NCBI GenBank assembly: GCA_963666365.2
Contig: CAXXNF010000002.1
Location: 576,001 to 640,000 of the forward strand
DNA length: 64,000 nt
Reading direction: 5' to 3'
From: Syntrophales bacterium
Lineage (GTDB): Bacteria > Desulfobacterota > Syntrophia > Syntrophales > UBA2210
The notes under the pieces: model-generated
Database searches by the model: none
Told to the model about the DNA's origin: nothing
Seen by the model: only the letters and a program-made list of their open reading frames with translations
Position numbers and translations under genes: made by a program
Shown: positions 1 to 64,000 of the stretch, piece after piece
Numbering within the stretch: position 1 is the stretch's first letter
How the letters are laid out: the number at the start of each line of letters is the position of its first letter

Positions 1-869
1 TGGCGGAGGCATACACCCGGGCATTCCGGACGGATCGCATCGCGGCATTTGGCGGCTGCGCGGCGCTGAACAGGCCCATCGACAGGGAAACGGCTGAGTT
101 GATGAGCAAAATGTATCTGGAAGTAGTGGCTGCTCCCGATTATGTAGAGGGCGCCTTCGAAATTTTGAAGCAGCGAAAAAATCTGCGTATTATTCAAATC
201 AAAAGAATCGACCAGCTCGAAAAATACAAAACCCTGCGCTTTGTCGATTTTAAGTCCATGATGGACGGCGGCATCATCGTCCAGCAGTCTCCACTGAACA
301 TGATACACACAAAGGAAGATCTGCAACCCGCCGCCTGCGAGTATAAGGGGCAGGCGTACACGATCGACCGGCTGCCGACGGATAAGGAATACGAAGACCT
401 GCTCTTCGGGTGGTTTGTGGAACAGGGCGTCAGTTCGAATTCAGTGCTCTACGTAAAAGACGGCTGCACAGTCGGTATCGGAACAGGTGAACAGGATCGT
501 GTCGGCGTCGCTGAGATAGCGGCTTACAAGGCCTATACAAAATATGCTGATCTGCTCTGCTTTGACCGGCACGGGATCTCCTATAAGGAATTCGAGCTTG
601 CAGTTGAAAAGGGCGAACGCAAGAAAAACGATCTTATTGCCATTGACGAGGAAACCAAAGCGGCCAAGGGTGGAATAGCCGGTGCGGCCATGATCTCCGA
701 TGCCTTCTTCCCCTTCAGAGACGGGGCGGATATGGGAATCAAAAACGGGGTGACGAGCATTGTACAACCCGGCGGTTCAGAGCGAGATTTCGAAACCATC
801 GTGGCATGCAACGATGCCGATCCAAAGGTGGCCATGGTATACACCGGCCAGAGGGCGTTCAAGCATTAG
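1..869 (+). CDS. purH: AICAR transformylase/IMP cyclohydrolase, C-terminal part (5' end outside window)
   Basis: Motifs GIGTGEQDRV, SDAFFPFRDG, IVQPGGS and C-terminal RAFKH; frame is open upstream of the called start. Confidence 0.85.
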   Translation, partial: AEAYTRAFRTDRIAAFGGCAALNRPIDRETAELMSKMYLEVVAAPDYVEGAFEILKQRKNLRIIQIKRIDQLEKYKTLRFVDFKSMMDGGIIVQQSPLNMIHTKEDLQPAACEYKGQAYTIDRLPTDKEYEDLLFGWFVEQGVSSNSVLYVKDGCTVGIGTGEQDRVGVAEIAAYKAYTKYADLLCFDRHGISYKEFELAVEKGERKKNDLIAIDEETKAAKGGIAGAAMISDAFFPFRDGADMGIKNGVTSIVQPGGSERDFETIVACNDADPKVAMVYTGQRAFKH

Positions 870-876
870 CAACAGA

Positions 877-904
877 GAAAGGGACATCATGCGATGTCCC
901 TTTC
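877..904. terminator. Hairpin between convergent genes, probable bidirectional terminator
   Basis: GAAAGGGACATC-ATGC-GATGTCCCTTTC, perfect 12-bp stem. Confidence 0.75.
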
Positions 905-912
905 CTGTACAA

Positions 913-1629
913 TCATATCTCCAGATATTTCTCCCGTATGTCCGGCCGGGCATCCAGTTCTTCAACGGTTCCGGTAAAGGCAAGTGATGCCTTTCCCATG
1001 ATATAGATGCGATGTGCCAGTGACATGGCCACTTTCAGGTTGTGCTCCACAAGAAGAACGGTAACGCCGGTTTTCCTTATCTCTTCCAGCATATCCCGAA
1101 CCTCTTTCACCAGGAGGGGGGCCAGGCCTTCCGTAGGTTCATCCACCATGAGGAGGCTGGGATTTCCCATGAGAGCCCGTCCGATGGCCAGCATCTGCTG
1201 CTCTCCGCCGGAGAGGTGGGCGCCTTTACTGTTGGAACGCATCTTGAGGGGAGGGAAGTGTGCAAAAATCCTTTCCTCAGTCCAGGCATCCGGGTTTCCC
1301 CGATCTGCCTTTCCCCGCCTGATCCCCATGGATAAATTATCCAGCACTGATAGTGTGGGAAATATCCGCCGTTCTTCCGGTACATATCCGACTCCGATGC
1401 CGGCCATCTTATAGGGCGGAAACCCTGTGACATCTTCACCTTTATACACAACGCTTCCCGACCTTGGTTTGACCAGACCAATTATACTTTTGAGCGTCGT
1501 ACTTTTCCCCATGCCGTTTCGACCGAGAAGCGCCACGCATTCCCCTTCGTCGACATTCAAAGACATATCCTGAAGGACGTGGCTGTCGCCGTAGTATGTA
1601 TTGATATTATTGACTTCGAGAAGCATCAT
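913..1629 (-). CDS. livF: Branched-chain amino acid-type ABC transporter ATPase (LivF-like)
   Basis: Walker A GRNGMGKST, signature LSGGEQQM, DEPTEGLAP. Confidence 0.9.
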   Translation of the reverse strand: MMLLEVNNINTYYGDSHVLQDMSLNVDEGECVALLGRNGMGKSTTLKSIIGLVKPRSGSVVYKGEDVTGFPPYKMAGIGVGYVPEERRIFPTLSVLDNLSMGIRRGKADRGNPDAWTEERIFAHFPPLKMRSNSKGAHLSGGEQQMLAIGRALMGNPSLLMVDEPTEGLAPLLVKEVRDMLEEIRKTGVTVLLVEHNLKVAMSLAHRIYIMGKASLAFTGTVEELDARPDIREKYLEI

Positions 1630-2374
1630 TCTCCTCCATATCTCCTAAATAGGCATCTTTAACCGCTTGATTTTCCCTGATTTCGCTTGGGGGACCGGAA
1701 GCGAGAACGGCGCCCATATGGAGCACGGTGATTCGATCCGCCAGGGAAAAGACCACATCCATATCATGTTCAATGATCACCGCTGTTTTTCCCTCGGTAA
1801 GCCGTCGAATCAGTTCAACCGCATAATGGGTTTCATCCTTGGACATGCCTGCCGTGGGCTCGTCGAGCATCACCAGATCGGGATCCGTGGCGAGGGCCAT
1901 ACTGATCTCCAGGGAACGGTGTTTGCCGTAGGACAGTGTATTTGCGGGAAAGTTCCGCTCGTTATATAAGTTGATCCGTTTGAGAATTTCATCCGTTTCC
2001 CTTGTGACGTCCTCCATTTTGTCAACTTTTTGAAACATATTGAAACGAATGCCCTTTCTCGAGAGAATGCCCATGCGGATATTCTGAAAGGCCGTGAGTC
2101 TGCCAAAGGTACTGGTGATTTGAAATGATCGCCCCATCCCGAGACGCACCATCGCCTGGGAGTCGGCATTGGTGACATTTTTCCCTTTAAAATACACGCT
2201 CCCTCGACTCGGCTCGTAGGTGCCGGTAATGACATTAAAGAGGGTGGTCTTTCCGGCGCCATTGGGGCCTATAATGGCGTGCCGCTCACCTGCGTCAACT
2301 TTAAGATTTACATCAAATAATACTTCCAAACCCTTGAAATCATGATAGAGTCCCTTCGTTTCCAGAATATTCAT
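1607..2374 (-). CDS. livG: Branched-chain amino acid-type ABC transporter ATPase (LivG-like)
   Basis: GPNGAGKTT, LSYG, DEPTAGM, EHDM, C-terminal AYLG. Confidence 0.9.
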   Translation of the reverse strand: MNILETKGLYHDFKGLEVLFDVNLKVDAGERHAIIGPNGAGKTTLFNVITGTYEPSRGSVYFKGKNVTNADSQAMVRLGMGRSFQITSTFGRLTAFQNIRMGILSRKGIRFNMFQKVDKMEDVTRETDEILKRINLYNERNFPANTLSYGKHRSLEISMALATDPDLVMLDEPTAGMSKDETHYAVELIRRLTEGKTAVIIEHDMDVVFSLADRITVLHMGAVLASGPPSEIRENQAVKDAYLGDMEENDASRSQ

Positions 2375-3366
2375 GATCTTCCCTCCGCCGCCGCTGCAGC
2401 AAGCTGCCTCTCAAGTATTTTTCGCCTGATCAGTCCGATCATACCCATAAATCCATAGGGAAAGTACATGATCACCACTATGAGAATTATGCCGTTTACC
2501 AGCTCGACGCGCTCTGTATAGCGCACGGTTATTTCTTCTATGACTGCAAAGATTGCAGAACCGAAGATGGGTCCCAGAAAGGTGCCCACGCCCCCCACCA
2601 TTGTCATCAGGATGGGGGCAAAAGAGTAGGCTATGTGGAGACAATCGGCGGAGACAAGGTCGTTGAAGAGTGCGTAAATCGATCCGGCTATCCCGGCAAA
2701 ACAGGCGGAAAGAGCATAGGCAACCGCCTTGCTGTGAGTAACCTTGAAGCCCATATAGCCGACACGCATAGTGTTTTCTCTGATACTGACCATGACCTGC
2801 CCGAAGGGTGTTTTTGTAATAAACCATGCGACCCACAAGCTGATGCCAATAACGATCATGGCAAAGTAATAGAATGTCGTGAAATCAGTCATATCGAGAG
2901 AAAACACACCGGGTATGCCGAGAGAGGGGATAGGAAATCCTCCGATCCCATCCTCTCCGCCGGTGATGTTTCTTAATTTGAGGGCCAATACGTACAGGAG
3001 CATACAGAACGCGAGGTGAATCATTGCAAAGGCTGAATGGGAAAGTCTCGCCACTATGGGGATCAAGAGCAGGGCGAGAGCGAGCGAACCCAAAATACCG
3101 ATCAGTAACGATAGAAGCAAGGGGCATCCGTCAATATGAGCCAGGGCGAGAGCGGTGGCATAGGCGCCGGCCCCGAAATACATGGCGTGTCCGAAGCTGA
3201 AGAGACCGACGAACCCCAGCAGCATGTTGTAACTGACGGCAAAAAGGGCAAATATGGCGAAGGTTACCACCACGTTGGTAAAATACATGCCGCAGATCAT
3301 CGGGCAGAAAACCAGGGACGCCACTATCGCTATCCACACAATCCACTTTAGATATTTCTTCATCAT
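2371..3366 (-). CDS. livM: ABC transporter permease (LivM-like)
   Basis: Multi-TM; GLFSFGHAMYFGAGAY, TGGEDG, VGGVGTFLGP. Confidence 0.88.
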   Translation of the reverse strand: MMKKYLKWIVWIAIVASLVFCPMICGMYFTNVVVTFAIFALFAVSYNMLLGFVGLFSFGHAMYFGAGAYATALALAHIDGCPLLLSLLIGILGSLALALLLIPIVARLSHSAFAMIHLAFCMLLYVLALKLRNITGGEDGIGGFPIPSLGIPGVFSLDMTDFTTFYYFAMIVIGISLWVAWFITKTPFGQVMVSIRENTMRVGYMGFKVTHSKAVAYALSACFAGIAGSIYALFNDLVSADCLHIAYSFAPILMTMVGGVGTFLGPIFGSAIFAVIEEITVRYTERVELVNGIILIVVIMYFPYGFMGMIGLIRRKILERQLAAAAAEGRS

Positions 3367-4235
3367 TCTCTCTCCCCGAAAAATCCAACCGGCTTAATTA
3401 TGAGGACAACGGCCATGAAGATAAACATCAGCACCGGTGCAAGCTGGGAGATAAACTGTACACCATAGGAAGATAAGAAGCCGGATATGAGAGAAACCAG
3501 CAAGGCGCCCCCCAGGCTTCCGAACCCTCCCACAATCACCACGATAAATGCGTCCATTCCCATCTGATCCGCAAGTCCCGGAAACACTGTCAGAATAGGG
3601 GCTATCGCAACCCCTGCAAGCCCGGCAAGCCATGTGCCGACACCGAATACACCCATGAAGAGAAAAGGGACGTTGATCCCCAGCACGTTGACCATATCCG
3701 CGTCGGATACGGCGGCACGCACCACCATTCCCAATCGGGTCTTGAAGAGGATAAAGGCCAGAAAAACCAGCACTACGAAGGACATGGCAATTATAAAGAG
3801 ACGATAAATGGAATATTCCAGACCTGCGACATTGATAAGACCCTGCAAAAGCGGTGGAACTGTTACGGTCAAATTCTCGGTTCCCCAAAAGACCTTGACA
3901 AGTTCCATGATTACGAACATAACGCCTATCGTAAGCGTCAATTCGGACAGAAGTCCCGCGGCGTGAACTTTTCTTAGAAAATATCTTTCTACGATTATAC
4001 CGACAAGGGCGGTGGCGATGGGTGCAAACAGCAGCGCCAGCCAGAAACTGCCTGTCATAGCTACCACCTGGTAACAAAAATAGGCCGACAGCATAAAGAA
4101 CGCGGTATGGGCAATATTCAATATCCCCATCATACCGAAGATCAGTGTGAGTCCGGACGCCACCAGAAAGAGCATCATTCCGTACGCGAGTCCGTGTATT
4201 CCCTGAGCAACATACATGGCCGTAGTCGGATCCAT
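3363..4235 (-). CDS. livH: ABC transporter permease (LivH-like)
   Basis: GLTLIFGMMGILNIAH, GGFGSLGGA, KPVGFFG. Confidence 0.9.
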   Translation of the reverse strand: MDPTTAMYVAQGIHGLAYGMMLFLVASGLTLIFGMMGILNIAHTAFFMLSAYFCYQVVAMTGSFWLALLFAPIATALVGIIVERYFLRKVHAAGLLSELTLTIGVMFVIMELVKVFWGTENLTVTVPPLLQGLINVAGLEYSIYRLFIIAMSFVVLVFLAFILFKTRLGMVVRAAVSDADMVNVLGINVPFLFMGVFGVGTWLAGLAGVAIAPILTVFPGLADQMGMDAFIVVIVGGFGSLGGALLVSLISGFLSSYGVQFISQLAPVLMFIFMAVVLIIKPVGFFGERE

Positions 4236-4342
4236 AATTTCCTCCTATCTTTTCGCCGGTTAATGAACACTATTACACAGTGTTGACCGTGAAACAGGCG
4301 TTCCTGTAAGATTTTGAATGCATGCACGTTTCTGTCCCTCAG

Positions 4343-4391
4343 CCCCTCGTGGTCCGCCGCCGGTGAAACCGGCGGTGAACCATGGAAGGGG
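4343..4391. other. GC-rich intercistronic stem-loop after the binding-protein gene
   Basis: CCGCCGGT-GAA-ACCGGCGG core extended by CGTGGT/ACCATG and CCCCT/AGGGG. Confidence 0.65.
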
Positions 4392-4448
4392 AGGGAGTCA
4401 TATCCGCAGACTCAATGACGCATCAAGGGTGCGGATCATGAATGGCGC

Positions 4449-5843
4449 TTATTTACACAATTCGGGATCCGCCTTGGGAAGTACCTTTTCGGCCGGTATT
4501 TCGTAAGAAGGGCCGGTAACGCAGGTCCCTTTATACCAGTAGTAAGGCGGTATGTTCATGCTTTGCTTCTGTTCCGCGGGCGGCACGTATATTTCCACGT
4601 GAATATCCTGGATCGCCTTGTGGTCGCAGGCTCTCATCTTCATCAGCTTGCCGTTTGGATATATGTAGGTATCACCTTCAAATACTTTGATGATCTTTTC
4701 CGGATCAGTGGTTCCGGTTCTTTCCATCACGCTCAAAAACCAGTAAGTCTGTGCCTTGTAGGAGCCGATATTTCCCGTTCCGTGCTTATACAGCAGGGTA
4801 TCGTAGGGCGGCGCCCATTTGCCGGCCTCCCACAGATCGTTCCAGGCCTTGTAGTATTTAATCTGTTCGGGGGTTTTAAATGCGCCGCCGGCGACTCCAT
4901 ATTGGCTCACGTGGACCAGTCCATGGGTTCCCTCAATTCCTACCGCGTGGAGGAAATTGGGCTCATCGAGAAATATGTTGATAAAGGGGAGCGTAATTCC
5001 GGCCTGCCGCGCCTGTTTGAGCAGATTGGCCGCATCGGGAATCCAGTCGCCCGTATATATGGCCTCGGCGCCGGAGGCCTTGATTTTTTCCAGATAAGGG
5101 GCAAAGTCGGTAAGGAACAGTCTATGAAAGTCCTCGCCCACGAGCTGACCTTGGGGGTAGTATTCTTTCAGGCCCACTTTAAATCCATCGGCCATGGAGT
5201 GCCCGAAGGTGTAATCCTGGCAGAGGATATAGAATTTTTTCTCAGGATTCTTTTTAATATTACCATAGTAGTAGGCTGCGGCACGGCCGATCTGTTCGCA
5301 GGAAATGGATGTCATGAAAGAATAGCGGGTGAAGTTATCGGCGTCCATAAGCTCATCGGACAATGCTGCGGTATTCAGGGCAATGACTTTGTGTTTGTCC
5401 GCCACTTGATTGATCACCTTCATAAGATGGCTTCCATTGGTTCCCCAGAGAACATGCACTTTATCCTGCAGAATCATCCTCTCGCACACCTTTTTGCAGA
5501 CGGGAACTTTTGATTGGTGATCGGCCTTGATCATTTCGACCAGTTTCTTCTTGCCGTCGACCATGATGCCGCCCCGCTTGTTGATATCATGCGCTACCCA
5601 CAGGGCTGAGATCCAGTATATCTGCCCGACTACGGCTGCGGGACCGGAATGAGAGGCCACTATTGCCATTTTTATGGTATCACCGGTGGGAATTACGGGG
5701 TTGTTTGGATCAAAGTCGGACATATCCGGCATATTCTTTCCGTCATACTGAGCATTGGCTGCCATGGCGTGAGGCACCCATATAAAACAGAGAACGCACA
5801 GAACCACCATTAGAAACAGCACTTTTCCATTAATTTTCATCAT
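4449..5843 (-). CDS. ABC transporter substrate-binding protein (LivK/J-like superfamily)
   Basis: Signal peptide; DINKRGGI, DFAPYLEKIKASGAE, MRACDHKA; first gene of the liv-type operon. Confidence 0.85.
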   Translation of the reverse strand: MMKINGKVLFLMVVLCVLCFIWVPHAMAANAQYDGKNMPDMSDFDPNNPVIPTGDTIKMAIVASHSGPAAVVGQIYWISALWVAHDINKRGGIMVDGKKKLVEMIKADHQSKVPVCKKVCERMILQDKVHVLWGTNGSHLMKVINQVADKHKVIALNTAALSDELMDADNFTRYSFMTSISCEQIGRAAAYYYGNIKKNPEKKFYILCQDYTFGHSMADGFKVGLKEYYPQGQLVGEDFHRLFLTDFAPYLEKIKASGAEAIYTGDWIPDAANLLKQARQAGITLPFINIFLDEPNFLHAVGIEGTHGLVHVSQYGVAGGAFKTPEQIKYYKAWNDLWEAGKWAPPYDTLLYKHGTGNIGSYKAQTYWFLSVMERTGTTDPEKIIKVFEGDTYIYPNGKLMKMRACDHKAIQDIHVEIYVPPAEQKQSMNIPPYYWYKGTCVTGPSYEIPAEKVLPKADPELCK

Positions 5844-6328
5844 TCCCTCCTTGAAAATTCAGATTGTGCGCCGGACGATGAAAGAAGCATACACGTGGAA
5901 TGCCTGAAAAGGCATTTACCCATCGAGCTTTTTCATCTGTTTTCTTGCTCCCCCCTATGGTGCAAGATAACGTAGCTCGGCGTAGCATACTGTAAAAAAT
6001 ACGATTGTTCCCGTATCACCCCCTTTTCAGACATTATGTTGCGATATCGGTTTATCTGCGCGGCCACAGGGTCAGCCCGTGTTGCAATCGTTGCTGAGTC
6101 TAATGGCGCCTTTACATTATGAACAGTGTAAACGTGTGATTAAAAGCTTTAACAAGAGTGTCTTGATGTTGAAGTGCCGAAAGTGTGGGTGCGGGAACTC
6201 TTGATCAGTAATGCTCACCAGAAGAGAATCTGTAAAGCAGGCATTCAGCGTGTAAGGAGTATTGTACTGAAAGATATAGAATATTATTTTCGGTGTCAAG
6301 CTCTATGTTGGGTTATGTTGGGTTAGCA

Positions 6329-6727
6329 TTATTGCTTGTGGCATTCGAACTGATCTCCGGATTGATGACACTCCACAATGCTGTTGATCGGCAGATTGCC
6401 GACCGTTCTGCCGCTTGTCCAACTGGTGCTTGTGGAATCCAATTTTATTACCGCCTTGTAAAGCCAGTTACCCTGCATGGTGCCGTTGCAGACATCTAAG
6501 GCCTTTTCATCACCCTGGCTCAGGTAGTCTATGTCCGTTCCCCTGGCAAACAGCATAACATCATCGCCATTGTTGAATACCTGAAATGTGACTTTGACGC
6601 GGTTGCCTCCCGTTTTGAAGAACTTCAGATAGATGCAGCCCGCCTGGGTGATTCCCGGCAGGAAGGCGACAAAGAACATAGAGATGAGGGCACACGCGAC
6701 AAGAACTTTAATGCTTTTTGATATCAT
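6329..6727 (-). CDS. Hypothetical exported protein
   Basis: Signal-like N-terminus ending TQA; GGGAGG-type RBS upstream; no recognisable family. Confidence 0.6.
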   Translation of the reverse strand: MISKSIKVLVACALISMFFVAFLPGITQAGCIYLKFFKTGGNRVKVTFQVFNNGDDVMLFARGTDIDYLSQGDEKALDVCNGTMQGNWLYKAVIKLDSTSTSWTSGRTVGNLPINSIVECHQSGDQFECHKQ

Positions 6728-6883
6728 CGGGTCACCTCCCTTTGTCGCTGATTGATCACTATGAAATTTTCTCGGTGTTTATAATAAGCTACCACGGAAA
6801 CTTCGGTGCTTGCAATGGTTTTATTTGCCTTGATTCTTATGCTTTCCCTAGTGTGAGTGAGGACATGCAGGGGAGGGGATTTT

Positions 6884-6913
6884 CACCCTCTCCTTTTTTG
6901 CAAGGAGAGGGTG
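6884..6913. terminator. Perfect hairpin downstream of the fdn operon (terminator or REP-like)
   Basis: CACCCTCTCCTT-TTTTGC-AAGGAGAGGGTG. Confidence 0.55.
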
Positions 6914-7022
6914 CTTTTCGATGTTGTGAGGGACCGTCAAAAATGTAAGTATCCACTTTTTTTCGATCCGATCCAAATCCTGACATCACGAGAGCCGGGG
7001 CCAAAAGGGGGTTGCCTGTAGA

Positions 7023-7691
7023 TTAGTGCTCTGCCGCAGCCTTTTTTTCACCGTAGACCTCGAGTTTGCCCCTTTCTTCCATTTCCCTCAACCACTTGGG
7101 ACACTGTTTCTCACACCATGCCCTTGTCACATATCCGTTCATAATCGCGGAAAATGATCCGGGCACACCAACGGTCCCCAGGTAGAGATGAATGAAGAAG
7201 AAGGGAAAAATCACGAAAAATCCCAGTGCATGGAGGAAAAACATGAAACGGACCGTCGCCGCACTGAATCCCAGGGGGAACCACATGATCAATCCGCTTA
7301 TGATCATGATAATCCCAAAGACCGCGACGGCAATGAAAAACGCCTTTTGTCCGGGATTGTACTTTCCCGTTTCGGGAGGATTGTCCACGTGCCAGAGGTA
7401 GCCCCCTGCACACTTGATCCACTCCAGGTCATCAGGAAAATCGAAGATAGCCGCTTCTTTCCACCATACCAGAATCCCGAAAAACAGGGAGGGGATAAAG
7501 ACAATACCGGCAAAATTATGCACCAGCTTTAAATTCTTCAGCCCTCCCACGGGGATCGCCAGAAAGTTGAAGGAATGGAACATCATTCCCAATCCGGAAA
7601 GCATGAGAATAATACAGGAAAGTGCCAGGCACCAGTGGACTATTCTCTCAAACGCATCCGATACTTTAATCATTCCTTTTTTCGGTATCAT
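7023..7691 (-). CDS. fdnI: Formate dehydrogenase cytochrome b (gamma) subunit
   Basis: ERIVHW, GKYNPGQK, four TM helices with His; start moved to ATG 7691 behind a GGAGGTG RBS. Confidence 0.88.
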   Translation of the reverse strand: MIPKKGMIKVSDAFERIVHWCLALSCIILMLSGLGMMFHSFNFLAIPVGGLKNLKLVHNFAGIVFIPSLFFGILVWWKEAAIFDFPDDLEWIKCAGGYLWHVDNPPETGKYNPGQKAFFIAVAVFGIIMIISGLIMWFPLGFSAATVRFMFFLHALGFFVIFPFFFIHLYLGTVGVPGSFSAIMNGYVTRAWCEKQCPKWLREMEERGKLEVYGEKKAAAEH

Positions 7692-7692
7692 T

Positions 7693-8502
7693 TTATTCAC
7701 CTCCACCCTTATGTGCCTGACCGCTGTCACCGCTCGTATCCTTCGGTCCGTGAATGATATAGTGGAAGAGCGAACCGGCCAGCACGCCGCCGGCAGCAAT
7801 CAAACTGAGCGGTTTCAACCAGTCCTTCCAGGCAATGATCGTCAAAGGAACGGCCGGATGCGCAGGAAGATTTTCATAAACCTCCGGTTTTTCTCCCAAT
7901 ATGTACATCACGTGGGTTCCGCCGACGAATTTATCGCCGTAGACATTCGCGTCGCCTCCTAATTCCTTTACCCGTTCATAGGCCTTTTGTATCATTTCGT
8001 CTTTTTTGCCGATCGAAAGCGCGCCGGTGGGGCATGATTTAACACAGGCGGGAAGTTCGCCCCCTTTCAAACGATCGTAGCAAAGATCACACTTGAGAAT
8101 TTTGTCCGTGTGCGGGTTGTACTTCGGAACGTCAAAGGGACAGGCGGCAATGCACTCTTTGCACCCGATACAAAGCGAGGAATTTAAACCGATCGTTCCA
8201 AGTTCAGTACGGTACAGGGCATTGCTCGGGCAGACCTTCACGCAAGCCGCGTCGGTGCAGTGCATGCACCCTTCTTTTCTGAACAACCACTTTAATGTTC
8301 CCTTGGTGTCGACATACTCCTGAAAACGGATCAGTGTCCAAGTGTTCCAGCCCAATTCCGGGGGGTTCTGATAGCTGCCCCAGTTTTTTGTTCTCAGACC
8401 TGGCATTTCGTTCCACTGTTTACAGGCAACCTGACAACCCCGACAGGCCGTGCACTTTGTCGTATCAATAAGTTTTATGAGTTCATTTTTATTCATCATC
8501 AA
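7693..8502 (-). CDS. fdnH: Formate dehydrogenase iron-sulfur (beta) subunit
   Basis: CTACRGCQVAC, CMHCTDAACVKVCP, CIGCKECIAACP, KCDLC...PACVKSCP; C-terminal TM anchor. Confidence 0.92.
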   Translation of the reverse strand: MMMNKNELIKLIDTTKCTACRGCQVACKQWNEMPGLRTKNWGSYQNPPELGWNTWTLIRFQEYVDTKGTLKWLFRKEGCMHCTDAACVKVCPSNALYRTELGTIGLNSSLCIGCKECIAACPFDVPKYNPHTDKILKCDLCYDRLKGGELPACVKSCPTGALSIGKKDEMIQKAYERVKELGGDANVYGDKFVGGTHVMYILGEKPEVYENLPAHPAVPLTIIAWKDWLKPLSLIAAGGVLAGSLFHYIIHGPKDTSGDSGQAHKGGGE

Positions 8503-8507
8503 GCCTC

Positions 8508-11500
8508 CTAAATCTTCGACACGTTAACCATGAACGCCTTGTACTCGGGACAGAACGTGTTCGCGTCACCGATAGAAGGTGTCAGGATATTGGCGCTATC
8601 CCCGCCGTCTTCGGGGAACAGCCACCCATAGTTGAAGGGCAGACCGACTTGATGCACCGTTTTGCCTTCGACCTGGAACGGACGAAACCGTTTGGTAACC
8701 ATAGCTACACAGTGAAGGAATCCTCGGGCTGAGGATACCTTTACCCGTTCACCGTTCCTGATTCCCTTTTCTTGCGCAAGTACGTCGCCGATTTCGACAT
8801 AAGCTTCAGGCTGCATCTCCAGGAGCCATGCCTGCCATCGCGTCAGCGCGCCCGAACACCAATGTTCCGTGCAGGAGTAAGTAGTACAGACATAGGGAAA
8901 CTGATCACTTGCACTGGCCGTTTTGTCCATGTCGGTGTCGAAGACATGAAGCGCTGGATTATTTAACTGGCTTGAAAGGGGATTTTTGCTCAGAGGACTT
9001 TCATAGGGTTCATAGTGCTCTGAGAAAGGTCCTTCCGCCATGCCTGGACCGAAAAGTGATCCTACGCCGTCAGGTTTCATGATAAAGGGGTATTTCCCAT
9101 TTTTTTGATCGGCCATAGGTGCCCAGCCGCCGTCGGGCACATCGCCCACCCATCGTTCGCCTGTCCATTCCAGCAGTTTTCTCTTTGGATTGTAAGGTTT
9201 GCCATATATGTCACAGGATGCGCGATTATACAAGATGCGCCTGTTGACGGGCCATGCCCATGCCCATTCGGGGTAAAGGCCGAGACCTGTCGGATCGTCT
9301 TTCCCGCGCTTGATCATCTTATTTTCGCCGTCGGCTGTGAAACTTCCCGCCATAAGCCAGTTTCCGCTGCATGTCGAACCATCGTCCTGCAGCATGCCGA
9401 AAGTGGGAACCTGCTGCCCCTTCCTGAAGACTTTCCCGTCGATGACTGTGTCCCTGAGGAAAAAGCCGTTGATCTGTTTCGCTGCCTTTAACGCTGAGAA
9501 GGAACCGTTCCTGTGAGTATAATCGGACTTGAATTTGAGGATGGGTTCGGGGTTTACGCCGCCTTCCCTGGCATAAAGCGCTTTAACGGCATCGATGATT
9601 TTAATGAACATCTCGCCTACGGGAATTGCATCACCCGGGGCTGCAGCAGCTTGATATTTCCACTGAACCCATCTGCCGCTGTTCGTCTGACTGCCTTCCT
9701 TTTCCATTGTGGCGGACGCAGGAAGGAGGAAACACTCCGTTTTGACTTTTTGGGGATCAACACCGGGTCCCTTCCAGAAAGAACAGGTTTCATTGTCGAA
9801 AATATTGGCGCTTACCAGCCAGTCCAGTTTTTCCAATGCCTTTCTCACTTTGCCTGCATTGGGTGAACTGACGGCAGGGTCCGTGCCTACTGAGAACAGT
9901 CCCTTTACCGAGCCTTTGTACATTGCATCGAAAAGGTGCATGAGGGAATAGGGTATTCCATCGTCAAGTTTCGGCATCCAGGAATAACCGAATTCGTTCT
10001 CCGGCGTTGCCTTGTCGTCGAAGAGCGACTTGAGGAAGCTCACGTAAAACTTGGGATAGTTTCGGTAGTAATTCGGTGATTGCGGATCATTCGTTACCGG
10101 GGTGTACTTCGTGAGATACTTCTCGAGCGTATCGAGGGATGCCACAGGCATTTTCAGATAGCCCGGCAGATTGCCGTACAGGATGCAGTGGTCGGTCGAG
10201 CCCTGAACGTTCGGTTCGCCGCGAAGAGCATTAACCCCGCCGCCGCAGATACCGATATTGCCGAGCAGCAGTTGAATCATGGCCATGGTGCGTATATTCT
10301 GCGTACCCGTGGAATGATGTGTCCAGCCCAGAGCGTAGCAGATCGTGCCTGCCCTGTCGCCGACACCGGTGCTTGTGTAGTCCGTATAGACTTTCATCAG
10401 GTCTTCTTTGGAAACACCGGTGATGCTGGATGCTTTATCCAGTGTATAACGGGAATAATGTTTTTTCAAAAGCTGGAACACGCATCGCGGATGGGTCAAA
10501 GAGGAATCCTTCTTGGGAATGCCGCTGAAGTCCTTTTCGAATGTCCAGGTTTCCTTGTTGTACTTTTTCTTTTCCTTGTCGTATCCGGAAAAGAGACCGT
10601 CGTTGAAGCCGAATCCTTCCGACACGATAAAAGAAGCGTTGGTGTAGTTAAGGACATAATCCCTAAAGTATTTTTCATTGCTCAGAATGTAATTGATCAT
10701 CCCTCCCAGGAAGGCGATATCCGTTCCTGAGCGCAGGGGAACATGATAATCGCAGCGCGCCGATGTTCTGGTAAACCGGGGGTCCACATGGATAAGTCTT
10801 GTTCCGTTTTTTTCCTTTCCCCGGAGCATCCATTTAAAGGCGATGGGGTGATGTTCCGCCGCATTGCTGCCCATGATTAATATGCAATCGCTGTGCTGAA
10901 GATCAATCCAGTGGTTCGTCATGGAACCGCGTCCGAACGACTCTGCCAGAGCCGCTACAGTCGGACTGTGTCAGACCCTGGCCTGGTGATCGACATAGAC
11001 AAGTCCCATGGCACGCGAAATGATGCTCATCAGCCAGCATTCTTCGCTGTCAACGTTGGAACTTCCCAGATGACCGATCGCTTCAGTTCTGTTGACGATC
11101 TGGCCTTTGCTGTTAGTGGTGATGAAATTCTTATCCCGCGTGTCTTTCACAAGGCGGGCAATGCGGGAAAGCGCCCAGTCCCACTCTTTCTCTTCCCACC
11201 GGTCACTCATCGGCGCCCGGTAGAGCACTTTTGTAAGGCGGTATTTATTGGCCTCCGTGAGATCAAAAAATCCTGCTCCCTTTGCGCAGAGCGAACCCTC
11301 ATTGATGGGGTGATCGGGGTCGCCTTCGATATTGAATATCTTTCCGGTCACCTTGTCAACGCTGCAAATAAGACCACACCCCACAGCACAGTAACAGCAG
11401 ACAGTGGTAACCTGCTTGGCTGCTTTTACTCGGTTCATCTTATTGAGTTCGTTTGCATAGGCTCTTGTCGGTTTTAAATTAATTCCCAGGGAGGAAAGGG

Positions 11501-11558
11501 CGACACCCGATCCTACTGCGCCGGAAATCCTCAAAAATCCTCTTCGCGTAACATCCAT
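8508..11558 (-). CDS. fdnG: Formate dehydrogenase alpha subunit, selenocysteine-containing (UGA at 10973-10971), Tat-exported
   Basis: ORFs 10971-11558 and 8508-10922 are in frame and joined as DHQARV-U-HSPTVAALAESFGRGSMTNHW; TRRGFL Tat motif; CCYCAVGC Fe-S motif; C-terminal PEYKAF. Confidence 0.95.
10931..10966 (-). promoter_or_regulatory. SECIS element of fdnG
   Basis: Directly 3' of the UGA: GUCCG...AGCGGCUCU-GGC-AGAGUCGUU-CGGAC two-part stem with G in the apical loop. Confidence 0.85.
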
Positions 11559-11589
11559 AAAATGCCTCCTCTGCCTATGTCATACTTAA

Positions 11590-11609
11590 ATATGTCATTA
11601 GTGACATAT
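11590..11609. promoter_or_regulatory. Palindromic operator-like site upstream of fdnG
   Basis: ATATGTCA-TTAG-TGACATAT; same core recurs upstream of fdhE. Confidence 0.6.
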
Positions 11610-11717
11610 GAGAAGTTTTGAGTAATGTCAACATGTTATTAATAACACAAGCATTTCGGACGAGAGGGAGAGTGGTGGTGTTTTCCGGAAATCGTGCCGA
11701 TTTTAATGGTAAATCGG

Positions 11718-12638
11718 TTAGTTATGTGCGCGAGCTTGTGAATGCCCTGTTTCGAAGAGATTCCATTCCATTGGTGCCACCGGCGAGAATCCTTTTTCCT
11801 GCATGAGCGCATCGAGATGGACAAGTCCCATGGATACCACATCAAAATCATGCTCGGTGATATCACGGACCCGTTTGACGGTAATCAAATATCTGTTGCA
11901 TTGATCACATACAAATGCGCATTCCTGATCGTTGCTCTCTACAAAGAAATAGGTCGATCCCCCCTCTTTTGATTCGTATTCGCAATAGGGGCATAGGATA
12001 CGATTGAATCGCCATTGGTGTCCGCACTGGGAGCAATGAAGCCATCGTTCGGTAATTTTATCTTTAATGACCGCAATGCCGGGAAAGGCCCCGCACACGG
12101 GGCAATAACCCTTGTCCCAGGTAAATTCGCCCAGGAGGCTTATGGCTTTTTTCGCCTTTGCTTCCAGGACCGGCCTGAGTGTGCTCTTCAGGAACAAGTG
12201 AAGCGCTTCCGGTCTTATATCAATCACTGTCGCCCAGTTTAATGCAATCTCATCGTTAAGTTCAGGAAAGGGGGTAAAGTAGTCTTTAAGCGTCAGTGTT
12301 CCTTTCTTGATCGCCTGTTCTATTTTTTTCAGTTCACCCTTGAGAGCGGGGAAACCCTCTATAATTGCAGGAATCATGGTAAGGGCGATCTTTTTCCATT
12401 GTTCGTCGGGATACACAAGTGTCACTTGGGTGCACAGGGGCGTTCCCCCCTTCAGGTGGACCATGTCGACGGATGCTACATCCAGATTCGCGGAGATTCC
12501 GCCCTCGACAAGTCGCTTTTTTTCCCGCAGAATGCTGCGAAAGGCATGGAAAATATTTTTGTTGTGGGGATGTTTCTGGATTGCTTCCTCTATCTGTTCG
12601 TTCAGTCTTGAAACTGCTTCGCTGCCTTTTTTCATCAT
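11718..12638 (-). CDS. fdhE: Formate dehydrogenase accessory protein FdhE
   Basis: GYCPVCG, RWLHCSQCGHQW, CPYC, CDQCNRY, HLDALM; adjacent to fdnG. Confidence 0.9.
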   Translation of the reverse strand: MMKKGSEAVSRLNEQIEEAIQKHPHNKNIFHAFRSILREKKRLVEGGISANLDVASVDMVHLKGGTPLCTQVTLVYPDEQWKKIALTMIPAIIEGFPALKGELKKIEQAIKKGTLTLKDYFTPFPELNDEIALNWATVIDIRPEALHLFLKSTLRPVLEAKAKKAISLLGEFTWDKGYCPVCGAFPGIAVIKDKITERWLHCSQCGHQWRFNRILCPYCEYESKEGGSTYFFVESNDQECAFVCDQCNRYLITVKRVRDITEHDFDVVSMGLVHLDALMQEKGFSPVAPMEWNLFETGHSQARAHN

Positions 12639-12688
12639 GTGATTCCTTTATAGAGTTCGTCAGACCTTTCGGGTCCTCGCATTCGTTC

Positions 12689-12702
12689 TGTCATTTATGA
12701 CA
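12689..12702. promoter_or_regulatory. Palindromic operator-like site upstream of fdhE
   Basis: TGTCA-TTTA-TGACA. Confidence 0.55.
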
Positions 12703-12897
12703 TAGTCACGCCTGCCCTGATACACTACTTAAAAAAGGGAAGTCAAGGGATAAAAAGGAGTTCTATGTTCTACGTTGAAAATGTTGCAATATCCAGTTCC
12801 GGATAATCAAGGACCCGGCAGAAAGAGGGGAAGACATATTGGCGGACAGATGTTAATATCGAGCCTTGAACATAGAACATAGAACATAGAGCATGTT

Positions 12898-13353
12898 TTA
12901 CCGGTACTTACCTTCGAAGTAGTCCTTAAGGATTTCCCGGTGATCGAACATGATCGGTTCAGGAAGGCTGTCGCGGGTGAAGAGGCCGATTTCGACTGCG
13001 TCGTCGGCTGCTCGGGGAATTCCTGCCGCCTTGGCGATGAAGACGGTCGATATGGTGTGCTGCCGCGGATCGCGATCGGAGCGGGAATAGGTGTGCATCT
13101 GACCGAGAAGGGTGACGTCTAACGATGTTTCTTCTCTGGCTTCTCGGACGGCGGCTTCTTCCAGAGATTCTCCGTAATCGACAAACCCTCCCGGAATCGC
13201 CCATCCGACCGGCTCGTTTTTTCTCATGATCAGCACAACTCCCTTGTCGGCGATTTCAATGATAATGTCGACGGTAGGCGTCGGGTTTCGATAATATTCA
13301 ATTTCTCCACCGCAGGCGGGGCAGATTCGCTTTCCTAAGACAGCCATGATCAA
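12898..13353 (-). CDS. NUDIX hydrolase (ADP-ribose pyrophosphatase-like) with N-terminal Zn ribbon
   Basis: Nudix box [33 protein letters not shown]. Confidence 0.88.
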
Positions 13354-13417
13354 TCCCTATACGATACAGAAAAAGGGGTTGTAAAGAAGGCGCCATTGAG
13401 TTAACCACCTCTTACAA

Positions 13418-13509
13418 TTGACACACTGCATAAAAGGCACTATAGAGTGATTCACCGCACCATGTCAAGATGGGAATTGCTTGACAATTGAAAGCGAATT
13501 CATTAGCCT
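13418..13509 (+). promoter_or_regulatory. Two tandem sigma70-type promoters ahead of the PTS/pyr cluster
   Basis: TTGACA(13418)-17 nt-TATAGA and TTGACA(13481)-17 nt-TAGCCT. Confidence 0.6.
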
Positions 13510-13539
13510 AGGCGATCAACATTGGCATATGGGGGAAAT

Positions 13540-13950
13540 ATGGTTGGCGTCGTAGTGATGACTCACGGAAATTTAGGAAGAGAGCTTATTCGAGCTGCCG
13601 AATTGATCAAAGGTGAGCTGAAGGGGGTTATACCCATATCCGTCGATGCCGCAAAAGGGGTTGAAGAGCTCAAAAAAGAGATCGTATCGGCCATCAAAAA
13701 AGCCGACACCGGCAGTGGCGTCCTGATCCTGACAGACCTTTTTGGAGGAACGCCGTCGAACATTTCATTATCCTTTCTTAAAAAAAATAAAGTGGAAGTA
13801 GTGACCGGCGTAAACCTCCCTATGCTGATGAAAGTTCCCGATGTGCGGGAAGATCATGATCTTGCCGAATTTGCCCAATTCATAAAGGAATATGGGGAAA
13901 AGAATATCTATCTGGCAAGCGCCATATTAAACAGAAAAGTCAGCGAATGA
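13540..13950 (+). CDS. PTS mannose/fructose-class EIIA
   Basis: VVMTHG phospho-His motif, TDLFGGTPSN, GVNLPML. Confidence 0.9.
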   Translation: MVGVVVMTHGNLGRELIRAAELIKGELKGVIPISVDAAKGVEELKKEIVSAIKKADTGSGVLILTDLFGGTPSNISLSFLKKNKVEVVTGVNLPMLMKVPDVREDHDLAEFAQFIKEYGEKNIYLASAILNRKVSE

Positions 13951-13994
13951 CAGCACCTTTTAGAGAACAATAACGTGGCGGGGCGGGAACGGCC

Positions 13995-14489
13995 GTGGTG
14001 AGAATCGATAATAGACTGGTGCATGGTCAAATTCTTGAATCATGGGTTCCCTTTCTGAGAGCGGCAAAAATTATTGTGGTTAACGATAAGGTGGCGTCCG
14101 ATCTTTTTATGGAATCGGTCATCAAAATGGCTGTTCCTCGGGGGATAGAAGTGTCCGTATACGAAGTGGAGGAGTTCGCGAAAAGCTATGCCGGTTCGAC
14201 GGCGATAGACCGGGAAACGATTATTCTTTTTGCAACTGTCGACGATGTGATGAACGCCTACCGGTGGGGATTCAGGTTCGAAGCCTTGAATATCGGTAAT
14301 GTGGCAAACAGCGGAAGCGACAAACGGTGCGTCATATCGCACATATTCATGAATGCCGCTGAAATAGACGAGTTAATGACGCTCGTAAATAACGGCATTG
14401 ATGTCGAAATCAGAGGGGTGCCCCCTGATAAGCCCGTGCCGTTTTCATCCGCCGTAAAAGAAATGCAGGAGCGGGCCCGTTCGTTTTAG
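13995..14489 (+). CDS. PTS mannose/sorbose-class EIIB
   Basis: RIDNRLVHGQ motif, LNIGN, VPPD; start codon uncertain. Confidence 0.88.
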   Translation: MVRIDNRLVHGQILESWVPFLRAAKIIVVNDKVASDLFMESVIKMAVPRGIEVSVYEVEEFAKSYAGSTAIDRETIILFATVDDVMNAYRWGFRFEALNIGNVANSGSDKRCVISHIFMNAAEIDELMTLVNNGIDVEIRGVPPDKPVPFSSAVKEMQERARSF

Positions 14490-14507
14490 GCCAAAGCCCG
14501 TTACGAA

Positions 14508-15212
14508 GTGGTAAAAGAGACGGTCATGTGGATTTCTTCAGCTGAGGTAGCCCTTTTGGGTGCGTTTTTGTGTCTTGACAGGATCGCCGTTCAGGTCATG
14601 ATCTCGCGGCCTATTGTGGTCGGTCCGATAATCGGCCTTATGCTGCACGACCCTGCGACGGGACTCATCACCGGGGCATTTGTGGAGCTGCTTTGGATCG
14701 ATCATATTCCTCTCGGAAAATATGTGCCTCCCAATGATACCATCGCAGCAGTGTTGATCACGGCCGGTGCAATACTGGCCGGCCATGGATTAGGTGAGGT
14801 GCCGCCGGAGCTTATTGCACTGTCCATTCTGTTATTTGCCCCATTTGCGTACATTGCGAAAGAAATGAACATTCTTCTTTTCAAATCGAATGAGGCGCTT
14901 TCCGCAAGAGTGCATGAAGACGCGCAACGGGGTGATATCCGTGCCATTGCCGCAGCACAATGGCATGGAATGGCAAAAACCTTTCTGACATCGGCGGTGT
15001 GTATCTTTGCGTTTCTGGTAACGGGCGCCTATCTGCTTGCATGGGTCTATCCGCTTCTCCCCATGCGCGCTCTTCGCGCCCTTACGCTGACCTATTGTTT
15101 TATCCCGGTTCTTGGGGTGGCGATTGCACTGAACACGATTAAAATGAGAGGGGCGCTTCCTCTTTTCGCAGGTCTCTTTCTTGTTTTTATGGCAGCCGTA
15201 CATATCTTGTGA
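14508..15212 (+). CDS. PTS mannose-class EIIC
   Basis: QVMISRPIVVGPIIG, ELLWI...PLG..VPP, multi-TM. Confidence 0.85.
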   Translation: MVKETVMWISSAEVALLGAFLCLDRIAVQVMISRPIVVGPIIGLMLHDPATGLITGAFVELLWIDHIPLGKYVPPNDTIAAVLITAGAILAGHGLGEVPPELIALSILLFAPFAYIAKEMNILLFKSNEALSARVHEDAQRGDIRAIAAAQWHGMAKTFLTSAVCIFAFLVTGAYLLAWVYPLLPMRALRALTLTYCFIPVLGVAIALNTIKMRGALPLFAGLFLVFMAAVHIL

Positions 15213-15236
15213 TTCGAACCACAGGGGTCATTACGC

Positions 15237-15749
15237 ATGCTCAGATCCTTTGTAAGAGGTGGCAGAAAGAACAACTGTCCTATCGAAGTCCTTCGGGATA
15301 TGAAAATAGATGATATCGACGGTGTGGTTGAAATCGAGGAAGTTTCTTTTCCCACTCCCTGGACCAGGGGGATGTTTCTCGATGAGATCAATGAAACTCT
15401 CTGTAGTAATCGGGTTGCCGTTATCGACGGAATAATCACGGGCTACAGCTGTTTCGCCATAGTATACGATGAAGTGCACCTTAGAAACATTGCCGTAAGG
15501 GAGAGCTTTCGTCGAAAAGGAGTGGCCTCACGCCTCCTTGACGATATGATTGCCATCGCGGTGGACGAGGGGGCCTTTCTTGCCACCCTCGAGGTCAGGA
15601 GATCGAGTATTCATGCACAGCACCTTTATGAACGGTTCGGATTTCATCAGGCCGGTGTGCGCCCGAAATATTATTCCGATACAAAAGAAGATGCCCTGAT
15701 CATGTGGGCGGATCTGCGAAATAGATGGAACACTCTGAAAGTTGAATGA
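15237..15749 (+). CDS. rimI: Ribosomal-protein-alanine N-acetyltransferase
   Basis: SFPTPW, RRKGVA, LEVR, RPKYY...EDALIM. Confidence 0.88.
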   Translation: MLRSFVRGGRKNNCPIEVLRDMKIDDIDGVVEIEEVSFPTPWTRGMFLDEINETLCSNRVAVIDGIITGYSCFAIVYDEVHLRNIAVRESFRRKGVASRLLDDMIAIAVDEGAFLATLEVRRSSIHAQHLYERFGFHQAGVRPKYYSDTKEDALIMWADLRNRWNTLKVE

Positions 15750-15758
15750 CGGGAACAG

Positions 15759-16586
15759 ATGAAAAGAAAGCGTACATTTGAAAGGGGCGTTATTCTGGAA
15801 AACAAACGGATTGCCCCGGACCACCATATGATGGAACTGGCACTTCCCGCTGCATTCGAAAGAGCGCAGCCGGGTCAGTTTGTGATGATAAAAATAGGGT
15901 GGGGTGAGAACCCGCTTCTGGCAAGGCCTTTCAGCGTCTATGGCAGGCATTCCTGTAACGGGGTGGAACGCATACAAGTGCTGTATCGCATTGCCGGAAA
16001 GGGAACCGCGCTCCTCGCAAAGCTGAAGGAAGGTGCGACGCTGGGTGTGCTCGGGCCCCTCGGGCATGGCTTTCAATTTCAGCAGACATACCGTAAGGCA
16101 GCCCTCATAGCCGGAGGCGTAGGAATCGCGCCTCTGAACTTCCTGGGTCGGTATATCCGCGAAAATCGGGCCCGCGGTGACTGCGAGGTGACGGGCTATC
16201 TCGGTGCGAGAACGGAGTCCCTGCTGGTAGGGCGCCGAGCGATGGAAGAGGTCTGTGATACTCTTCGGATTGCAACGGACGATGGAAGCCTGGGATATCA
16301 CGGCGTGGTGACGGACCTCGTCGAGAATGATCTGCGCCTGTACGAGGGAACTGACGCCGTCATGTACGCCTGCGGTCCCTATCCTATGTTGCGGGCCATC
16401 GCGAAATTGACGGAAGATCCTGTCCGGCACTGTCAGGTTTCCATGGAAGAACGCATGGCCTGCGGCCTTGGGGCCTGTCTGGGCTGTGCCGTAAAGGTGA
16501 AATTAGGTGGGACATCGCCTCAATACGTGCGGGCCTGTACAGAGGGCCCCGTTTTTGACATGCAGGAAATAGACTGGAATGACTGA
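15759..16586 (+). CDS. pyrK: Dihydroorotate dehydrogenase electron transfer subunit
   Basis: RPFS, GPLGHG, AGGVGIAP, MACGLGACLGC...C [2Fe-2S]. Confidence 0.93.
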   Translation: MKRKRTFERGVILENKRIAPDHHMMELALPAAFERAQPGQFVMIKIGWGENPLLARPFSVYGRHSCNGVERIQVLYRIAGKGTALLAKLKEGATLGVLGPLGHGFQFQQTYRKAALIAGGVGIAPLNFLGRYIRENRARGDCEVTGYLGARTESLLVGRRAMEEVCDTLRIATDDGSLGYHGVVTDLVENDLRLYEGTDAVMYACGPYPMLRAIAKLTEDPVRHCQVSMEERMACGLGACLGCAVKVKLGGTSPQYVRACTEGPVFDMQEIDWND

Positions 16587-17502
16587 CAGGGTACCGAAAT
16601 TGGCCGTTAATGTCGGCGGCCTGACAATAAAAAATCCCGTGATGACAGCCTCAGGCACCTTCGGGTACGGCAGGGAGTACGCCGATTCCGTCGATCTGAA
16701 TAGTCTGGGCGCCCTCATTGTGAAGGGCCTTTCGCTTGAGCGGAAGATAGGGAACAAACCTCCAAGAATCATGGAAACGGCCTCAGGCATGCTCAACGCC
16801 ATCGGGCTGGAAAATGTGGGTGTCAATGCTTTTCGGCAGGACAAGATGCCCTTTCTGAGAACCCTGGATACGGCCGTGATTGCCAACATTTTCGGTGAAA
16901 CACCCGAGCAGTACTCGAAAGTCGCCGAAATCCTCGACGGCGAGAAAGGTATTGCCGCCATCGAGGTAAACATCTCCTGTCCCAATGTGAAAAAAGGCGG
17001 CGTCAATTTCGGTACGGATCCGGAACTCGCCCACGAAGTGACCAGTGCGGTGAGGGAAAAGACGGGACTTCCTATTATCGTGAAACTGACCCCCAATGTT
17101 ACCGACATCAGGGTTATTGCACGACGCGTCGAGGCGGCGGGCGCCGATGCGCTTTCGCTGATCAACACCCTTATGGGCATGGCTGTGGATGTGGACACGA
17201 GGCGTCCCCGCCTCGGCAATATTACGGGGGGGCTTTCCGGGCCCGCGATTAAACCGGTGGCATTGCGCATGGTGTGGGAGACGGTGCAGACAGTGGCAAT
17301 TCCCGTAATCGGGATCGGCGGAATCCTATGCGCCGCCGATGCATTGGAATTTCTCATCGTCGGCGCCAGGGCCATCCAGGTGGGGACGGCCAATTTCATC
17401 AATCCCGCGGCGACCATGGAAATTATCGACGGCATTATCACCTATCTGCACGAACGAGGCATCGATGATATCGGCGACCTCATCGGCACGCTGCGCATTT
17501 AG
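16579..17502 (+). CDS. pyrD: Dihydroorotate dehydrogenase, class 1B catalytic subunit
   Basis: ASGTFGYG, NISCPN, KLTPN, GGLSGPAIKP. Confidence 0.95.
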   Translation: MTDRVPKLAVNVGGLTIKNPVMTASGTFGYGREYADSVDLNSLGALIVKGLSLERKIGNKPPRIMETASGMLNAIGLENVGVNAFRQDKMPFLRTLDTAVIANIFGETPEQYSKVAEILDGEKGIAAIEVNISCPNVKKGGVNFGTDPELAHEVTSAVREKTGLPIIVKLTPNVTDIRVIARRVEAAGADALSLINTLMGMAVDVDTRRPRLGNITGGLSGPAIKPVALRMVWETVQTVAIPVIGIGGILCAADALEFLIVGARAIQVGTANFINPAATMEIIDGIITYLHERGIDDIGDLIGTLRI

Positions 17503-17514
17503 GAGGAGCGGTAC

Positions 17515-18195
17515 ATGCCTGACTGGGAAGAAATATACGATGGCATCTATTGTATCGGGGGACCGAACATTTCACAGGCTGAAGACGCCACCGTCTTTCT
17601 CGTCGATTGCGCTGATGAGTTGATTATGATCGATTCCGGCGCCGGCCGGTCGGCGGAACGTATGGAGCACACCGTACGAGCACTGGGGTTCGATCCCCAC
17701 ACCATATCGACGCTGATCCTGACGCACTGCCATATCGATCATATAGGCGGCGCCCCCTATTTTACGGCACGGTTCGGCTGTCGTCTCATCGCCCATGAGC
17801 TTGACGCCGCCGCCATAGAAGCGGGCGATCCCGTGGAGACGGCGGCCCGTATGTACGGAACCGCATTTCCGCCCACTCCTGTCGACAGGCGCATAAAAGG
17901 GGAAGAAGAAATAATCGCTTTCGGCAATCAGGACGTACGTTTCATCCATACGCCGGGCCACACGCCCGGTTCCCTCGCAGTGGTAATCGATCGAAAGGGG
18001 AAGCGCATCCTCTTCGGCCAGGATATTCACGGTCCCTTTTTGAAAGCGTTCCGTTCAAACATCGACGATTGGAAGCAGTCGATGCAAAAACTCCTGGATC
18101 TCGATGCCGATGTCCTCTGCGAAGGGCACTTCGGGATCTTTACGTCGAAAGAAGGGGTGCGGAAGTATATCCAGGGATATTTAAAACAGTATTGA
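17515..18195 (+). CDS. Metallo-beta-lactamase fold hydrolase
   Basis: THCHIDHIGG, HTPGHTPG, EGH. Confidence 0.88.
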   Translation: MPDWEEIYDGIYCIGGPNISQAEDATVFLVDCADELIMIDSGAGRSAERMEHTVRALGFDPHTISTLILTHCHIDHIGGAPYFTARFGCRLIAHELDAAAIEAGDPVETAARMYGTAFPPTPVDRRIKGEEEIIAFGNQDVRFIHTPGHTPGSLAVVIDRKGKRILFGQDIHGPFLKAFRSNIDDWKQSMQKLLDLDADVLCEGHFGIFTSKEGVRKYIQGYLKQY

Positions 18196-18216
18196 AAACT
18201 GAATCAGAGGTTTTTC

Positions 18217-19350
18217 ATGGGAACCGACAATCTTATTTTTCTCGAAATGATGGAGTGGTTCGACGAGACGGGCCTGGAGCTTGTACAACGGCTTCCCGAG
18301 AAAGGGTCGGGGGAGATCAAGTGGGGGGCGCAGCTTATCGTACGTGAAAGTCAGGCGGCCCTGCTTTTCTACAAGGGGAAGTCCTACGAGGCCTTCGGCC
18401 CGGGACGGCACACCCTCACGACAGCGAATATTCCCGTTCTGACGAAGATTCTTTCCATACCATGGGCCATGCAAAGTCCCTTGAGGGCCGAGGTATATTT
18501 CGTCAATATGAAGGTGTTCCCCGATCTCCGCTGGGGAACCAGGGATCCCGTCGCGTTCAGGGATTCGGAACTGGGCCTTGTCAGGCTCAGGGCCTACGGC
18601 GTGTACAACATTCAGGTCGTGCAGCCGTTGCTATTCATCAACAGCCTTGTCGGCACCATGGGCCGCTATTCTACCCGGGAAATCGAGGATTATCTGAAAC
18701 AGGTGATTGTTTCCCGCTTTAACGATCATCTGGGAGAGAATTTGCAGAGTATTTTGGATCTACCCGGGTGCTACGAGGAACTATCTGCGGGTCTTCAAGA
18801 GCGACTCAGGAATGATTTCGGTCGATTCGGGCTGGCCCTGCGCGAACTCTATATCGGTTCTATCTCGCCGCCTCAGGAGGTGCAGCAGGCAATTGACGAC
18901 AAAAGCCGACTGGGCGTCATTCAGGATCTGGACCGGTTGGTAAAAATGAAAGCCGCTATGGCCATGGAAAAGGCAGCCTCTGCCACGGGCGAAGCCGCTG
19001 GAGGCATGGGACTCGGCATGGGACTTATGATTCCGGCCATGTTCGCCGATATGTTCCGCCAGGGGCAGGGGGCGAATCAGCCCCGGGAAATCGAAGAGGG
19101 GCCTCGCTGCCCCGACTGCGGCCATTCCATTCCTCAGAAGGCGAAGTTCTGTCCCCACTGCGGGCATCAGCAGCTGGTCTTTAATCAGTGTGCCGGCTGC
19201 GGGAAAAACCTGCCGCCCAATGCGCGGTTTTGCCCCCGTTGCGGAAGCCCCGTCGACGCAAAACCGCAGCCGAAAATCTGCCCGCGGTGCAAGGCGGAAA
19301 ATCTGCCGGATTCCTACTTTTGCAATGCCTGTGGAGACAAACTCGGGTAA
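18217..19350 (+). CDS. SPFH (band 7)-like protein with C-terminal zinc ribbons
   Basis: QLIVRESQAA, FGPGRHTL, WGT.DP; six CxxC pairs at the C-terminus. Confidence 0.8.
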   Translation: MGTDNLIFLEMMEWFDETGLELVQRLPEKGSGEIKWGAQLIVRESQAALLFYKGKSYEAFGPGRHTLTTANIPVLTKILSIPWAMQSPLRAEVYFVNMKVFPDLRWGTRDPVAFRDSELGLVRLRAYGVYNIQVVQPLLFINSLVGTMGRYSTREIEDYLKQVIVSRFNDHLGENLQSILDLPGCYEELSAGLQERLRNDFGRFGLALRELYIGSISPPQEVQQAIDDKSRLGVIQDLDRLVKMKAAMAMEKAASATGEAAGGMGLGMGLMIPAMFADMFRQGQGANQPREIEEGPRCPDCGHSIPQKAKFCPHCGHQQLVFNQCAGCGKNLPPNARFCPRCGSPVDAKPQPKICPRCKAENLPDSYFCNACGDKLG

Positions 19351-20574
19351 ATGAACTGTCGGGTAAAGGAACAATGTCCCCAGTGCGGAGCGCCGGTCGA
19401 GTTCGAAGAGACTGCCCGCGTGCTGCAATGTCCCTACTGCGGGATACGGAACATCCTTTACGCCGATGATTGGTTTCATTTCGTTCTTGAGCACGAGCCA
19501 AGGGAAGGAGAACTCTTCCTCGTTCCCTATCTTCGCTTCAGAGGTTCCGTATATGTCTGCCATACGCAAGGAATCAGCCACCGTATCGCGGATCTTGCTC
19601 ACCTTGCCGTGGAGGATCACAGGCTCCCCCCGTCCCTGGGGTTCAGGCCCCAAACTCTGACAATGAATTTTTTCTCCTCGCAATCGTATAAGGGAAAACG
19701 TCTGAAATCCTCTTTCGGAATTTCGGAAGTTCTTAATAGGGCAGGGCGGCAGGGGATGGGCGCCCAATTGCGATCGCTTCTTTACCGTACCTATATCGGA
19801 GAGACTCTCAGCTGCATTTATCTTCCCCTCTACCTCAGGGACGGGCGCCTCTTCGACGGTGTGACCGGAGATCCTCTACCCGATTCGGGGGATGTTTCGA
19901 TTCTTGGCCATGCCCCGGAAGATACAAATCCTTGGCACATATCCTTTCTGCCCGCGCTGTGTCCGCGTTGCGGGTGGAATCTTGAAGGCGAACAGGAAAG
20001 CGTGATCCTGACCTGCAGCAATTGTGACTCTGCCTGGGAGACCAGCGGCGGTACACTGCATCGGATACCCTTTGAAACGGCGACGATTGAGGGCAAGGCG
20101 GTCTATCTTCCCTTCTGGAAGATAAAAACGTTTTCACCGATGGCAGGGATTTATTCCTACGCCGATTTTATACGGGTGACGAACCAGCCCAGGGTGGAGA
20201 GAGAGGAATGGAAATCGCAGGATTTCTATTCCTGGATTCCCGCCTTCAAAATACGGCCGGGGATGTTTCTGAAGCTGGCGCGTCGGTTTACGGTGGAACA
20301 GGCGATACAGGGGACGAAAGCAGTGATGCCGTCCCAGGGAGGACACTCCGTGACGCTTCCCCTAAGCGAGGCCATGCAAAGTGTCAGGGTGGTCTTTGCC
20401 GAAGCGATGCGGGCGAAAAGGGCACTCGAAGAAATTCTGCCCAAAGCCGACTTCTGCATGGGTCCATCGACGCTGGTATACCTGCCCTTTCACGAGACGC
20501 CCCATGAACTGATACGGGAAGATCTGGGGATCAGCATACAGAAGACGACGGTAGCGTTGGGCTCACGCCTTTAA
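19351..20574 (+). CDS. Hypothetical protein with two zinc-ribbon modules
   Basis: CPQCG..CPYCG and CPRCG..CSNC; starts directly after the SPFH stop codon. Confidence 0.7.
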   Translation: MNCRVKEQCPQCGAPVEFEETARVLQCPYCGIRNILYADDWFHFVLEHEPREGELFLVPYLRFRGSVYVCHTQGISHRIADLAHLAVEDHRLPPSLGFRPQTLTMNFFSSQSYKGKRLKSSFGISEVLNRAGRQGMGAQLRSLLYRTYIGETLSCIYLPLYLRDGRLFDGVTGDPLPDSGDVSILGHAPEDTNPWHISFLPALCPRCGWNLEGEQESVILTCSNCDSAWETSGGTLHRIPFETATIEGKAVYLPFWKIKTFSPMAGIYSYADFIRVTNQPRVEREEWKSQDFYSWIPAFKIRPGMFLKLARRFTVEQAIQGTKAVMPSQGGHSVTLPLSEAMQSVRVVFAEAMRAKRALEEILPKADFCMGPSTLVYLPFHETPHELIREDLGISIQKTTVALGSRL

Positions 20575-20651
20575 TAAAACCGAGAGAATGCGATTTCCCG
20601 GGTGTTTTTTCCCCTGTTCCGGCAGTATTAGTAAGTACCCGTTCCGTTCCG

Positions 20652-22247
20652 CTATTCTTTGTGCGTTAATACCGTATCGTAAAATGCCGCCAGGTCTCTC
20701 TTGAGTTTTGCATGGGCCGATGGGTATGTGTACATCATATGCCCGCCCTCATACGTGTGTACATGGATATTATGTAAACGCTCCGGCGGTACATCAAGAT
20801 GATTGAGGGCATAAACGGTGGCATCGTGGATGCAGGCCATGTCGAACATCCCGATAGCCACGAATATCCGGAGGAGTGTGTTGTTCCGAATTGCACGGGC
20901 GAGTCTCGTGGCCGTTTCCGGATATCCCATTTTTGTGTCTTCCGCACCGCCGCTTCTTGCGCCGGAGAGCCAATCCCATGAAGGTGCGGCATTTTCGTTG
21001 ATGGTGTTGTAGGGGACTAGTGTCTTGAATTGCAGTTCTCTGCCGAGATATGCGCTAAAGGCGGTAACCACCGGTCCCTCGATGTGGTTCATCTGACTGT
21101 CGTCGGCAAAGTAGCTGCCGATACAGGGACCGGCTATCCGGCTGTCATAGTAACTGAGGCACCGGCGGGTATCGCCGAGCAGATGCGAGAGAAAGATCCG
21201 CATCGGTACCCTGAGGTTGTGTGACAGAATCAGATCGGCAGGCAACCCGATATAGCGGGAAATGCGCTTTGCGATCTCTTTGCGGTTATACTCGGAGAGG
21301 GTGTTTCCCTTCCAGAGGGCCTCTGCATATTCGGTTTCACTCCACTCACGCACTTCCGCCAACATCATATCCATGGATAGGGCCCGCAATTTCGGATCGA
21401 TCTTCTGATGATACCATGCGGCCGTTGCCATTTCCGGGAGACTGAGGATATGGGGCACATCGAGTCCCAACTGGTACATGAGCGTCGCATAGGTCAGGGC
21501 AGGAGAAATAAAAATCAGCCCCCGGGGATAGATGCCCGTTTCCTGCAGCCAGTGGGCAAGACCGGCTGTCCGAATTCCTCCGTAACTTTCACCGGCGATA
21601 AAAACGGGAGAACTCCACCGTCCGTTGTCGCTCAGATACATTCGTATGAACTGCCCTACCGATTGTATATCCTCCGCCACACCCCAGAATTTATTCGCGT
21701 CATCGGGAGGGAGCGAGTAGCTGAACCCCGTGCCCACGGGATCTATAAACACAAGGTCGGTACGGTCGAGAAGGGTGTGGCCATTGTCCTTTGCTTTGTA
21801 GGGGGGCGTGGGGATGTGAAGGCCGTCGCCGAAGGATACCGTTTTTGGACCGAAGGCGCCCATATGAAGCCAGATGGAAGATGAGCCGGGGCCGCCGTTA
21901 TAGCAGAAGGTAAGCGGACGCTGTACCGGGTCCGAGACGTCTTTTTTTGTATAGGCCACATAGAAAAAGCGCGCTTTTTCAACACCTTTGTCGTCGTAGA
22001 AGGGCATGAATCCCGCCGTTGCGCTATAGGATATTTCCTTGTCATCAAGACATATTTGATGGGACGTTATTACGGGGTTTGGCGGAAAGAGCGTGCCGAG
22101 CATATTCTTTTGACCCGATGCCGTCTCCGAAGATGCGGTGGAGGGGCACTCCGATTTATCACAAAAAGCGGGAGCACCGATCACAAGGCAACATACACAT
22201 ATAAGTGCCGGTATAACTACAAACTTGCCGTTTGTTTTTGATTTCAT
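20652..22247 (-). CDS. Serine carboxypeptidase, S10 family, exported
   Basis: NGGPGSSS, DPVGTGFS, GESYGG, GGHMMY; signal peptide. Confidence 0.9.
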   Translation of the reverse strand: MKSKTNGKFVVIPALICVCCLVIGAPAFCDKSECPSTASSETASGQKNMLGTLFPPNPVITSHQICLDDKEISYSATAGFMPFYDDKGVEKARFFYVAYTKKDVSDPVQRPLTFCYNGGPGSSSIWLHMGAFGPKTVSFGDGLHIPTPPYKAKDNGHTLLDRTDLVFIDPVGTGFSYSLPPDDANKFWGVAEDIQSVGQFIRMYLSDNGRWSSPVFIAGESYGGIRTAGLAHWLQETGIYPRGLIFISPALTYATLMYQLGLDVPHILSLPEMATAAWYHQKIDPKLRALSMDMMLAEVREWSETEYAEALWKGNTLSEYNRKEIAKRISRYIGLPADLILSHNLRVPMRIFLSHLLGDTRRCLSYYDSRIAGPCIGSYFADDSQMNHIEGPVVTAFSAYLGRELQFKTLVPYNTINENAAPSWDWLSGARSGGAEDTKMGYPETATRLARAIRNNTLLRIFVAIGMFDMACIHDATVYALNHLDVPPERLHNIHVHTYEGGHMMYTYPSAHAKLKRDLAAFYDTVLTHKE

Positions 22248-22267
22248 GCTGAGCCCCCTCTTCTCTT

Positions 22268-23659
22268 CTACAAATGAATCGCCCGGTTTTCTCCCGCCCG
22301 CGCCGTTTCCATCAGCATTTCGGAGAGGGTAGGGTGACCGTGCAGCATCTGTGCCATGTCCCTTAACTTCAGCCCTCCTGTTTTTGCCAGGAGCGCTTCA
22401 TGGACCAGTTCCGTCGCCTCGGCGCCGACAATGTGTGTGCCGAGGATTTCTTTCGTTTCTTTGTGGAAGATGAGTTTTACCATTCCTTCAACATTGTCGA
22501 GGGCAACGGCTTTTCCTGAAGATCTGTAGGGGAACACTGCCTTTCCGTAGGGTATGCTCTGTTCCGCTGCGTCCTTCTCTGTCATGCCGAATCCCCCTAC
22601 CTGGGGCTCGCAGTATATTCCGTAGGGGATTTCATCATGTTTGATTCGCGCTTCCGGCTGATGCCCGGCAATGTATTCAACGGCGGTTTCGCCTTCCTTT
22701 GATGCAACATGGGCGAGAAGGGGGGTATTAATCACGTCGCCGACGGCAAACACGGTGTCGACAGTGGTTTTGTAATAATCCCCCGTTTTTATGAACCCCT
22801 TTTCACATTCAACACCCAGGCGTTCAATGCCGATGTCTTCAATGTTGGGCGATCGTCCTACCGCGACGAGAATTTTTTCTGCGCTTAAGCGAGACAGGTT
22901 CCCCTTTCTCTCAAGGGTCACTTCACAGTGTCCGTTTTTGAATTGATAATCCACCATCTGTGCACTGACATAGGTTTCGATGTTGTGCTTCTTGAACACC
23001 CTTTGCAAAACCTTTGTTATTTCGGCATCACCCTGCGGAAAAAGACTGTCGAGCATTTCGACGATTGTCACATTGACCCCGAAAGAGTTTAAGATGTAAG
23101 CGCACTCAAGACCAATTGCTCCTGCACCCAGAATAATAATGCTTGTGGGGAGCGTTGTTAATTTGAGTATGCCCGTGGACGACAAAACACGCTCTTCGTC
23201 TATGGTGAGTCCCGGCAGGTCTTTCGGTCGTGATCCCGTGGCGATTATGATATTTTTTGCGGTGATTTCATCGGTATCGTCAATGATAATTTTGTTTGTT
23301 CCGCTAATTGTTGCCTTTCCCTGAATAAAATTTACCCTGTTCTTCTTCAGAAGAAACGACACGCCCTTCGAAAGCCTCTCTGCGGCCGTCCTCGATTTCT
23401 GATGCACCATCTCGTAATTGAACCCGGAGGTATCGGCCCTTACCCCCATGTGCTCAAGACCGGGCAACGAATTGTAAATTTGTGCCTGATTGATAAGCGC
23501 CTTAGTGGGGATGCACCCCCAGTTCAGGCACACGCCGCCCAGTTCGCTCTTTTCTATCACCGCTGCCGTGAGCCCGAGCTGGCGCGCCCTGATGGCGGCG
23601 ACATATCCGCCGGGTCCCGATCCGATGATTGCGATGTCGTAGTGATATTCCATTGACAT
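22268..23659 (-). CDS. lpdA: Dihydrolipoyl dehydrogenase
   Basis: GSGPGGY, GGVCLNWGCIPTK, GAGAIG, HPTLSE. Confidence 0.93.
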   Translation of the reverse strand: MSMEYHYDIAIIGSGPGGYVAAIRARQLGLTAAVIEKSELGGVCLNWGCIPTKALINQAQIYNSLPGLEHMGVRADTSGFNYEMVHQKSRTAAERLSKGVSFLLKKNRVNFIQGKATISGTNKIIIDDTDEITAKNIIIATGSRPKDLPGLTIDEERVLSSTGILKLTTLPTSIIILGAGAIGLECAYILNSFGVNVTIVEMLDSLFPQGDAEITKVLQRVFKKHNIETYVSAQMVDYQFKNGHCEVTLERKGNLSRLSAEKILVAVGRSPNIEDIGIERLGVECEKGFIKTGDYYKTTVDTVFAVGDVINTPLLAHVASKEGETAVEYIAGHQPEARIKHDEIPYGIYCEPQVGGFGMTEKDAAEQSIPYGKAVFPYRSSGKAVALDNVEGMVKLIFHKETKEILGTHIVGAEATELVHEALLAKTGGLKLRDMAQMLHGHPTLSEMLMETARAGENRAIHL

Positions 23660-23730
23660 TCCTCTTCTTGCAATGATGTGCTGTAACAGTAGCGCATTTT
23701 TTATCCGCTCAGTCTTTGAGGAGTGATTGC

Positions 23731-23934
23731 CTAAATCCTCTTCTCTTTTACAAGCCGCGCGAAATGCTCAAAAGACCGGTCATAGGTCGCCTCGGCCTCC
23801 TCCGAAAAGCAGCACCCGGGCAGCTGCCGCATCTTCAGATGATAGCGGATACAATCGCAGCAGACCCCTTTTCGGGAACAGGGTTCGTAGGAACAATTGC
23901 AGAAATCCAGATTTGCTTCCTTTTTACAGTCCAT
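23731..23934 (-). CDS. Small Cys-rich conserved hypothetical protein (DUF6485-like)
   Basis: CNCSYEPCSRKGVCCDCIRYH...LPGCCF; AAGGAG RBS before ATG 23934. Confidence 0.7.
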   Translation of the reverse strand: MDCKKEANLDFCNCSYEPCSRKGVCCDCIRYHLKMRQLPGCCFSEEAEATYDRSFEHFARLVKEKRI

Positions 23935-23995
23935 ACTATTCTCCTTATGACGAAGGTACATAACAAGAATGCAGGACAGGGTCAAGGCCGGGGGT

Positions 23996-24051
23996 AATTC
24001 CAGGGACAGTATACTTAATTATTTGGAATTAAGTATACTGTCCCCGGAATT
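23996..24051. repeat. Long inverted repeat, 25-bp arms with one mismatch
   Basis: AATTCCAGGGACAGTATACTTAATT-ATTTGG-AATTAAGTATACTGTCCCCGGAATT. Confidence 0.9.
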
Positions 24052-24056
24052 GTGAA

Positions 24057-25934
24057 TTACAGGAATATGACCGCCCACAGAATGAGAACGGCCAGCAGCA
24101 GGCCGACGATGAGGCTCGCCAGTCCGAATGCGGAGGCGGCAAGTTTTGTTGCTATTCCAGGATGTTCCCGCTTCAGATCGGCCAGTTTGCCTTCGGATAG
24201 AAGCCTCTCGTAGTGTTCCCGCTTATCTTCGTACAGTTCGTGAAGGGTGATTCTTCCCGTGAAGATGGTTCTGTCCATGGGGAATTTTTTCGGAATCAGG
24301 TGGGTATTGAAAAAATGCACCGTAAATATGAACAGCGCCGCCAGCAGCGCTTCCTCTGAATGCAGAAGGGCGGCCACATTCAGAACCCAGCCGGGGAACA
24401 GGTAGGAGGTCCATTCCGGGACCATGAGAAATATTCCTGACCCTCCTATGACCACCATGCCCCAGAAGACGGCGAGAAAGTCGAATTTCTCCCAGTAGGT
24501 CCATCGGTCAAATTTCGGCTGGTCCCCCCGGTTGAAAAACCATTTGAACATCCCCTTCATATCCTGCCAGTCTTTTAGATTGAAAAAGAGAGATTCCCTG
24601 CTGAACAGGCGTGTCAACCACCCGCTCCTTCCTTTACCGTTCTTTCTGAACAGGTAGCGGACAGAGCGCACCAGAATGTAGAAAAAGAGGGCAAAGAGGA
24701 GTAGCGCGGCAACTCGATGAAAGATGCCCGCCATATGCACGCCGCCCCATATGTCAATGAGAATTCTCGCCCAGGGAGCCTCGTGGTATTTCAGGGGAAA
24801 TCCCGTCGCTACAAGGGTCAAGAAGGATATCACCAGGATAATGTGGACAACAATGTCTTTTGTGGAAAAACGTTCAATTGATTGCAGACTTTCACTGTCG
24901 GACATGGGAAGGTGCGGTGTAATTCCCATTTTTTCCATATAGTGTTTGTCCCAGTAGGTTTTGCGCCACCAGAGGAAGGCGTGTATCCAGAAAAAGAGGA
25001 ATGTTGCCGCCAGAAGTCCGATCATGAAGACATTTGTCCAGTATAACGAGGGATAGCGCTTCCGGTTGCTGAAATCGGGGTGTGCCTGGTAGGCAACAAA
25101 GCGGGGATGGAAGCCGCTGTGGCACTTCCCGCAGTTTTCCACCAGGTTGCCGGGGTGAATCGATGATTCCGGGTTGTCTTTCGGAAGAATGTTGTGCGAT
25201 GTGTGGCAGTCGGCACATCCTGCAACCCGTGTCGGATTTCCGATGTCCTGGACTTTGCCGTGATACGTCCTTTTATAGGCGGCAACCGTCAAAGTGGAAA
25301 GATCGTTCCGAATCATCATTTCCGGGTCGTTGTGGCAGCGAATGCATGTCCGGGTGTAAAATTCCCGTGCCTCGGCGGGATATTCCTGCTGGGACGTATG
25401 ATACACATGGGTGCTGTGAAGTCCATGACAATCGGAGCAGGTTGCCGCATCTTCGTTTCCCTTCGCGACGGCCATGCCATGACCTGAATGGGCGTATTCA
25501 TCGTTGGAATGACACTCGGTGCATTGGTGGAGCGTTGCCGATTTAATGGATGCCTTTCGGGGCTGCACGGCGTGGATATTGCGATGACAGTCATAGCACT
25601 GAAAATCCTGATGCAGATAGTGATAATTGTGTAGGTATTCTTTCGCAATTTCGTTATGGCAGCTTCCGCAGGCCACAAGGGTGGATCGCGTCGTACCCGT
25701 CATGTGTCTCTCGATATCGGTGATATCGCTATGACAACTGACACATCCCTGGGCGCCGTGCACCGAGGCGGGGTAGGCGGTTCGATACAGGTAATCATCA
25801 TGACAGGAGAGGCAATTGACGGAAGTCGTCGCACCGGGATTGGTGTCACTGCGCTGTGTCTTCACTGAAGCAGAGGCCTGAGTGAAAATGCAGACCAGGA
25901 TGACTGCCACTGCAGTGATGAGGGAATAACGCAT
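24057..25934 (-). CDS. Nonaheme cytochrome c fused to a cytochrome b membrane domain (CbcL-like)
   Basis: Signal peptide; 9 CxxCH (CLSCH, CVSCH, CGSCH, CYDCH, CTECH, CSDCH, CIRCH, CADCH, CGKCH); TM domain with TGFPLKY, YWEKFDFLAVFWG, HSEEALLA, HFFNTH; GGAGG RBS. Confidence 0.88.
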   Translation of the reverse strand: MRYSLITAVAVILVCIFTQASASVKTQRSDTNPGATTSVNCLSCHDDYLYRTAYPASVHGAQGCVSCHSDITDIERHMTGTTRSTLVACGSCHNEIAKEYLHNYHYLHQDFQCYDCHRNIHAVQPRKASIKSATLHQCTECHSNDEYAHSGHGMAVAKGNEDAATCSDCHGLHSTHVYHTSQQEYPAEAREFYTRTCIRCHNDPEMMIRNDLSTLTVAAYKRTYHGKVQDIGNPTRVAGCADCHTSHNILPKDNPESSIHPGNLVENCGKCHSGFHPRFVAYQAHPDFSNRKRYPSLYWTNVFMIGLLAATFLFFWIHAFLWWRKTYWDKHYMEKMGITPHLPMSDSESLQSIERFSTKDIVVHIILVISFLTLVATGFPLKYHEAPWARILIDIWGGVHMAGIFHRVAALLLFALFFYILVRSVRYLFRKNGKGRSGWLTRLFSRESLFFNLKDWQDMKGMFKWFFNRGDQPKFDRWTYWEKFDFLAVFWGMVVIGGSGIFLMVPEWTSYLFPGWVLNVAALLHSEEALLAALFIFTVHFFNTHLIPKKFPMDRTIFTGRITLHELYEDKREHYERLLSEGKLADLKREHPGIATKLAASAFGLASLIVGLLLAVLILWAVIFL

Positions 25935-25967
25935 CGGTCCTCCGATCGTCAAGGTTCCGCCGTTCAT

Positions 25968-26729
25968 CTATTTTATCCTTTTCTTGAAGGATCGCCAGTC
26001 GCTCATTCCACCAAACAGGCGCTGTATGTCCACCAGACCCCGTTCATAAAGGTAGCATGCGGCAAGAAAAGACCGGTGCCCCTGTTCATCCACCACAATT
26101 ATTTTCTTGTCCATGGGCAGTTTCCGGTAGGTGGCTTCGAGTTCATCGAGAGGACGGTTGATTGCGCCGGGGATGTGGTCTTTTTCGAAAAGATCCCTGG
26201 ACCGGATGTCAAGGATCAGGATGTCCTTCTTTTCGTTGATCCAGCGGTTCATCACTTTCGGTTTTATCGATTCGATTCCCACCCGGGGAATACGCGTTTC
26301 GGATTCAACGCCATACCCGCCTTCCTTCCAAGCGGGCAGGCCGCCGTCTAGGATATACACGTTTTGATAGCCAAGCTCACGGGCCTTACGGGCTGCGTGC
26401 ATACTTCGATGACACCCGATACTTGCACAGTAGATAATGAGCGGTTGGTCCTGATTTTGTATCATCTCGGGCGCCCTTTTTTCGAATTCCGGGCAGGGAA
26501 TACAAAGAGAACCTGGTATGCGGTGATCCCCGCATTCAATGGCACTCATGGTGTTGATGAAAAGGAGATCGTCTGTTGCCTGCATCATCCGGTGCGCTTC
26601 AATCGCCGTGATCAGCGGAGGTGTCTCCTCCGCGGCGATTGAAATGCCGGTTGCGGCGAACATGAAACACCACAGCGCCATAACCGCCCGCACGAGCACC
26701 CACTTATTTTTTACCGTCGGTGATTTCAT
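25968..26729 (-). CDS. Exported tandem-domain rhodanese (sulfurtransferase)
   Basis: Signal peptide; domain 1 HRIPGS...YCASIGCHRS...LDGGLPAW; domain 2 HIPGA...VDEQGHRS...LFGGMSDW; exact start uncertain. Confidence 0.85.
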   Translation of the reverse strand: MKSPTVKNKWVLVRAVMALWCFMFAATGISIAAEETPPLITAIEAHRMMQATDDLLFINTMSAIECGDHRIPGSLCIPCPEFEKRAPEMIQNQDQPLIIYCASIGCHRSMHAARKARELGYQNVYILDGGLPAWKEGGYGVESETRIPRVGIESIKPKVMNRWINEKKDILILDIRSRDLFEKDHIPGAINRPLDELEATYRKLPMDKKIIVVDEQGHRSFLAACYLYERGLVDIQRLFGGMSDWRSFKKRIK

Positions 26730-28728
26730 CGGGTATGGGCACCTCTCTAAAGCCCCACTGGTACATCTGCGGTTTCGCATTCGGTTCCCTGGGGGTCGGG
26801 TAGTCTTCGACCAGGAAACGCCCGGGATTTGTAACCAGCATCTTCGTGAAAAAGGTGGATGTATCGGAATGACAGTCGTAACATCCTTCCGGTTTCCCCT
26901 TCGATCCGTAAGTCTTTCCTATATCGATGGGCACAATATTATGATGAACGGGAAAATTATGCGGATGAGCTGCGAGATGATCCTCATAGGTTGCCACGGC
27001 GCCGTCCTTCAGTTCGTAGATTTTGTCGGATACGAAGACCACGTTGCGGAACCCCATCTTTGTCAGCGCTTCGATCATCGTCTTGATCGTGTCATCCGTT
27101 GCGATGGTGGGGCGTGTGACCGCCTTGCCGGTGATATCCTTTACCTTCGCAAGAGTGGCGGTATTGAGACTCTCGTAAGCCTTTTTTACGTACTTGAGGA
27201 TGATCGGCCGGATTGCCATATTGTCCATCTTTTCACCGAACCACTGGGCAACTTTCGGAACAACGGGGATGTACTGTTCTCCGAGGCCGTTTCGCGCATC
27301 GTATCGGGTAATCCATGGTGCCCAGGGCTCCGGTGTAAGAATACCGAAATCGTCGCTCCAGGTGATGGTTTCCAGGGTACCCGCCGTGTACCAGACCTGC
27401 TTTCCCATCGACATGTCAAGCAGATATCCCGACATGGCCGGTTGTCTCGTAGAATGGCAGTTGGCACAGCTGATCAGATCGAAATGGAACATGGCGTCGG
27501 GGAATTTTTCTTTGTGAGTCTTCGTTGGATTTTTCGCCTCTTCCGGCATGTCCGGCCGCGTCGCCTGATATTTTCCTTCCAGATGGCACGCCGCACAGGT
27601 TTTCATCCCCACGCCGTCGAGATCATCACGCACGCTGCCCATCGGATGCCAGCCCTTTGCTATCTGATGTTCCAGGCGCTCTTTCTCGGTTGTTCCCACC
27701 AGGCTGTGACAGTCGGTGCATTGGAGCCCCGCCTTGTAATGGGCGTCATATTCCGGTTTGTGGACCCATCCGACTTTCTTCGCATCAGGTCCTTTGTGAC
27801 ATTGCAGACAACTTTTCGTTTCAACCGCCTTCGATATCACAGTGCCACGGAATCGGCCTTCCCTGGTAAAGATATTCCGATCATCCCAGTTGTAGGTGAC
27901 GGTCGGCCGTTCCGAAAAATTCCAGGTGCCCCTGAGAAAATCCTTTGATCCCGGGCCGGCGTCATTATCGGCATACGTGAAAATTGCGCCTTTGATTTTT
28001 CCGAGAACGGCGCCTGCCGTGGCGGCCCACCGGTAATTTCTCTTGTTGAGCTGCTGATTGCGGGCCCCGAAGCTGTACTCTTTCATGTGGCAGAGGAGGC
28101 AATCGGCTTCTACGACGCCGCTCTCCTTGAAATGACTCCTGCCGTCAGGGGTGAGATTTGACGTATAGTCTCCGTCAAGAGGATTTACGTTACGGCGCTC
28201 ACCTTCGATGAGATTCATGGAATAATCGGGGGCGCCGTCCCATTTTCTGCCGTATTCCATGGATGCGCCTCCGGGATGACACCATCCGCAGGAGGTTGAT
28301 TTTATTTTTTTTGCAGGATTTAATTTCCCGTAGCCACCGATCCAATCGTAGGCGGACAGGTCAATTTGCTTCGGATCATCGTTGTTTTTGCGGGCAACAC
28401 GGCCTGACCTGGTTGCAGGGGGTCACCACTTGCCGTACATGCCCGGCGATAACAGCCAGGGCTGCCTCGGGTTATACGTGTCGCTCATCTCCATGAAGCC
28501 CTGCTGGAAATGAAACCCCGAGGAAATAGTTGAGTAGGGATGACATCCGCCGCATGTCCTGCGAGGACTGTAGGGATCACCCTGATTCCTGTCCTGCGTG
28601 ATCTGTTCTCCCCGCTCGTTTTTCAATTTTACATCACGGTGAATTTCGGTTTTTGCGGATACTGAAGAATAGATAAAAACAATGGAAAAAACTGCGGCAG
28701 CTACTACAGACACCAACTTAGGTTTCAT
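26704..28728 (-). CDS. Putative selenocysteine-containing octaheme cytochrome c, tetrathionate reductase (OTR)-like; UGA at 28425-28423 = residue 102 of 674
   Basis: ORFs 28423-28749 and 26704-28260 share a frame; the 54 codons between them are stop-free and include CGWCH; total 8 CxxCH; signal peptide; CAGGAGG RBS before ATG 28728. Confidence 0.8.
28394..28416 (-). promoter_or_regulatory. Candidate SECIS hairpin of the octaheme cytochrome
   Basis: Starts 6 nt after the UGA: GCAAC-CA-GGU-CAG-GCC-GU-GUUGC; weaker than the fdnG SECIS. Confidence 0.45.
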
Positions 28729-28810
28729 GAAGGCCTCCTGTCGGCACATTCAAGTTTAATCATTGGAGTAAGTAACCACATGCATCGGTAAGGCATTGTC
28801 AGTAGCCTCC

Positions 28811-28838
28811 AGTATACTGATTTCATGAGTTAGGTCAA
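28811..28838 (-). promoter_or_regulatory. sigma70-type promoter for the cytochrome operon
   Basis: Minus strand TTGACC-16 nt-TATACT about 85-110 bp upstream of the start. Confidence 0.55.
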
Positions 28839-28854
28839 CGAAAATGAAATAGAA

Positions 28855-28883
28855 AAAGGGAAAGGGAAAGGGAAAGGGAAAGG
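28855..28883 (+). repeat. Tandem hexamer (AAAGGG)x4 plus partial copy
   Basis: AAAGGG AAAGGG AAAGGG AAAGGG AAAGG. Confidence 0.9.
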
Positions 28884-28927
28884 CTGAAGCCCATCCCTGG
28901 ACACACTATCGCATCCCTCACAATGAG

Positions 28928-30268
28928 TTAGCGCGGGGCGCCCCCGGAATCCGCAATGTGCCTGCTGATGCCTCGTACTGTCTCCATGGCTGCAGTGATG
29001 TCGATGGTGCGAATAGTGCGATCTTTCATGATCACTTTCCCGTCGATGATTACCGTGGAGACATCCGATCCCGATGCCGCATAGACGACCTGCGAATAGG
29101 GGTTGTAGAGGGGCGTTAGATGGGGCTGATTCAGGTCGAGAAGGATGATGTCGGCCTTCTTCCCCGTTTCGATTGATCCGACGATGGGCTCAAGACCAAG
29201 CACCTTCGCTCCTCCTACGGTGGCCATTTCCACGACGGTTTGTGCATCCATCACCGTGGGATCAAGGGCTGCCACCTTGTGAAGCCTAGCCGCGGCGCCC
29301 ATCTCCCGTATAAGATCGAGATCGTTGTTGCTTGCACATCCATCGGTGCCCAGCCCCACCGTGATGCCCTGTGTAAGCATTTCAGGAATTGCTGCAATGC
29401 CGGCAGCAAGCTTCATTGAGCTTTCCGGATTGTGAGAGACTTTTGTGTCATGATCGGCCATAATGGACACTTCTTCCTCGTCAAGCCAGTTGCAATGTAC
29501 GGCCACCGTGTGTTCGTCCAGAACGCCCAGTGTATAAAGGTGGCGAAGCGGCGTGTTTCCGTAGCGTTCCTTAATATCGCTCACTTCTTCCTGCGTTTCC
29601 GAAAGGTGGGTCATAAAGAGCGTATTGGACCGGCGTGCGACTTCCTTGATGTCCTGATATGTGGCAGGTGAACAGGTATAGGGCGCGTGGCAAAAGAGGG
29701 CAGGGGTGATAAGGGGCGATGCTGCCCGCCAGCGGTCGATAAAGGCTTGAGCGACCTCCATATTTTTACTCGGATCAGGATTCCCCGGCGCCGGAAAATC
29801 GGTAAATCCCGCGCAGACCACACCGCGCATTCCCGATTCGACGGCTGCGTGAGCGATGCTTCCGGGGTAGAAATAGGCGTCGCAAAACGTTGTTGTTCCC
29901 GAAAGGATCATTTCGGCGATGGCAAGCCGGGCGCCGGCACGGCAGAAATCCCTGTTCACAAATGCGGCCTCGGCGGGGAAAATATGATTTGTAAGCCACT
30001 CGGTGAGGGGCAGATCATCAGCAAGTCCCCGAAAGCAGATCATTGGAAGATGCGTGTGGGTGTTGACAAGACCCGGCATCACAAGCGATCCGCGGGCGTC
30101 GATCGTCTCCTTGGCTGTGGCAGCGGTGCGGTGGGCGTTGGCGCCGCCCACAAAGACAATCCTGCCGTCTCGAATGCCGACATCGCCGTTTTCTATGATG
30201 TCTCTGTCATTTGAAATTGTGAGAATCAGGCCTCCGTGGATCAGAATGTCAAGTGCAGTTTCCTCCAT
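28928..30268 (-). CDS. Amidohydrolase, MtaD-like (methylthioadenosine/SAH deaminase family), copy 2
   Basis: PGLVNTHTH, HAPYT, HLSET, AVHC, HNPESSMKLA, GTDGCASNN. Confidence 0.85.
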   Translation of the reverse strand: MEETALDILIHGGLILTISNDRDIIENGDVGIRDGRIVFVGGANAHRTAATAKETIDARGSLVMPGLVNTHTHLPMICFRGLADDLPLTEWLTNHIFPAEAAFVNRDFCRAGARLAIAEMILSGTTTFCDAYFYPGSIAHAAVESGMRGVVCAGFTDFPAPGNPDPSKNMEVAQAFIDRWRAASPLITPALFCHAPYTCSPATYQDIKEVARRSNTLFMTHLSETQEEVSDIKERYGNTPLRHLYTLGVLDEHTVAVHCNWLDEEEVSIMADHDTKVSHNPESSMKLAAGIAAIPEMLTQGITVGLGTDGCASNNDLDLIREMGAAARLHKVAALDPTVMDAQTVVEMATVGGAKVLGLEPIVGSIETGKKADIILLDLNQPHLTPLYNPYSQVVYAASGSDVSTVIIDGKVIMKDRTIRTIDITAAMETVRGISRHIADSGGAPR

Positions 30269-30277
30269 GCCGGCCCA

Positions 30278-31600
30278 TTACTCCATGTTTTTTTTGATCC
30301 GGTCCGCGATCTTTCTGACACGGCTCATGCAGAGCGTTTCGTCGATGGTGAGAAGCGCCCGCTTTTCCATCACAAGTGTTCCGTTAATGATGACGGTGTC
30401 GACATCGCTTCCGTTCACGGCGTAGACCAGATGAGAATATTCATTATACATGGGGGTGAGGTGTGGTTTATTGCAGTCGATTATAATCACATCAGCCTTT
30501 TTGCCGGTCTCCAGAGATCCCACGAGGTTCTCCATACCAAGCACCTTGGCCCCGTTGCAGGTGGCCATGCGGGTGACTGTTGCGGCGGACATGACAGTAG
30601 GATCGAAGCGCACCACTTTTTCAAGCTTGGCCGCTGTATCCATTTCCTGAAACATGTCGAGGTTGTTGTTGCTGGCGCAGCCGTCGGTACCCAGTCCCAC
30701 GCAAATGCCGTGATCCAGCATACTCGAGATCGGTGCAACACCGGAGGCAAGCTTCATGTTACTTTCCGGGTTGTGAACTACTTTGCACCCGTGATCTGCA
30801 AATATGCGGATATCTTCCTCATCCATGGTCACGCAGTGAAACGCAAAAAACCGCTCATCGAGAAGCCCGAGTTCTTCGAGAAATCGCGTGGCCCGTTTCC
30901 CCAGCTTCTCGTTGAGCTGCAGCAGTTCCCCCTTGTTTTCCAGGAGATGCGTCGCCAGAGGCGCCTGATACTCGTCAGCCAGGATTTTTGATTTTTTCAA
31001 GAGATCACTGGAGCAGGTATAGAGCGCATGCGGTTCAACCACGATATTCACCAGAGGATCATCGGCCCACTTTTCAAAGAGCATCCGTGTGTAACGAAGT
31101 CCCTCCTCCGGCGACTTGATGTTGGGCGAGGGAAAGTCGAAGAAGACCTCTCCCAGAAGGCAGCGCATACCGGCCTCATGGGCGGCGCGGGCCGTTTCGT
31201 CCTCAAAGATATACATGTCGCAAAAAGTGGTGGTTCCCGATTTTATCATTTCGGCGCAGGCAAGCAGGCTTCCCCAGTAGGCCAGTTCAGGATCAACGTT
31301 TTTTGATTCGGCGGGGAATATATAATTATTAAGCCAGTCCATCAGTTCCATGTCATCGGCAATTCCTCGAAAGCAGGTCATCGCAGCATGGGTGTGCGCA
31401 TTGATGAGACCGGGCATGACCAGACATCCCGAGGCATCAATAATTCTTTTTGCATGACTATTGTTCAGGAGTTCGCTCGATTTTCCTAACGCGACTATTT
31501 CATCACCCTTGATGGCAAGCGCACCCTCAGGTATTCGAGTATCACTTTTGTCAACCGTGAGAATTGTTCCGTTTGTTATGAGTATATCCGCTTCGATCAT
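30278..31600 (-). CDS. Amidohydrolase, MtaD-like, copy 1
   Basis: PGLINAHTH, PHALYT, HLLEN, HNPESNMKLASG, GTDGCASNN. Confidence 0.85.
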   Translation of the reverse strand: MIEADILITNGTILTVDKSDTRIPEGALAIKGDEIVALGKSSELLNNSHAKRIIDASGCLVMPGLINAHTHAAMTCFRGIADDMELMDWLNNYIFPAESKNVDPELAYWGSLLACAEMIKSGTTTFCDMYIFEDETARAAHEAGMRCLLGEVFFDFPSPNIKSPEEGLRYTRMLFEKWADDPLVNIVVEPHALYTCSSDLLKKSKILADEYQAPLATHLLENKGELLQLNEKLGKRATRFLEELGLLDERFFAFHCVTMDEEDIRIFADHGCKVVHNPESNMKLASGVAPISSMLDHGICVGLGTDGCASNNNLDMFQEMDTAAKLEKVVRFDPTVMSAATVTRMATCNGAKVLGMENLVGSLETGKKADVIIIDCNKPHLTPMYNEYSHLVYAVNGSDVDTVIINGTLVMEKRALLTIDETLCMSRVRKIADRIKKNME

Positions 31601-31974
31601 TCCTTTTCCCTCAAAGAGCCTCGTTAATATGAGAAACGCTCTTTATTGTGATCGTCAACAACAGGGGCAGCGTAAGCACCATAAAACAAGCAATGATCCT
31701 TACCATACCATCCACTGCATCATCAAGAACTTATAGGGTGCAAGGTCACTTTTTCCCGTTCATTAAAAGAGCGAACGGGGGTACCATTCCCGGCGCCAAA
31801 GAATTGATGCGCGGAGCGTACGCTGTGCCGTCAACCCTTTTGCCCTTGCCATTTATGGAGGAATTCGCTATATCACGTGAAACTGTCTTCCGCAAAGACA
31901 AACGACACGTTCACTACATGCACCTGTTGTATGCCTGAAAAATAAGGAACGACAGAGTGTACCTGCGTAAAAAA

Positions 31975-32062
31975 GCCTGGGTGGCGGAACTGGTAGACGC
32001 AAGGGACTTAAAATCCCTCGGTCCTTGCGACTGTGAGGGTTCGATTCCCTCCCCAGGTACCA
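31975..32062 (+). tRNA. tRNA-Leu (anticodon TAA)
   Basis: Acceptor GCCTGGG/CCCAGGT, D-loop GGAACTGGTAGAC, anticodon arm AGGGA-CTTAAAA-TCCCT, long variable arm, GGTTCGATT, encoded CCA. Confidence 0.97.
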
Positions 32063-32067
32063 TAAAA

Positions 32068-33159
32068 TCAAGGGGTTACGGCTTTTAGGGTTGTAACCCT
32101 TTTTATTGGAATTGGCCGATTGTAACCATTTTGTAACTGTCCAGATTGTCTTTCTCTGAATTCTTGCCTCTTTCTAGCGGCTTCCTTCAGGTCGTCCTGT
32201 GAAACGATGTTGTATCGATCAAATACACTTCGAGTCTTATGACCAGAGATTTCCATCACGACACGTTCAGGTATACCCGCTCTCACCATGTTCCTGATGG
32301 AGCTTCTCCTCAAATCATGGAAAAGGAGATCCGGCATGCCAATGGTGGTGCAGGCTGTCTCCCATGCCTTACGAAAATCAACCAATTGTTTTCCCTTATG
32401 GTGGAAGACATAGAGACAATCCATGCGCCGCTTTTTATATAGTTTCTTCACCATTTCCAGCAACTCAGGTTCCATGTAGAGCGTTCGGCCTTCTGTATTT
32501 TTCGTCTCTCCCGGTTCAAGCCTTACAGTTCCTTCACGCAAGTCAACCTGACTCCACTTCAGATTGATTATTTCCCCCTTTCTCCAGCCTGTAAAGTAAC
32601 CAAATGTAAGGACAGTCCTAAGATGCACAGGGAGCTCTTTCATGAGGGCCAGATATGCTTCATACTCTATAAACCCTTTCCTAACATTGTTTTCCTTTAG
32701 CATCGGGATATAGGGCACCTGTGCTACTTTGGGAGGCGTACATCGGGCAGCCAAGTTAAAAGCCCTCTTGAGAGCGGCCAATTCCCTGTTGATTGTGGCA
32801 TTCGATTTTCCTTGGACCAATCTGTTCTCAATATACTTTTTGATTAATGTTGATGTGATCTCCGGTGCTCTCATGCCACCAAAATACTCTTTGAGATATC
32901 TGGTACACCGCTTCGCCTTCTCCAGTGTCCTCTTTCTATTGACTCTGTAATCGGTGAGGTAATCATCCATTATCTCATCAAAAGTTATTTTATCAAAAAC
33001 GATCCCAGGCATTTTACCGGTAGAAATCTCACCTTCTCTGAGCTTTAATAAGTGTTTAGCAACTTCCTGTTTGTTACTATGACTCGATTCGGCATAGGCC
33101 TTGCCGTTCCTGTAATACTTGACCCAGTAGGTATTTCCTCGCCTGTAAATACATCCCAT
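32068..33159 (-). CDS. Tyrosine recombinase (phage integrase family)
   Basis: GWRKGEI, TKN, FHDLRR, SGHKT, DRYN catalytic residues; start 33159 or 33168. Confidence 0.95.
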   Translation of the reverse strand: MGCIYRRGNTYWVKYYRNGKAYAESSHSNKQEVAKHLLKLREGEISTGKMPGIVFDKITFDEIMDDYLTDYRVNRKRTLEKAKRCTRYLKEYFGGMRAPEITSTLIKKYIENRLVQGKSNATINRELAALKRAFNLAARCTPPKVAQVPYIPMLKENNVRKGFIEYEAYLALMKELPVHLRTVLTFGYFTGWRKGEIINLKWSQVDLREGTVRLEPGETKNTEGRTLYMEPELLEMVKKLYKKRRMDCLYVFHHKGKQLVDFRKAWETACTTIGMPDLLFHDLRRSSIRNMVRAGIPERVVMEISGHKTRSVFDRYNIVSQDDLKEAARKRQEFRERQSGQLQNGYNRPIPIKRVTTLKAVTP

Positions 33160-33160
33160 C

Positions 33161-33373
33161 TTAGTCATCTCCTTTCTCGGGATGGTTTCGCTTGACCAGC
33201 TGAAGGTCATAGCCAAGGTAATCGGCAATCTGTTCTAGCTTTTTCAGGGAGATTGATGTTTCCCCCTGGAAAAACTTTGACAATTGGCCCTGATCAATCC
33301 CTAGATCCTTCCAGAGCCTATATGCCGTGACCTTTTCCCTATTCATGATGTCTTTCAGGCGATTCCCCATCAT
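33161..33373 (-). CDS. XRE/Cro-like HTH regulator
   Basis: TAYRLWKDLGIDQGQLSKFFQG...LEQIADYLG; start could be 33412. Confidence 0.75.
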   Translation of the reverse strand: MMGNRLKDIMNREKVTAYRLWKDLGIDQGQLSKFFQGETSISLKKLEQIADYLGYDLQLVKRNHPEKGDD

Positions 33374-33416
33374 GAAAGCATCATAATGTATGCTTGAATA
33401 ATCATCAAGCATAAAA

Positions 33417-33662
33417 TCACACATACGCTGCTTTGTGGTTGCTGATATATTTATCGAGATCCACAATATCGAAATATATCTTTCTTCCTTCTTCTTCTTT
33501 GACAACCGGAATTTTGTGAGACCATGCCAGATTTCTCATGCTCCACTCAGACCGTCCCAGGTATACCGCCGCTTCTTTCAGTGTAAAAAGCCGCTTCCTC
33601 AGGGGACTGTCTATCCCTCGTGCCTTCTGAAACGTTTTGTCTGTAAGGGTTTTCTTGGCCAT
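33417..33662 (-). CDS. Excisionase-like HTH DNA-binding protein
   Basis: LFTLKEAAVYLGRS...KIPVV...FDIVDLDKYI, near the integrase. Confidence 0.8.
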   Translation of the reverse strand: MAKKTLTDKTFQKARGIDSPLRKRLFTLKEAAVYLGRSEWSMRNLAWSHKIPVVKEEEGRKIYFDIVDLDKYISNHKAAYV

Positions 33663-33851
33663 GTAACTAAATTGTAACTGCAAAGTGTCATAGTTCTTTT
33701 TTTACTTGCCTTCAATTCTTCTGCATAATGCTCTCAATCGGTACGAAATGAGGATCATTAATCCTGAACGATATACTTACCATCTTGCGAAACTTTTCCA
33801 GCTCTCGTATGCCTCTATAGACCCCTGCCAGAGCAAAATAGGGGTGTCTTT

Positions 33852-34076
33852 TCATTCCGTTTCTACGTCACGGTACGGCATCCATGACCATAGGGGACAA
33901 TCCTTGATCTGACAGCTGCATCTACCATCGGCATAATACCCCATACATTCGTAGCATTTTGCAATAATCGTTTGTCCACTTTGAAGGCTTTCACCATTCA
34001 GATGTTTCAGCAGCTCGCTTCTCCCCCGTGCCTTGAGTCCAAATTTTTTTATTTCTGTCACTCTGGATTGATCCAT
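33852..34076 (-). CDS. Small Cys-rich hypothetical protein
   Basis: IIAKCYECMG...CQIKDCPLW. Confidence 0.65.
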   Translation of the reverse strand: MDQSRVTEIKKFGLKARGRSELLKHLNGESLQSGQTIIAKCYECMGYYADGRCSCQIKDCPLWSWMPYRDVETE

Positions 34077-34099
34077 CTTTCTCTTCTTTCCCTTGGAGG

Positions 34100-34225
34100 T
34101 AACTTCATTTTATGAAACCCATAACTTCAATTTATGAAATGAATAGTCAATCTGAGTGAGTTTCATTTCACATTTTGAAGTTGTAGGGGTGTTTTTAACC
34201 CCTTTTTCATTTCACATTTTGAAGT
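34100..34225. repeat. Four iteron-like repeats (two direct, two inverted)
   Basis: ACTTCA-N5-TGAAA units at 34102 and 34124 (+); identical 21-mers TTTCATTTCACATTTTGAAGT at 34161 and 34205. Confidence 0.8.
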
Positions 34226-34291
34226 CTATTCTATATATAGCCATATCTTCCTATTTATTTATCGATGCCACTAGGCATCTCTATTGAGTGT

Positions 34292-34651
34292 TTACCCCTT
34301 GTCACAAAAACTCTCCCATCTAAGGGAGAGTTTAAACCTGTTATACCCCTTTCCATGACCTCGAAGCCCGCCCCTTTCAATTATGTCTAAGAAGCCCATT
34401 TTTCTTAAGTCTCTCTGTACCTTTGAGAAGGTTGCTGGTGAGAAGCCCAGTCTCTTTGCTTCGGGGTATGAAAAAGTGAACTCAGTGGAGCATCTTTCTA
34501 TATCTTTCCACGGCATCTTGACCTTCCCTATGAAATAAGGGAGCGCCTTCGCAGCAGACGGTGGTAACTGTTTGTACGCCTCACTGTTTAACAAATCCCA
34601 TGTCAACGGAACAAACGGTGGAAGTTTGTTCCCGCTCTTTTTTCTCGCCAT
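34292..34651 (-). CDS. Hypothetical winged-helix-like protein
   Basis: LLNSEAYKQL...GFSPATFSKVQRDLRKMGFLDI pattern. Confidence 0.6.
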   Translation of the reverse strand: MARKKSGNKLPPFVPLTWDLLNSEAYKQLPPSAAKALPYFIGKVKMPWKDIERCSTEFTFSYPEAKRLGFSPATFSKVQRDLRKMGFLDIIERGGLRGHGKGYNRFKLSLRWESFCDKG

Positions 34652-34672
34652 TTCCGTTCCCGATCATCGTTC

Positions 34673-34942
34673 TCATTTAGGCTTCCTATATTCCGGGTCT
34701 TCGTTACTTCGTCTAATCGCCTTCATAGTAAATATTTGTCCCCTTATGGACTTCAGGATTCTCACATAATCCATTATCCCAACGGTGTGGTTCTGATAAA
34801 AAGCTTCTATGTCGGCTGCAATATCACCTTCGATTTCAAAAATAATTCTTCCGGACTGATTTCTCAGGGGGGTGATAGTGTGCCCACGAAGGGCAAGATA
34901 GGCTACGATTGTAGCATCTTCGAATTCCGTTCTCTTATCCAT
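34673..34942 (-). CDS. Small hypothetical protein (DUF5659-like)
   Basis: DATIVAYLALRG...IIFEI; GGGAG RBS. Confidence 0.55.
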   Translation of the reverse strand: MDKRTEFEDATIVAYLALRGHTITPLRNQSGRIIFEIEGDIAADIEAFYQNHTVGIMDYVRILKSIRGQIFTMKAIRRSNEDPEYRKPK

Positions 34943-35716
34943 CTGACATTCTCCCTTTCTCTAGATGGCAGAAGGATATCAAACAATGTAAAAAGGTTCT
35001 TAGGACATTTACTGCTGGGTAAAAGTCAGAAATGCTGGAGAGAGTCTACTCAGGTTTGAGCTTTTTGAGCGCTTTGGTGCTGAGGGCTGGGGGATAGACT
35101 TTGGCTTTGAGTTCTTCTAGCAATATACGCTTACTTTCCCATGTTAATTCGTCCACCATAGGCCTTATCTGATTTAGGATGCTTCGATCCTTTAAGGTTT
35201 CGAACATTTTCATAAGATCCAGCTCGACAATGTTCTTATGAATCAGTGACATTAAAAAGGCGATGTAGTAGAATTTTTGATCAGTATAGCGCCTTCCCAC
35301 TGGTCCAGTTTGTCCTTGCTGTAATACATATCGTCGGAACTTATCAATTCCCTTAAATAAACTTGTAAGTGTAAGTTGCTTCCCTTTCGATTCCAATCCC
35401 TTAAAGATATTTAATTTTCGCTTGGGGTCAAACAGAAGTATCACTGCTTTGGGATGCTTTAAATTATCGTATTCAAAGGTATCCATAAATTGCTCGGTCA
35501 AACAAATGATTTGTTCTAATGCCCAATAGACAGCCTTGTCTATATCTTCTTTTACGCCTTTATGTGAATTCGGGTTTTCTCTCAGTTCACGATAAGTTCT
35601 TTGAATAGCAAAATAAAAATCAGCTCCATCCGCCGATACCTTGAACTTCTTTAAAATTGTCTCTGGTCTGAGGATAATATCTTCTACAGCTAAAAATGTT
35701 TTAATATTTTTACCTA

Positions 35717-36939
35717 GTACCATGTAACATAATATATTTCGTATTTATGGAAAATATGATATACTGGCGGCAATCCAACAAAGGAGGTTGCTATGTCGCC
35801 AAGATATCGAGTAACCCTTACCAAAGAAGAGCGTAGAGAGCTTGAGGCAATGACACACAAAGGAAAGACCCATGCCAGAAAATTCATCCATGCTCGTGCG
35901 TTGCTGTTGTGCGACGCCGGCGCTGACGGTTCTGCATGGAACGTTTCCGATGTCGCAGAGGCGCTTGGGGTGTCGAGCCGTTCGATTGAACATCTCAAGA
36001 AGCGGTTTGTGGAAGAAGGGCTTGAAGCCGCACTCGCACGCAGAGCACGGGAAAAACCTCCGCGCGACATCATCTTTGACGGCGCCTTTGAGGCGCGACT
36101 GGTTGCACTTGCCTGCTCGGATGCCCCGGAAGGGCGTCGGCGCTGGACGGTTAGATTGCTTGCCGACAAAGCCGTTGAGCTTGGCATTGCCGAATCCGTA
36201 TCGCATATGACGGTGCAGCGGGTGTTAAAAAAAACGAATTTAAGCCTCACATCAGAAAGTACTGGAAAATCCCTCCCGAAGGGAACGCAGCCTTTGTAGC
36301 GTGCATGGAAGATGTGCTGGAGATATATCATATGCCTTATGATCCCGCGTATCCGGTAGTATGCATGGATGAATCCTGCAAGCAGCTTGTCGGCGAAGTG
36401 CGAGAGCCCATGCCGTGCGTGCCGGGAAGACCGGCGCGCACAGATGACGAGTATGTCAGAAACGGGGTAGTGGAAATATTTATGGAAGTAGAGCCTCTCG
36501 CTGGCAGACGACATGTGGCAATCACGGAACATCGCACCGGAAAGGATTGGGCGATGCAGATCAAGCAGATGCTCGATGAACGCTATTCCGGCGCTGTCAA
36601 GGTGCGCTTGGTCATGGATAATCTGAATACCCATAGGATTGCCTCACTCTACGAAACATTCGAACCCGGTGAAGCCCGGCGTTTGGCGGAACGGCTAGAA
36701 ATCCATTACACGCCCAAACATGGCAGTTGGCTCAATATGGCAGAGATCGAATTCAGCGCCCTGAAAGGACAATGCCTTGATCGCCGGATTCCTGATATAA
36801 CAACCATGCGGGCTGAAGTAGCCGCATGGGAAAAAGACCGAAACAACAGTGCGAAGAACATTGTATGGCAATTTACTACCCCAGACGCTCGGATTAAATT
36901 GAAGCGTCTTTATCCGAAGGTATAAAGGTTACATGGTAC
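35717..36939 (+). mobile_element. IS630-family insertion sequence
   Basis: Inverted ends CTAGTACCATGTAAC (35714) / GTTACATGGTACTAG (36928), duplicated TA within a CTAG target. Confidence 0.95.
35793..36925 (+). CDS. IS630 transposase expressed via -1 frameshift at the A8 run 36227-36234
   Basis: HTH ORF 35793-36299 plus DDE ORF (MDES, MDNLNTH, SWLNMAEIE); -1 frame reads KNEFKPH...FVACMEDVL. Confidence 0.9.
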
Positions 36940-37724
36940 TAGTCCCCGGTTGCCACCTCTACCTTGTGTTTGATTAATGTTTTTTTTCCTTGGAATAGTA
37001 AATGTCTCTGATGCCTCCTGGATTTCCAAATATATCTGCTCGCTTGATTTGTCGTCAGTGTAAATGCATTGCCATAGCGGAAAATAAATAACGTCTGGAT
37101 AATTTGACACGAATTCCTGAAATGCCATTTTTATATTGTTCTCTGAGGTCGGCATAGTATGCGGTTTGTTCAGTAAGCCGTCGATTAATTCAGCAAGGTC
37201 ATCACTATTGGGTATGGATCTTTTTTTCATGTATTTAATCGTGATGCGTTCACAGCAGGTGTATTTAATTAATTCAAATCAAAACAGCATGTCGAAAATT
37301 CGAGTCATGGATGGTAGCACGAACGTCTTAAATTTTAGCAGCATATAGTCTGAGTGAAAAGTTATTTTTGGGGATATTGCTATGTGTGTGTAAATTTGCG
37401 AAATGCTCCCATGGCGACTTTTGTCAGCAAATCGAAAATTGTTGAATAAAAATATGTTATATTGGGCAGTATTGAATCATTTCTTGATATGCAATGATCG
37501 TCTATACCTATAGAGCCCTATTTGCATCGAACATTTTTTTAGAGGTAAGCTACTTTCCCTATATACTGTGGGTGACGCTCTCAAGTACTCCATTCAGCCT
37601 TTTATAAAGGCCCTCTACTTCTTACTAGATGCTCAACCAGAAAAGCTATTATTTTTCCTAAGCTGGTGCCATTAAGTGCATTTTCAAATCTCCCAATTTT
37701 CCCAGGCAATTAAAGTTAACCTCA

Positions 37725-37976
37725 TTAGCGGCGAACGTGCTGAACCCCCCAAAAGATGCCAAAGACAACCAAGAAAACTCCAAATCCTAACAATAAAGCA
37801 TTTACTTCCCATATTCCTACTACGTTGTCTGATTCAAAACTACTGCTTAACATACTTCGTCCTCCTGACACTATCTGGGTGATACTACTGGCGACAACAA
37901 AAGAGCCAACACCACAAAACGAAGCAGAGGTAAGAATGAAGTGTTTTTGAAATATGTTGTAAAGTTTAGATAACAT
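37725..37976 (-). CDS. Small membrane protein
   Basis: Two hydrophobic segments; AGGAGG RBS upstream. Confidence 0.55.
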   Translation of the reverse strand: MLSKLYNIFQKHFILTSASFCGVGSFVVASSITQIVSGGRSMLSSSFESDNVVGIWEVNALLLGFGVFLVVFGIFWGVQHVRR

Positions 37977-38050
37977 AGCCTTGAATACCTCCTTTTAGTT
38001 CTTACGTGTCGATGAGTCCAATGAATTGAGTGGTTAGTTTACGTTAAACA

Positions 38051-38947
38051 TCATTCTGATTCCTGCAATTCTTTCGGATGCCTCAAAGCACGAATACCAT
38101 TGCGAAGGATCCCAACTCCTGGAGCTAACGACAGAAAAAGAAGAAAACTTCCAAGACCCATCTTACGCCATAACCAATCTCCAATACTATCACTCCCAGT
38201 CCCTTTAATACGACTTTTTGACGGATCATCCGGAAGATATTCAACTTCTATCGCGTAGGGTTGCTGAAGGTCTCGTAATTCCCTAGGCAAAGGCCCAAAC
38301 CACGACCCTGAGCGTTTGGTAAATTGTCGGCCATCAGAAAAAGTGTAAGTGTATATAAAACCATGATGCCAATGTACTCGTCCATGATCGTCATTATCAA
38401 CATCTTCCCAAGTTTCTGTGATGAAGCCTGGAGTGATTTGCGCATGGCGAATTAGGGCTAGTTCAGTAAGTGGATTCCCACATATCCCATGCCACAGAAA
38501 TAATGCTGTGAGAATCCAACCAATGCCCCATAGAATCTTTTTAAATGCGTAACCGCGTTCATTTGTTAATTTTATGTTTTCCCCAAAATATCCACCAAAG
38601 ATACATGGAAGGAGCTCAATGCAATGCACTAATATAACATGGTTAATTTCTTTGGAAAGATGCGCTCCTACCATTAATGCTCCGATGCACATGAATAGTT
38701 GTAGTGCTATTAATGTGCCACCTAGTAGCATTCCACTTTTTTTGTAAATTCGTCCAGCAACAAAACCTGAAATAAATCCCAAAAAGATTATATATATTAT
38801 ATTGGGAATACTAATGGGCATATGGATTCCCGTTACTTTATGTCCATATATAAAATCTATGATTGCCTCTATAGGCAAAGCTAATAAAGCGCCAAGAAAG
38901 AACCCGCCAACAAGTGCTAGAATAAATCTGATTACATCCTTAGCCAT
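38051..38947 (-). CDS. Multi-pass membrane protein with C-terminal DUF3592-like beta domain
   Basis: About six TM segments; YTYTFSDG...IEVEYLPDDPSKSRI. Confidence 0.6.
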   Translation of the reverse strand: MAKDVIRFILALVGGFFLGALLALPIEAIIDFIYGHKVTGIHMPISIPNIIYIIFLGFISGFVAGRIYKKSGMLLGGTLIALQLFMCIGALMVGAHLSKEINHVILVHCIELLPCIFGGYFGENIKLTNERGYAFKKILWGIGWILTALFLWHGICGNPLTELALIRHAQITPGFITETWEDVDNDDHGRVHWHHGFIYTYTFSDGRQFTKRSGSWFGPLPRELRDLQQPYAIEVEYLPDDPSKSRIKGTGSDSIGDWLWRKMGLGSFLLFLSLAPGVGILRNGIRALRHPKELQESE

Positions 38948-38967
38948 CGGAATTTATCCCCCCCTTT

Positions 38968-39345
38968 TTATCCCTGGAACCTGAGTTTTGAAAATCTGTT
39001 GAGAAGAATCAGCAGTTTATCCAAATCAACAGGCTTTATGATGTAATAGAAAGCCCCCGCCTCCATTGCTTCAACAGCACGTTCAATTGTTCCATAGGCA
39101 GATATAATTACTATGTTCATCTCAGGCTTGATTTTCTTTATTTCCTTGAGGACCTCCATCCCGTCCATGCCCGGCATTTTGTAATCAAGAAGGACAACAT
39201 CAAAGTGTTCGCTCCTGACACACTGAATAGCTTTTATCCCGTTTTCTGCCTCGCCAACCCGGTACCCCTCACGGATAAGAAAGTCCTTGAGTAAATAACG
39301 TTGCGACTCCCAATCCTCAATGATCAGTATATCAGGTCTGTTCAT
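38968..39345 (-). CDS. Stand-alone response regulator receiver domain
   Basis: ILIIED, LLDYKMPGMDG, ISAYG, IIKP; no output domain. Confidence 0.85.
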   Translation of the reverse strand: MNRPDILIIEDWESQRYLLKDFLIREGYRVGEAENGIKAIQCVRSEHFDVVLLDYKMPGMDGMEVLKEIKKIKPEMNIVIISAYGTIERAVEAMEAGAFYYIIKPVDLDKLLILLNRFSKLRFQG

Positions 39346-39839
39346 TCTTACTGCCTTTTGCTATTCCGCCACATTTGAACCGACAAATTTGTCGAAGTCC
39401 TGTCAATCAAGAAAAACAACATAACAAACTTAAATCATTGTAATATTGGAGGTGATAGAGTGGGAATGGGCGACATTTATTGCCGGGGCTATTGTACGTT
39501 CAAATTCTGCAACACTTGGTTTTATCAAAGATATCGGCAATCATATGATGCGTATTCCTTTCTCCCAGTCATTACAAGCAAATAGTATGCTAATCTAGCA
39601 ATTATCAACACTCACGAGTCGGCTGGAGGCGCTTGTTAGTGTCCAGAATCAACGACCAAGTCAGGATATCTTGTCAAGGAATATTGCGGTGAGACTTTCT
39701 AAGGGTAATAATCAGTTCTTTCATGAAACTATTTTGAGGACTTGTAACTGATTTTATCAATCAATATTTTTTCTGATAATATCCGACAATTCAAATCTGA
39801 GCTAATGCAAAATGCTCAGCATGCTGCACTTATAATACA

Positions 39840-40298
39840 TTATTCTTTGCAATCGTTTGGCTCGGTCGGAATATCTATAATACCCCCAAAATGTTTTCTT
39901 GCGAGCTCCACAATGATTGGAGGTATAATATTTTCTTGCCTGTTGATTATATTAACCACAGTCTGGCTCGCCATCGGGGTATTCATGATTCCTGCGCTCT
40001 CAAGCACTTTCTGGCTTGCCTTGTAGGACAATTCCCGCCTCTTGTGATCTTTATCGGGAATGTTTTTCATCTCCTTCACAAGGCTCTTTATGTTCTCCAC
40101 GGCATCGGGGACAACCTCAAGGAGATTCCGGGTTTCCTCTGCTATTAGTCTTTGAACATCCTCTTTCCGGGAAAAACGACTTATTGTGGTATGACACATA
40201 CTCATACTCCTCGCGATGCTTCCCTGAGTTTCCCCTGTGGCCAAACGTTTTGCAATCTCCCGTTTGATATGAGGGGGATTAAGTTTTGATGTTCTCAT
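39840..40298 (-). CDS. HTH protein resembling terminase small subunits
   Basis: N-terminal HTH (GETQGSIARSMSMCHTTISR), helical core, KASQKVLESAG; GGAGG RBS. Confidence 0.5.
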   Translation of the reverse strand: MRTSKLNPPHIKREIAKRLATGETQGSIARSMSMCHTTISRFSRKEDVQRLIAEETRNLLEVVPDAVENIKSLVKEMKNIPDKDHKRRELSYKASQKVLESAGIMNTPMASQTVVNIINRQENIIPPIIVELARKHFGGIIDIPTEPNDCKE

Positions 40299-40784
40299 AG
40301 TGCCTCCGACTCTATAAGTATAGATAATTTAGCATGTTATATACTAAGAGTAAAGAACTTATGCACAGTGCTAGAACTTGCTACTAAATTTACAGACAAC
40401 CAATGATGGCCGTAGACACCCCCAATAGTGCCATTTGAGCAAGTTAAAATTCAACTTTGATATAAAGATACCAATATAAGATATTAATTCTCTGGAACGG
40501 CCTGTACGCATACTTCTAGAGGCTAAGATGGGGTTGTTTGCGATCCATCCTTACATGCCTAGCGGAAACAATTTAGGTCCTTGTGTGTTGAACGGGAATC
40601 CTACAGGTACCCCTTGCCACATGCACAATCCGCTCCCCCCCCTCCATCACAGAATTGTAACTAAAATGTAACCGTCCTATCCAAAAATAACCGAACAAAA
40701 CCGAAGTTAAACAAAAATATAACTTGTAAGGTGCCGATATATAAAGAATTAAATTTGATGGAGAATCACCTATTTTCATTTATC

Positions 40785-40853
40785 GACTTAAAATCCCTCG
40801 GTCCTTGCGACTGTGAGGGTTCGATTCCCTCCCCACCATAAAATCAAGGGGTT
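40785..40853 (+). repeat. attR: displaced 3' fragment of tRNA-Leu with a 4-bp deletion
   Basis: 51-bp identity to 32005-32055, loss of GGTA, then 18-bp identity to 32060-32077. Confidence 0.95.
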
Positions 40854-41214
40854 CAGCCACGGTAGGCATAACCCCTTCTTTTTAATCTCATTGAAACAGC
40901 CGAATTTGTCCCGCTGTTGTCTTGCTTTTTGATTTTCTTAGCATCATGATAGCAGTGATTAAAATTGATGTCCTGCAGTATTGATTGCTTAAAGTAAGCC
41001 TTGTATGTTCCTTTCCATTCTGTTTTACTGCTCTTAGGAAGAAACCGGTATCTACGCAAATAGAATATAAGGTTTATACTTCACAATCCGTTAGAAAGGA
41101 GGTGGTTAATATAATAATATTTTGATGGCACGCAGAGGAATGAATGGGGGGGGGTATTTATCAATCAGAAAAGCTATTGGATCTAGTACATGCTATTTCA
41201 AAAAGGAGGAACAG

Positions 41215-42570
41215 ATGAAAAAATCGATTCTGCAGAGTTTCACAAAATGGTCACTCATATTATTGTGCGGCTTTTTTCTTTTCCTGGGAGGATTATCTGC
41301 TTCGATTGCAGCAATGCCCGGATTTGACGCATCCAAAATATCTGACATGTCCGACTTTGATCCCAACCATGCAGTGATTCCTACTGGTGATACCATTAAG
41401 ATTGGCCTTCTGGAACCATTTTCTGGGCCCAGCGCTGTAGTCGGAGATATCTATTGGTGCACTGTGGGGTGGGTTACTCACGATATCAATAAACGGGGCG
41501 GTATTCTGGTCGATGGAAAAAAGAAATTGGTAGAACTTATTAAGGGCGATAGCCAGGCAAAACCGGCTGCGACAAAAAAGGTAGCGGAACGACTCTGCCT
41601 CGAGGATAAAGTTGATGTCATATGGGGGGTCTCGGGCAGTCATCTTACCTTGATTGCTCAAAATGTTGTAAAAAAATATCAAGTTATCATGATGAACTGC
41701 GAATCTTTGTCAGACGGACTCATGGCTGGAGAAAACTTTAATCGCTATGTCTTTCGAACCTGTCTCAATACAACAATGTTTGGGGATTCGATTGCCTATT
41801 TTTATGCAAAGCGACCCGAAACAAAATTTTACATTTTATGTCAGGATTATTTGTTTGGTCATGCAATTGCCGACGCATTTAAAAATGGCTTGAAAAAATA
41901 TAAACCCGATGCCCAAATCGTCGGTGAGGCATACCATCCACTCTTTCTGAAAGACTTTGCTCCCTATATAACTAAAATACAGGGATCTGGCGCCGAGGTG
42001 ATCTATACCGGTGATTGGGACCCCGATGCATCCAATCTTATAAAACAAACACGGGAACTTGGCGCTAACCTTCCCATCGCTAATGTGTATGCGGACAACG
42101 CAAATACCATGCAGTCCATCGGTGGACCTGCCGGTGTTGGAATGGTAAACGGGGATGACTACTTAATTTCAGTTGATACGCCACAGAACAGAGCGTTTGT
42201 GGATATCTGGCATAAACAGGCCGTAAAATGGGAAAAACCCTATGATACCATCATGTGGCAATACCCTATGGGCGTCGGAGGCAGAACGGTGTCAATGACC
42301 TATTGGCTCTTGGACGTTATTGAAAGGGCTGGTACTACCGACCCCGAAAAGATTATCGAAACTTGGGAAGATGATGAATACAATTCGATAACCGGTGTTG
42401 TCAAGATGAGGGCTTGTGATCATCAGGCAATCAAGGAGATGTTTGTTTCCGAGTTTGTGTATCCCAACAAATGGATTCCCAATGCTGCTCATTGTGGTGA
42501 AGCATTTGTCATACCACCGGAATTCTGCATGCCCCCCATTCCTGAGAATCTTGAAAGATGTAAAAAGTGA
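41215..42570 (+). CDS. Orphan ABC substrate-binding protein, paralog of 4449-5843
   Basis: Shared DMSDFDPN..VIPTGDTIK, HDINKRGGI.VDGKKKLVE, YTGDW.PDA.NL.KQ, MRACDH; AGGAGG RBS. Confidence 0.88.
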   Translation: MKKSILQSFTKWSLILLCGFFLFLGGLSASIAAMPGFDASKISDMSDFDPNHAVIPTGDTIKIGLLEPFSGPSAVVGDIYWCTVGWVTHDINKRGGILVDGKKKLVELIKGDSQAKPAATKKVAERLCLEDKVDVIWGVSGSHLTLIAQNVVKKYQVIMMNCESLSDGLMAGENFNRYVFRTCLNTTMFGDSIAYFYAKRPETKFYILCQDYLFGHAIADAFKNGLKKYKPDAQIVGEAYHPLFLKDFAPYITKIQGSGAEVIYTGDWDPDASNLIKQTRELGANLPIANVYADNANTMQSIGGPAGVGMVNGDDYLISVDTPQNRAFVDIWHKQAVKWEKPYDTIMWQYPMGVGGRTVSMTYWLLDVIERAGTTDPEKIIETWEDDEYNSITGVVKMRACDHQAIKEMFVSEFVYPNKWIPNAAHCGEAFVIPPEFCMPPIPENLERCKK

Positions 42571-42594
42571 AGTAGTTCAATTGATTCACCAATG

Positions 42595-42642
42595 AAAAGC
42601 CATGCTCTAATGTTAAATTAAAACATTTAGGCGTGGCTTTTT
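42595..42642 (+). terminator. Rho-independent terminator-like hairpin
   Basis: AAAAGCCATGC...GCGTGGCTTTTT. Confidence 0.55.
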
Positions 42643-43244
42643 ATTAATGCAGTATGGGGGACGCAGGTAAAATTATAAATTCTATCGGTCTGTTTTTGAA
42701 AAGCGGATATCAATATGATTCTCACTGGAAATTTCTCTGTCATTGAAAAGAGAGAAGGCCCGTTCAACAAATGAGACCCAAAATTGAAGTCAACACACGG
42801 GAGCATTTCAGTATATTAGGAATTCAGCAGCGCCCTTTCGTTGTCGACAATCCATGGTTTTAGGGCAGACCAGCTCGGCCGTTTGCGGTATCTCCTCGCC
42901 GGAACAGGAATTCCCTTCGATATGTGCGTGGGAAAGACGCCCGAGCGGGAAGCGGACGTTGCAGGTAACCGCATGCCGGTTGGTGCATCATTGCTGATTT
43001 TGAGAAAACTCTTGCCGATGTGCGCCGGGAAAAACGGGGCGAGACCGTATATCCCCCCTTAAAATCTGTCGGATCCAGATCTTAAAGGAAGTGACGCTTT
43101 CCTCACGGAAATCGATCGGCCTCGAACCGTGGGTGAGAATGAAGGTGGATTATAAAGACCTTAAACCCGAATTAATAACACAATGGTTCCGGCGATGCAG
43201 CGAGTGCGCTTCGGAAGAGACTGGTTCGTTCTTGCCAGTTTTCA

Positions 43245-43273
43245 TTGACATAAAATCATGGTACGCCTATAGT
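43245..43273 (+). promoter_or_regulatory. Near-consensus sigma70 promoter
   Basis: TTGACA-17 nt-TATAGT. Confidence 0.65.
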
Positions 43274-43353
43274 CCTAAGATATATACGGTGCTTTCCACA
43301 CACTGGACAAGGCACTGCGTCACAATAAATCTTTGGAGAAAGGAAGAGGAATC

Positions 43354-43731
43354 ATGTCTCAAATGAAATGCATGAAGCAGTCGACAGTAATTTATTCCAT
43401 CGTAGGCATCGTTTCAGTCTTCTTGATGATGTGGGTTATTATCGCTGAAGTCGGCGCCCACGCTCCTAAAACAGTCTCGCTATCCTACGATCTGGAAGCC
43501 AAGGTTCTCACCGTTTCTGTAACACACACCCGGTTCTCCGCCGGCCATTACATAGACAAGATCGAAATCAAGAAAAACGGTACACTGGTTGCCTCCCATA
43601 GCTATAAAGAACAGGTTTCCGAAACCTTCACTCATACGTACGCACTTGATGCCGTCCGGGGTGATGTCATAGAAGTAAAAGCAACATGCAATAAATTCGG
43701 AGCCGTTTCAGAAACGATACGTGTTGATTAA
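43354..43731 (+). CDS. Exported small beta protein with superoxide-reductase-like His/Cys pattern
   Basis: Signal ending VGA, then HAP...VTH-x6-HYI...CNKFG. Confidence 0.6.
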   Translation: MSQMKCMKQSTVIYSIVGIVSVFLMMWVIIAEVGAHAPKTVSLSYDLEAKVLTVSVTHTRFSAGHYIDKIEIKKNGTLVASHSYKEQVSETFTHTYALDAVRGDVIEVKATCNKFGAVSETIRVD

Positions 43732-43785
43732 AACCGGCCTGATCCTTTTATTTAACGATACGAGGCTCACGCGAGAGAAGGGTGA

Positions 43786-44178
43786 ATGTATCCTTTTTAC
43801 ATTCATGTAGCAGCGATGGGCACCGGCGTGATCCTGCTGGCCGCAGGGATCTTCGCAGCCAGGTTTTTTCGAAAAACGCGCTGGTGGCTGAAATTTCATC
43901 GTCCCGCAGGAATAACGGGTGTGGTGTGTCTTACTGTCGGCGGGGTAGCGGCAGTTGTCATGGTTTCACTGGGAGGCGACGGTCACCTCCAGGTTCTTCA
44001 TGCGTGGTTGGGACTGGCCGCGATTCTGTTCGCCATCAGTGCCCCCGTGCTGGGCACACTGCAGTTCAGACTCCGCTCACACGCAGGGCAAATCAGGCGC
44101 TGGCACCGAATGATAGGCTATGTAGCCATTATTCTTTGCATTATTGCAGTCTTTGCCGGGGTGAAGGCAGTAGGATAG
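43786..44178 (+). CDS. Four-helix membrane protein, cytochrome b561-like
   Basis: His at the start of each TM: YIHV, KFHR, VLHAWLG, RWHRMIG. Confidence 0.65.
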   Translation: MYPFYIHVAAMGTGVILLAAGIFAARFFRKTRWWLKFHRPAGITGVVCLTVGGVAAVVMVSLGGDGHLQVLHAWLGLAAILFAISAPVLGTLQFRLRSHAGQIRRWHRMIGYVAIILCIIAVFAGVKAVG

Positions 44179-44225
44179 AGTGCCTCCGGCAAATTGTAAT
44201 CTCATTGTTAAGGCGAAAGGATGCA

Positions 44226-44783
44226 ATGCAATCTTTTTGGAAAGATAAGGGAGAAAAACTTCAAACAAGGAATATAACGGTCACCTCATACGAATATGAT
44301 GATCAAAGAATCATCGTGGAAGGGTTTCTCAAGGATGATCGTTTTCAGGAATCGGGCGTGATTACCGGAGAAACGTTCCCCCGTGGTGTTATTCATCACA
44401 TGGCAGTTCGGCTGCTCATTAACTGCTCCGGTCTGGTGATTGAAGATGTAGCGTGTGAGTTTTTTTCTGTGCCGCGGGAGTTCTGCAGAGAGACGATAGA
44501 GTGCCTTGCACCCATTAAGGGAATGACCATCACAAAGGGTTTTACGGCGAGGGTAAAAAATCTTGTCGGAGGGAACAAAGGCTGTGCCCATTTGGTGGAG
44601 CTTTTATTGGCCATGGCGCCGGCCGCCATTCAGGGATACGCTTCATATCAGTCAAAACGACCGGTAACGCATAGTCCCGAGCATTCAAAAATGATTTTGC
44701 ATTTTCTTGTCGATACCTGTCATGCGTGGCGCGAGAATGGTCCGTTGGTGGAACTTTTAAGAAAGAAGTTAAACGTTACATAG
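44226..44783 (+). CDS. Conserved hypothetical protein (DUF2889-like)
   Basis: IHHMAVRL, C, GGNKGCAHLVELL, DTCHAW. Confidence 0.7.
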   Translation: MQSFWKDKGEKLQTRNITVTSYEYDDQRIIVEGFLKDDRFQESGVITGETFPRGVIHHMAVRLLINCSGLVIEDVACEFFSVPREFCRETIECLAPIKGMTITKGFTARVKNLVGGNKGCAHLVELLLAMAPAAIQGYASYQSKRPVTHSPEHSKMILHFLVDTCHAWRENGPLVELLRKKLNVT

Positions 44784-44833
44784 ATCTGTGTCGATACGTA
44801 TCCGTGGCGGGCAAAAAGAAATTAGAAGGATGC

Positions 44834-45193
44834 ATGAAGTCACATCAAAATAAGGGCATAGTATATTCCACAGAGTTTGGGAAGGTCTGTCCCGAATGCG
44901 GAAATCCCATCAAGAAATGTAGTTGCGGCAAAGATGGAGTGGGGGCATCCAATGAAGGTGTTGTGCGAATAGGTCGAGAAACCAAAGGTCGTAAAGGCTC
45001 AGGTGTATCCGTTATTACCGGTGTCCCTCTTGATAATAAAGATTTAAAAATACTAGCTACGCAACTCAAACAAAAATGTGGAACAGGCGGTACCGTAAAA
45101 TCAGGGACTATTGAGATACAGGGTGATCATCGGGATTTACTGAAACAAGAGTTATTGAACCGTGGATATACAGTTACACTATCGGGCGGTTAG
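44834..45193 (+). CDS. yciH: Translation initiation factor SUI1-family protein
   Basis: VYST, RETKGRKGSGV, LKQKCGTGGTVK, IEIQGDHR. Confidence 0.92.
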   Translation: MKSHQNKGIVYSTEFGKVCPECGNPIKKCSCGKDGVGASNEGVVRIGRETKGRKGSGVSVITGVPLDNKDLKILATQLKQKCGTGGTVKSGTIEIQGDHRDLLKQELLNRGYTVTLSGG

Positions 45194-45196
45194 AAA

Positions 45197-45640
45197 ATGA
45201 ATATTGCCAGAACGCCGGAAGCAGTTATGCGACTTTATCTGGAAGAGGTCGCATACAAGGGAAGGCTGGAACTCATCGATGAGATAACGAAACCTGACAT
45301 GGTAGATGAGGCCAATCAGATCTTTGGAGGGCCGGCAGGTCGCGCCGGTCTCGTGGCTCATATCGCGGGTTTCAGAAAGAACATCTCGGACTACAGCCTG
45401 AGTATTCATCATATTGTCGGCAATAACTCACAGGCGATGGCCTGGTGGTCATTTACCGGTCGGCACGTCGGACCCTGGCTTGGCGTCCCGGCGACAGGTG
45501 CTCGGGTGGAAAGTACGGTATTCAGCTTCTTCGTCTTTGAAGAAGGTCTGATCAGCCGCTACCGGCTATACCTCAGTGCGATTATTGGAGACAAAACGGT
45601 TCTTTTTGATACCTCCAAGCCCGGCGGTGGCCTGCGTTGA
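45197..45640 (+). CDS. SnoaL-like (NTF2 fold) ester cyclase family protein
   Basis: FTGRHVGPWLGVPATG motif. Confidence 0.8.
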   Translation: MNIARTPEAVMRLYLEEVAYKGRLELIDEITKPDMVDEANQIFGGPAGRAGLVAHIAGFRKNISDYSLSIHHIVGNNSQAMAWWSFTGRHVGPWLGVPATGARVESTVFSFFVFEEGLISRYRLYLSAIIGDKTVLFDTSKPGGGLR

Positions 45641-45674
45641 CAGGACGGAAGGACTGCTTCCTTTATTGTCTACA

Positions 45675-46487
45675 TCAGGTTTTTCTTATTATCGATACCT
45701 TTTGCATTATCGATGCGGCAATCTCTTCGATGGACATGTTGGTGATGTTCAGGTAGGGGATTCCAGCGTGTCGAAATATGTTTTCTGCGGTTCTCAGCTC
45801 TTTTCGGACCCGTTCCATGGCGGCATAGGCACTGTTGGGACGGCGTTCCTGCCGTATTTGGTAGAGCCGTTCCGGTGAGATGGTGAGGCCGAACAGTTTT
45901 GAGTGTTCCCTTTTAAGTGAATCGGGCAGCATAGCTGTGCCGAAATTTTCTTCGGTAAGGGGATAATTGGCTGCCTTGATTCCGAAGTGGAGCGCCAGAT
46001 AAAGGCAGGTTGGCGTTTTTCCTGTACGTGATATGCCGGTGAGAATAAGGTCGGCTTGAGAATAATCCCGTGGGGCCGAACCGTCATCATGCTGGAGTGT
46101 ATACTGTACGGCGTCGATTCTGTCTGAATATGTGCTCGGATTTCCTATACCGTGAGATTGTCCCGTCACAGGTACGGATTTCACGCCCAGAATATGCTCG
46201 ATAGGTGCCATGAAGGTGGCAAAAAAATCTATAACTTCACCCTGACACGCGGAGAGACGTTCCCGAAGTGTTGGATTTGTAAGTGTTGAAAATATAAGAG
46301 GCAACGGGCCTTCGCTGCGAGCGATTCTATTAATCCTTTCGATTGCCTGGCCGACTTTTTCCTCTGTATTGACGAATGGAAATCTGATGGCCTTAAATGA
46401 AACATTGGGAAACTGAGTAAGTAATGTGTTGCCCAGTGCTTCAGCGGTTATTCCTGTACCATCCGATATAAAAAAAATCGTTCGCAT
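45675..46487 (-). CDS. ppsR: PEP synthase regulatory protein (kinase/pyrophosphorylase)
   Basis: ISDGTGITAE, HDDG, GISRTGKTPTCLYLA, SIEEIA. Confidence 0.9.
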   Translation of the reverse strand: MRTIFFISDGTGITAEALGNTLLTQFPNVSFKAIRFPFVNTEEKVGQAIERINRIARSEGPLPLIFSTLTNPTLRERLSACQGEVIDFFATFMAPIEHILGVKSVPVTGQSHGIGNPSTYSDRIDAVQYTLQHDDGSAPRDYSQADLILTGISRTGKTPTCLYLALHFGIKAANYPLTEENFGTAMLPDSLKREHSKLFGLTISPERLYQIRQERRPNSAYAAMERVRKELRTAENIFRHAGIPYLNITNMSIEEIAASIMQKVSIIRKT

Positions 46488-46742
46488 CGTATCGCACTCC
46501 TTTTTCAGGCACTCTGATTCATTCTTTCGTATCCGGGCAGAAAAAGCTCTCCTATATGGGAGAGGGTAGTGCCTTTTGTAATTCAAGTCAACAGGGAGCT
46601 TTTAAATTTGCCGGTTACATGTTGTCTGTTGTATAAAGCGGTTGACGTCGGTATTCCAATTTCCATCGATTGGACCACTGCGAGGCGGTGTAACTCTGGC
46701 TATGCTTCAGCTGCGGTATGACATCAAGGGGGAAACATATGT

Positions 46743-46780
46743 TTATATACTGTATAATTAATATATTATACAGTATATAA
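46743..46780. repeat. Perfect 16-bp AT-rich inverted repeat in a divergent promoter region
   Basis: TTATATACTGTATAAT-TAATAT-ATTATACAGTATATAA. Confidence 0.9.
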
Positions 46781-46883
46781 TAAAATGGTTACCTCATGTA
46801 ATGTAATAGTTAATACTGTATATAGTAACATAATACATTAGGTTTGGAGCCTCAGCGCGACTCACAGAAAGGACGCACAAGAA

Positions 46884-47549
46884 ATGAATGCAATCGAAGC
46901 AATAAAAGGGAGAAGAAGTATCCGGGCATTTTTATCAAAGACGGTGGAAAAAGAAATTTTGGAAGAAGTGCTTTCCCATGCCCGGTGGACTCCTTCCTGG
47001 GGAAATACGCAGCCTTGGGAAATAATTGTGATCACAGGCACACGACTTACAGAATTCAAAGAAAAGAACAAGGAAGCCACATTAAAAGGGATGCCGCCGA
47101 ATCCGGACATTGCCATGCCCCAGGACTGGCCGGAGATCAACAAATCGAGATATCGTGAAATCGGGAAGAGAACGCTCGAATCACTCTCCATTGCACGAAA
47201 TGATGCGGAAGGGCGGTTAAATTTTTACGGCGATATGATGGAACTTTTCAAAGCGCCGGTATTGTTGCTGATCACAACCGACAGGGGTGTTGCACTGGAA
47301 TATTCCATGCTGGATGTAGGCCTTTTTGTCCAAACATTGTGTCTATTGGCCCACGAGAGGGGCTTGGGAACATGTATTATGGCCGCATCCGTTCAATATC
47401 CTAATATTATAAGAGAAATAGTTTCAATACCTGAAACGAAGCGTATTGTGGTCGGTGTGGCGCTGGGCTGGCCCGATTGGAATAATCCAGTAAATGCATT
47501 CGAAAGGTCACGGAGCGAGCTGAACGAGTGCGTGCAGTGGGTTGAGTAA
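46884..47549 (+). CDS. Nitroreductase family protein
   Basis: RRSIRAF, PSWGNTQPW, GLGTC, LGWPD. Confidence 0.9.
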   Translation: MNAIEAIKGRRSIRAFLSKTVEKEILEEVLSHARWTPSWGNTQPWEIIVITGTRLTEFKEKNKEATLKGMPPNPDIAMPQDWPEINKSRYREIGKRTLESLSIARNDAEGRLNFYGDMMELFKAPVLLLITTDRGVALEYSMLDVGLFVQTLCLLAHERGLGTCIMAASVQYPNIIREIVSIPETKRIVVGVALGWPDWNNPVNAFERSRSELNECVQWVE

Positions 47550-47630
47550 GGAGTCGAGTCGCCTGTGCCGCGGCACGGGCAGTAAATGCTTTCCTGGCGG
47601 CAGGAATTCAAGAACCAGGCATATCCATTA

Positions 47631-47658
47631 ACGTCTGATAAGATATGTTATGTTAACT
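47631..47658 (+). other. dif-like XerCD recombination site
   Basis: ACGTCTGATAA-GATATG-TTATGTTAACT: 11-6-11 layout, near-canonical XerD arm, intergenic between convergent genes. Confidence 0.82.
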
Positions 47659-47675
47659 AATGCCATGGTTAACGT

Positions 47676-48404
47676 TTATTCCAATTCTACATTGCCCCAG
47701 AGTCCCATTTGGTCCTTGACGATAATCACGATTCCCTCTACCCCGTTAATTATTTTTCCCACATCGAGGGCGTTTTGTATGTCAGACGGGTGTTGAATTA
47801 AATTGCCCAGTGCCGTTGCTGCAGCGTCGGCAAGCGTTGCTGATTTTGATATCACTGAAACTGCATCGGCTTTACCAAAGCTCAGTGACCCGCCAACGGT
47901 TCCGGAGGACGTGCATATACCCAAAGGTGTGTCGGTACCTCGAATCTTGAGTGAAATTTTGTTGCTAAGCCGAGACTCTCCTGCAAAAACAGCAACGTGT
48001 ATAAGCGTTCCTTCCTCTGCACGGATAAAAATATCCCCGCCATTTTCAATGATAATGTTTTTGCTTTTCTCACGCAGATCATTTCCGACCCACTGGGCAA
48101 TTGCACCTGCAACAGACGCCATTGGACCTACCCCGGTTGCGCGTGAAGCGAAAAGCATATCGCGTACTATGGAGGGAGCAAAGCGATCATCGGGCAGCGG
48201 GACAAGTGACGAACGAAAATGTGAATTTTGAGAAAGGTACGCTTCTATATAGCCTCGATATTTAAAAACGCATTCAGTAACGGTGTGCTTAAGATCTCCG
48301 TCCGCTCTTATAAAAAGATCGGTTTCTTTAATCTTCACATTAAATGAAATAAGACGCTTCGACGCAACAAGGCGGCGATATCTTCTTTCGTGATACAGGA
48401 CCAT
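47676..48404 (-). CDS. UPF0280/ApbE-like family protein
   Basis: VGPMASVAGAIA, ENGGDI, GICTSSGTVG.SLSFGKAD, ADAAATA. Confidence 0.85.
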   Translation of the reverse strand: MVLYHERRYRRLVASKRLISFNVKIKETDLFIRADGDLKHTVTECVFKYRGYIEAYLSQNSHFRSSLVPLPDDRFAPSIVRDMLFASRATGVGPMASVAGAIAQWVGNDLREKSKNIIIENGGDIFIRAEEGTLIHVAVFAGESRLSNKISLKIRGTDTPLGICTSSGTVGGSLSFGKADAVSVISKSATLADAAATALGNLIQHPSDIQNALDVGKIINGVEGIVIIVKDQMGLWGNVELE

Positions 48405-48410
48405 GATATA

Positions 48411-51400
48411 TCAATGAAAACAGGTTGTTCCGTTGCCAAGAAGTGAGTCGACGTCTTCTTTTGTTGCTTCTGAAATATTAATTTTATAATTGTCGCCGAT
48501 ATAGATTACTGTATCGGATGTGTCGCCTGATATTAAATGTATATAGCCAGGATAATTACCTTTATGGCGTTTTACGAGATTTTTAAATGACGAAAGATCG
48601 ATATCTGTGCCGTTTGTTACGTCAATCATGAAGTGTACAGAAGTAAAAGGCGTGTTAAGTGCTTCTTCAATCGGCACAATCTGCTCTGCAATAATTTTGG
48701 CCCCTTCTTCGCCTGCATCAAGAGTTCCTTTAATAAAAAGCGGTTCGTCACCTCTTAAATGATCGTACATGGTTCTGTAGAGTTCGGGAAATATAATCAC
48801 CGTAAAGAGCCCTTTCATGTCATCGAAGGTAACATAGGCCATAGTCTCTTTTTTACGAGTGGATACTTCCCGAATGTTGCTTATGACGCCGCACAGAGAA
48901 ACCTGAGCGCCGTCATTTTTTTCGGCCAGTGTTTCCGACGTTGCCGTTGCAAGAATATTCAGGGAATCAGAGTACTTCAGCAGGGGGTGTCCGGAAACAT
49001 AAAAACCGAGCATTTCCTTTTCATAGAGAAGCATTTCGTCACGATCCCATTCAGGGATATCGGGAAGTTTTGGCTCCATTTCATTGACTACTTCGGGTGT
49101 GTCAAAAAGACTGGTCTGACCGCTCAACCTGTCCCTCTGGCGTTTCTGGGCAAGATCAACAATATATTCGTACCCTGCCATCAGTCGATTTCGATTCGAC
49201 TCAATGGAATCAAAGGCGCCGCATTTGATAAGACTTTCAAGCACTTTCTTGTTTACCTTCCTGAAATCAAGCCTGCTGCATACTTCAAAGAAAGAGGTAA
49301 ATTTTTCTTTCCTCGATTCAATGATCGAGTCGACGGCACCTTCACCTACATTTTTTACTGCAGCAAGCCCAAAGCGTATGTTTCCGTCCCGGGTAACACT
49401 GAAGTCTTTGAACGATTCGTTGATGTCGGGAGGCAGCACACTTATGCCCATGTCTCGGCATTCGCTGATATATTTAATAATATTATCTCTGTTATTCTTT
49501 TCACTTGTGAGTAGCGATGCCATGAATTCAACGGGATAATGGGCTTTGAGATAGGCGGTCTGAAAGGAGATCATTGCGTAGGCGGTGCTGTGGGACTTGT
49601 TGAATCCGTACTCGGCAAAGGTAGCCATCTGTTCCCAGATTGTTTTAGATTTGGCTTCAGGTATTTTGTTTTTCTTTGAGCCTTCAAGAAACTTAGGCTT
49701 CTCTCTTTCCATGTCGGATACTTTCTTCTTGCTCATGACACGGCGAAGATTGTCGGCCTCGGCCATACTGTAATTGCCTATCACACTGGCAATTTGCATC
49801 ACCTGTTCTTGATAGAGGATTACCCCGTAGGTTTCTTTCAGAATGCTTTCAAGTTCCTTTGTTTCATAGGCAATTTCCTGTTTTCCCTGTTTTCGTGCGA
49901 TAAAATCCGGCACCATGCCCATGGGACCTGGTCGATACAGTGCAATAAGTGCGATGAGATCCTCGATACAATCGGGCTTCATGTTGACAAGAATGTCCTT
50001 CATGCCGGAACTTTCAAGCTGAAAGACCCCGTCGGTATGTCCCTTGATAAGAAGCTGATATGTTTCGGCATCGTCGAGAGGTATGTGATGAATATCTATT
50101 GCAATTCCCCTGCCCTCTTCAATAAAGCGGAGCGTGTTGTTGATGACCGTCAATGTTTTCAGTCCAAGAAAATCAAATTTTGTAAGCCCCACGGACTGAA
50201 GATCGTTCATCGAGTATTGCGTTACAACATCATCAGTTCTTGTTCCCTTAAAAAGAGGGACGCGCTCGACAAGAGGCACATCGGAGATCACCACGCCTGC
50301 CGCATGAGTCGAGGCATGGCGGTTAAGACCTTCGAGAGACTTTGACAGAGTAATAAGTTTATGTACGGTCGGATTTTTTTTGATTTCTTCGTCAAGCCTG
50401 GATTCGCGTTTTATCGCGTCCTCCAGTGTGATGTTAAGTGCATTGGGAATCATTTTGGCAATTCTGTCCACTTCGCCATAAGGAATATTCAGGGCTCTTC
50501 CCACATCTCTTACCACGCCCTTTGCCTGCATCTTTCCAAACGTGATGATTTGACTTACTTTATCTGCGCCATATTTGTCCGTTACATACTTGATAATTTC
50601 ATCACGCCCTTCGATGCAGAAATCAGTGTCGATATCGGGCATGCTCATTCTGTCCGGATTTAGAAAACGCTCGAAGAAAAGACCGTAGCGAATTGGATCG
50701 ATTGAGGTTATGCCGAGTGCGCAGGCGACGAGACTCCCGGCTGCCGAACCTCTTCCGGGCCCCACGGGAATGTTATTTCTCTTTGCATAATTGATAAAAT
50801 CCTGCACGATGAGAAAATATCCGGGGAACCCCATCGATTTGATGATTTCGAGTTCCGATTCGAGGCGCTCTTTGTATGTCTTGCTTACTTTTTCATCGTC
50901 ACCGCCGGGAATTGATGAAAGCATGTGTTCAAGTCCCTCTCGGGCAAGCTTTTTGAGGTACTCGTCGGCGGTTACCCCATTTTCAAGTTCAAAATGGGGT
51001 AAAAAGACTTGATTAAAGTCAAGGGAAAGATTACATCGCTCAGCAATATACAGCGTATTTTCTATCGCTTCCGGGCAATAGCTGAAGCTATGCATCATCT
51101 CTTCAGGGGATTTGAAATAAAATTCGTCACTTTGAAAACGCATTCTCGCAGAATCGTCGATGGTTTTGCCGGTCTGAATGCACAACAATATTTCATGAGC
51201 CTCCGCATCCTCGCGATTAAGGTAGTGGCAGTCATTGGTCGCCACAAGGGGAATGGAAAGCTTTTTTCCCAGATCTATAAGTTTTTCGTTAACCTCTTTT
51301 TGTTCGGAAAGCCCGTTTTCCATGATTTCGAGATAAAAATTATCGGCGCCGAACAGTTCTCTGTATTCCTCGGCAACCCGCTGGGCTTGCGTTGTATTTT

Positions 51401-51854
51401 GTGCGAGAAGGAGATTGGCTATTTCGCCGTTGAGACAGGCGCTCGAAGCGATAAGTCCTTTGCTGTGTTCGGCCAGCAATGCCTTATCAATGCGGGGCTT
51501 GTAGTAAAATCCCTCAAGATACCCCGCTGATGTCAGTTTCATGAGGTTTTTGTAGCCATCCGTATCTTTTGCAAGAACGAGAAGGTGACGAAAATTCTCC
51601 CCCGATTCACCTCCTTTTTCAAAACGGTCCCTGGGGGCAACGTAAAGCTCACAGCCAATAATAGGTTTTATACCGCTTTTATAGGCCTTTTGATAAAAGT
51701 CCACCGCCCCGAACATGTTGCCGTGATCGGTCATGGCGACTGCAGGCATCTGGTAATGAACGGCTTTTTTGAAGAGATCGTCAAGACGAATCGCGCCGTC
51801 AAGTAAACTATACTGTGTGTGAACGTGAAGATGAACGAAATTGCTGTGCTTCAT
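48411..51854 (-). CDS. dnaE: DNA polymerase III alpha subunit
   Basis: HLHVHTQYSLLDG PHP domain, GRGSAAGS, PDIDTD, YGFNKSH. Confidence 0.98.
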   Translation of the reverse strand: MKHSNFVHLHVHTQYSLLDGAIRLDDLFKKAVHYQMPAVAMTDHGNMFGAVDFYQKAYKSGIKPIIGCELYVAPRDRFEKGGESGENFRHLLVLAKDTDGYKNLMKLTSAGYLEGFYYKPRIDKALLAEHSKGLIASSACLNGEIANLLLAQNTTQAQRVAEEYRELFGADNFYLEIMENGLSEQKEVNEKLIDLGKKLSIPLVATNDCHYLNREDAEAHEILLCIQTGKTIDDSARMRFQSDEFYFKSPEEMMHSFSYCPEAIENTLYIAERCNLSLDFNQVFLPHFELENGVTADEYLKKLAREGLEHMLSSIPGGDDEKVSKTYKERLESELEIIKSMGFPGYFLIVQDFINYAKRNNIPVGPGRGSAAGSLVACALGITSIDPIRYGLFFERFLNPDRMSMPDIDTDFCIEGRDEIIKYVTDKYGADKVSQIITFGKMQAKGVVRDVGRALNIPYGEVDRIAKMIPNALNITLEDAIKRESRLDEEIKKNPTVHKLITLSKSLEGLNRHASTHAAGVVISDVPLVERVPLFKGTRTDDVVTQYSMNDLQSVGLTKFDFLGLKTLTVINNTLRFIEEGRGIAIDIHHIPLDDAETYQLLIKGHTDGVFQLESSGMKDILVNMKPDCIEDLIALIALYRPGPMGMVPDFIARKQGKQEIAYETKELESILKETYGVILYQEQVMQIASVIGNYSMAEADNLRRVMSKKKVSDMEREKPKFLEGSKKNKIPEAKSKTIWEQMATFAEYGFNKSHSTAYAMISFQTAYLKAHYPVEFMASLLTSEKNNRDNIIKYISECRDMGISVLPPDINESFKDFSVTRDGNIRFGLAAVKNVGEGAVDSIIESRKEKFTSFFEVCSRLDFRKVNKKVLESLIKCGAFDSIESNRNRLMAGYEYIVDLAQKRQRDRLSGQTSLFDTPEVVNEMEPKLPDIPEWDRDEMLLYEKEMLGFYVSGHPLLKYSDSLNILATATSETLAEKNDGAQVSLCGVISNIREVSTRKKETMAYVTFDDMKGLFTVIIFPELYRTMYDHLRGDEPLFIKGTLDAGEEGAKIIAEQIVPIEEALNTPFTSVHFMIDVTNGTDIDLSSFKNLVKRHKGNYPGYIHLISGDTSDTVIYIGDNYKINISEATKEDVDSLLGNGTTCFH

Positions 51855-51860
51855 AATGTA

Positions 51861-53327
51861 TTAATCGATCCAGTAATTGGGAGCTTCCTTTGTAATGATC
51901 ACGTCGTGAACGTGACTTTCGCGAAGACCTGCGCTGGTAATACGCACAAACTTCGTTTTTGTTCTCATTTCATCTATGCTTTTGCATCCTACGTATCCCA
52001 TGCCGGCGCGAAGTCCGCCCAGCATTTGATGGATGCTTGCCGATAACGTTCCTCTGAACGGGACCCGTCCCTCGATTCCCTCGGGAACGAGCTTCATCAT
52101 ACTGCTTTCAATCTCATCATCCTGATAATAGCGGTCCTTGCTGCCGGCTTTCATTGCTTCCAGAGAACCCATGCCGCGGTACACCTTGTAACTTCTTCCC
52201 TGATAAAGAATTGTCTCGCCGGGACTTTCTTCAGTTCCCGCAAAAAGACTTCCAATCATTACTGTATGAGCGCCGGCGCCCAGAGCCTTTACTACGTCGC
52301 CGGAATATTTAATGCCGCCGTCGGCGATGAGGGGGATGCCGAATTCTCGAGAAGCCTTGGCACAGTCCATCACTGCAGTCATCTGTGGCACGCCGACGCC
52401 TGCAATAATACGCGTGGTGCATATGGAACCGGGACCGACGCCTACCTTGATGGCATCCACACCGGCTTTGATCAACGCCACCGCCCCTTCATAAGTGGCG
52501 ACATTGCCCGCAATCAATTCACATTTGGGAAAGTTGGCCTTCGTATCCCTCACGGCCTCGAGAACTGTTTCGGTATGACCATGAGACGTATCAATACAAA
52601 TGACATCGGCACCCGCATCGAGGAGCGCCTGCACACGGGCCTCGCGATCGATAATGCCTACCGCAGCACCTACTCTCAGGCGTCCCAGCAAATCCTTGCA
52701 GGCAATGGGGTATTTCTTTATTTTTTCAATATCTTTTATCGTAATCAACCCTTTCAGATGAAATTTTTCATCAACAACGAGCAGCTTTTCAATCCGGTGC
52801 TTATGCAAAAGCTTTTTCGATTCTTCAAGGGTTATGTCAGCAGACACGGTCACCAGGGTGTCTTTTGTCATTACTGCCGACACTGGCTGTTCCACATCGG
52901 TTTCGAAACGAAGGTCCCTGTTTGTTAAAATTCCCACCAGCTTCTGGTTCTTCACCACAGGGACGCCGGAAATCCTGTATTTACTCATCAGGCGCAATGC
53001 ATCGTATACCTTTTGTTCCGGTTCTATGGTGATCGGATCGACAATCATTCCGCTTTCAGATTTTTTTACCCTGTCCACTTCAACTGCCTGCCGCTCAATG
53101 CTCATATTGCGGTGAATGATGCCGATGCCGCCTTCTTGAGCCATGCAAATGGCCACCTTGGATTCGGTTACCGTATCCATTGCCGCGCTGACGAGAGGAA
53201 TGCTCAGTTTGATATTGTTTGTGAGAATTGTCGAGGTCGTAACCTCCTTGGGCATGACATCGGAATGTGACGGTACAAGCAGCAAATCATCAAACGTAAG
53301 GCCTTCCAGAACTTTTTCACACAACAT
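51861..53327 (-). CDS. guaB: IMP dehydrogenase
   Basis: [37 protein letters not shown] pair. Confidence 0.98.
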
Positions 53328-53352
53328 TACTTATAACCTCCATGGAACGCAT

Positions 53353-53844
53353 CTATCTGTCTTTAGTATTTTCTAAGGGATATTCGCAGCCATTTAAATT
53401 GATCGTATAACTATCTGAGATTTCGTCATAGTCGATGTGTTCAGCAATCTGATAGTACGCAGCTCTGGAAAAACGCGCATCGAACGTTCCCTTCTTTACA
53501 TTGCAATACAGCACATTGTCCTGCCCTATGTGCAGCGTCGAAATATCCAGTGTTTCTGTATTTCCATCCGTCAGCAGAATTTCAATGGTGTCGTCGTTAT
53601 CCTCTGTGGCGCCGGTACACTTATGGACTGTTTTTACTACATAGGGCGTATCTTCTACGGTGATGTAGTGCTTTTCACCGGACATGCGCACAAAATAGTT
53701 TCCCTCTTCATCTTTATCAAGAGATTCGAAAAAAAGGCTCAGGATATCTTTTCTGAACATCTCCGCCCCTCTGTAATACCATGTTCCTTCTCTATCTATT
53801 GTAATGGGGAAGCGTTTTGGATCTTTATCAACATCATTATTCAT
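53353..53844 (-). CDS. Conserved hypothetical protein (DUF1285-like)
   Basis: IDREGTWYY, ITVEDTP, ARFSRAAYYQ. Confidence 0.7.
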   Translation of the reverse strand: MNNDVDKDPKRFPITIDREGTWYYRGAEMFRKDILSLFFESLDKDEEGNYFVRMSGEKHYITVEDTPYVVKTVHKCTGATEDNDDTIEILLTDGNTETLDISTLHIGQDNVLYCNVKKGTFDARFSRAAYYQIAEHIDYDEISDSYTINLNGCEYPLENTKDR

Positions 53845-53861
53845 GGCGCCTATACCCTGTT

Positions 53862-54308
53862 CTACTTTCTTTTGGTATCAAGAATCATGGTGACCGGCCC
53901 ATGATTTATCGATTCGACTTTCATCATCGCCTGAAACCGTCCCGTTGAAACCCGGTGCACTTTTTTTCGGAGCAATTCCACAAAATACTCGTAAAGCACG
54001 GTTGCGCTCTCCGGTTCGCAGGCATCCACAAATGACGGTCTCCTCCCCCTGCTGCAATCAGCAAGGAGGGTAAATTGAGAAATTAGCAATATATCACCAG
54101 ATACGTCTAAAAGCGAGTGATTCATCTTTCCTGCTGAATCCTCAAATATGCGGAGGTGTATGACCTTGTCGGAAAAAACACGCGCGTCCGCTTCCGTATC
54201 CCCCTTGGCAACGCCAAGAAAAACAAGAAGTCCGGTGCCCGTTTCACCGACAACACTATCATCTACTGATACAGAAGCGCGATCAACACGTTGAACAACC
54301 GCTCTCAT
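53862..54308 (-). CDS. dtd: D-aminoacyl-tRNA deacylase
   Basis: MRAVVQRV, SQFTL, GRRPSF, NHGPVT. Confidence 0.96.
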   Translation of the reverse strand: MRAVVQRVDRASVSVDDSVVGETGTGLLVFLGVAKGDTEADARVFSDKVIHLRIFEDSAGKMNHSLLDVSGDILLISQFTLLADCSRGRRPSFVDACEPESATVLYEYFVELLRKKVHRVSTGRFQAMMKVESINHGPVTMILDTKRK

Positions 54309-54364
54309 CTTTCATGAAATCCTTAGGTGGAATGGGAGGCATGTTAACAGCACTGATTATTTTT

Positions 54365-56107
54365 TCAACCCTTTTCTGATAATGAGGGAGAATGAAGTCC
54401 GGAAATTAGTGTACGAATAGATCGCACTTCTGCGTGGTTTTTTTTGAGATGCTCGATGAGCGCACACAGTGCGTCATCGCAGAGCGCCTCAATATCGCGT
54501 TTAAAGAGTGCTAACATCGCGACAACCTTTTTGTCACGCTTGTTCCTGAAACCTGCGTAACATCGGTATCCCACCAAAAGGCTCACTATCATTAAACTAC
54601 CCAGAGCGGCAAGTCCTTTGGGACTGAAGATTGTGAAGAGTGCCGTGACAAGGAAATTCATTGTACCGGAGATACTCGGATTATGAAAAATGTAGTTCCA
54701 TGATTCCTTTCCGGCCATTGCGAATATGAAGAGCAATCCAACAATTGAATAAAGTCCGTATTGGGTGATTTTAAAAAGGCGAAAAGTCTGCGGCGGAACA
54801 AGATCAAGGGGTGACTGAAAGAGGTGTTCCACCTGGTGAATGAAGTCGCGGACGATTTGATCGGGATTAATCATATTCAGTATCTGGTCGGGAAGAGGAT
54901 AGGTGAAGCCCTTTTTGTAGAGTGCCGAAATGAACGTCTCTTTTCTGTGGGTGTACTGAGCGATCAACCTATCGACAATCGCCCGGGAGGCCTTTTCCAC
55001 TTGCTGCTGCCGTTTTTCTGAGCTGCCCGGGACAAGATTCCATCGGTATGCAGCGATGTGAGCGACCAGTCGCCCCGGACCGACAAGAGCTGATGATGCA
55101 TTCGATATTTTCTCCGTAAACAAGGGTCGTACCGTAGTATCAAGCCATTCATCCGCCGCCTGTGTTATGCTTTCGATCCACAGGGCTTTTTCACCTTCTA
55201 TCTCATCGACAGTATCACGTAATACCGATTCGAGCGCCGTGAATCGCTGCACTTCCTTTTCAAGAATTGCACGTATCTCTGACAATTGCCGGTCAACGTT
55301 TGATGTTTTAATTTCCTTTAATTCTTTGTAATTTCGCTGGTGAAAAATTTCCTGTCGCAGATGCGCCATCTGATTCCAGAAGGAAAGCTGTGTTTGCGTG
55401 AAGGCTTCGGTTGCCGATATGTGATAAAGAACAGGGGCGCCAACTCCGGCATCTCTCAAGTAGTGCTGCAGCGTTTCCATCACCGATGCAAGTTCCCGGT
55501 GCGCTTCGTCGGCAGGTCTGTTAGAAAAAAAAAGATCGCTCTTGTTGAGCACGAAATAAAAATTTTCCCGTGCCTTGGGTACCTGTTTCAATAGCTCGAA
55601 AAACTGACCATCGGCATATTTCTCCGGTGAGAGAACCCACACAAGTATGTCCAGGGTATCGAGGAAAAGAAGAACTGATTCACGATGTGCCTTCAGTATG
55701 CTGTCATAATCGGGCAGATCGCAGAGTACGATCTGTCTGATTGCATCGGCGCTGTGTGTATGTTCAATCCAGTGCACAGCCGATTCGTGCAAGGCTGCAG
55801 GCATGACGCCGTCGGAATGGCGGTATACGATCACTGCATCGGTATGGGGTCTTCGATGGCTTGTAGAGGATATCTCCTTTTGTGCGAGGGCGTTCATAAG
55901 GGTCGATTTGCCTACACCCGTTCCACCGATGATTCCCACTGTCAAGGCATTCTGATGTATATTTTCAATTTTACTTTCTATATCGTCAATATGAGCATGC
56001 ATCCCCTCTATCGCGTCTGACGATAGGGTAAGAAGCTCCCTTCCCTCCTGTAGAAATCGGCGGATTCCTCCAAGGTCATCCTGCAGGGGGATAGTATTGT
56101 GACTCAT
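54365..56107 (-). CDS. Dynamin-like GTPase with C-terminal TM segments
   Basis: GGTGVGKST, RPHT, DLPDYDS, NKSD; helical stalk; two hydrophobic helices. Confidence 0.75.
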   Translation of the reverse strand: MSHNTIPLQDDLGGIRRFLQEGRELLTLSSDAIEGMHAHIDDIESKIENIHQNALTVGIIGGTGVGKSTLMNALAQKEISSTSHRRPHTDAVIVYRHSDGVMPAALHESAVHWIEHTHSADAIRQIVLCDLPDYDSILKAHRESVLLFLDTLDILVWVLSPEKYADGQFFELLKQVPKARENFYFVLNKSDLFFSNRPADEAHRELASVMETLQHYLRDAGVGAPVLYHISATEAFTQTQLSFWNQMAHLRQEIFHQRNYKELKEIKTSNVDRQLSEIRAILEKEVQRFTALESVLRDTVDEIEGEKALWIESITQAADEWLDTTVRPLFTEKISNASSALVGPGRLVAHIAAYRWNLVPGSSEKRQQQVEKASRAIVDRLIAQYTHRKETFISALYKKGFTYPLPDQILNMINPDQIVRDFIHQVEHLFQSPLDLVPPQTFRLFKITQYGLYSIVGLLFIFAMAGKESWNYIFHNPSISGTMNFLVTALFTIFSPKGLAALGSLMIVSLLVGYRCYAGFRNKRDKKVVAMLALFKRDIEALCDDALCALIEHLKKNHAEVRSIRTLISGLHSPSLSEKG

Positions 56108-57843
56108 TGAAGCTCCTCCAGTCGCTTTTTTGCGGCGTTGAGTGATGCCATTGTTTCGTCGGAAACAGTTACTTCTTCGAAACAGGCAATATACCGATTT
56201 TTCTGATCTTCAATAATTGTCCAGAGACCACTTTCGTACCGGGCGTTGAGCTGACCGGTTATCTTTTTTAATTCTCCGTAGGCAAAGAGTTCAACGGATC
56301 CCTTGGTAAGGAAGGGAGCAAAAACAGAATCAAAGGCAGCCTCGATAAGAGAAATCCCACCCCCCAGGACGGCTTCGAAAGAAATAATGGTGATTCCCCA
56401 TAAGATGGAAGCTGAATAAATACCTATTTTTTTATGCGGGGAAATTCCGGCAGCCAATTCACGAAAGGTGTCGGCCAGCCAGTGGGCAAGCAACTCCTGT
56501 TCCTGAGCAATTCGTGCACTGATTTCTTCTTCGTTACACATCACTCGGGGTTTCCGAAGCGCTTCAAAAAGGGGCGCATCGGCATCGCGGGGAGACAGCA
56601 GCTCGAAGATCTGACGATTCAAGCTCCCCACTGCTGCAAGCACGGGTTCGTTATCTATTCTGGACCGCCTGCGGAGAAGATCTTCGTCGTTCGCTTCTTC
56701 AGATAGGTTCCCTTTTTTCAATCCCAAAAGCCGCAGAGGGAACGATACTATTTCAGTAATATAGCGCCTGGGCTTAGCCAGAACATCGTATTTGTCAAAT
56801 ATAATACGCAATTCCTGTTTTATTGCAGATTTGTGCCTTCGCTCAAAGCGCAACCTCATTTCCTCAATGAGGTTGCGCCACACAACGTCAACGATTTGAT
56901 CCAGCTCCCTAATCCAATCTCTGCGGGCCCTTTGTTCCTCTTCAAGCAGCAACAGCAGGCGATTAAGTGCTTCCCTTATCTCATCAAGACTTCTCCGACG
57001 CTCCTTTTCCCTGATTTCGGGTAGATGCACCGGTGCGAGGATGGTAAAAAATGTATCAACGAATTGTCGAAACTCTGAATGACCGGCGATAGCCCCGTTC
57101 GCTGATGGCAGGAAAGGAATCATCCAGAGTCGATCCTCTTGAAGGGTAAAATTGCGAAAGCGATAAAAATCAACAATTTCCTTCTTGGTCTGGTGTGCGT
57201 CTGCCTTGTTGAAAAGGATGAAATAGCACTTATTCTCCTTTTGAAGGCGAGACAAGAATCTTGACGGAATATCATCGGCGTATTTTTCCTGGCTTGTGAC
57301 GAACAGGACGACATCGGACAAAAGATACACCGTTTCTGCGATAGAGCGGTTTTTGCCGTCTAGTGAATCCACATCGGGTGCATCAATGATGTTGATGTGG
57401 GCGAGATCGTCTCTTTCGTGTACAACAAATGAAAGGGCATTCTCTTCCCCCTTGGTGGAGGCATCGGGCGTATCGATTCGCATTACCCTGATGCCGTCGA
57501 AGAGAACATCCGATTCTGGAATGTCGCGCGCGTGCACATAGGCCACCGGGCCTTCCGTTTTTGGCCGTTCAACGCCGGTTGCGCTTATTTTTTTTTGACA
57601 GAGATTATTGAAGAGGGTCGATTTTCCGGTCCCCGTTCCTCCGATAAATGATACCCACAGGACGTCCTGTGTTTCCTTGTAATGGCAAAGGGCGAGCTTT
57701 TTTCGAAGCGCTTCTGCACGCGCTTCGATCTCGCGATGCGCGCCGGTGAGGCCTGAACTGCGAATTAAGGTCCATGGTATGTCCGGAAATAGTTCCGCGT
57801 TTTTTCTGGGGGGCGGCACTCCCTGTGGATGAGATACAATCAT
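56104..57843 (-). CDS. Dynamin-like GTPase, partner
   Basis: GGTGTGKST, RPKT, DAPDVDS, NKAD; hydrophobic segment near the C-terminus; ATGA overlap with next gene. Confidence 0.75.
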   Translation of the reverse strand: MIVSHPQGVPPPRKNAELFPDIPWTLIRSSGLTGAHREIEARAEALRKKLALCHYKETQDVLWVSFIGGTGTGKSTLFNNLCQKKISATGVERPKTEGPVAYVHARDIPESDVLFDGIRVMRIDTPDASTKGEENALSFVVHERDDLAHINIIDAPDVDSLDGKNRSIAETVYLLSDVVLFVTSQEKYADDIPSRFLSRLQKENKCYFILFNKADAHQTKKEIVDFYRFRNFTLQEDRLWMIPFLPSANGAIAGHSEFRQFVDTFFTILAPVHLPEIREKERRRSLDEIREALNRLLLLLEEEQRARRDWIRELDQIVDVVWRNLIEEMRLRFERRHKSAIKQELRIIFDKYDVLAKPRRYITEIVSFPLRLLGLKKGNLSEEANDEDLLRRRSRIDNEPVLAAVGSLNRQIFELLSPRDADAPLFEALRKPRVMCNEEEISARIAQEQELLAHWLADTFRELAAGISPHKKIGIYSASILWGITIISFEAVLGGGISLIEAAFDSVFAPFLTKGSVELFAYGELKKITGQLNARYESGLWTIIEDQKNRYIACFEEVTVSDETMASLNAAKKRLEELQ

Positions 57844-57988
57844 AATAGAAACCTGTGCCGATTCATCTTAATCCTTTGGTTTTTAGTCATTTGCGCTTTG
57901 TGTGTATCTATCAGATGGAGTATAAAACATCAACGGGTAATGAGAGTAGCTTGATTTAAAACACGTTTATATTTATAACACACATCCC

Positions 57989-59356
57989 ATGAAGCACAGT
58001 ACCGACATTCTTCTTGTTAATCCCTGGATTCACGATTTTGCGGCCTATGATTACTGGGCGAAGCCACTTGGTCTGCTGTCGATTGCTTCCTTGCTGCAAA
58101 GGCAGGGAGTGCAGGTACACCTTATCGATTGTCTCAATTCCGTTCATCCGGATCTTGTGCATGAATCGCATGCCAGTATGCCGAAAAGGACACTCTGGGG
58201 AAGCGGCAACTATCGCAAAGAGGAAATTGAAAAACCGGAGATTTTGCGCCATGTCGCACGGAAATACAGCAGGTACGGAATTTCTCCCTCTATATTCGAA
58301 AGGGAACTTCGTGCGGTACCCCGTCCCGACGCTGTCTTTGTGACTTCCATGATGACCTATTGGTATCCGGGCGTATGCGAAACGATCGATCATATCCGGC
58401 GTGTGTTTACCGGAATGCCTATCGTTCTCGGTGGAAACTACGCCACCTTGTGTTACGAACATGCAACAGTTCATTCCGGTGCCGATATTGTGTTTGCAGG
58501 CGAAGCGGAGTGTCGTCTTTCAGACCTTTTGCATGAAATATTGGGGCAGAGATTTGATGGTGGGAGCGATATTGAGCAGGCTGAATCATTCCCCTACCCC
58601 GCCTACGATCTACTTTCTTCTCCGGAACAAGTGGCGATCATGACATCGCGGGGATGTCCCTTTAATTGTAATTACTGCGCTTCATCCTATCTAAATCCTA
58701 CATTCTGTGAACGCGACCCTATCGCCGTAGTTGATGAAATAGAATATTGGCGCCGTACATACGGGATTCGCAATTTCTCTTTTTACGACGATGCCCTTCT
58801 TGTCAATCCTGAAAAGCGTATTATTCCAATACTCGAGGACATTCTCCGCCGGGAACTCGATTGCAAGTTTCACTGCCCAAATGGCCTGCATATACGCGAA
58901 ATTAAAGAAGACATTGCCTTTCTGATGTGTCGGACGGGTTTTCAAACGGTGCGTTTCGGCTTTGAAACCTCCGACAGGGCACGGCAAGTTCGCTCGGGAG
59001 GAAAAATAAGCAATGAGGAGACGAAACAAGCGATAGGGCATTTAAAAAAGGCTGGATATGCAGCATCTGACATCGGGATGTACATTCTATGCGGTCTTCC
59101 CGGCCAGGAGGCATGTGAAGTGGAAGAAAGCATCAGGTTTATACAATCCTGCGGCGCCCGTCCGATTATCGCAGAGTATTCGCCAATCCCCCATACCGAT
59201 CTTTGGGGCGATGCCATCGAATCATCACCCTATGATATCGAGAATGAGCCGCTTTTTCATAATAATACCCTTCTTCCCTGTGGCGGCAAGACGATGTGTT
59301 ACCACGAGTATCAGCGCCTTAAAAATATGGCTCGAGGAGGAGCCATTCTCCCTTGA
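57989..59356 (+). CDS. Radical SAM protein with N-terminal cobalamin-binding-like domain
   Basis: PLGLL, LGGNYAT, SRGCPFNCNYC, YDDA, GFET. Confidence 0.85.
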   Translation: MKHSTDILLVNPWIHDFAAYDYWAKPLGLLSIASLLQRQGVQVHLIDCLNSVHPDLVHESHASMPKRTLWGSGNYRKEEIEKPEILRHVARKYSRYGISPSIFERELRAVPRPDAVFVTSMMTYWYPGVCETIDHIRRVFTGMPIVLGGNYATLCYEHATVHSGADIVFAGEAECRLSDLLHEILGQRFDGGSDIEQAESFPYPAYDLLSSPEQVAIMTSRGCPFNCNYCASSYLNPTFCERDPIAVVDEIEYWRRTYGIRNFSFYDDALLVNPEKRIIPILEDILRRELDCKFHCPNGLHIREIKEDIAFLMCRTGFQTVRFGFETSDRARQVRSGGKISNEETKQAIGHLKKAGYAASDIGMYILCGLPGQEACEVEESIRFIQSCGARPIIAEYSPIPHTDLWGDAIESSPYDIENEPLFHNNTLLPCGGKTMCYHEYQRLKNMARGGAILP

Positions 59357-59402
59357 TTAAGCGGTATAGAGTGATTAGATTGTTAAGTGTGAAAGGTGAA
59401 AT

Positions 59403-59657
59403 ATGAAGCTATTTTTTTGGTGGGTCGCACAGATCGCAATTGGGTCTCTGTCAGTGTTTTTTCTTCTCGTCGGTATCAACGTGCTTGTCGGATCCTATGG
59501 TCTTGAGAACCCCCTTGAATTTATAATGTATTTTTTTTCTTCGAGCATGTTGATTCTTGTCAGTGCCACCTTTCTTATCTTCCCCGTGGTGCGAATATAT
59601 GGCCGATTCGTAAAAAAAAGACCAACAGTGGGTTCCATCAGTGAGGACGGTGAATGA
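59403..59657 (+). CDS. Small membrane protein
   Basis: Two TM helices; ATGA overlap with next gene. Confidence 0.65.
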   Translation: MKLFFWWVAQIAIGSLSVFFLLVGINVLVGSYGLENPLEFIMYFFSSSMLILVSATFLIFPVVRIYGRFVKKRPTVGSISEDGE

Positions 59658-61165
59658 AACTACTATTCAATCGCAGTACTTTATTAAAAATATCTATTAG
59701 TTATATACACATGAGTCTTCTGTGTCTCGCCGTTGCTGGAACGTCATTCGGATACAATCTCGACAGCAGAGTCCAGAAATTCACATTGAAAAACGGTATC
59801 AGAATTCTTGTGCTTGAACGAGACATAAGCCCGACTGCTTCGTTCTACATACGGCATAAAGTGGGCGCTGTTGATGATGGATGCAGTCAGACGGGAATGG
59901 CACACTTTCTTGAGCATATGCGATTCAAGGGAACAACATCACTGGGAACGAACGATTACAAGAAGGAATCGGAGATCCTCAAGGCGATTGATCACACCAT
60001 TCAGTTTCTGGATGTTGAAAATGCAAAAGAAAGCCCTGATGCTGAACGTATAGGTCAATTAGAAGAGGAACTAAAGAAGCTCAGCCGGGAACAGGAGCAA
60101 TACGTGATCGCAAATGAAATCGATCGCCTTTACACAGAAAACGGCGCCGTTAATATGAATGCATCCACAGGATACGATTTGACCACATATCATGTCAGTC
60201 TGCCCTCAAACAAGATGGAATTATGGGCTAGGATCGAGTCCGACCGGTTACTGAACCCCGTATTCAGGGGATTCATGTCCGAACGCAAGGTAATCATAGA
60301 AGAGCGGGAACAAACAGTGGAATCCAATCCGGAGAGGAAACTGATGGAGCTTTTTCTTGCTACGGCCTTTACTGTGCATCCCTATAGACGGCCCATTCTC
60401 GGTTGGAAATCCGATATGCCCCATCTGAACAAAAACTACATGAAGGAATTTTTCAGCACCTATTACGTTGCCGAAAATACGGTAATTGCCGTTGTGGGGA
60501 ATGTAGTCGCCTCTGATGTGGTGGAGGTGATTGACCGGTATTTCGGCGGCATGCCTGCAAAGCCGCTTCCTCGCGTGAGAATAACGGATGAACCGCCACA
60601 AGCGGGTGAACGAAGGATTGCGCTTATCGCCGAGGCGGAGCCCAGGCTGATTATTGGATATCAGAAGCCGACCATGCCGTCGAATGATGATTATATCTTT
60701 GATGTTATCGATGTCATCCTTTCGGGAGGGCGGTCATCACGTCTTTATAAGCGCCTGGTCAAGGAGAAGGGCATCGCCTCGGAAGTGGAAACTGCCAATG
60801 GATTTCCCGGCGCGCGATATTCAAATCTTTTTACTGTCTTTGCGTCGCCAAAGGCCCCCTACAAAAACAGTGATCTTGAAAACGCCCTTTATGAGGAGAT
60901 CGAAGCGCTTAAAAACACCGCTGTAGGTCCAGATGAGATGGAAAAAGCAAAGAATCAAATCAAAGCCGATTTTGTGCGCAGCCTCTCCTCCAACAGCGGG
61001 CTTGCAGGGATGCTTTCCTATTTCGAGGCTCTTACAGGGGATTATCGCTATATAACGAAATACCTCGACAGGATTGAGAAAGTCAGTCCAGAGGAAATAA
61101 AGAAAGTGGCTGCAACATATTTAACCTCCAAAAACAGAACCGTCGCACTGCTTCAAAAGGATTGA
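59654..61165 (+). CDS. M16 family zinc peptidase, catalytic subunit
   Basis: GMAHFLEH (HxxEH), NAST, EER, HPYRRPILGW. Confidence 0.9.
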   Translation: MKLLFNRSTLLKISISYIHMSLLCLAVAGTSFGYNLDSRVQKFTLKNGIRILVLERDISPTASFYIRHKVGAVDDGCSQTGMAHFLEHMRFKGTTSLGTNDYKKESEILKAIDHTIQFLDVENAKESPDAERIGQLEEELKKLSREQEQYVIANEIDRLYTENGAVNMNASTGYDLTTYHVSLPSNKMELWARIESDRLLNPVFRGFMSERKVIIEEREQTVESNPERKLMELFLATAFTVHPYRRPILGWKSDMPHLNKNYMKEFFSTYYVAENTVIAVVGNVVASDVVEVIDRYFGGMPAKPLPRVRITDEPPQAGERRIALIAEAEPRLIIGYQKPTMPSNDDYIFDVIDVILSGGRSSRLYKRLVKEKGIASEVETANGFPGARYSNLFTVFASPKAPYKNSDLENALYEEIEALKNTAVGPDEMEKAKNQIKADFVRSLSSNSGLAGMLSYFEALTGDYRYITKYLDRIEKVSPEEIKKVAATYLTSKNRTVALLQKD

Positions 61166-61169
61166 TCTC

Positions 61170-62600
61170 GTGAAAAAAATCATTTCTGCTAGAGGGTTAC
61201 TTGCCTTCGTTTTTGCACTGTTTCTCATATGGCCGGCCATGTCGTATCCGCGGGAAATGAAGAGTCCCGCGGAAATCGTATATGCTCCCCTCACCTTTTC
61301 CCCTCCCAAAGCGGAGCGGGTCCAACTCGAAAACGGGATTGTACTCTACCTCATAGAAGATCACGAATTGCCTCTCATCCAGATATCCTTGGTGTTGAGA
61401 ACGGGATCGGTCTATGATCCCCCGGGATTGGAAGGACTGGCGGAAATTACGGGAGAGGTGATGCGCACGGGGGGAACGGAGAGCATGAGCGGTGACGAAA
61501 TCGATGAACTATTGGATTTGATTGCCGCCGATGTAGATGTTTCTATCGAACGTGAAACCGGATCAGCAACATATTCCAGCTTAAAAGATGATCTGGACCG
61601 GGGACTTTCTATCTTTTCACGTATTCTTATGAAGCCGAAATTCATGGAAAAAAAGGTTGCCCGTGCAAAAGAACTCAAAATTGATGAACTAAAACGCATC
61701 AACGATAGCCCGCAAAAACTTGCATTTCGTGAATTTGCAAAAGTGCTTTTCAAGGGTGACAAAAGGGGTCAACAGGCATCAATTGAATCCGTCAATCGTA
61801 TTGCCCGACAAGATCTCATTGACTTTCATGAAAGATATTTTTTTCCTTCAAATATTATGATGGCCGTGGCGGGTGACTTTTCAAAAGATGAACTGTGTAA
61901 AAAAATAGACCGTTACTTCGGATCATGGCGGTCTTCTGCATCAATCAATCGTATAGCTTCCCCGGACAGACTGCGTAAAGGAGGCCTATACTATTTGTAT
62001 AAAGACAGTCCCCAGTCCGTGTTCATTACCGGACAGATAGGCCCGGGACAACGGGACCGCAACTATTATGCAATGGAAGTGCTTGATTTTATAGTGGGAA
62101 GCGGTGGTTTTAAGTCCCGTATTTTCAGTGAAGTGCGAAATAAACGGGGACTTGCCTACAGTGCCGGCAGTTTTTATTCCCCTCGGGACGAGTACGGCAT
62201 TTTCGGCGCCTACGCCATGACACGGCCGAATGCAACGGCAGAAGTCACATCGGTTATACTTTCAATTCTTGAAGAAATTAAGACTTCGCCTGTTGACGGT
62301 TCAGTGCTGAGATGGGCAAAGGATTCCATTACCAATCGATTCGTATTTTCCTTTACCTCCGCGGCTCAGATTGCACGACAGCAAATGATGATCGAATTTG
62401 ACGGTCTGGAGCAGAGTTTCATGGAGACCTTTTGCCGGATGATCGAAGAAGTTACGGCTGACGACGTAAAACACGCAGCAGCCACCTACTTCAACGAAGA
62501 GACGAGGACAATATTTGTACTGGGTAACAGCGCTCATTTCGATAAGCCCCTTTCCACCTTTGGTGAAGTGATAAAGATCGAAAAGAAAGAGGGCGAGTGA
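61170..62600 (+). CDS. M16 family peptidase, non-catalytic partner
   Basis: Lacks HxxEH; SRIFSEVRNKRGLAY motif; signal peptide. Confidence 0.85.
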   Translation: MKKIISARGLLAFVFALFLIWPAMSYPREMKSPAEIVYAPLTFSPPKAERVQLENGIVLYLIEDHELPLIQISLVLRTGSVYDPPGLEGLAEITGEVMRTGGTESMSGDEIDELLDLIAADVDVSIERETGSATYSSLKDDLDRGLSIFSRILMKPKFMEKKVARAKELKIDELKRINDSPQKLAFREFAKVLFKGDKRGQQASIESVNRIARQDLIDFHERYFFPSNIMMAVAGDFSKDELCKKIDRYFGSWRSSASINRIASPDRLRKGGLYYLYKDSPQSVFITGQIGPGQRDRNYYAMEVLDFIVGSGGFKSRIFSEVRNKRGLAYSAGSFYSPRDEYGIFGAYAMTRPNATAEVTSVILSILEEIKTSPVDGSVLRWAKDSITNRFVFSFTSAAQIARQQMMIEFDGLEQSFMETFCRMIEEVTADDVKHAAATYFNEETRTIFVLGNSAHFDKPLSTFGEVIKIEKKEGE

Positions 62601-62620
62601 AGTCGGCTTTAAATAATAGC

Positions 62621-64000
62621 TGACAAGTGTCAGGACATAGGTAACCCAGTCTTAAAAGTAAAAAGTGTCAGGACATAGGTTACCCACGGCCACATTGCGT
62701 GCCTAATCTTTAGGCATTCGATAATCCAAAACATGAACACATTCATCGCCCAAATATACCTGGATGCGATGAATCGCCGTTACAATAGCTGCTCTCACGT
62801 ATGAGTACACAAGCTCTTTGGAAAGCTCAAATTTTTCACCAAAGATGTCGAGCATCCGGTCACTACGGATAAACCTGACGATGTGAATCGTCCCGTCAGG
62901 AATCCCATTGATCTTCGGCAGTTTGGTATTGGCTCCCAAGGTCACGGGTACAAAATTTTCGTCTGATATCATCTCTTCGGGCGTCTTTCCTTTGAGACAA
63001 CTGTATCGGTGATGCTTGTTGTGAAAGCGCTGAAAATGTTTGCTCTGCTCTTTCAATGCGCCGTAACTGGCAAACCATTGTCTGCGAAAGAACTTTTTGT
63101 TGTAGGTGTCGTTAAAATTTTCTACGACGCCATTGCGCCACGGTTCGCCGATCGGAATAAACACCGGCTGTACTCCGTAGTGTAAACACAGTTTCAGCAC
63201 AATTCCCAATGAGCGAGGATAGCGGTTGCTCCCACGGAAACTGAGCGCATTATCAAACTGTAGAAAATCCGGCAGTCCAAGCGTCTTCCAGACCCTCATC
63301 AGGTTGGACGCCACCTGGCCGTCCTCTTTCGTTCTTTGAGATTCTATACGTACCTTGTGACTGTAAATGTCGATCACGTTCATGGAGTAAAATTTGCCGT
63401 CTCCTTTGATATAGCGCGGTCCGACAAGATCCATCTGGTGTATGTTGTTGCAGCAGAGCGCCTCCCGGAAGTACGGATATTCGACACCTTTGGGAACGTA
63501 GGCAGTTTTTTTTAACGAGACCTTCTTGCGTGATTATTCGGGTAATTGTTCTATCAGATGGAAATTCTACCCCCAGTTTCGTCATCTCCCATTTGATCGC
63601 CGATACGCCAATCTGAGCGTAACGTTCGGATTCCAAACGTTTTCTGATGGATACAATAAGCTCTCGTTCTTCTTCCCTCGTCTTGGTCGGCGTGGTAAGC
63701 GGAGACTTGGATCTGTCTTTGTACCAATCCTTGTCTCCAGAGTGATACCGCTTCAACCATTTGAAAAACCACTTTTTTGAGCGCTTGATCTCTTGGTAAA
63801 TTGCCTTCGGCTCTTCTCCTCCTGTGACGTGACGAAGTATCGCTTGTTTTCTGAGCTCTTCCTCCATCATTCAGTTCCATCTCCTTTCTTGTTTTTAAAA
63901 GGAGAGACAGTATATAAAAAATAATCGTTCAGGGTAACCTATGTCCTGACACCAAAATCGGCTTTAAAAGTAACCCATGTCATGACACTTTTGGGTAACC
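62621..64000 (-). mobile_element. IS481-like insertion sequence, one end beyond the window
   Basis: Repeated end motifs TGTCAGGACATAGGTWACCC at 62628 and 62666; inverted copies at 63932, 63970 and 63993 onward; HTH+DDE transposase between them. Confidence 0.8.
62703..63870 (-). pseudogene. DDE transposase split by a +1 frame offset at an A8 run (63513-63506)
   Basis: HTH part ends GLVKK; with one fewer A it continues TAYVPKG...HQMDLVG...FDN...NGVVENFN. Confidence 0.75.

What the first reader, a model, noticed from the sequence alone, without database searches (positions are those of the whole stretch)
24057..28728. Candidate selenium-dependent sulfur-respiration module: Sec-octaheme + rhodanese + CbcL-like quinol oxidoreductase
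Seen: three tightly packed minus-strand genes behind one promoter-like site, all with export signals: octaheme cytochrome with in-frame UGA, tandem rhodanese, nonaheme/cytochrome b fusion (17 CxxCH in total). Known: rhodaneses carry sulfane sulfur; CbcL-type proteins link quinol to periplasmic hemes; OTR-family enzymes reduce S/N oxyanions in vitro; the Geobacter ext cluster also pairs a rhodanese with a multiheme selenoprotein. Inference: a self-contained chain quinol -> cyt b/9-heme -> Sec-octaheme -> polysulfide, tetrathionate or a Se compound delivered by the rhodanese. I know of no description of this three-gene combination. Substrate and direction are not shown by sequence.
Basis: partly seen in the sequence, partly recalled or inferred. 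Interest (0 to 1): 0.9.

Follow-up and report, generated by a model that had tools for sequence, protein, structure and literature searches.

The report
Selenocysteine octaheme, rhodanese, quinol-oxidase operon
Three tightly packed genes encode a membrane quinol-oxidising cytochrome, a periplasmic sulfur-carrier-like protein and an eight-heme enzyme-like cytochrome with a selenocysteine; the trio is conserved in syntrophic bacteria, has not been characterised, and probably gives them an extra respiratory outlet.

Summary
Three minus-strand genes encode an exported octaheme cytochrome with one in-frame TGA, a tandem rhodanese, and a nine-heme/cytochrome b fusion (17 CxxCH in all).

- **Selenocysteine:** The TGA is most likely selenocysteine. 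It recurs at the same alignment column in 12 of 81 family members, with Cys in 7. The genome has selA, selB, selD and tRNA-Sec.
- **Fold:** The octaheme matches no curated family. Its model has the fold of Shewanella octaheme tetrathionate reductase (Z 11.9), and a profile comparison aligns hemes 4-7 (94.7%).
- **Conservation:** The gene order is kept in 56 of 61 related loci with enough flank, nearly all from Syntrophales MAGs.
- **Sec history:** Sec looks ancestral and was lost in most of the family. Many sister operons instead carry a second multiheme selenoprotein and another rhodanese upstream.

Best reading (about 50%): a menaquinol-linked periplasmic reductase of an S-S or Se compound. 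The substrate, the direction and the Sec-heme geometry are not shown. Sec, the rhodanese cysteine and even the heme-2 motif are dispensable in many relatives.

My searches found no paper on this operon. MccSep (2026) is an unrelated-family analogue. This scan noted the same module earlier in three other genomes. It is a new variant of a known kind.

The parts
28811..28838 (-). sigma-70-like promoter candidate (TTGACC, 16 nt, TATACT)
   Evidence: 10 of 12 matches. The region has 6 such sites against 5.6 in shuffles, so it is weak evidence.
28734..28739 (-). Shine-Dalgarno AGGAGG, 5 nt before ATG 28728
   Evidence: Read directly from the sequence.
26704..28728 (-). Octaheme cytochrome c selenoprotein: OTR fold, 8 CxxCH, signal peptide
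   Evidence: No curated family match.
28423..28425 (-). In-frame TGA read as selenocysteine (GKW-U-PP)
   Evidence: TGA at this column in 12 of 81 sequences and Cys in 7. Sec machinery is present in the genome.
28394..28416 (-). Hairpin 9-31 nt after the UGA, a candidate SECIS element
   Evidence: a hairpin is present in 12 of 12 TGA loci. It does not discriminate, because non-TGA homologues fold as well.
25968..26780 (-). Exported tandem rhodanese. Domain 1 loop is YCASIGCHRS (Cys118, Cys123); domain 2 has Asp at the active-site position. Likely start near 26732.
24057..25967 (-). CbcL-like fusion: signal peptide, nine c-type heme motifs, six-helix cytochrome b (FdnI/HydC-like) domain
   Evidence: TIGR01583, E 3.4e-5 at residues 364-553; PF01292 in homologues.
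23996..24051 (-). Perfect 25-bp hairpin just after the operon's last stop codon: a possible terminator or repeat element
   Evidence: -39.1 kcal/mol, z -8.3. There is no T-run. Similar sequence occurs in other contigs.

Best explanation
The three genes form one respiratory module of the periplasm.

**Proposed chain**
- The nine-heme/cytochrome b fusion (CbcL type) oxidises menaquinol in the inner membrane and passes electrons along its heme c chain.
- The octaheme cytochrome, a remote relative of octaheme tetrathionate reductase, is the terminal enzyme.
- Its selenocysteine, in the loop between heme motifs 1 and 2, acts as the nucleophile on a chalcogen-chalcogen or selenium substrate. Candidates are tetrathionate, thiosulfate, polysulfide and selenite.
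- The heme chain then reduces the resulting adduct.
- The exported tandem rhodanese, with a Cys-x4-Cys loop in domain 1, binds or hands over the sulfur/selenium substrate, or serves as an adaptor.

**Status of each step**
- Shown: the gene anatomy, Sec coding, the OTR fold, operon conservation, and that the heme-2 motif type goes with the residue type at the Sec site across clades.
- Inferred: electron direction, the catalytic role of Sec, the substrate class, and the role of the rhodanese.

For a syntroph that must otherwise dispose of quinol-level electrons as H2 or formate, this would be an opportunistic electron outlet.
For: **Sec**
- TGA lies in frame between conserved blocks.
- TGA sits at the same column in 12 of 81 sequences spanning 30-85% identity, with Cys in 7.
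- selB, selA, selD and tRNA-Sec are present in the genome.

**Enzyme-like octaheme**
- The AF2 model has pLDDT 82 and pTM 0.84.
- Its only significant PDB match is 1sp3 (Shewanella OTR): Foldseek E 4.2e-5; Z 11.9, rmsd 4.3 over 334 residues, with the next match at Z 2.9.
- hhalign against an alignment of 19 TIGR04315 sequences gave 94.7%, E 6e-8, pairing hemes 4-7.
- The mature protein is about 9 kDa per heme by my arithmetic. A review passage classes cytochromes above 7 kDa per heme as catalytic (PMC7096707).

**Sec in the canonical OTR family**
- 28 of 67 matches over the cut-off carry one TGA, by my count of the table.
- In 8 of 8 fetched TGA loci the Sec lies between hemes 1 and 2. Where I measured it (9 loci: 3 Sec, 6 Cys), the residue is 40-41 residues after heme 1, against 43 here.

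**Link between the Sec site and heme 2**
- The heme-2 motif differs by clade along with the Sec site: CGWCH with W-U-PP, CGWTH with GKG-C/U, PGWTH with GKGG.

**Quinol link**
- Nine CxxCH plus six transmembrane segments with histidines.
- An FdnI-like match.
- PF01292 in homologues.

**Operon**
- The same order and strand occur in 56 of 61 loci.

**Sulfur/selenium theme**
- All 12 Sec/Cys-type octahemes pair with a rhodanese that keeps Cys118.
- Sister operons add an ExtH-like rhodanese (88.5 bits) and a second multiheme selenoprotein.
- MccSep shows that heme plus Sec can reduce polysulfide and selenite (PMC13510729, Results and Discussion read).
Against: - 62 of 81 family members have neither Sec nor Cys at the site, yet they keep the triad.
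- 13 rows (L069-L076, L078-L082) have lost one or both heme-2 cysteines altogether.
- The rhodanese lacks Cys118 in 26 of 60 aligned orthologues, and domain 2 has Asp in 66 of 66.
- The Sec loop is the least confident part of the model (pLDDT 47-58). I had no coordinates, so closeness of Sec to heme 2 is not shown.
- The Sec lies 45 residues before heme 2 here, against 10 in canonical OTRs. The profile alignment did not reach it, so equivalence is unproven.
- The hairpin after the UGA is no stronger than in non-TGA homologues (median -9.95 against -11.9 kcal/mol).
- From recalled standard potentials, menaquinol to polysulfide is uphill. That favours higher-potential acceptors.
Confidence: 0.5

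Rival explanations
1. It is the same quinol-to-octaheme chain, but the enzyme reduces small nitrogen oxyanions or intermediates (nitrite, hydroxylamine) or acts as a broad detoxifying reductase. Shewanella OTR does this in vitro. The rhodanese would be structural or unrelated to catalysis.
For: - The fold relationship is to OTR.
- OTR is cited as using nitrite (PMC13510729 Discussion) and is listed under a title on nitrite and hydroxylamine reduction (reference lists).
- Most family members lack Sec/Cys, and many rhodaneses lack the catalytic Cys.
Against: - The strict pairing with rhodaneses, and with a second selenoprotein cytochrome plus an ExtH-like rhodanese in sister operons, points to S/Se chemistry.
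- Sec/Cys is retained at one site in several deep lineages.
- I identified no proximal Lys signature like that of OTR. The GK motif 8 residues before the Cys/Sec of canonical OTRs is not matched here.
Confidence: 0.15
2. It is an electron-transfer-only module. The CbcL-like protein oxidises quinol and the octaheme merely shuttles electrons through the periplasm to extracellular acceptors or partner cells. There is no bound substrate, and Sec and the rhodanese are relics.
For: - CbcL homologues work in extracellular electron transfer, and 'Syntrophus sp.' homologues were noted next to cytochrome genes (PMC6295460 passages).
- Sec/Cys and the heme-2 motif were lost in many clades without loss of the triad.
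- The genome has another locus with a 21-heme/cytochrome b fusion.
Against: - The octaheme is about 9 kDa per heme and has an enzyme fold.
- No porin-cytochrome or outer-membrane component is conserved beside the triad.
- Sec is costly and is kept in basal lineages.
- The rhodanese is retained in 56 of 56 triad-clade loci with room.
Confidence: 0.15
3. The module runs in reverse. The octaheme and rhodanese oxidise a reduced sulfur compound (thiosulfate, sulfide, polysulfide), and the CbcL-like protein reduces the quinone pool.
For: - A paper passage proposes that CbcL/MtoC/MtrH homologues act in both directions (PMC6295460).
- TsdA-type heme enzymes are bifunctional (PMC5146829 passage).
Against: - The hosts are Syntrophales, known as fermentative syntrophs. 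That is background knowledge resting on the titles of related records.
- I did not look for a terminal oxidase or other sink, so this rival is weakly tested.
Confidence: 0.1
4. The TGA is a true stop or a mutation, and the octaheme is a split or dead gene.
For: - Gene callers split it: the closest database entries are 518-aa fragments.
- The SECIS-like hairpin is not discriminating.
Against: - The downstream fragment would lack the signal peptide and heme 1.
- TGA is at the same column in 12 sequences from divergent clades, and sister clades have Cys.
- Complete Sec machinery is present.
- There are no differences at the site in the contigs of two runs that were listed.
Confidence: 0.03

Closest known systems
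Octaheme tetrathionate reductase (OTR) of Shewanella oneidensis, PDB 1sp3; NCBIfam TIGR04315
   Same: - Eight CxxCH motifs, periplasmic, with a long stretch before heme 8.
- Same fold (Z 11.9), and hemes 4-7 align profile to profile.
- Many Desulfobacterota members of TIGR04315 carry Sec or Cys between hemes 1 and 2.
   Different: - There is no sequence-level match to TIGR04315 even at E <= 10, nor to 1sp3.
- The protein is about 230 residues longer.
- Its Sec lies 45 rather than 10 residues before heme 2.
- The GK motif 8 residues before the Cys/Sec of canonical OTRs is not conserved here. That this motif supplies the Lys ligand is my recollection plus PMC13562315.
- It is linked to a rhodanese and a CbcL-like gene.
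MccSep / ExtKL (GSU2937-2936) of Geobacter sulfurreducens with the rhodanese lipoprotein ExtH
   Same: - A periplasmic multiheme cytochrome c selenoprotein from a gene cluster that also has a rhodanese.
- It was shown to reduce polysulfide and selenite with Sec as nucleophile beside heme 2 (PMC13510729).
   Different: - MccSep has five hemes, and its Sec comes from a C-terminal Ig-like domain (DGUP loop).
- Its heme 2 is His/Cys-ligated.
- The window's protein has eight hemes, an N-terminal Sec (KWUPP) and no cysteine beyond the 16 heme cysteines.
- It gave no NF040886 hit.
- P0002 gave no ExtH hit at E <= 0.001.
CbcL (GSU0274) and the CbcL/MtoC/MtrH family of quinol oxidases/quinone reductases
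   Same: Nine c-type heme motifs fused to a HydC/FdnI-type cytochrome b membrane domain. Homologues in 'Syntrophus sp.' are reported in PMC6295460.
   Different: - I could not measure identity to Geobacter CbcL, because its sequence was not held.
- Here the gene is locked into an operon with an enzyme-like octaheme and a rhodanese, rather than standing alone or with porin-cytochrome genes.
Rhodanese-related (seleno)protein family NF041203 ('LYCAU', CxU motif)
   Same: It is among the better NCBIfam matches of domain 1 (63.8 bits). The loop begins IYCAS where that family has C-x-U (motif from the table in PMC13188914).
   Different: - The score is below the cut-off of 115.
- Ser stands where that family has Sec.
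- The window's protein is a tandem protein with an Asp-type second domain.

Membership tests
Selenoprotein (bacterial Sec decoding) | In-frame UGA at a position where homologues have UGA or Cys, with conserved sequence on both sides | tested here: met
   TGA in 12 of 81 and Cys in 7 of 81 at the same or adjacent column.
Selenoprotein (bacterial Sec decoding) | selA, selB, selD and tRNA-Sec in the genome | tested here: met
   selB, 361.5 bits; selA, 608 bits; selD, 382.8 bits, itself with a TGA; tRNA-SeC, anticodon tca.
Selenoprotein (bacterial Sec decoding) | SECIS hairpin shortly downstream of the UGA | tested here: inconclusive
   A hairpin is present in 12 of 12 TGA loci. The same region in 69 non-TGA homologues folds as well or better. 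There was no Rfam hit.
OTR family (TIGR04315, octaheme_Shew) | Match to the family model above its cut-off of 375 bits | tested here: not met
   no TIGR04315 hit at E <= 10.
OTR family (TIGR04315, octaheme_Shew) | Eight CxxCH motifs and the OTR fold | tested here: met
   8 motifs; 1sp3, E 4.2e-5, Z 11.9; hhalign 94.7% over hemes 4-7.
OTR family (TIGR04315, octaheme_Shew) | Active-site heme 2 ligated by a Lys from outside its CxxCH motif | not testable with these tools
The GK motif 8 residues before the Cys/Sec of canonical OTRs has no fixed counterpart here.
MccSep / ExtKL (NF040886) | Five conserved heme motifs, a Sec in the C-terminal domain, and a Cys distal ligand on heme 2 | tested here: not met
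   The protein has eight motifs, Sec at residue 109 of 681, and no free Cys. There was no NF040886 hit. The defining features are taken from PMC13510729.
CbcL/MtoC/MtrH quinol oxidase family | Multiheme c domain fused to a HydC/FdnI-type cytochrome b with transmembrane histidines | tested here: met
   9 CxxCH; 6 hydrophobic segments; His329, 375, 417, 536, 551/556; TIGR01583, E 3.4e-5; PF01292 in homologues.
CbcL/MtoC/MtrH quinol oxidase family | Orthology to Geobacter CbcL (the paper reports 57.6-100% identity within that clade) | not tested
   No GSU0274 sequence was held. Top hits are named only 'cytochrome C' or 'cytochrome b subunit of formate dehydrogenase'.
Rhodanese (PF00581) sulfurtransferase | Rhodanese fold domains | tested here: met
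   104 bits in 2 stretches.
Rhodanese (PF00581) sulfurtransferase | Catalytic Cys in the active-site loop | tested here: inconclusive
   In the window, domain 1 has Cys118 (and Cys123) in an elongated loop, and domain 2 has Asp. Across orthologues Cys118 is present in 34 of 60, and domain 2 has Asp in 66 of 66.
ExtH (NF040901) | Match to the ExtH model | tested here: not met
   P0002 has no NF040901 hit at E <= 0.001. The extra upstream rhodanese of sister loci scores 88.5 bits, below the cut-off of 200.

The most novel reading that the evidence does not exclude
The window keeps the ancestral, minimal form of an undescribed class of heme-plus-selenocysteine reductase. It is an OTR-fold octaheme whose Sec works at the heme-2 site. 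It is wired to the menaquinone pool by a CbcL-like protein and served by a periplasmic rhodanese. The module would let 'obligate' syntrophs respire sulfur or selenium compounds. It would be a second heme-Sec catalyst, evolved independently of MccSep, and it would show a respiratory electron sink in Syntrophales that current models of syntrophy leave out.
Probability: 0.3. Interest if true: 0.8.

Novelty: new variant of a known kind. Interest (0 to 1): 0.62.

Why it matters
Syntrophales are treated as organisms that can dispose of electrons only as H2 or formate, or by direct transfer to partners.

A conserved quinol-linked periplasmic reductase would change how their energy budget and their niche in sulfur- or selenium-bearing anoxic habitats are modelled. 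The octaheme was found in 90 of 301 sampled genomes of the order.

It would also add a second protein family in which selenocysteine works with a heme centre, shortly after the first (MccSep) was characterised. The family offers natural Sec, Cys and residue-less variants of one enzyme for comparison.

Tried and rejected
- **Sequence searches against solved structures.** phmmer and the A2 profile against PDB sequences gave only NrfB-level noise.
- **Rfam.** The scan of 23000-30000 found no SECIS or other family. It gave only chance microRNA-like hits on the 25-bp hairpin.
- **SECIS by folding energy.** Rejected as evidence, because non-TGA homologues fold as well.
- **hhalign.** Global mode gave a meaningless alignment. 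The N-terminal sub-alignment paired hemes 2-3 only (61%) and never reached the Sec. Equivalence of U109 with the Cys/Sec of canonical OTRs is therefore left open.
- **Model coordinates.** None were available in the script box, so no Sec-to-heme distances could be measured.
- **Rhodanese-octaheme complex.** Binding remains untested.
- **RNA runs.** No RNA holder was listed, so co-transcription could not be examined. The contigs laid cannot show transcripts.
- **Genomic island.** I considered that the triad might lie on one. The tRNA-Leu, integrase and low-GC stretch begin at 31975 and extend away from the triad, so this was rejected for the window. The patchy distribution in the family (3 of 37) still allows transfer or loss.
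- **Flanking genes.** The two amidohydrolases, the lipoamide dehydrogenase and the S10-like peptidase are not conserved beside the triad in other loci.

Full report
**What is there**

Between 24057 and 28728 the minus strand carries three tightly packed genes.

The first gene was split by the ORF finder into 28423-28749 and 26704-28260. Both pieces share one frame and are separated only by TGA at 28423-28425. Read through, the product has eight CxxCH motifs. ATG 28728 sits 5 nt behind AGGAGG and opens a typical signal peptide. The Sec is U109 in the numbering of P0003, which starts at ATG 28749. Counted from ATG 28728 it is residue 102.

The second gene (25968-26780, likely start near 26732) encodes two rhodanese domains (104 bits). 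Domain 1 has the loop YCASIGCHRS. Domain 2 has Asp where the catalytic Cys would be.

The third gene (24057-25967) abuts the rhodanese stop codon. It encodes a signal peptide, nine CxxCH motifs (residues 52-283) and six hydrophobic segments carrying histidines. It has a weak formate-dehydrogenase-gamma match (TIGR01583), and its homologues carry PF01292.

The promoter-like site at 28838-28811 exists but is not above chance. A perfect 25-bp hairpin follows the last stop codon.

**Is the TGA a selenocysteine codon?**

Evidence for:
- I aligned the window with 80 related loci from species-representative genomes. TGA sits at the same column in 12 of the 81 sequences: the window, L009-L012, L037, L065, L077, L083, L084, L086 and L087.
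- These span 30-85% identity to the window. Seven further sequences have Cys there. The codons were checked as TGA.
- The genome encodes selB, selA, selD, itself with a TGA, and tRNA-Sec.
- Without read-through, the product would lose its signal peptide and heme 1.
- Contigs of two runs from two studies cover the codon without differences in the pieces listed. One of these runs may be the window's own source.

A weak point:
- A hairpin lies 12-19 nt after the UGA in all 12 TGA loci. The same stretch in the 69 non-TGA homologues folds at least as well (median -11.9 against -9.95 kcal/mol). The hairpin is therefore no independent evidence.

**What the octaheme is**

It matches no curated family. 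Only generic cytochrome domains hit in Pfam. Nothing specific hits in NCBIfam, not even TIGR04315 or the ExtKL model at E <= 10. No solved structure matches by sequence.

An AlphaFold2 model built from 80 homologues has pLDDT 82 and pTM 0.84. The Sec loop is its weakest part, with pLDDT 47-58.

The model has a single clear structural relative, the Shewanella octaheme tetrathionate reductase 1sp3:
- Foldseek E 4.2e-5.
- Z 11.9, rmsd 4.3 over 334 residues, with the next chain at Z 2.9.

I then fetched canonical OTR-family genes (TIGR04315) from genomes of the same phylum. 60 of 401 genomes have a match over the cut-off. A profile-profile comparison with the window's family gave 94.7%, E 6e-8. 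It pairs hemes 4, 5, 6 and 7 one to one. The N-terminal halves pair hemes 2 and 3 at 61%. The family is therefore a remote branch of the OTR fold class, not a member of TIGR04315.

**Sec in canonical OTRs**

By my count's table, 28 of 67 canonical OTR matches over the cut-off contain one TGA.
- In the 8 TGA-bearing loci I fetched, the Sec lies in an N[NS]F-U motif between hemes 1 and 2.
- In the 9 loci where my motif search measured the spacing (3 with Sec, 6 with Cys), the residue is 40-41 residues after heme 1 and 10 residues before heme 2.
- A recent review lists a GenBank-annotated Sec form of TIGR04315. In the passages I saw, it lists only two other heme selenoproteins, ExtKL and the GSU2204 family (PMC13188914).
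- In the window's protein the Sec is 43 residues after heme 1 but 45 before heme 2. The alignments never reached it. Equivalence of the two Sec sites is a hypothesis, not a result.
- From memory only, Shewanella OTR has Lys56 on heme 2 and Cys64 in the active site. A paper passage confirms the Lys ligation but gives no residue numbers (PMC13562315).

Within the window's family the Sec site changes together with the heme-2 motif:

| Heme-2 motif | Sec-site sequence | Loci |
|---|---|---|
| CGWCH | W-U-PP | window, L009-L012 (L065 and L077 have the same Sec site with CGGCH and CGWCH) |
| CGWTH | GKG-C/U | L013, L014, L032, L033, L037, L043 |
| PGWTH | GKGG[ED]PG (GKGGAPG in L073, where only GWTH aligned) | L069-L076 |
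| further decayed (AGWY[HLM], AGWVM; L081 retains only the His) | no Sec or Cys | L078-L082 |

This ties the loop functionally to heme 2.

**Conservation and history**

- The octaheme family has 642 database members at E <= 0.001 and 260 confirmed genome hits. Nearly all come from MAGs titled Syntrophales, Syntrophaceae, Smithella or Syntrophus.
- Of 61 loci with at least 2800 nt downstream, 56 carry rhodanese and then the CbcL-like gene in the same order and strand. 51 met strict criteria. Five more have split matches that are visible.
- The five loci without the triad are the 30-35% identical relatives.
- In a sample of the order, 90 of 301 genomes have the octaheme. In the window's own family only 3 of 37 do, all with a TGA. 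The one other genome of the genus has none, at 97% completeness.
- I built a quick maximum-likelihood tree of 77 rows, dropping four fragments and rooting on the distant relatives. Sec-bearing lineages sit at the base: the outgroup, L077, L065 and the window's clade of five.
- A derived clade of 65 rows holds the 59 rows without Sec or Cys, five with Cys and one with Sec. Sec thus looks ancestral and was mostly lost. The rooting is an assumption, and several branches are long.

**The wider operon elsewhere**

- In 51 of 69 loci with at least 2300 nt upstream, another multiheme cytochrome precedes the octaheme. In 42 of these there is also a further tandem rhodanese, which is ExtH-like at 88.5 bits, below the cut-off.
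- That upstream cytochrome is itself a selenoprotein with the motif [EAG]GEG-U-AG in at least 34 loci.
- ResB/CcsA cytochrome-maturation genes often follow the operon. A flavocytochrome c with a small tetraheme cytochrome often precedes it.
- The window and its nearest relatives with enough upstream sequence (L010-L012) lack the upstream pair and hold the minimal three genes.
- The window's genome keeps a homologue of the upstream selenoprotein cytochrome, with a TGA, at another locus. It lies beside a 21-heme/cytochrome b fusion, two TAT-signal proteins I did not scan against any family, a cytochrome b and what look like ResB/CcsA-type genes.

**The rhodanese**

Across orthologues:
- Domain 2 has Asp at the active-site position in 66 of 66.
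- Cys118 of domain 1 is present in 34 of 60 aligned. That is all 12 partners of Sec/Cys-type octahemes, but only 22 of 48 partners of the others.
- A different cysteine pair (C83, C93) is present in 54 of 61.

A persulfide-carrier role is therefore plausible for the window's copy. It cannot be the universally conserved role of this protein.

**Mechanism proposed**

Menaquinol is oxidised by the CbcL-like protein. At about 3 kDa per heme by my arithmetic, its periplasmic heme domain looks like a wire. Electrons then pass to the octaheme, which at about 9 kDa per heme falls in the class a review calls catalytic (PMC7096707).

By analogy with MccSep, Sec attacks an S-S or Se substrate and the hemes reduce the adduct. 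In MccSep, Sec beside heme 2 attacks polysulfide or selenite (PMC13510729; Results and Discussion read).

Which substrate is used is open. From recalled potentials, tetrathionate or selenite would be easier acceptors for menaquinol than polysulfide.

Rivals are nitrite or hydroxylamine reduction, pure electron shuttling, reverse operation, and a dead gene. They are weighed in their own sections.

**Novelty**

- Searches for selenocysteine with multiheme cytochrome and rhodanese found MccSep and an unrelated genome paper.
- Searches for Syntrophus with multiheme, cytochrome b and rhodanese found nothing on this operon.
- Searches for OTR with selenocysteine found nothing on this operon.
- Searches for octaheme, Syntrophus, Smithella, rhodanese and CbcL found only a genomic survey. 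It notes CbcL homologues in 'Syntrophus sp.' next to cytochrome genes (PMC6295460; passages).
- Searches for selenoprotein with multiheme and Syntrophales found the selenoproteome review.
- Subscription journals and supplements were not searched.

This scan had already noted the same module in three other genomes. Those AI notes agree with my reading. One of them led me to check the upstream selenoprotein cytochrome, which I confirmed.

I file the finding as a new variant of a known kind. The part types are known (OTR fold, CbcL type, rhodanese, heme plus Sec). The family is uncharacterised and the operon undescribed, and here it appears in its minimal, Sec-bearing form.

Noticed in passing
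window 31975-33228 and onward to about 43000: tRNA-Leu (taa) at 31975-32062 is followed at once by a tyrosine recombinase gene (32068-33228, minus strand). G+C drops from about 0.51 to 0.40-0.45 beyond it. This looks like an integrated element at the tRNA, lying outside the triad.
   Followed up: partly
window 23996-24051: A perfect 25-bp inverted repeat (-39.1 kcal/mol, z -8.3) lies just after the operon, without a T-run. Similar sequence turns up in other contigs of the laid runs at high depth, so it may be a dispersed palindromic repeat rather than a plain terminator.
   Followed up: partly
window about 28853-28883 (minus strand): A run of about five CCCTTT hexamers lies between the upstream amidohydrolase gene and the promoter-like site of the operon.
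   Followed up: no
window 28928-31600: Two tandem paralogous amidohydrolase genes (TRZ/ATZ or deaminase-like, best hits below the curated cut-offs) lie upstream on the same strand. They are not conserved beside the triad in other loci.
   Followed up: partly
own genome C2:2003495-2015868 (outside the window): A second cytochrome locus holds a 995-aa protein with 21 CxxCH and a CbcL-like C-terminus (51% identical to the window's third gene). It also holds a 12-13-heme protein with an in-frame TGA in the motif SEGEG-U-GG, a 207-aa cytochrome b-like ORF, two proteins of about 510 aa with TAT-like signals, and ORFs of ResB/CcsA size that I did not scan.
   Followed up: partly
own genome C1:117305-118655 (outside the window): A canonical OTR-family (TIGR04315) gene matches in two pieces (337.6 and 191.4 bits) with TAA as well as TGA stops inside. 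It is probably a broken copy.
   Followed up: no
loci L013, L014, L017 and others, upstream of the octaheme: The upstream multiheme cytochrome of sister operons is a selenoprotein family of its own (signal peptide, heme 1, then [EAG]GEG-U-AG). It gave no NCBIfam match above noise (best hit ExtM, 32 bits against a cut-off of 800).
   Followed up: partly
loci L092-L111 (genomes of the same phylum): Canonical OTR genes of Desulfobacterota very often encode Sec in an N[NS]F-U motif 10 residues before heme 2, where others have Cys. A conserved GK lies 8 residues upstream.
   Followed up: partly
loci L007-type long variants (L032, L037, L043, L081; proteins P0007-P0016): Some octaheme homologues carry two or three tandem copies of the roughly 100-residue segment between hemes 7 and 8, giving proteins of 860-910 aa.
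   Followed up: no

Follow-up and report, generated by a model that had tools for sequence, protein, structure and literature searches.

The window, a 64,000-nucleotide stretch of a Syntrophales genome, contains a gene for a multiheme cytochrome at 26704..28728 on the minus strand, as are all features of this gene and its two neighbors given below. When TGA is read as selenocysteine (Sec), the frame from 28728 to 26704 encodes 674 residues with a single non-standard codon, U102 (28423..28425), in the motif GKW-U-PP, which confirms the earlier observation that the frame stays free of stops across this TGA. All eight CXXCH heme-binding motifs that the original prediction had listed are present: CGGCH of heme 1 (residues 59–63, 28540..28554), invariant in the family and superfamily alignments, CGWCH of heme 2 (residues 147–151, 28276..28290), CLLCH, CLQCH, CTDCH, CAACH, CANCH, and CYDCH. 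Apart from position 102, the protein has no cysteine outside these motifs, and the alignment contains no conserved non-motif cysteine. As read from the sequence, a Shine-Dalgarno element AGGAGG (28734..28739) lies 5 nt before the ATG at 28728, and the N terminus, MKPKLVSVVAAAVFSIVFIYSSVSA/KTE, resembles a signal peptide covering residues 1–25 (28654..28728). The upstream intergenic region contains a promoter-like TTGACC-16-TATACT (28811..28838), which is a consensus match only, in a region whose count of such sites does not exceed that of shuffled sequences.

Translation table 11 instead calls two open reading frames, one of 108 or 101 residues (28749/28728..28423) and one of 518 residues (28260..26704). 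The heme 2 motif falls after the TGA and before the ATG of the second frame (M158), in the uncalled gap where a heme motif had been predicted. Also as predicted, the upstream piece has the only recognizable signal peptide and a ribosome-binding site, and the downstream piece begins MEYGRKWDG without a signal peptide. The splitting foreseen for standard gene callers extends to public records, in which the nearest relatives are deposited as truncated ‘hypothetical proteins’ of 518–553 residues. Full-length homologs of ~665 residues span 94–99% of the selenoprotein gene product. Thus, the two called reading frames are most likely one gene, whose product would be an eight-heme periplasmic selenocysteine cytochrome.

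If the TGA encodes Sec, homologs were expected to have Cys or TGA at position 102 with conservation on both sides, whereas a TGA unique to this genome would point to a nonsense mutation or an error. We tabulated residue 102 in 71 family sequences and, separately, in 14 distant loci. Among the 71, KW-U is found in the window and 10 loci of the same clade, KG-U in four loci of a second clade, and [KM]G-C in nine loci. The distant loci comprise one with Sec (L082, TGA checked), five with Cys, four with Tyr, and four with other residues. Cys also occupies this column in 12 database proteins (KWC in P0030 and P0031, [GDA]C in 10). The expected homologs therefore exist, conserved on both sides of the site, and the TGA, far from being unique, is shared with 15 other loci in three clades and kept in all four genome loci that span the site. 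Within the Cys/Sec clade it exchanges with Cys codons only. Neither residue is found in 44 of the 71 tabulated sequences and in 58 database proteins; because most family members have neither, the fold evidently works without Cys or Sec at this position. The family occurs in 91 of the 339 genomes of its order, and its TGA form in seven to nine of these.

Were the TGA a genuine stop, the locus would encode a 101-residue monoheme protein and a separate 518-residue seven-heme protein starting at the ATG at 28260. This agrees with the table 11 result and with the lengths of the closest relatives in public records, and the SECIS-like hairpin of the window, described below, is weak. However, the 518-residue piece would lack the signal peptide that periplasmic heme attachment requires, and a conserved CXXCH motif lies in the 55 codons that separate the two called frames. 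Over these codons the window gene differs from locus L002, for example, by 28 synonymous and 11 non-synonymous changes, with similar flanks, a pattern indicating that the stretch is under purifying selection and evolves as coding sequence. Moreover, full-length homologs with Cys or without a stop are collinear across the join. Independent assemblies have the TGA in frame at this site, and synonymous changes predominate after it; it is thus more than a chance occurrence, and these comparisons indicate that the TGA at codon 102 is not an error. With the same TGA in three clades, a genuine stop is extremely unlikely.

The genome encodes the complete Sec machinery: tRNA-Sec (76 bits), SelB (361 bits), SelA (608 bits), and SelD (383 bits) all exceed curated cut-offs, and the SelD is of the Sec type. 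A SECIS-like hairpin, CAGGC-CGUGUU-GCCCG (28391..28406), begins 17 nt after the UGA and forms four of five pairs, the remaining one being an A·C mismatch. The RNAalifold consensus hairpin has 5 bp, one of which covaries (C-G 8, U-A 3), and a loop containing GU. All five pairs form in 9 of the 12 unique Sec-type sequences, in none of the eight Cys-type sequences, and in none of the 39 without Cys. Since the conserved peptide SGRVA is encoded across the hairpin, part of this conservation stems from coding. The window has the weakest hairpin of its clade, with the A·C mismatch (minimum free energy (MFE) −8.4 kcal/mol, z = +0.47), and its 50 nt after the UGA are no more stable than shuffled sequences, 137 of 200 of which fold at least as well. 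Nor does the MFE of the 51 nt past the site separate the classes (−13.0 for Sec-type, −13.7 for Cys-type, and −15.3 for sequences without Cys). For the predicted bacterial SECIS element the picture is mixed: only Sec-type genes form the full hairpin, yet its stability is unremarkable. The small hairpin 17 nt downstream probably helps decode UGA-102.

Since the SECIS evidence is modest and relatives use Cys at residue 102, one may ask whether a near-cognate tRNA reads UGA-102 as a standard amino acid, either Cys or Trp. We consider this very unlikely in a genome with complete Sec machinery and a Sec-type SelD. It also speaks against this reading that only Cys codons take the place of TGA within the Cys/Sec clade, and a hairpin formed in full only where the gene carries the TGA would otherwise be hard to explain. 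The hidden selenoprotein proposed originally is strongly supported by the conserved TGA, the Cys homologs, the Sec machinery, and the truncated database relatives.

The predicted model of the protein has a pLDDT of 85.1 and a pTM of 0.84, although it is unreliable in the Sec loop (residues 81–110, pLDDT ~50). A Foldseek search with this model returned a sole match at E ≤ 0.001, to 1SP3 (4.5e-5), the Shewanella oneidensis octaheme tetrathionate reductase (OTR). A VIA search of 48,161 chains likewise placed only 1SP3 above Z 5 (Z 10.7, r.m.s.d. 4.1 Å over 329 of 436 residues), with the runner-up at Z 3.6. In contrast, the OTR model TIGR04315 (cut-off 375 bits) did not match the protein at E ≤ 1, and a search of the genome with it at E ≤ 10 matched only another locus (contig C1), leaving the selenoprotein gene unmatched. 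Searches of Pfam and NCBIfam returned generic multiheme matches only, below or near cut-off, with no NCBIfam model above its cut-off. Querying the PDB with P0001 retrieved only NrfB (E 0.03) without reaching OTR, and a profile of alignment A1 found nothing relevant. The superfamily profile A4 weakly matched NrfA nitrite reductases (8bcx, E 2e-6; 6v0a, 0.002) and did not reach 1SP3. Of the original designation as OTR-like, the fold therefore stands, with 1SP3 as the one significant hit of both independent structure searches, whereas sequence and profile comparisons do not bear it out. The predicted model supports likeness to OTR at the level of the fold only.

The alignments contain seven conserved non-motif His and one invariant Lys for eight hemes, presumably the same ligand arithmetic as in OTR. 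This Lys114 (28387..28389) is invariant across the superfamily and is the candidate equivalent of the Lys ligand of OTR heme 2, judged from spacing only. It precedes heme 2 by 33 residues here and by 19 in the shortest relatives, compared with 18 in OTR. The Lys ligand in OTR that the original prediction had named is confirmed by the literature as Lys56, a ligand of heme 2, whose motif is C74xxC77H78 (PMC3769277). The genome also contains its own TIGR04315 paralog, in which a TGA follows the OTR-type Lys by eight residues. An hhalign comparison of A4 with the N-terminal fragment of this paralog was discarded, as it gave 32% probability in the wrong register. Because of this register, Sec102 could not be mapped onto OTR at the level of residues.

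Residue 102 co-varies with the heme 2 motif. Proteins that have lost the second heme 2 cysteine (Cxx[T/I]H) invariably carry Cys or Sec at position 102, and Cys never occurs there once the first heme 2 cysteine is gone as well. This relationship holds in 48 of 48 rows, which represent only three independent co-losses; a sign test on the three independent pairs for residue 102 and Cys147 gives p = 0.25. The co-variation would fit a residue 102 that is not a free nucleophile but is bonded, as an axial selenolate, as half of a Sec102–Cys147 selenosulfide, or through a covalent link to heme. Sec102 would then lie in the first coordination or covalent sphere of heme 2, giving a Lys/Sec or His/Sec heme, and in proteins with Cxx[T/I]H a pair of Sec/Cys102 and Cys147 would replace or tether heme 2. 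Such a catalytic centre would not have been described before, and hydrogen- and formate-dependent syntrophs would gain a molybdenum-free way to respire sulfur or selenium with electrons from quinol. We find this arrangement improbable. The window clade has a canonical CGWCH and thus offers neither a free vinyl group nor a partner cysteine, a catalytic residue serving heme 2 would equally predict the co-loss, and three events are too few to decide.

Two further genes always follow that of the cytochrome. The start of the first, encoding a periplasmic tandem rhodanese (25968..26729), overlaps the 3′ end of the cytochrome gene; domain 1 keeps the cysteine of its YC motif, whereas domain 2 has Asp instead. 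The second encodes a CbcL-like protein (24057..25967) with nine CXXCH motifs followed by a membrane domain. This domain weakly matches the formate dehydrogenase gamma subunit, a cytochrome b (TIGR01583, E 3.4e-5), and no curated model matches the gene above cut-off. A tblastn comparison (E ≤ 1e-5) with 85 loci, many of which end before the neighboring genes, found the rhodanese in 54 of them and the CbcL-like gene in 57. A lipoamide-dehydrogenase-like gene (22268-23659) was considered as a further member and rejected, being weakly conserved and found in one locus only. The YC cysteine is kept in 18 of 18 loci with a readable rhodanese (11 Sec-type and seven Cys-type), and members without Cys or Sec at residue 102 keep the module as well, some with a Cys-less rhodanese.

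CbcL of Geobacter sulfurreducens (GSU0274) consists of a nine-heme periplasmic domain and a membrane cytochrome-b domain (PMC9129911). The gene in the window resembles it in its nine CXXCH motifs and in a membrane part that may correspond to the di-heme b domain of the CbcL type, but differs in being dedicated to an enzyme-like octaheme partner rather than to PpcA-type carriers. The octaheme cytochrome is probably the end enzyme of a small quinol-driven respiratory module, through which syntrophic bacteria may reduce a sulfur compound.

We consider it quite likely that the whole is best explained by a Sec-decoded octaheme end enzyme in a conserved three-gene module, in which Sec102 may act as a nucleophile at heme 2. 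In the proposed mechanism, SelA, SelB, SelD, and tRNA-Sec of the host would insert selenocysteine at UGA-102, yielding a periplasmic octaheme cytochrome c of ~72 kDa, whose OTR fold is enlarged by an inserted α/β domain. The nine-heme/cytochrome-b protein would pass electrons from menaquinol to the octaheme cytochrome, while the rhodanese, through its active cysteine, would most likely deliver or hold the substrate as a persulfide. By analogy with OTR, we infer that Sec102 sits in the loop that links hemes 1 and 2, beside a catalytic heme 2 ligated by Lys114. For this position at the catalytic heme, which the original prediction had also proposed, the indirect support consists of the invariant Lys114 and the co-variation of residue 102 with the heme 2 motif. 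There it could attack a substrate containing sulfane sulfur or a related chalcogen, for which polysulfide, persulfide, thiosulfate/tetrathionate, and selenite are candidates; our guess at these draws on the neighboring genes and on analogy. As in MccSep, a multiheme selenoprotein considered below, a Se–S bond might form and then be reduced through the heme chain.

A selenoprotein with a role other than in sulfur metabolism is less likely but deserves consideration, whether it acts on nitrite or hydroxylamine (as do OTR and NrfA), on a selenium or tellurium oxyanion, or as a carrier toward an extracellular or partner acceptor. OTR is said to reduce nitrite and hydroxylamine as well. The weak NrfA matches of the superfamily profile point in this direction, as does the persistence of the module in members without Cys or Sec, including those with a Cys-less rhodanese. 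A carrier role also has a precedent in Geobacter, where CbcL serves extracellular electron transfer (PMC9129911). However, the rhodanese is a fixed neighbor whose active cysteine is retained in every readable Cys/Sec locus, and heme-adjacent Sec is so far known from a polysulfide reductase (PMC13510729). The constant company of a quinol oxidase and a sulfur-carrier protein suggests that the family could represent an unrecognized respiratory electron outlet in syntrophs of digesters and sediments. Its natural series of Sec, Cys, and neither at one position, coupled to one heme motif, also provides ready variants for asking what selenium adds to heme catalysis.

Multiheme selenoproteins as such are already known. 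MccSep/ExtKL of G. sulfurreducens (GSU2937-2936), a Sec-containing multiheme polysulfide reductase, provided the first experimental demonstration of a multiheme cytochrome selenoprotein, in 2026 (PMC13510729), and Sec-containing OTR members are marked as ‘GenBank annotated’ in a selenoproteome review (PMC13188914). A term search for cytochrome and heme entries in this 2026 review of prokaryotic selenoproteins did not find the present family, and a literature search for an earlier description turned up nothing beyond MccSep, the table of the review, and unrelated genome papers, although the supplementary tables of PMC13510729 and PMC13188914 could list members.

Similar to MccSep, the protein would be a periplasmic multiheme cytochrome c selenoprotein split at UGA by gene callers, with Sec/Cys alternation, a SECIS-like hairpin, and Pro after Sec. 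MccSep is also our working model for how a Sec beside a heme could attack a chalcogen substrate. The MccSep cluster also includes a rhodanese, ExtH, as indicated by a reference title in PMC13510729. The comparison with ExtKL that had been suggested nevertheless reveals a different protein, as the MccSep/ExtKL model NF040886 does not match the gene, and heme number, Sec position, and fold all differ. MccSep has five hemes, Sec325 in a C-terminal Ig-like domain after the CXXCH motifs, a conserved Cys239 that ligates heme 2 (PMC13510729), and an unrelated fold, whereas the window protein has eight hemes, its Sec is N-terminal and falls between motifs 1 and 2, and it lacks a conserved Cys outside the motifs.

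Similar to OTR, on the other hand, the protein would carry eight c-type hemes on a single periplasmic chain, with a conserved Lys in the segment separating hemes 1 and 2, which in the shortest relatives is about as far from heme 2 as in OTR. OTR has an active-site Cys, and a Sec/Cys in the segment between hemes 1 and 2 is a further likeness. The window protein differs from OTR in lacking detectable sequence or profile similarity, in being ~230 residues longer, with an α/β domain inserted at about residues 437–593, and in the constant presence of genes for a rhodanese and a CbcL-like quinol oxidase next to its own. Its Sec precedes the conserved Lys by 12 residues, whereas the TGA of the TIGR04315 paralog comes eight residues after that Lys. 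The family thus has the OTR fold yet falls outside the curated OTR model, and beside MccSep it would add a further, structurally unrelated multiheme cytochrome selenoprotein.

The joined octaheme cytochrome is a real selenoprotein whose gene has been mis-annotated, a variant of a now-known kind. Its gene (28728..26704, minus strand) encodes 674 residues when TGA is translated as U, with a single special codon, U102, at TGA 28425-28423. Under table 11 the same strand yields two ORFs, an upstream one of 108 aa (28749..28423, minus strand; 101 aa counted from the ATG at 28728) and a downstream one of 518 aa (28260..26704, minus strand). The joined protein contains eight CXXCH motifs, the second of which (CGWCH, 147-151) falls within the stretch left uncalled. 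An AGGAGG is located 5 nt ahead of the ATG, and residues 1-25 read, by their sequence, as a signal peptide, which the downstream piece lacks. A search of 5.8 billion proteins returned 418 relatives of the joined cytochrome, many of ~665 aa and spanning 94-99% of it; the closest (65-85% identity) are 514-553 aa long and were therefore called from the downstream ATG only. The original prediction was correct in every checked detail of the joined reading, motifs, ribosome-binding site and signal-peptide placement, and the split by standard gene calling that it foresaw is seen both in the table 11 ORFs and in the recorded lengths of these closest relatives.

The TGA is conserved. Five loci were confirmed in the genome contigs (genome_contigs), four of which include the site, and in all four (Syntrophaceae, Syntrophales and Desulfomonilia MAGs; 69-85% identity) the same column holds a TGA in frame (GKW-U-PP). 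Across the order, the cytochrome was found at E<=1e-30 in 91 of 339 genomes and 28 of 72 genera, with exactly one internal TGA in seven genomes, the window's own included, and a TGA plus a TAG in two more. Across the 55 codons that separate the TGA from the downstream ATG, seven comparisons gave 17-28 synonymous against 5-15 non-synonymous differences, an excess resembling that of the flanking coding sequence. A nonsense mutation or error would have left the TGA unique to this genome, with Trp, Arg or Gly in homologues; instead, some relatives share the TGA and several more have Cys at that column.

Metagenome contigs (metagenome_contigs) contributed 106 confirmed relatives, of which 80 were kept, and residues 100-102 were tabulated for 71 sequences (the window and the stored loci L001-L004, L014-L078 and L091). 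KW-U accompanies a C[GA]WCH heme-2 motif in the window and 10 loci, KG-U accompanies CGWTH in four, and [KM]G-C accompanies CGWTH in nine. Cys is absent, and the segment one residue shorter, in 44 loci with CG[WSA]CH. The remainder are L055 (KGF, SGWMH), L073 (KPR, heme-2 motif not parsed) and L075 (100-102 unreadable, no heme-2 entry). In 14 distant loci (~30% identity), the column holds TGA in one (L082, checked on the nucleotide level), Cys in five, Tyr in four and other residues in four. On a tree of 67 rows, every core-family row with Sec or Cys falls in a single 20-row clade (Sec 11, Cys 7, other 2; SH-aLRT 97), and the Sec label requires at least 3-4 changes. Another distant relative (L089, a 1039-nt metagenome contig) has the second Cys of heme 1 replaced by TGA (512-514; CGM-U-H), which, on this single short contig, could be a sequencing error or Sec within a heme-binding motif.

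Heme 2 is the sole variable heme motif of the family. Database proteins with a canonical CxxCH at heme 2 have no Cys at 102 in 58 cases and W-C in two, those with Cxx[T/I]H have Cys at 102 in nine plus the protein P0023, and those without any Cys in the motif have Gly, Phe or Thr. Of the rows whose motif lacks the second Cys, all 48 obey one rule: those that keep the first Cys have Cys or Sec at 102, and those that have lost it have neither. The pattern goes back to three independent co-losses, a number that does not reach significance (p = 0.25). As a pattern of sequences, this coupling points to a functional link between residue 102 and heme 2, of a kind that it does not specify.

The genome (4.0 Mb, two contigs) was searched for Sec machinery with curated cut-offs, all of which were exceeded by tRNA-Sec (76 bits), SelB (361 bits), SelA (608 bits) and SelD (383 bits; 483557-484486 (+) of contig C1, locus L103). 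SelD holds one in-frame TGA and is therefore of the Sec type. The data thus show one gene with a conserved UGA, Cys alternation and Sec machinery in the genome.

For 12 unique Sec-type sequences, RNAalifold gave a single consensus helix of 5 bp with the loop CGUGYN (columns 20-24 and 31-35, counted from the U of UGA), located within a conserved peptide. One pair covaries (C-G in eight, U-A in three, A.C in the window); nine of the 12 sequences form the full set of five pairs, and all 12 form at least four. The complete helix occurs in none of eight Cys-type sequences, whose peptide is likewise SGRVA, and in none of 39 without Cys. The distant L082 has a different hairpin of 7 bp with the loop AGUU, beginning 12 nt past the UGA. 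Over the 51 nt that follow the site, Sec-type genes fold no more stably (minimum free energy -13.0) than Cys-type genes (-13.7) or those without Cys (-15.3), and the window's own 50 nt (-8.4 kcal/mol, z = +0.47) fold no better than 137 of 200 shuffles. These mixed results make the hairpin a plausible minimal SelB site and are no proof of one.

Pfam and NCBIfam gave generic multiheme matches alone, and PDB sequence and profile searches found weak NrfB and NrfA matches without reaching the Shewanella octaheme tetrathionate reductase (OTR). AlphaFold2, run on an alignment of 95 sequences, gave a model of pLDDT 85.1 and pTM 0.84, in which residues 81-110, Sec102 among them, have a pLDDT of ~50. 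The sole Foldseek match in the PDB with E<=0.001 is 1SP3 (E 4.5e-5, probability 1.0; TM just 0.26/0.37), the octaheme cytochrome of Shewanella oneidensis. An independent VIA all-against-all search (48,161 chains) also placed 1SP3_A first (Z 10.7, rmsd 4.1 Å; next best Z 3.6), aligning 329 of 436 residues over model range 28-668; the model contains an inserted alpha/beta domain at residues ~437-593. Neither TIGR04315 (OTR), run genome-wide at E<=10, nor NF040886 (ExtKL/MccSep, the Geobacter multiheme selenoprotein) matches the gene; therefore, the cytochrome is predicted to have the OTR fold yet sits outside both curated families. The claimed OTR likeness stands for the predicted fold but not for TIGR04315 or the PDB sequence and profile searches.

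The sole TIGR04315 match is a true OTR-family paralogue at 117305-118655 (-) of contig C1, in two pieces (338 and 191 bits; L104/L105). Between its hemes 1 and 2 it carries a TGA (GK-x7-U-x9-CTRCH) and, 18 residues ahead of the heme-2 motif, a Lys, like OTR Lys56 ahead of Cys74. Its reading frame is broken by a TAA codon and, within a run of G, by a frameshift; it is therefore a pseudogene or affected by assembly errors.

Two genes follow the cytochrome on the same strand: a tandem rhodanese (25968-26729 (-)), which also has a signal peptide and whose start overlaps the cytochrome 3' end, and a CbcL-like protein (24057-25967 (-)) with nine CXXCH motifs and a membrane domain weakly resembling formate dehydrogenase gamma. 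This nine-CXXCH part plus membrane domain is the architecture of CbcL (PMC9129911). By tblastn (E<=1e-5), 54 of 85 stored loci contain the rhodanese and 57 the CbcL-like gene, many loci stopping short of both, which shows a fixed partnership. The rhodanese YC cysteine is kept in 11/11 Sec-type and 7/7 Cys-type readable loci; its losses are confined to some of the lineages that lack Cys102 (KWL, AWL, SWL, GWL and part of NWS). Two further invariant cysteines (ECxDH..PGSxC; alignment A5) are retained where it is lost, and the active-site loop, CASIGCHRS, exceeds the length typical of rhodaneses by two residues. In the distant clade L079-L087 (~30% identity, 810-870 aa; e.g. L082:2384-4975, also Sec-type), the protein combines an OTR-like octaheme domain with a multi-helix membrane domain at its C-terminus, a fusion that takes the place of the adjoining CbcL-like gene. 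Directly upstream of the cytochrome lie two paralogous amidohydrolase-family genes (28928-30268 (-) and 30278-31600 (-)), neither of which was found beside it in related loci. Farther out, tRNA-Leu(taa) (31975-32062 (+)) abuts a phage-type integrase gene (32068-33228 (-)), likely marking a mobile-element integration site ~3 kb upstream of the operon.

The OTR ligand scheme reportedly comprises seven His and one Lys for eight hemes. Similarly, seven His outside the motifs are conserved in the superfamily alignment (invariant: H73, H330, H354, H415 and H596; at 90% or more: H30 and H405), as is one Lys, K114, which is invariant and has Sec102 12 residues ahead of it. In OTR, C74xxC77H78 binds heme 2 and Lys56 is its ligand (PMC3769277); the Lys-to-heme-2 distance is 18 residues in OTR and 19 in the shortest relatives (L079, L088 and L093), whereas it is 33 in the window. 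In the mechanism we propose, the CbcL-like protein would relay electrons from menaquinol to the octaheme cytochrome, where heme 2 would be Lys114-ligated and catalytic. Sec102 would attack sulfane sulfur arriving as polysulfide or rhodanese persulfide, and the hemes would then reduce the Se-S adduct to sulfide. A literature search, limited to main texts, found no description of this octaheme selenoprotein family, and the available part of a 2006 Syntrophus inventory has no cytochrome among its entries. The multiheme selenoprotein family MccSep/ExtKL was described as new in 2026, and by analogy the role suggested for Sec102 would parallel polysulfide reduction by MccSep, which uses Sec325 and the heme-ligating Cys239 (PMC13510729).
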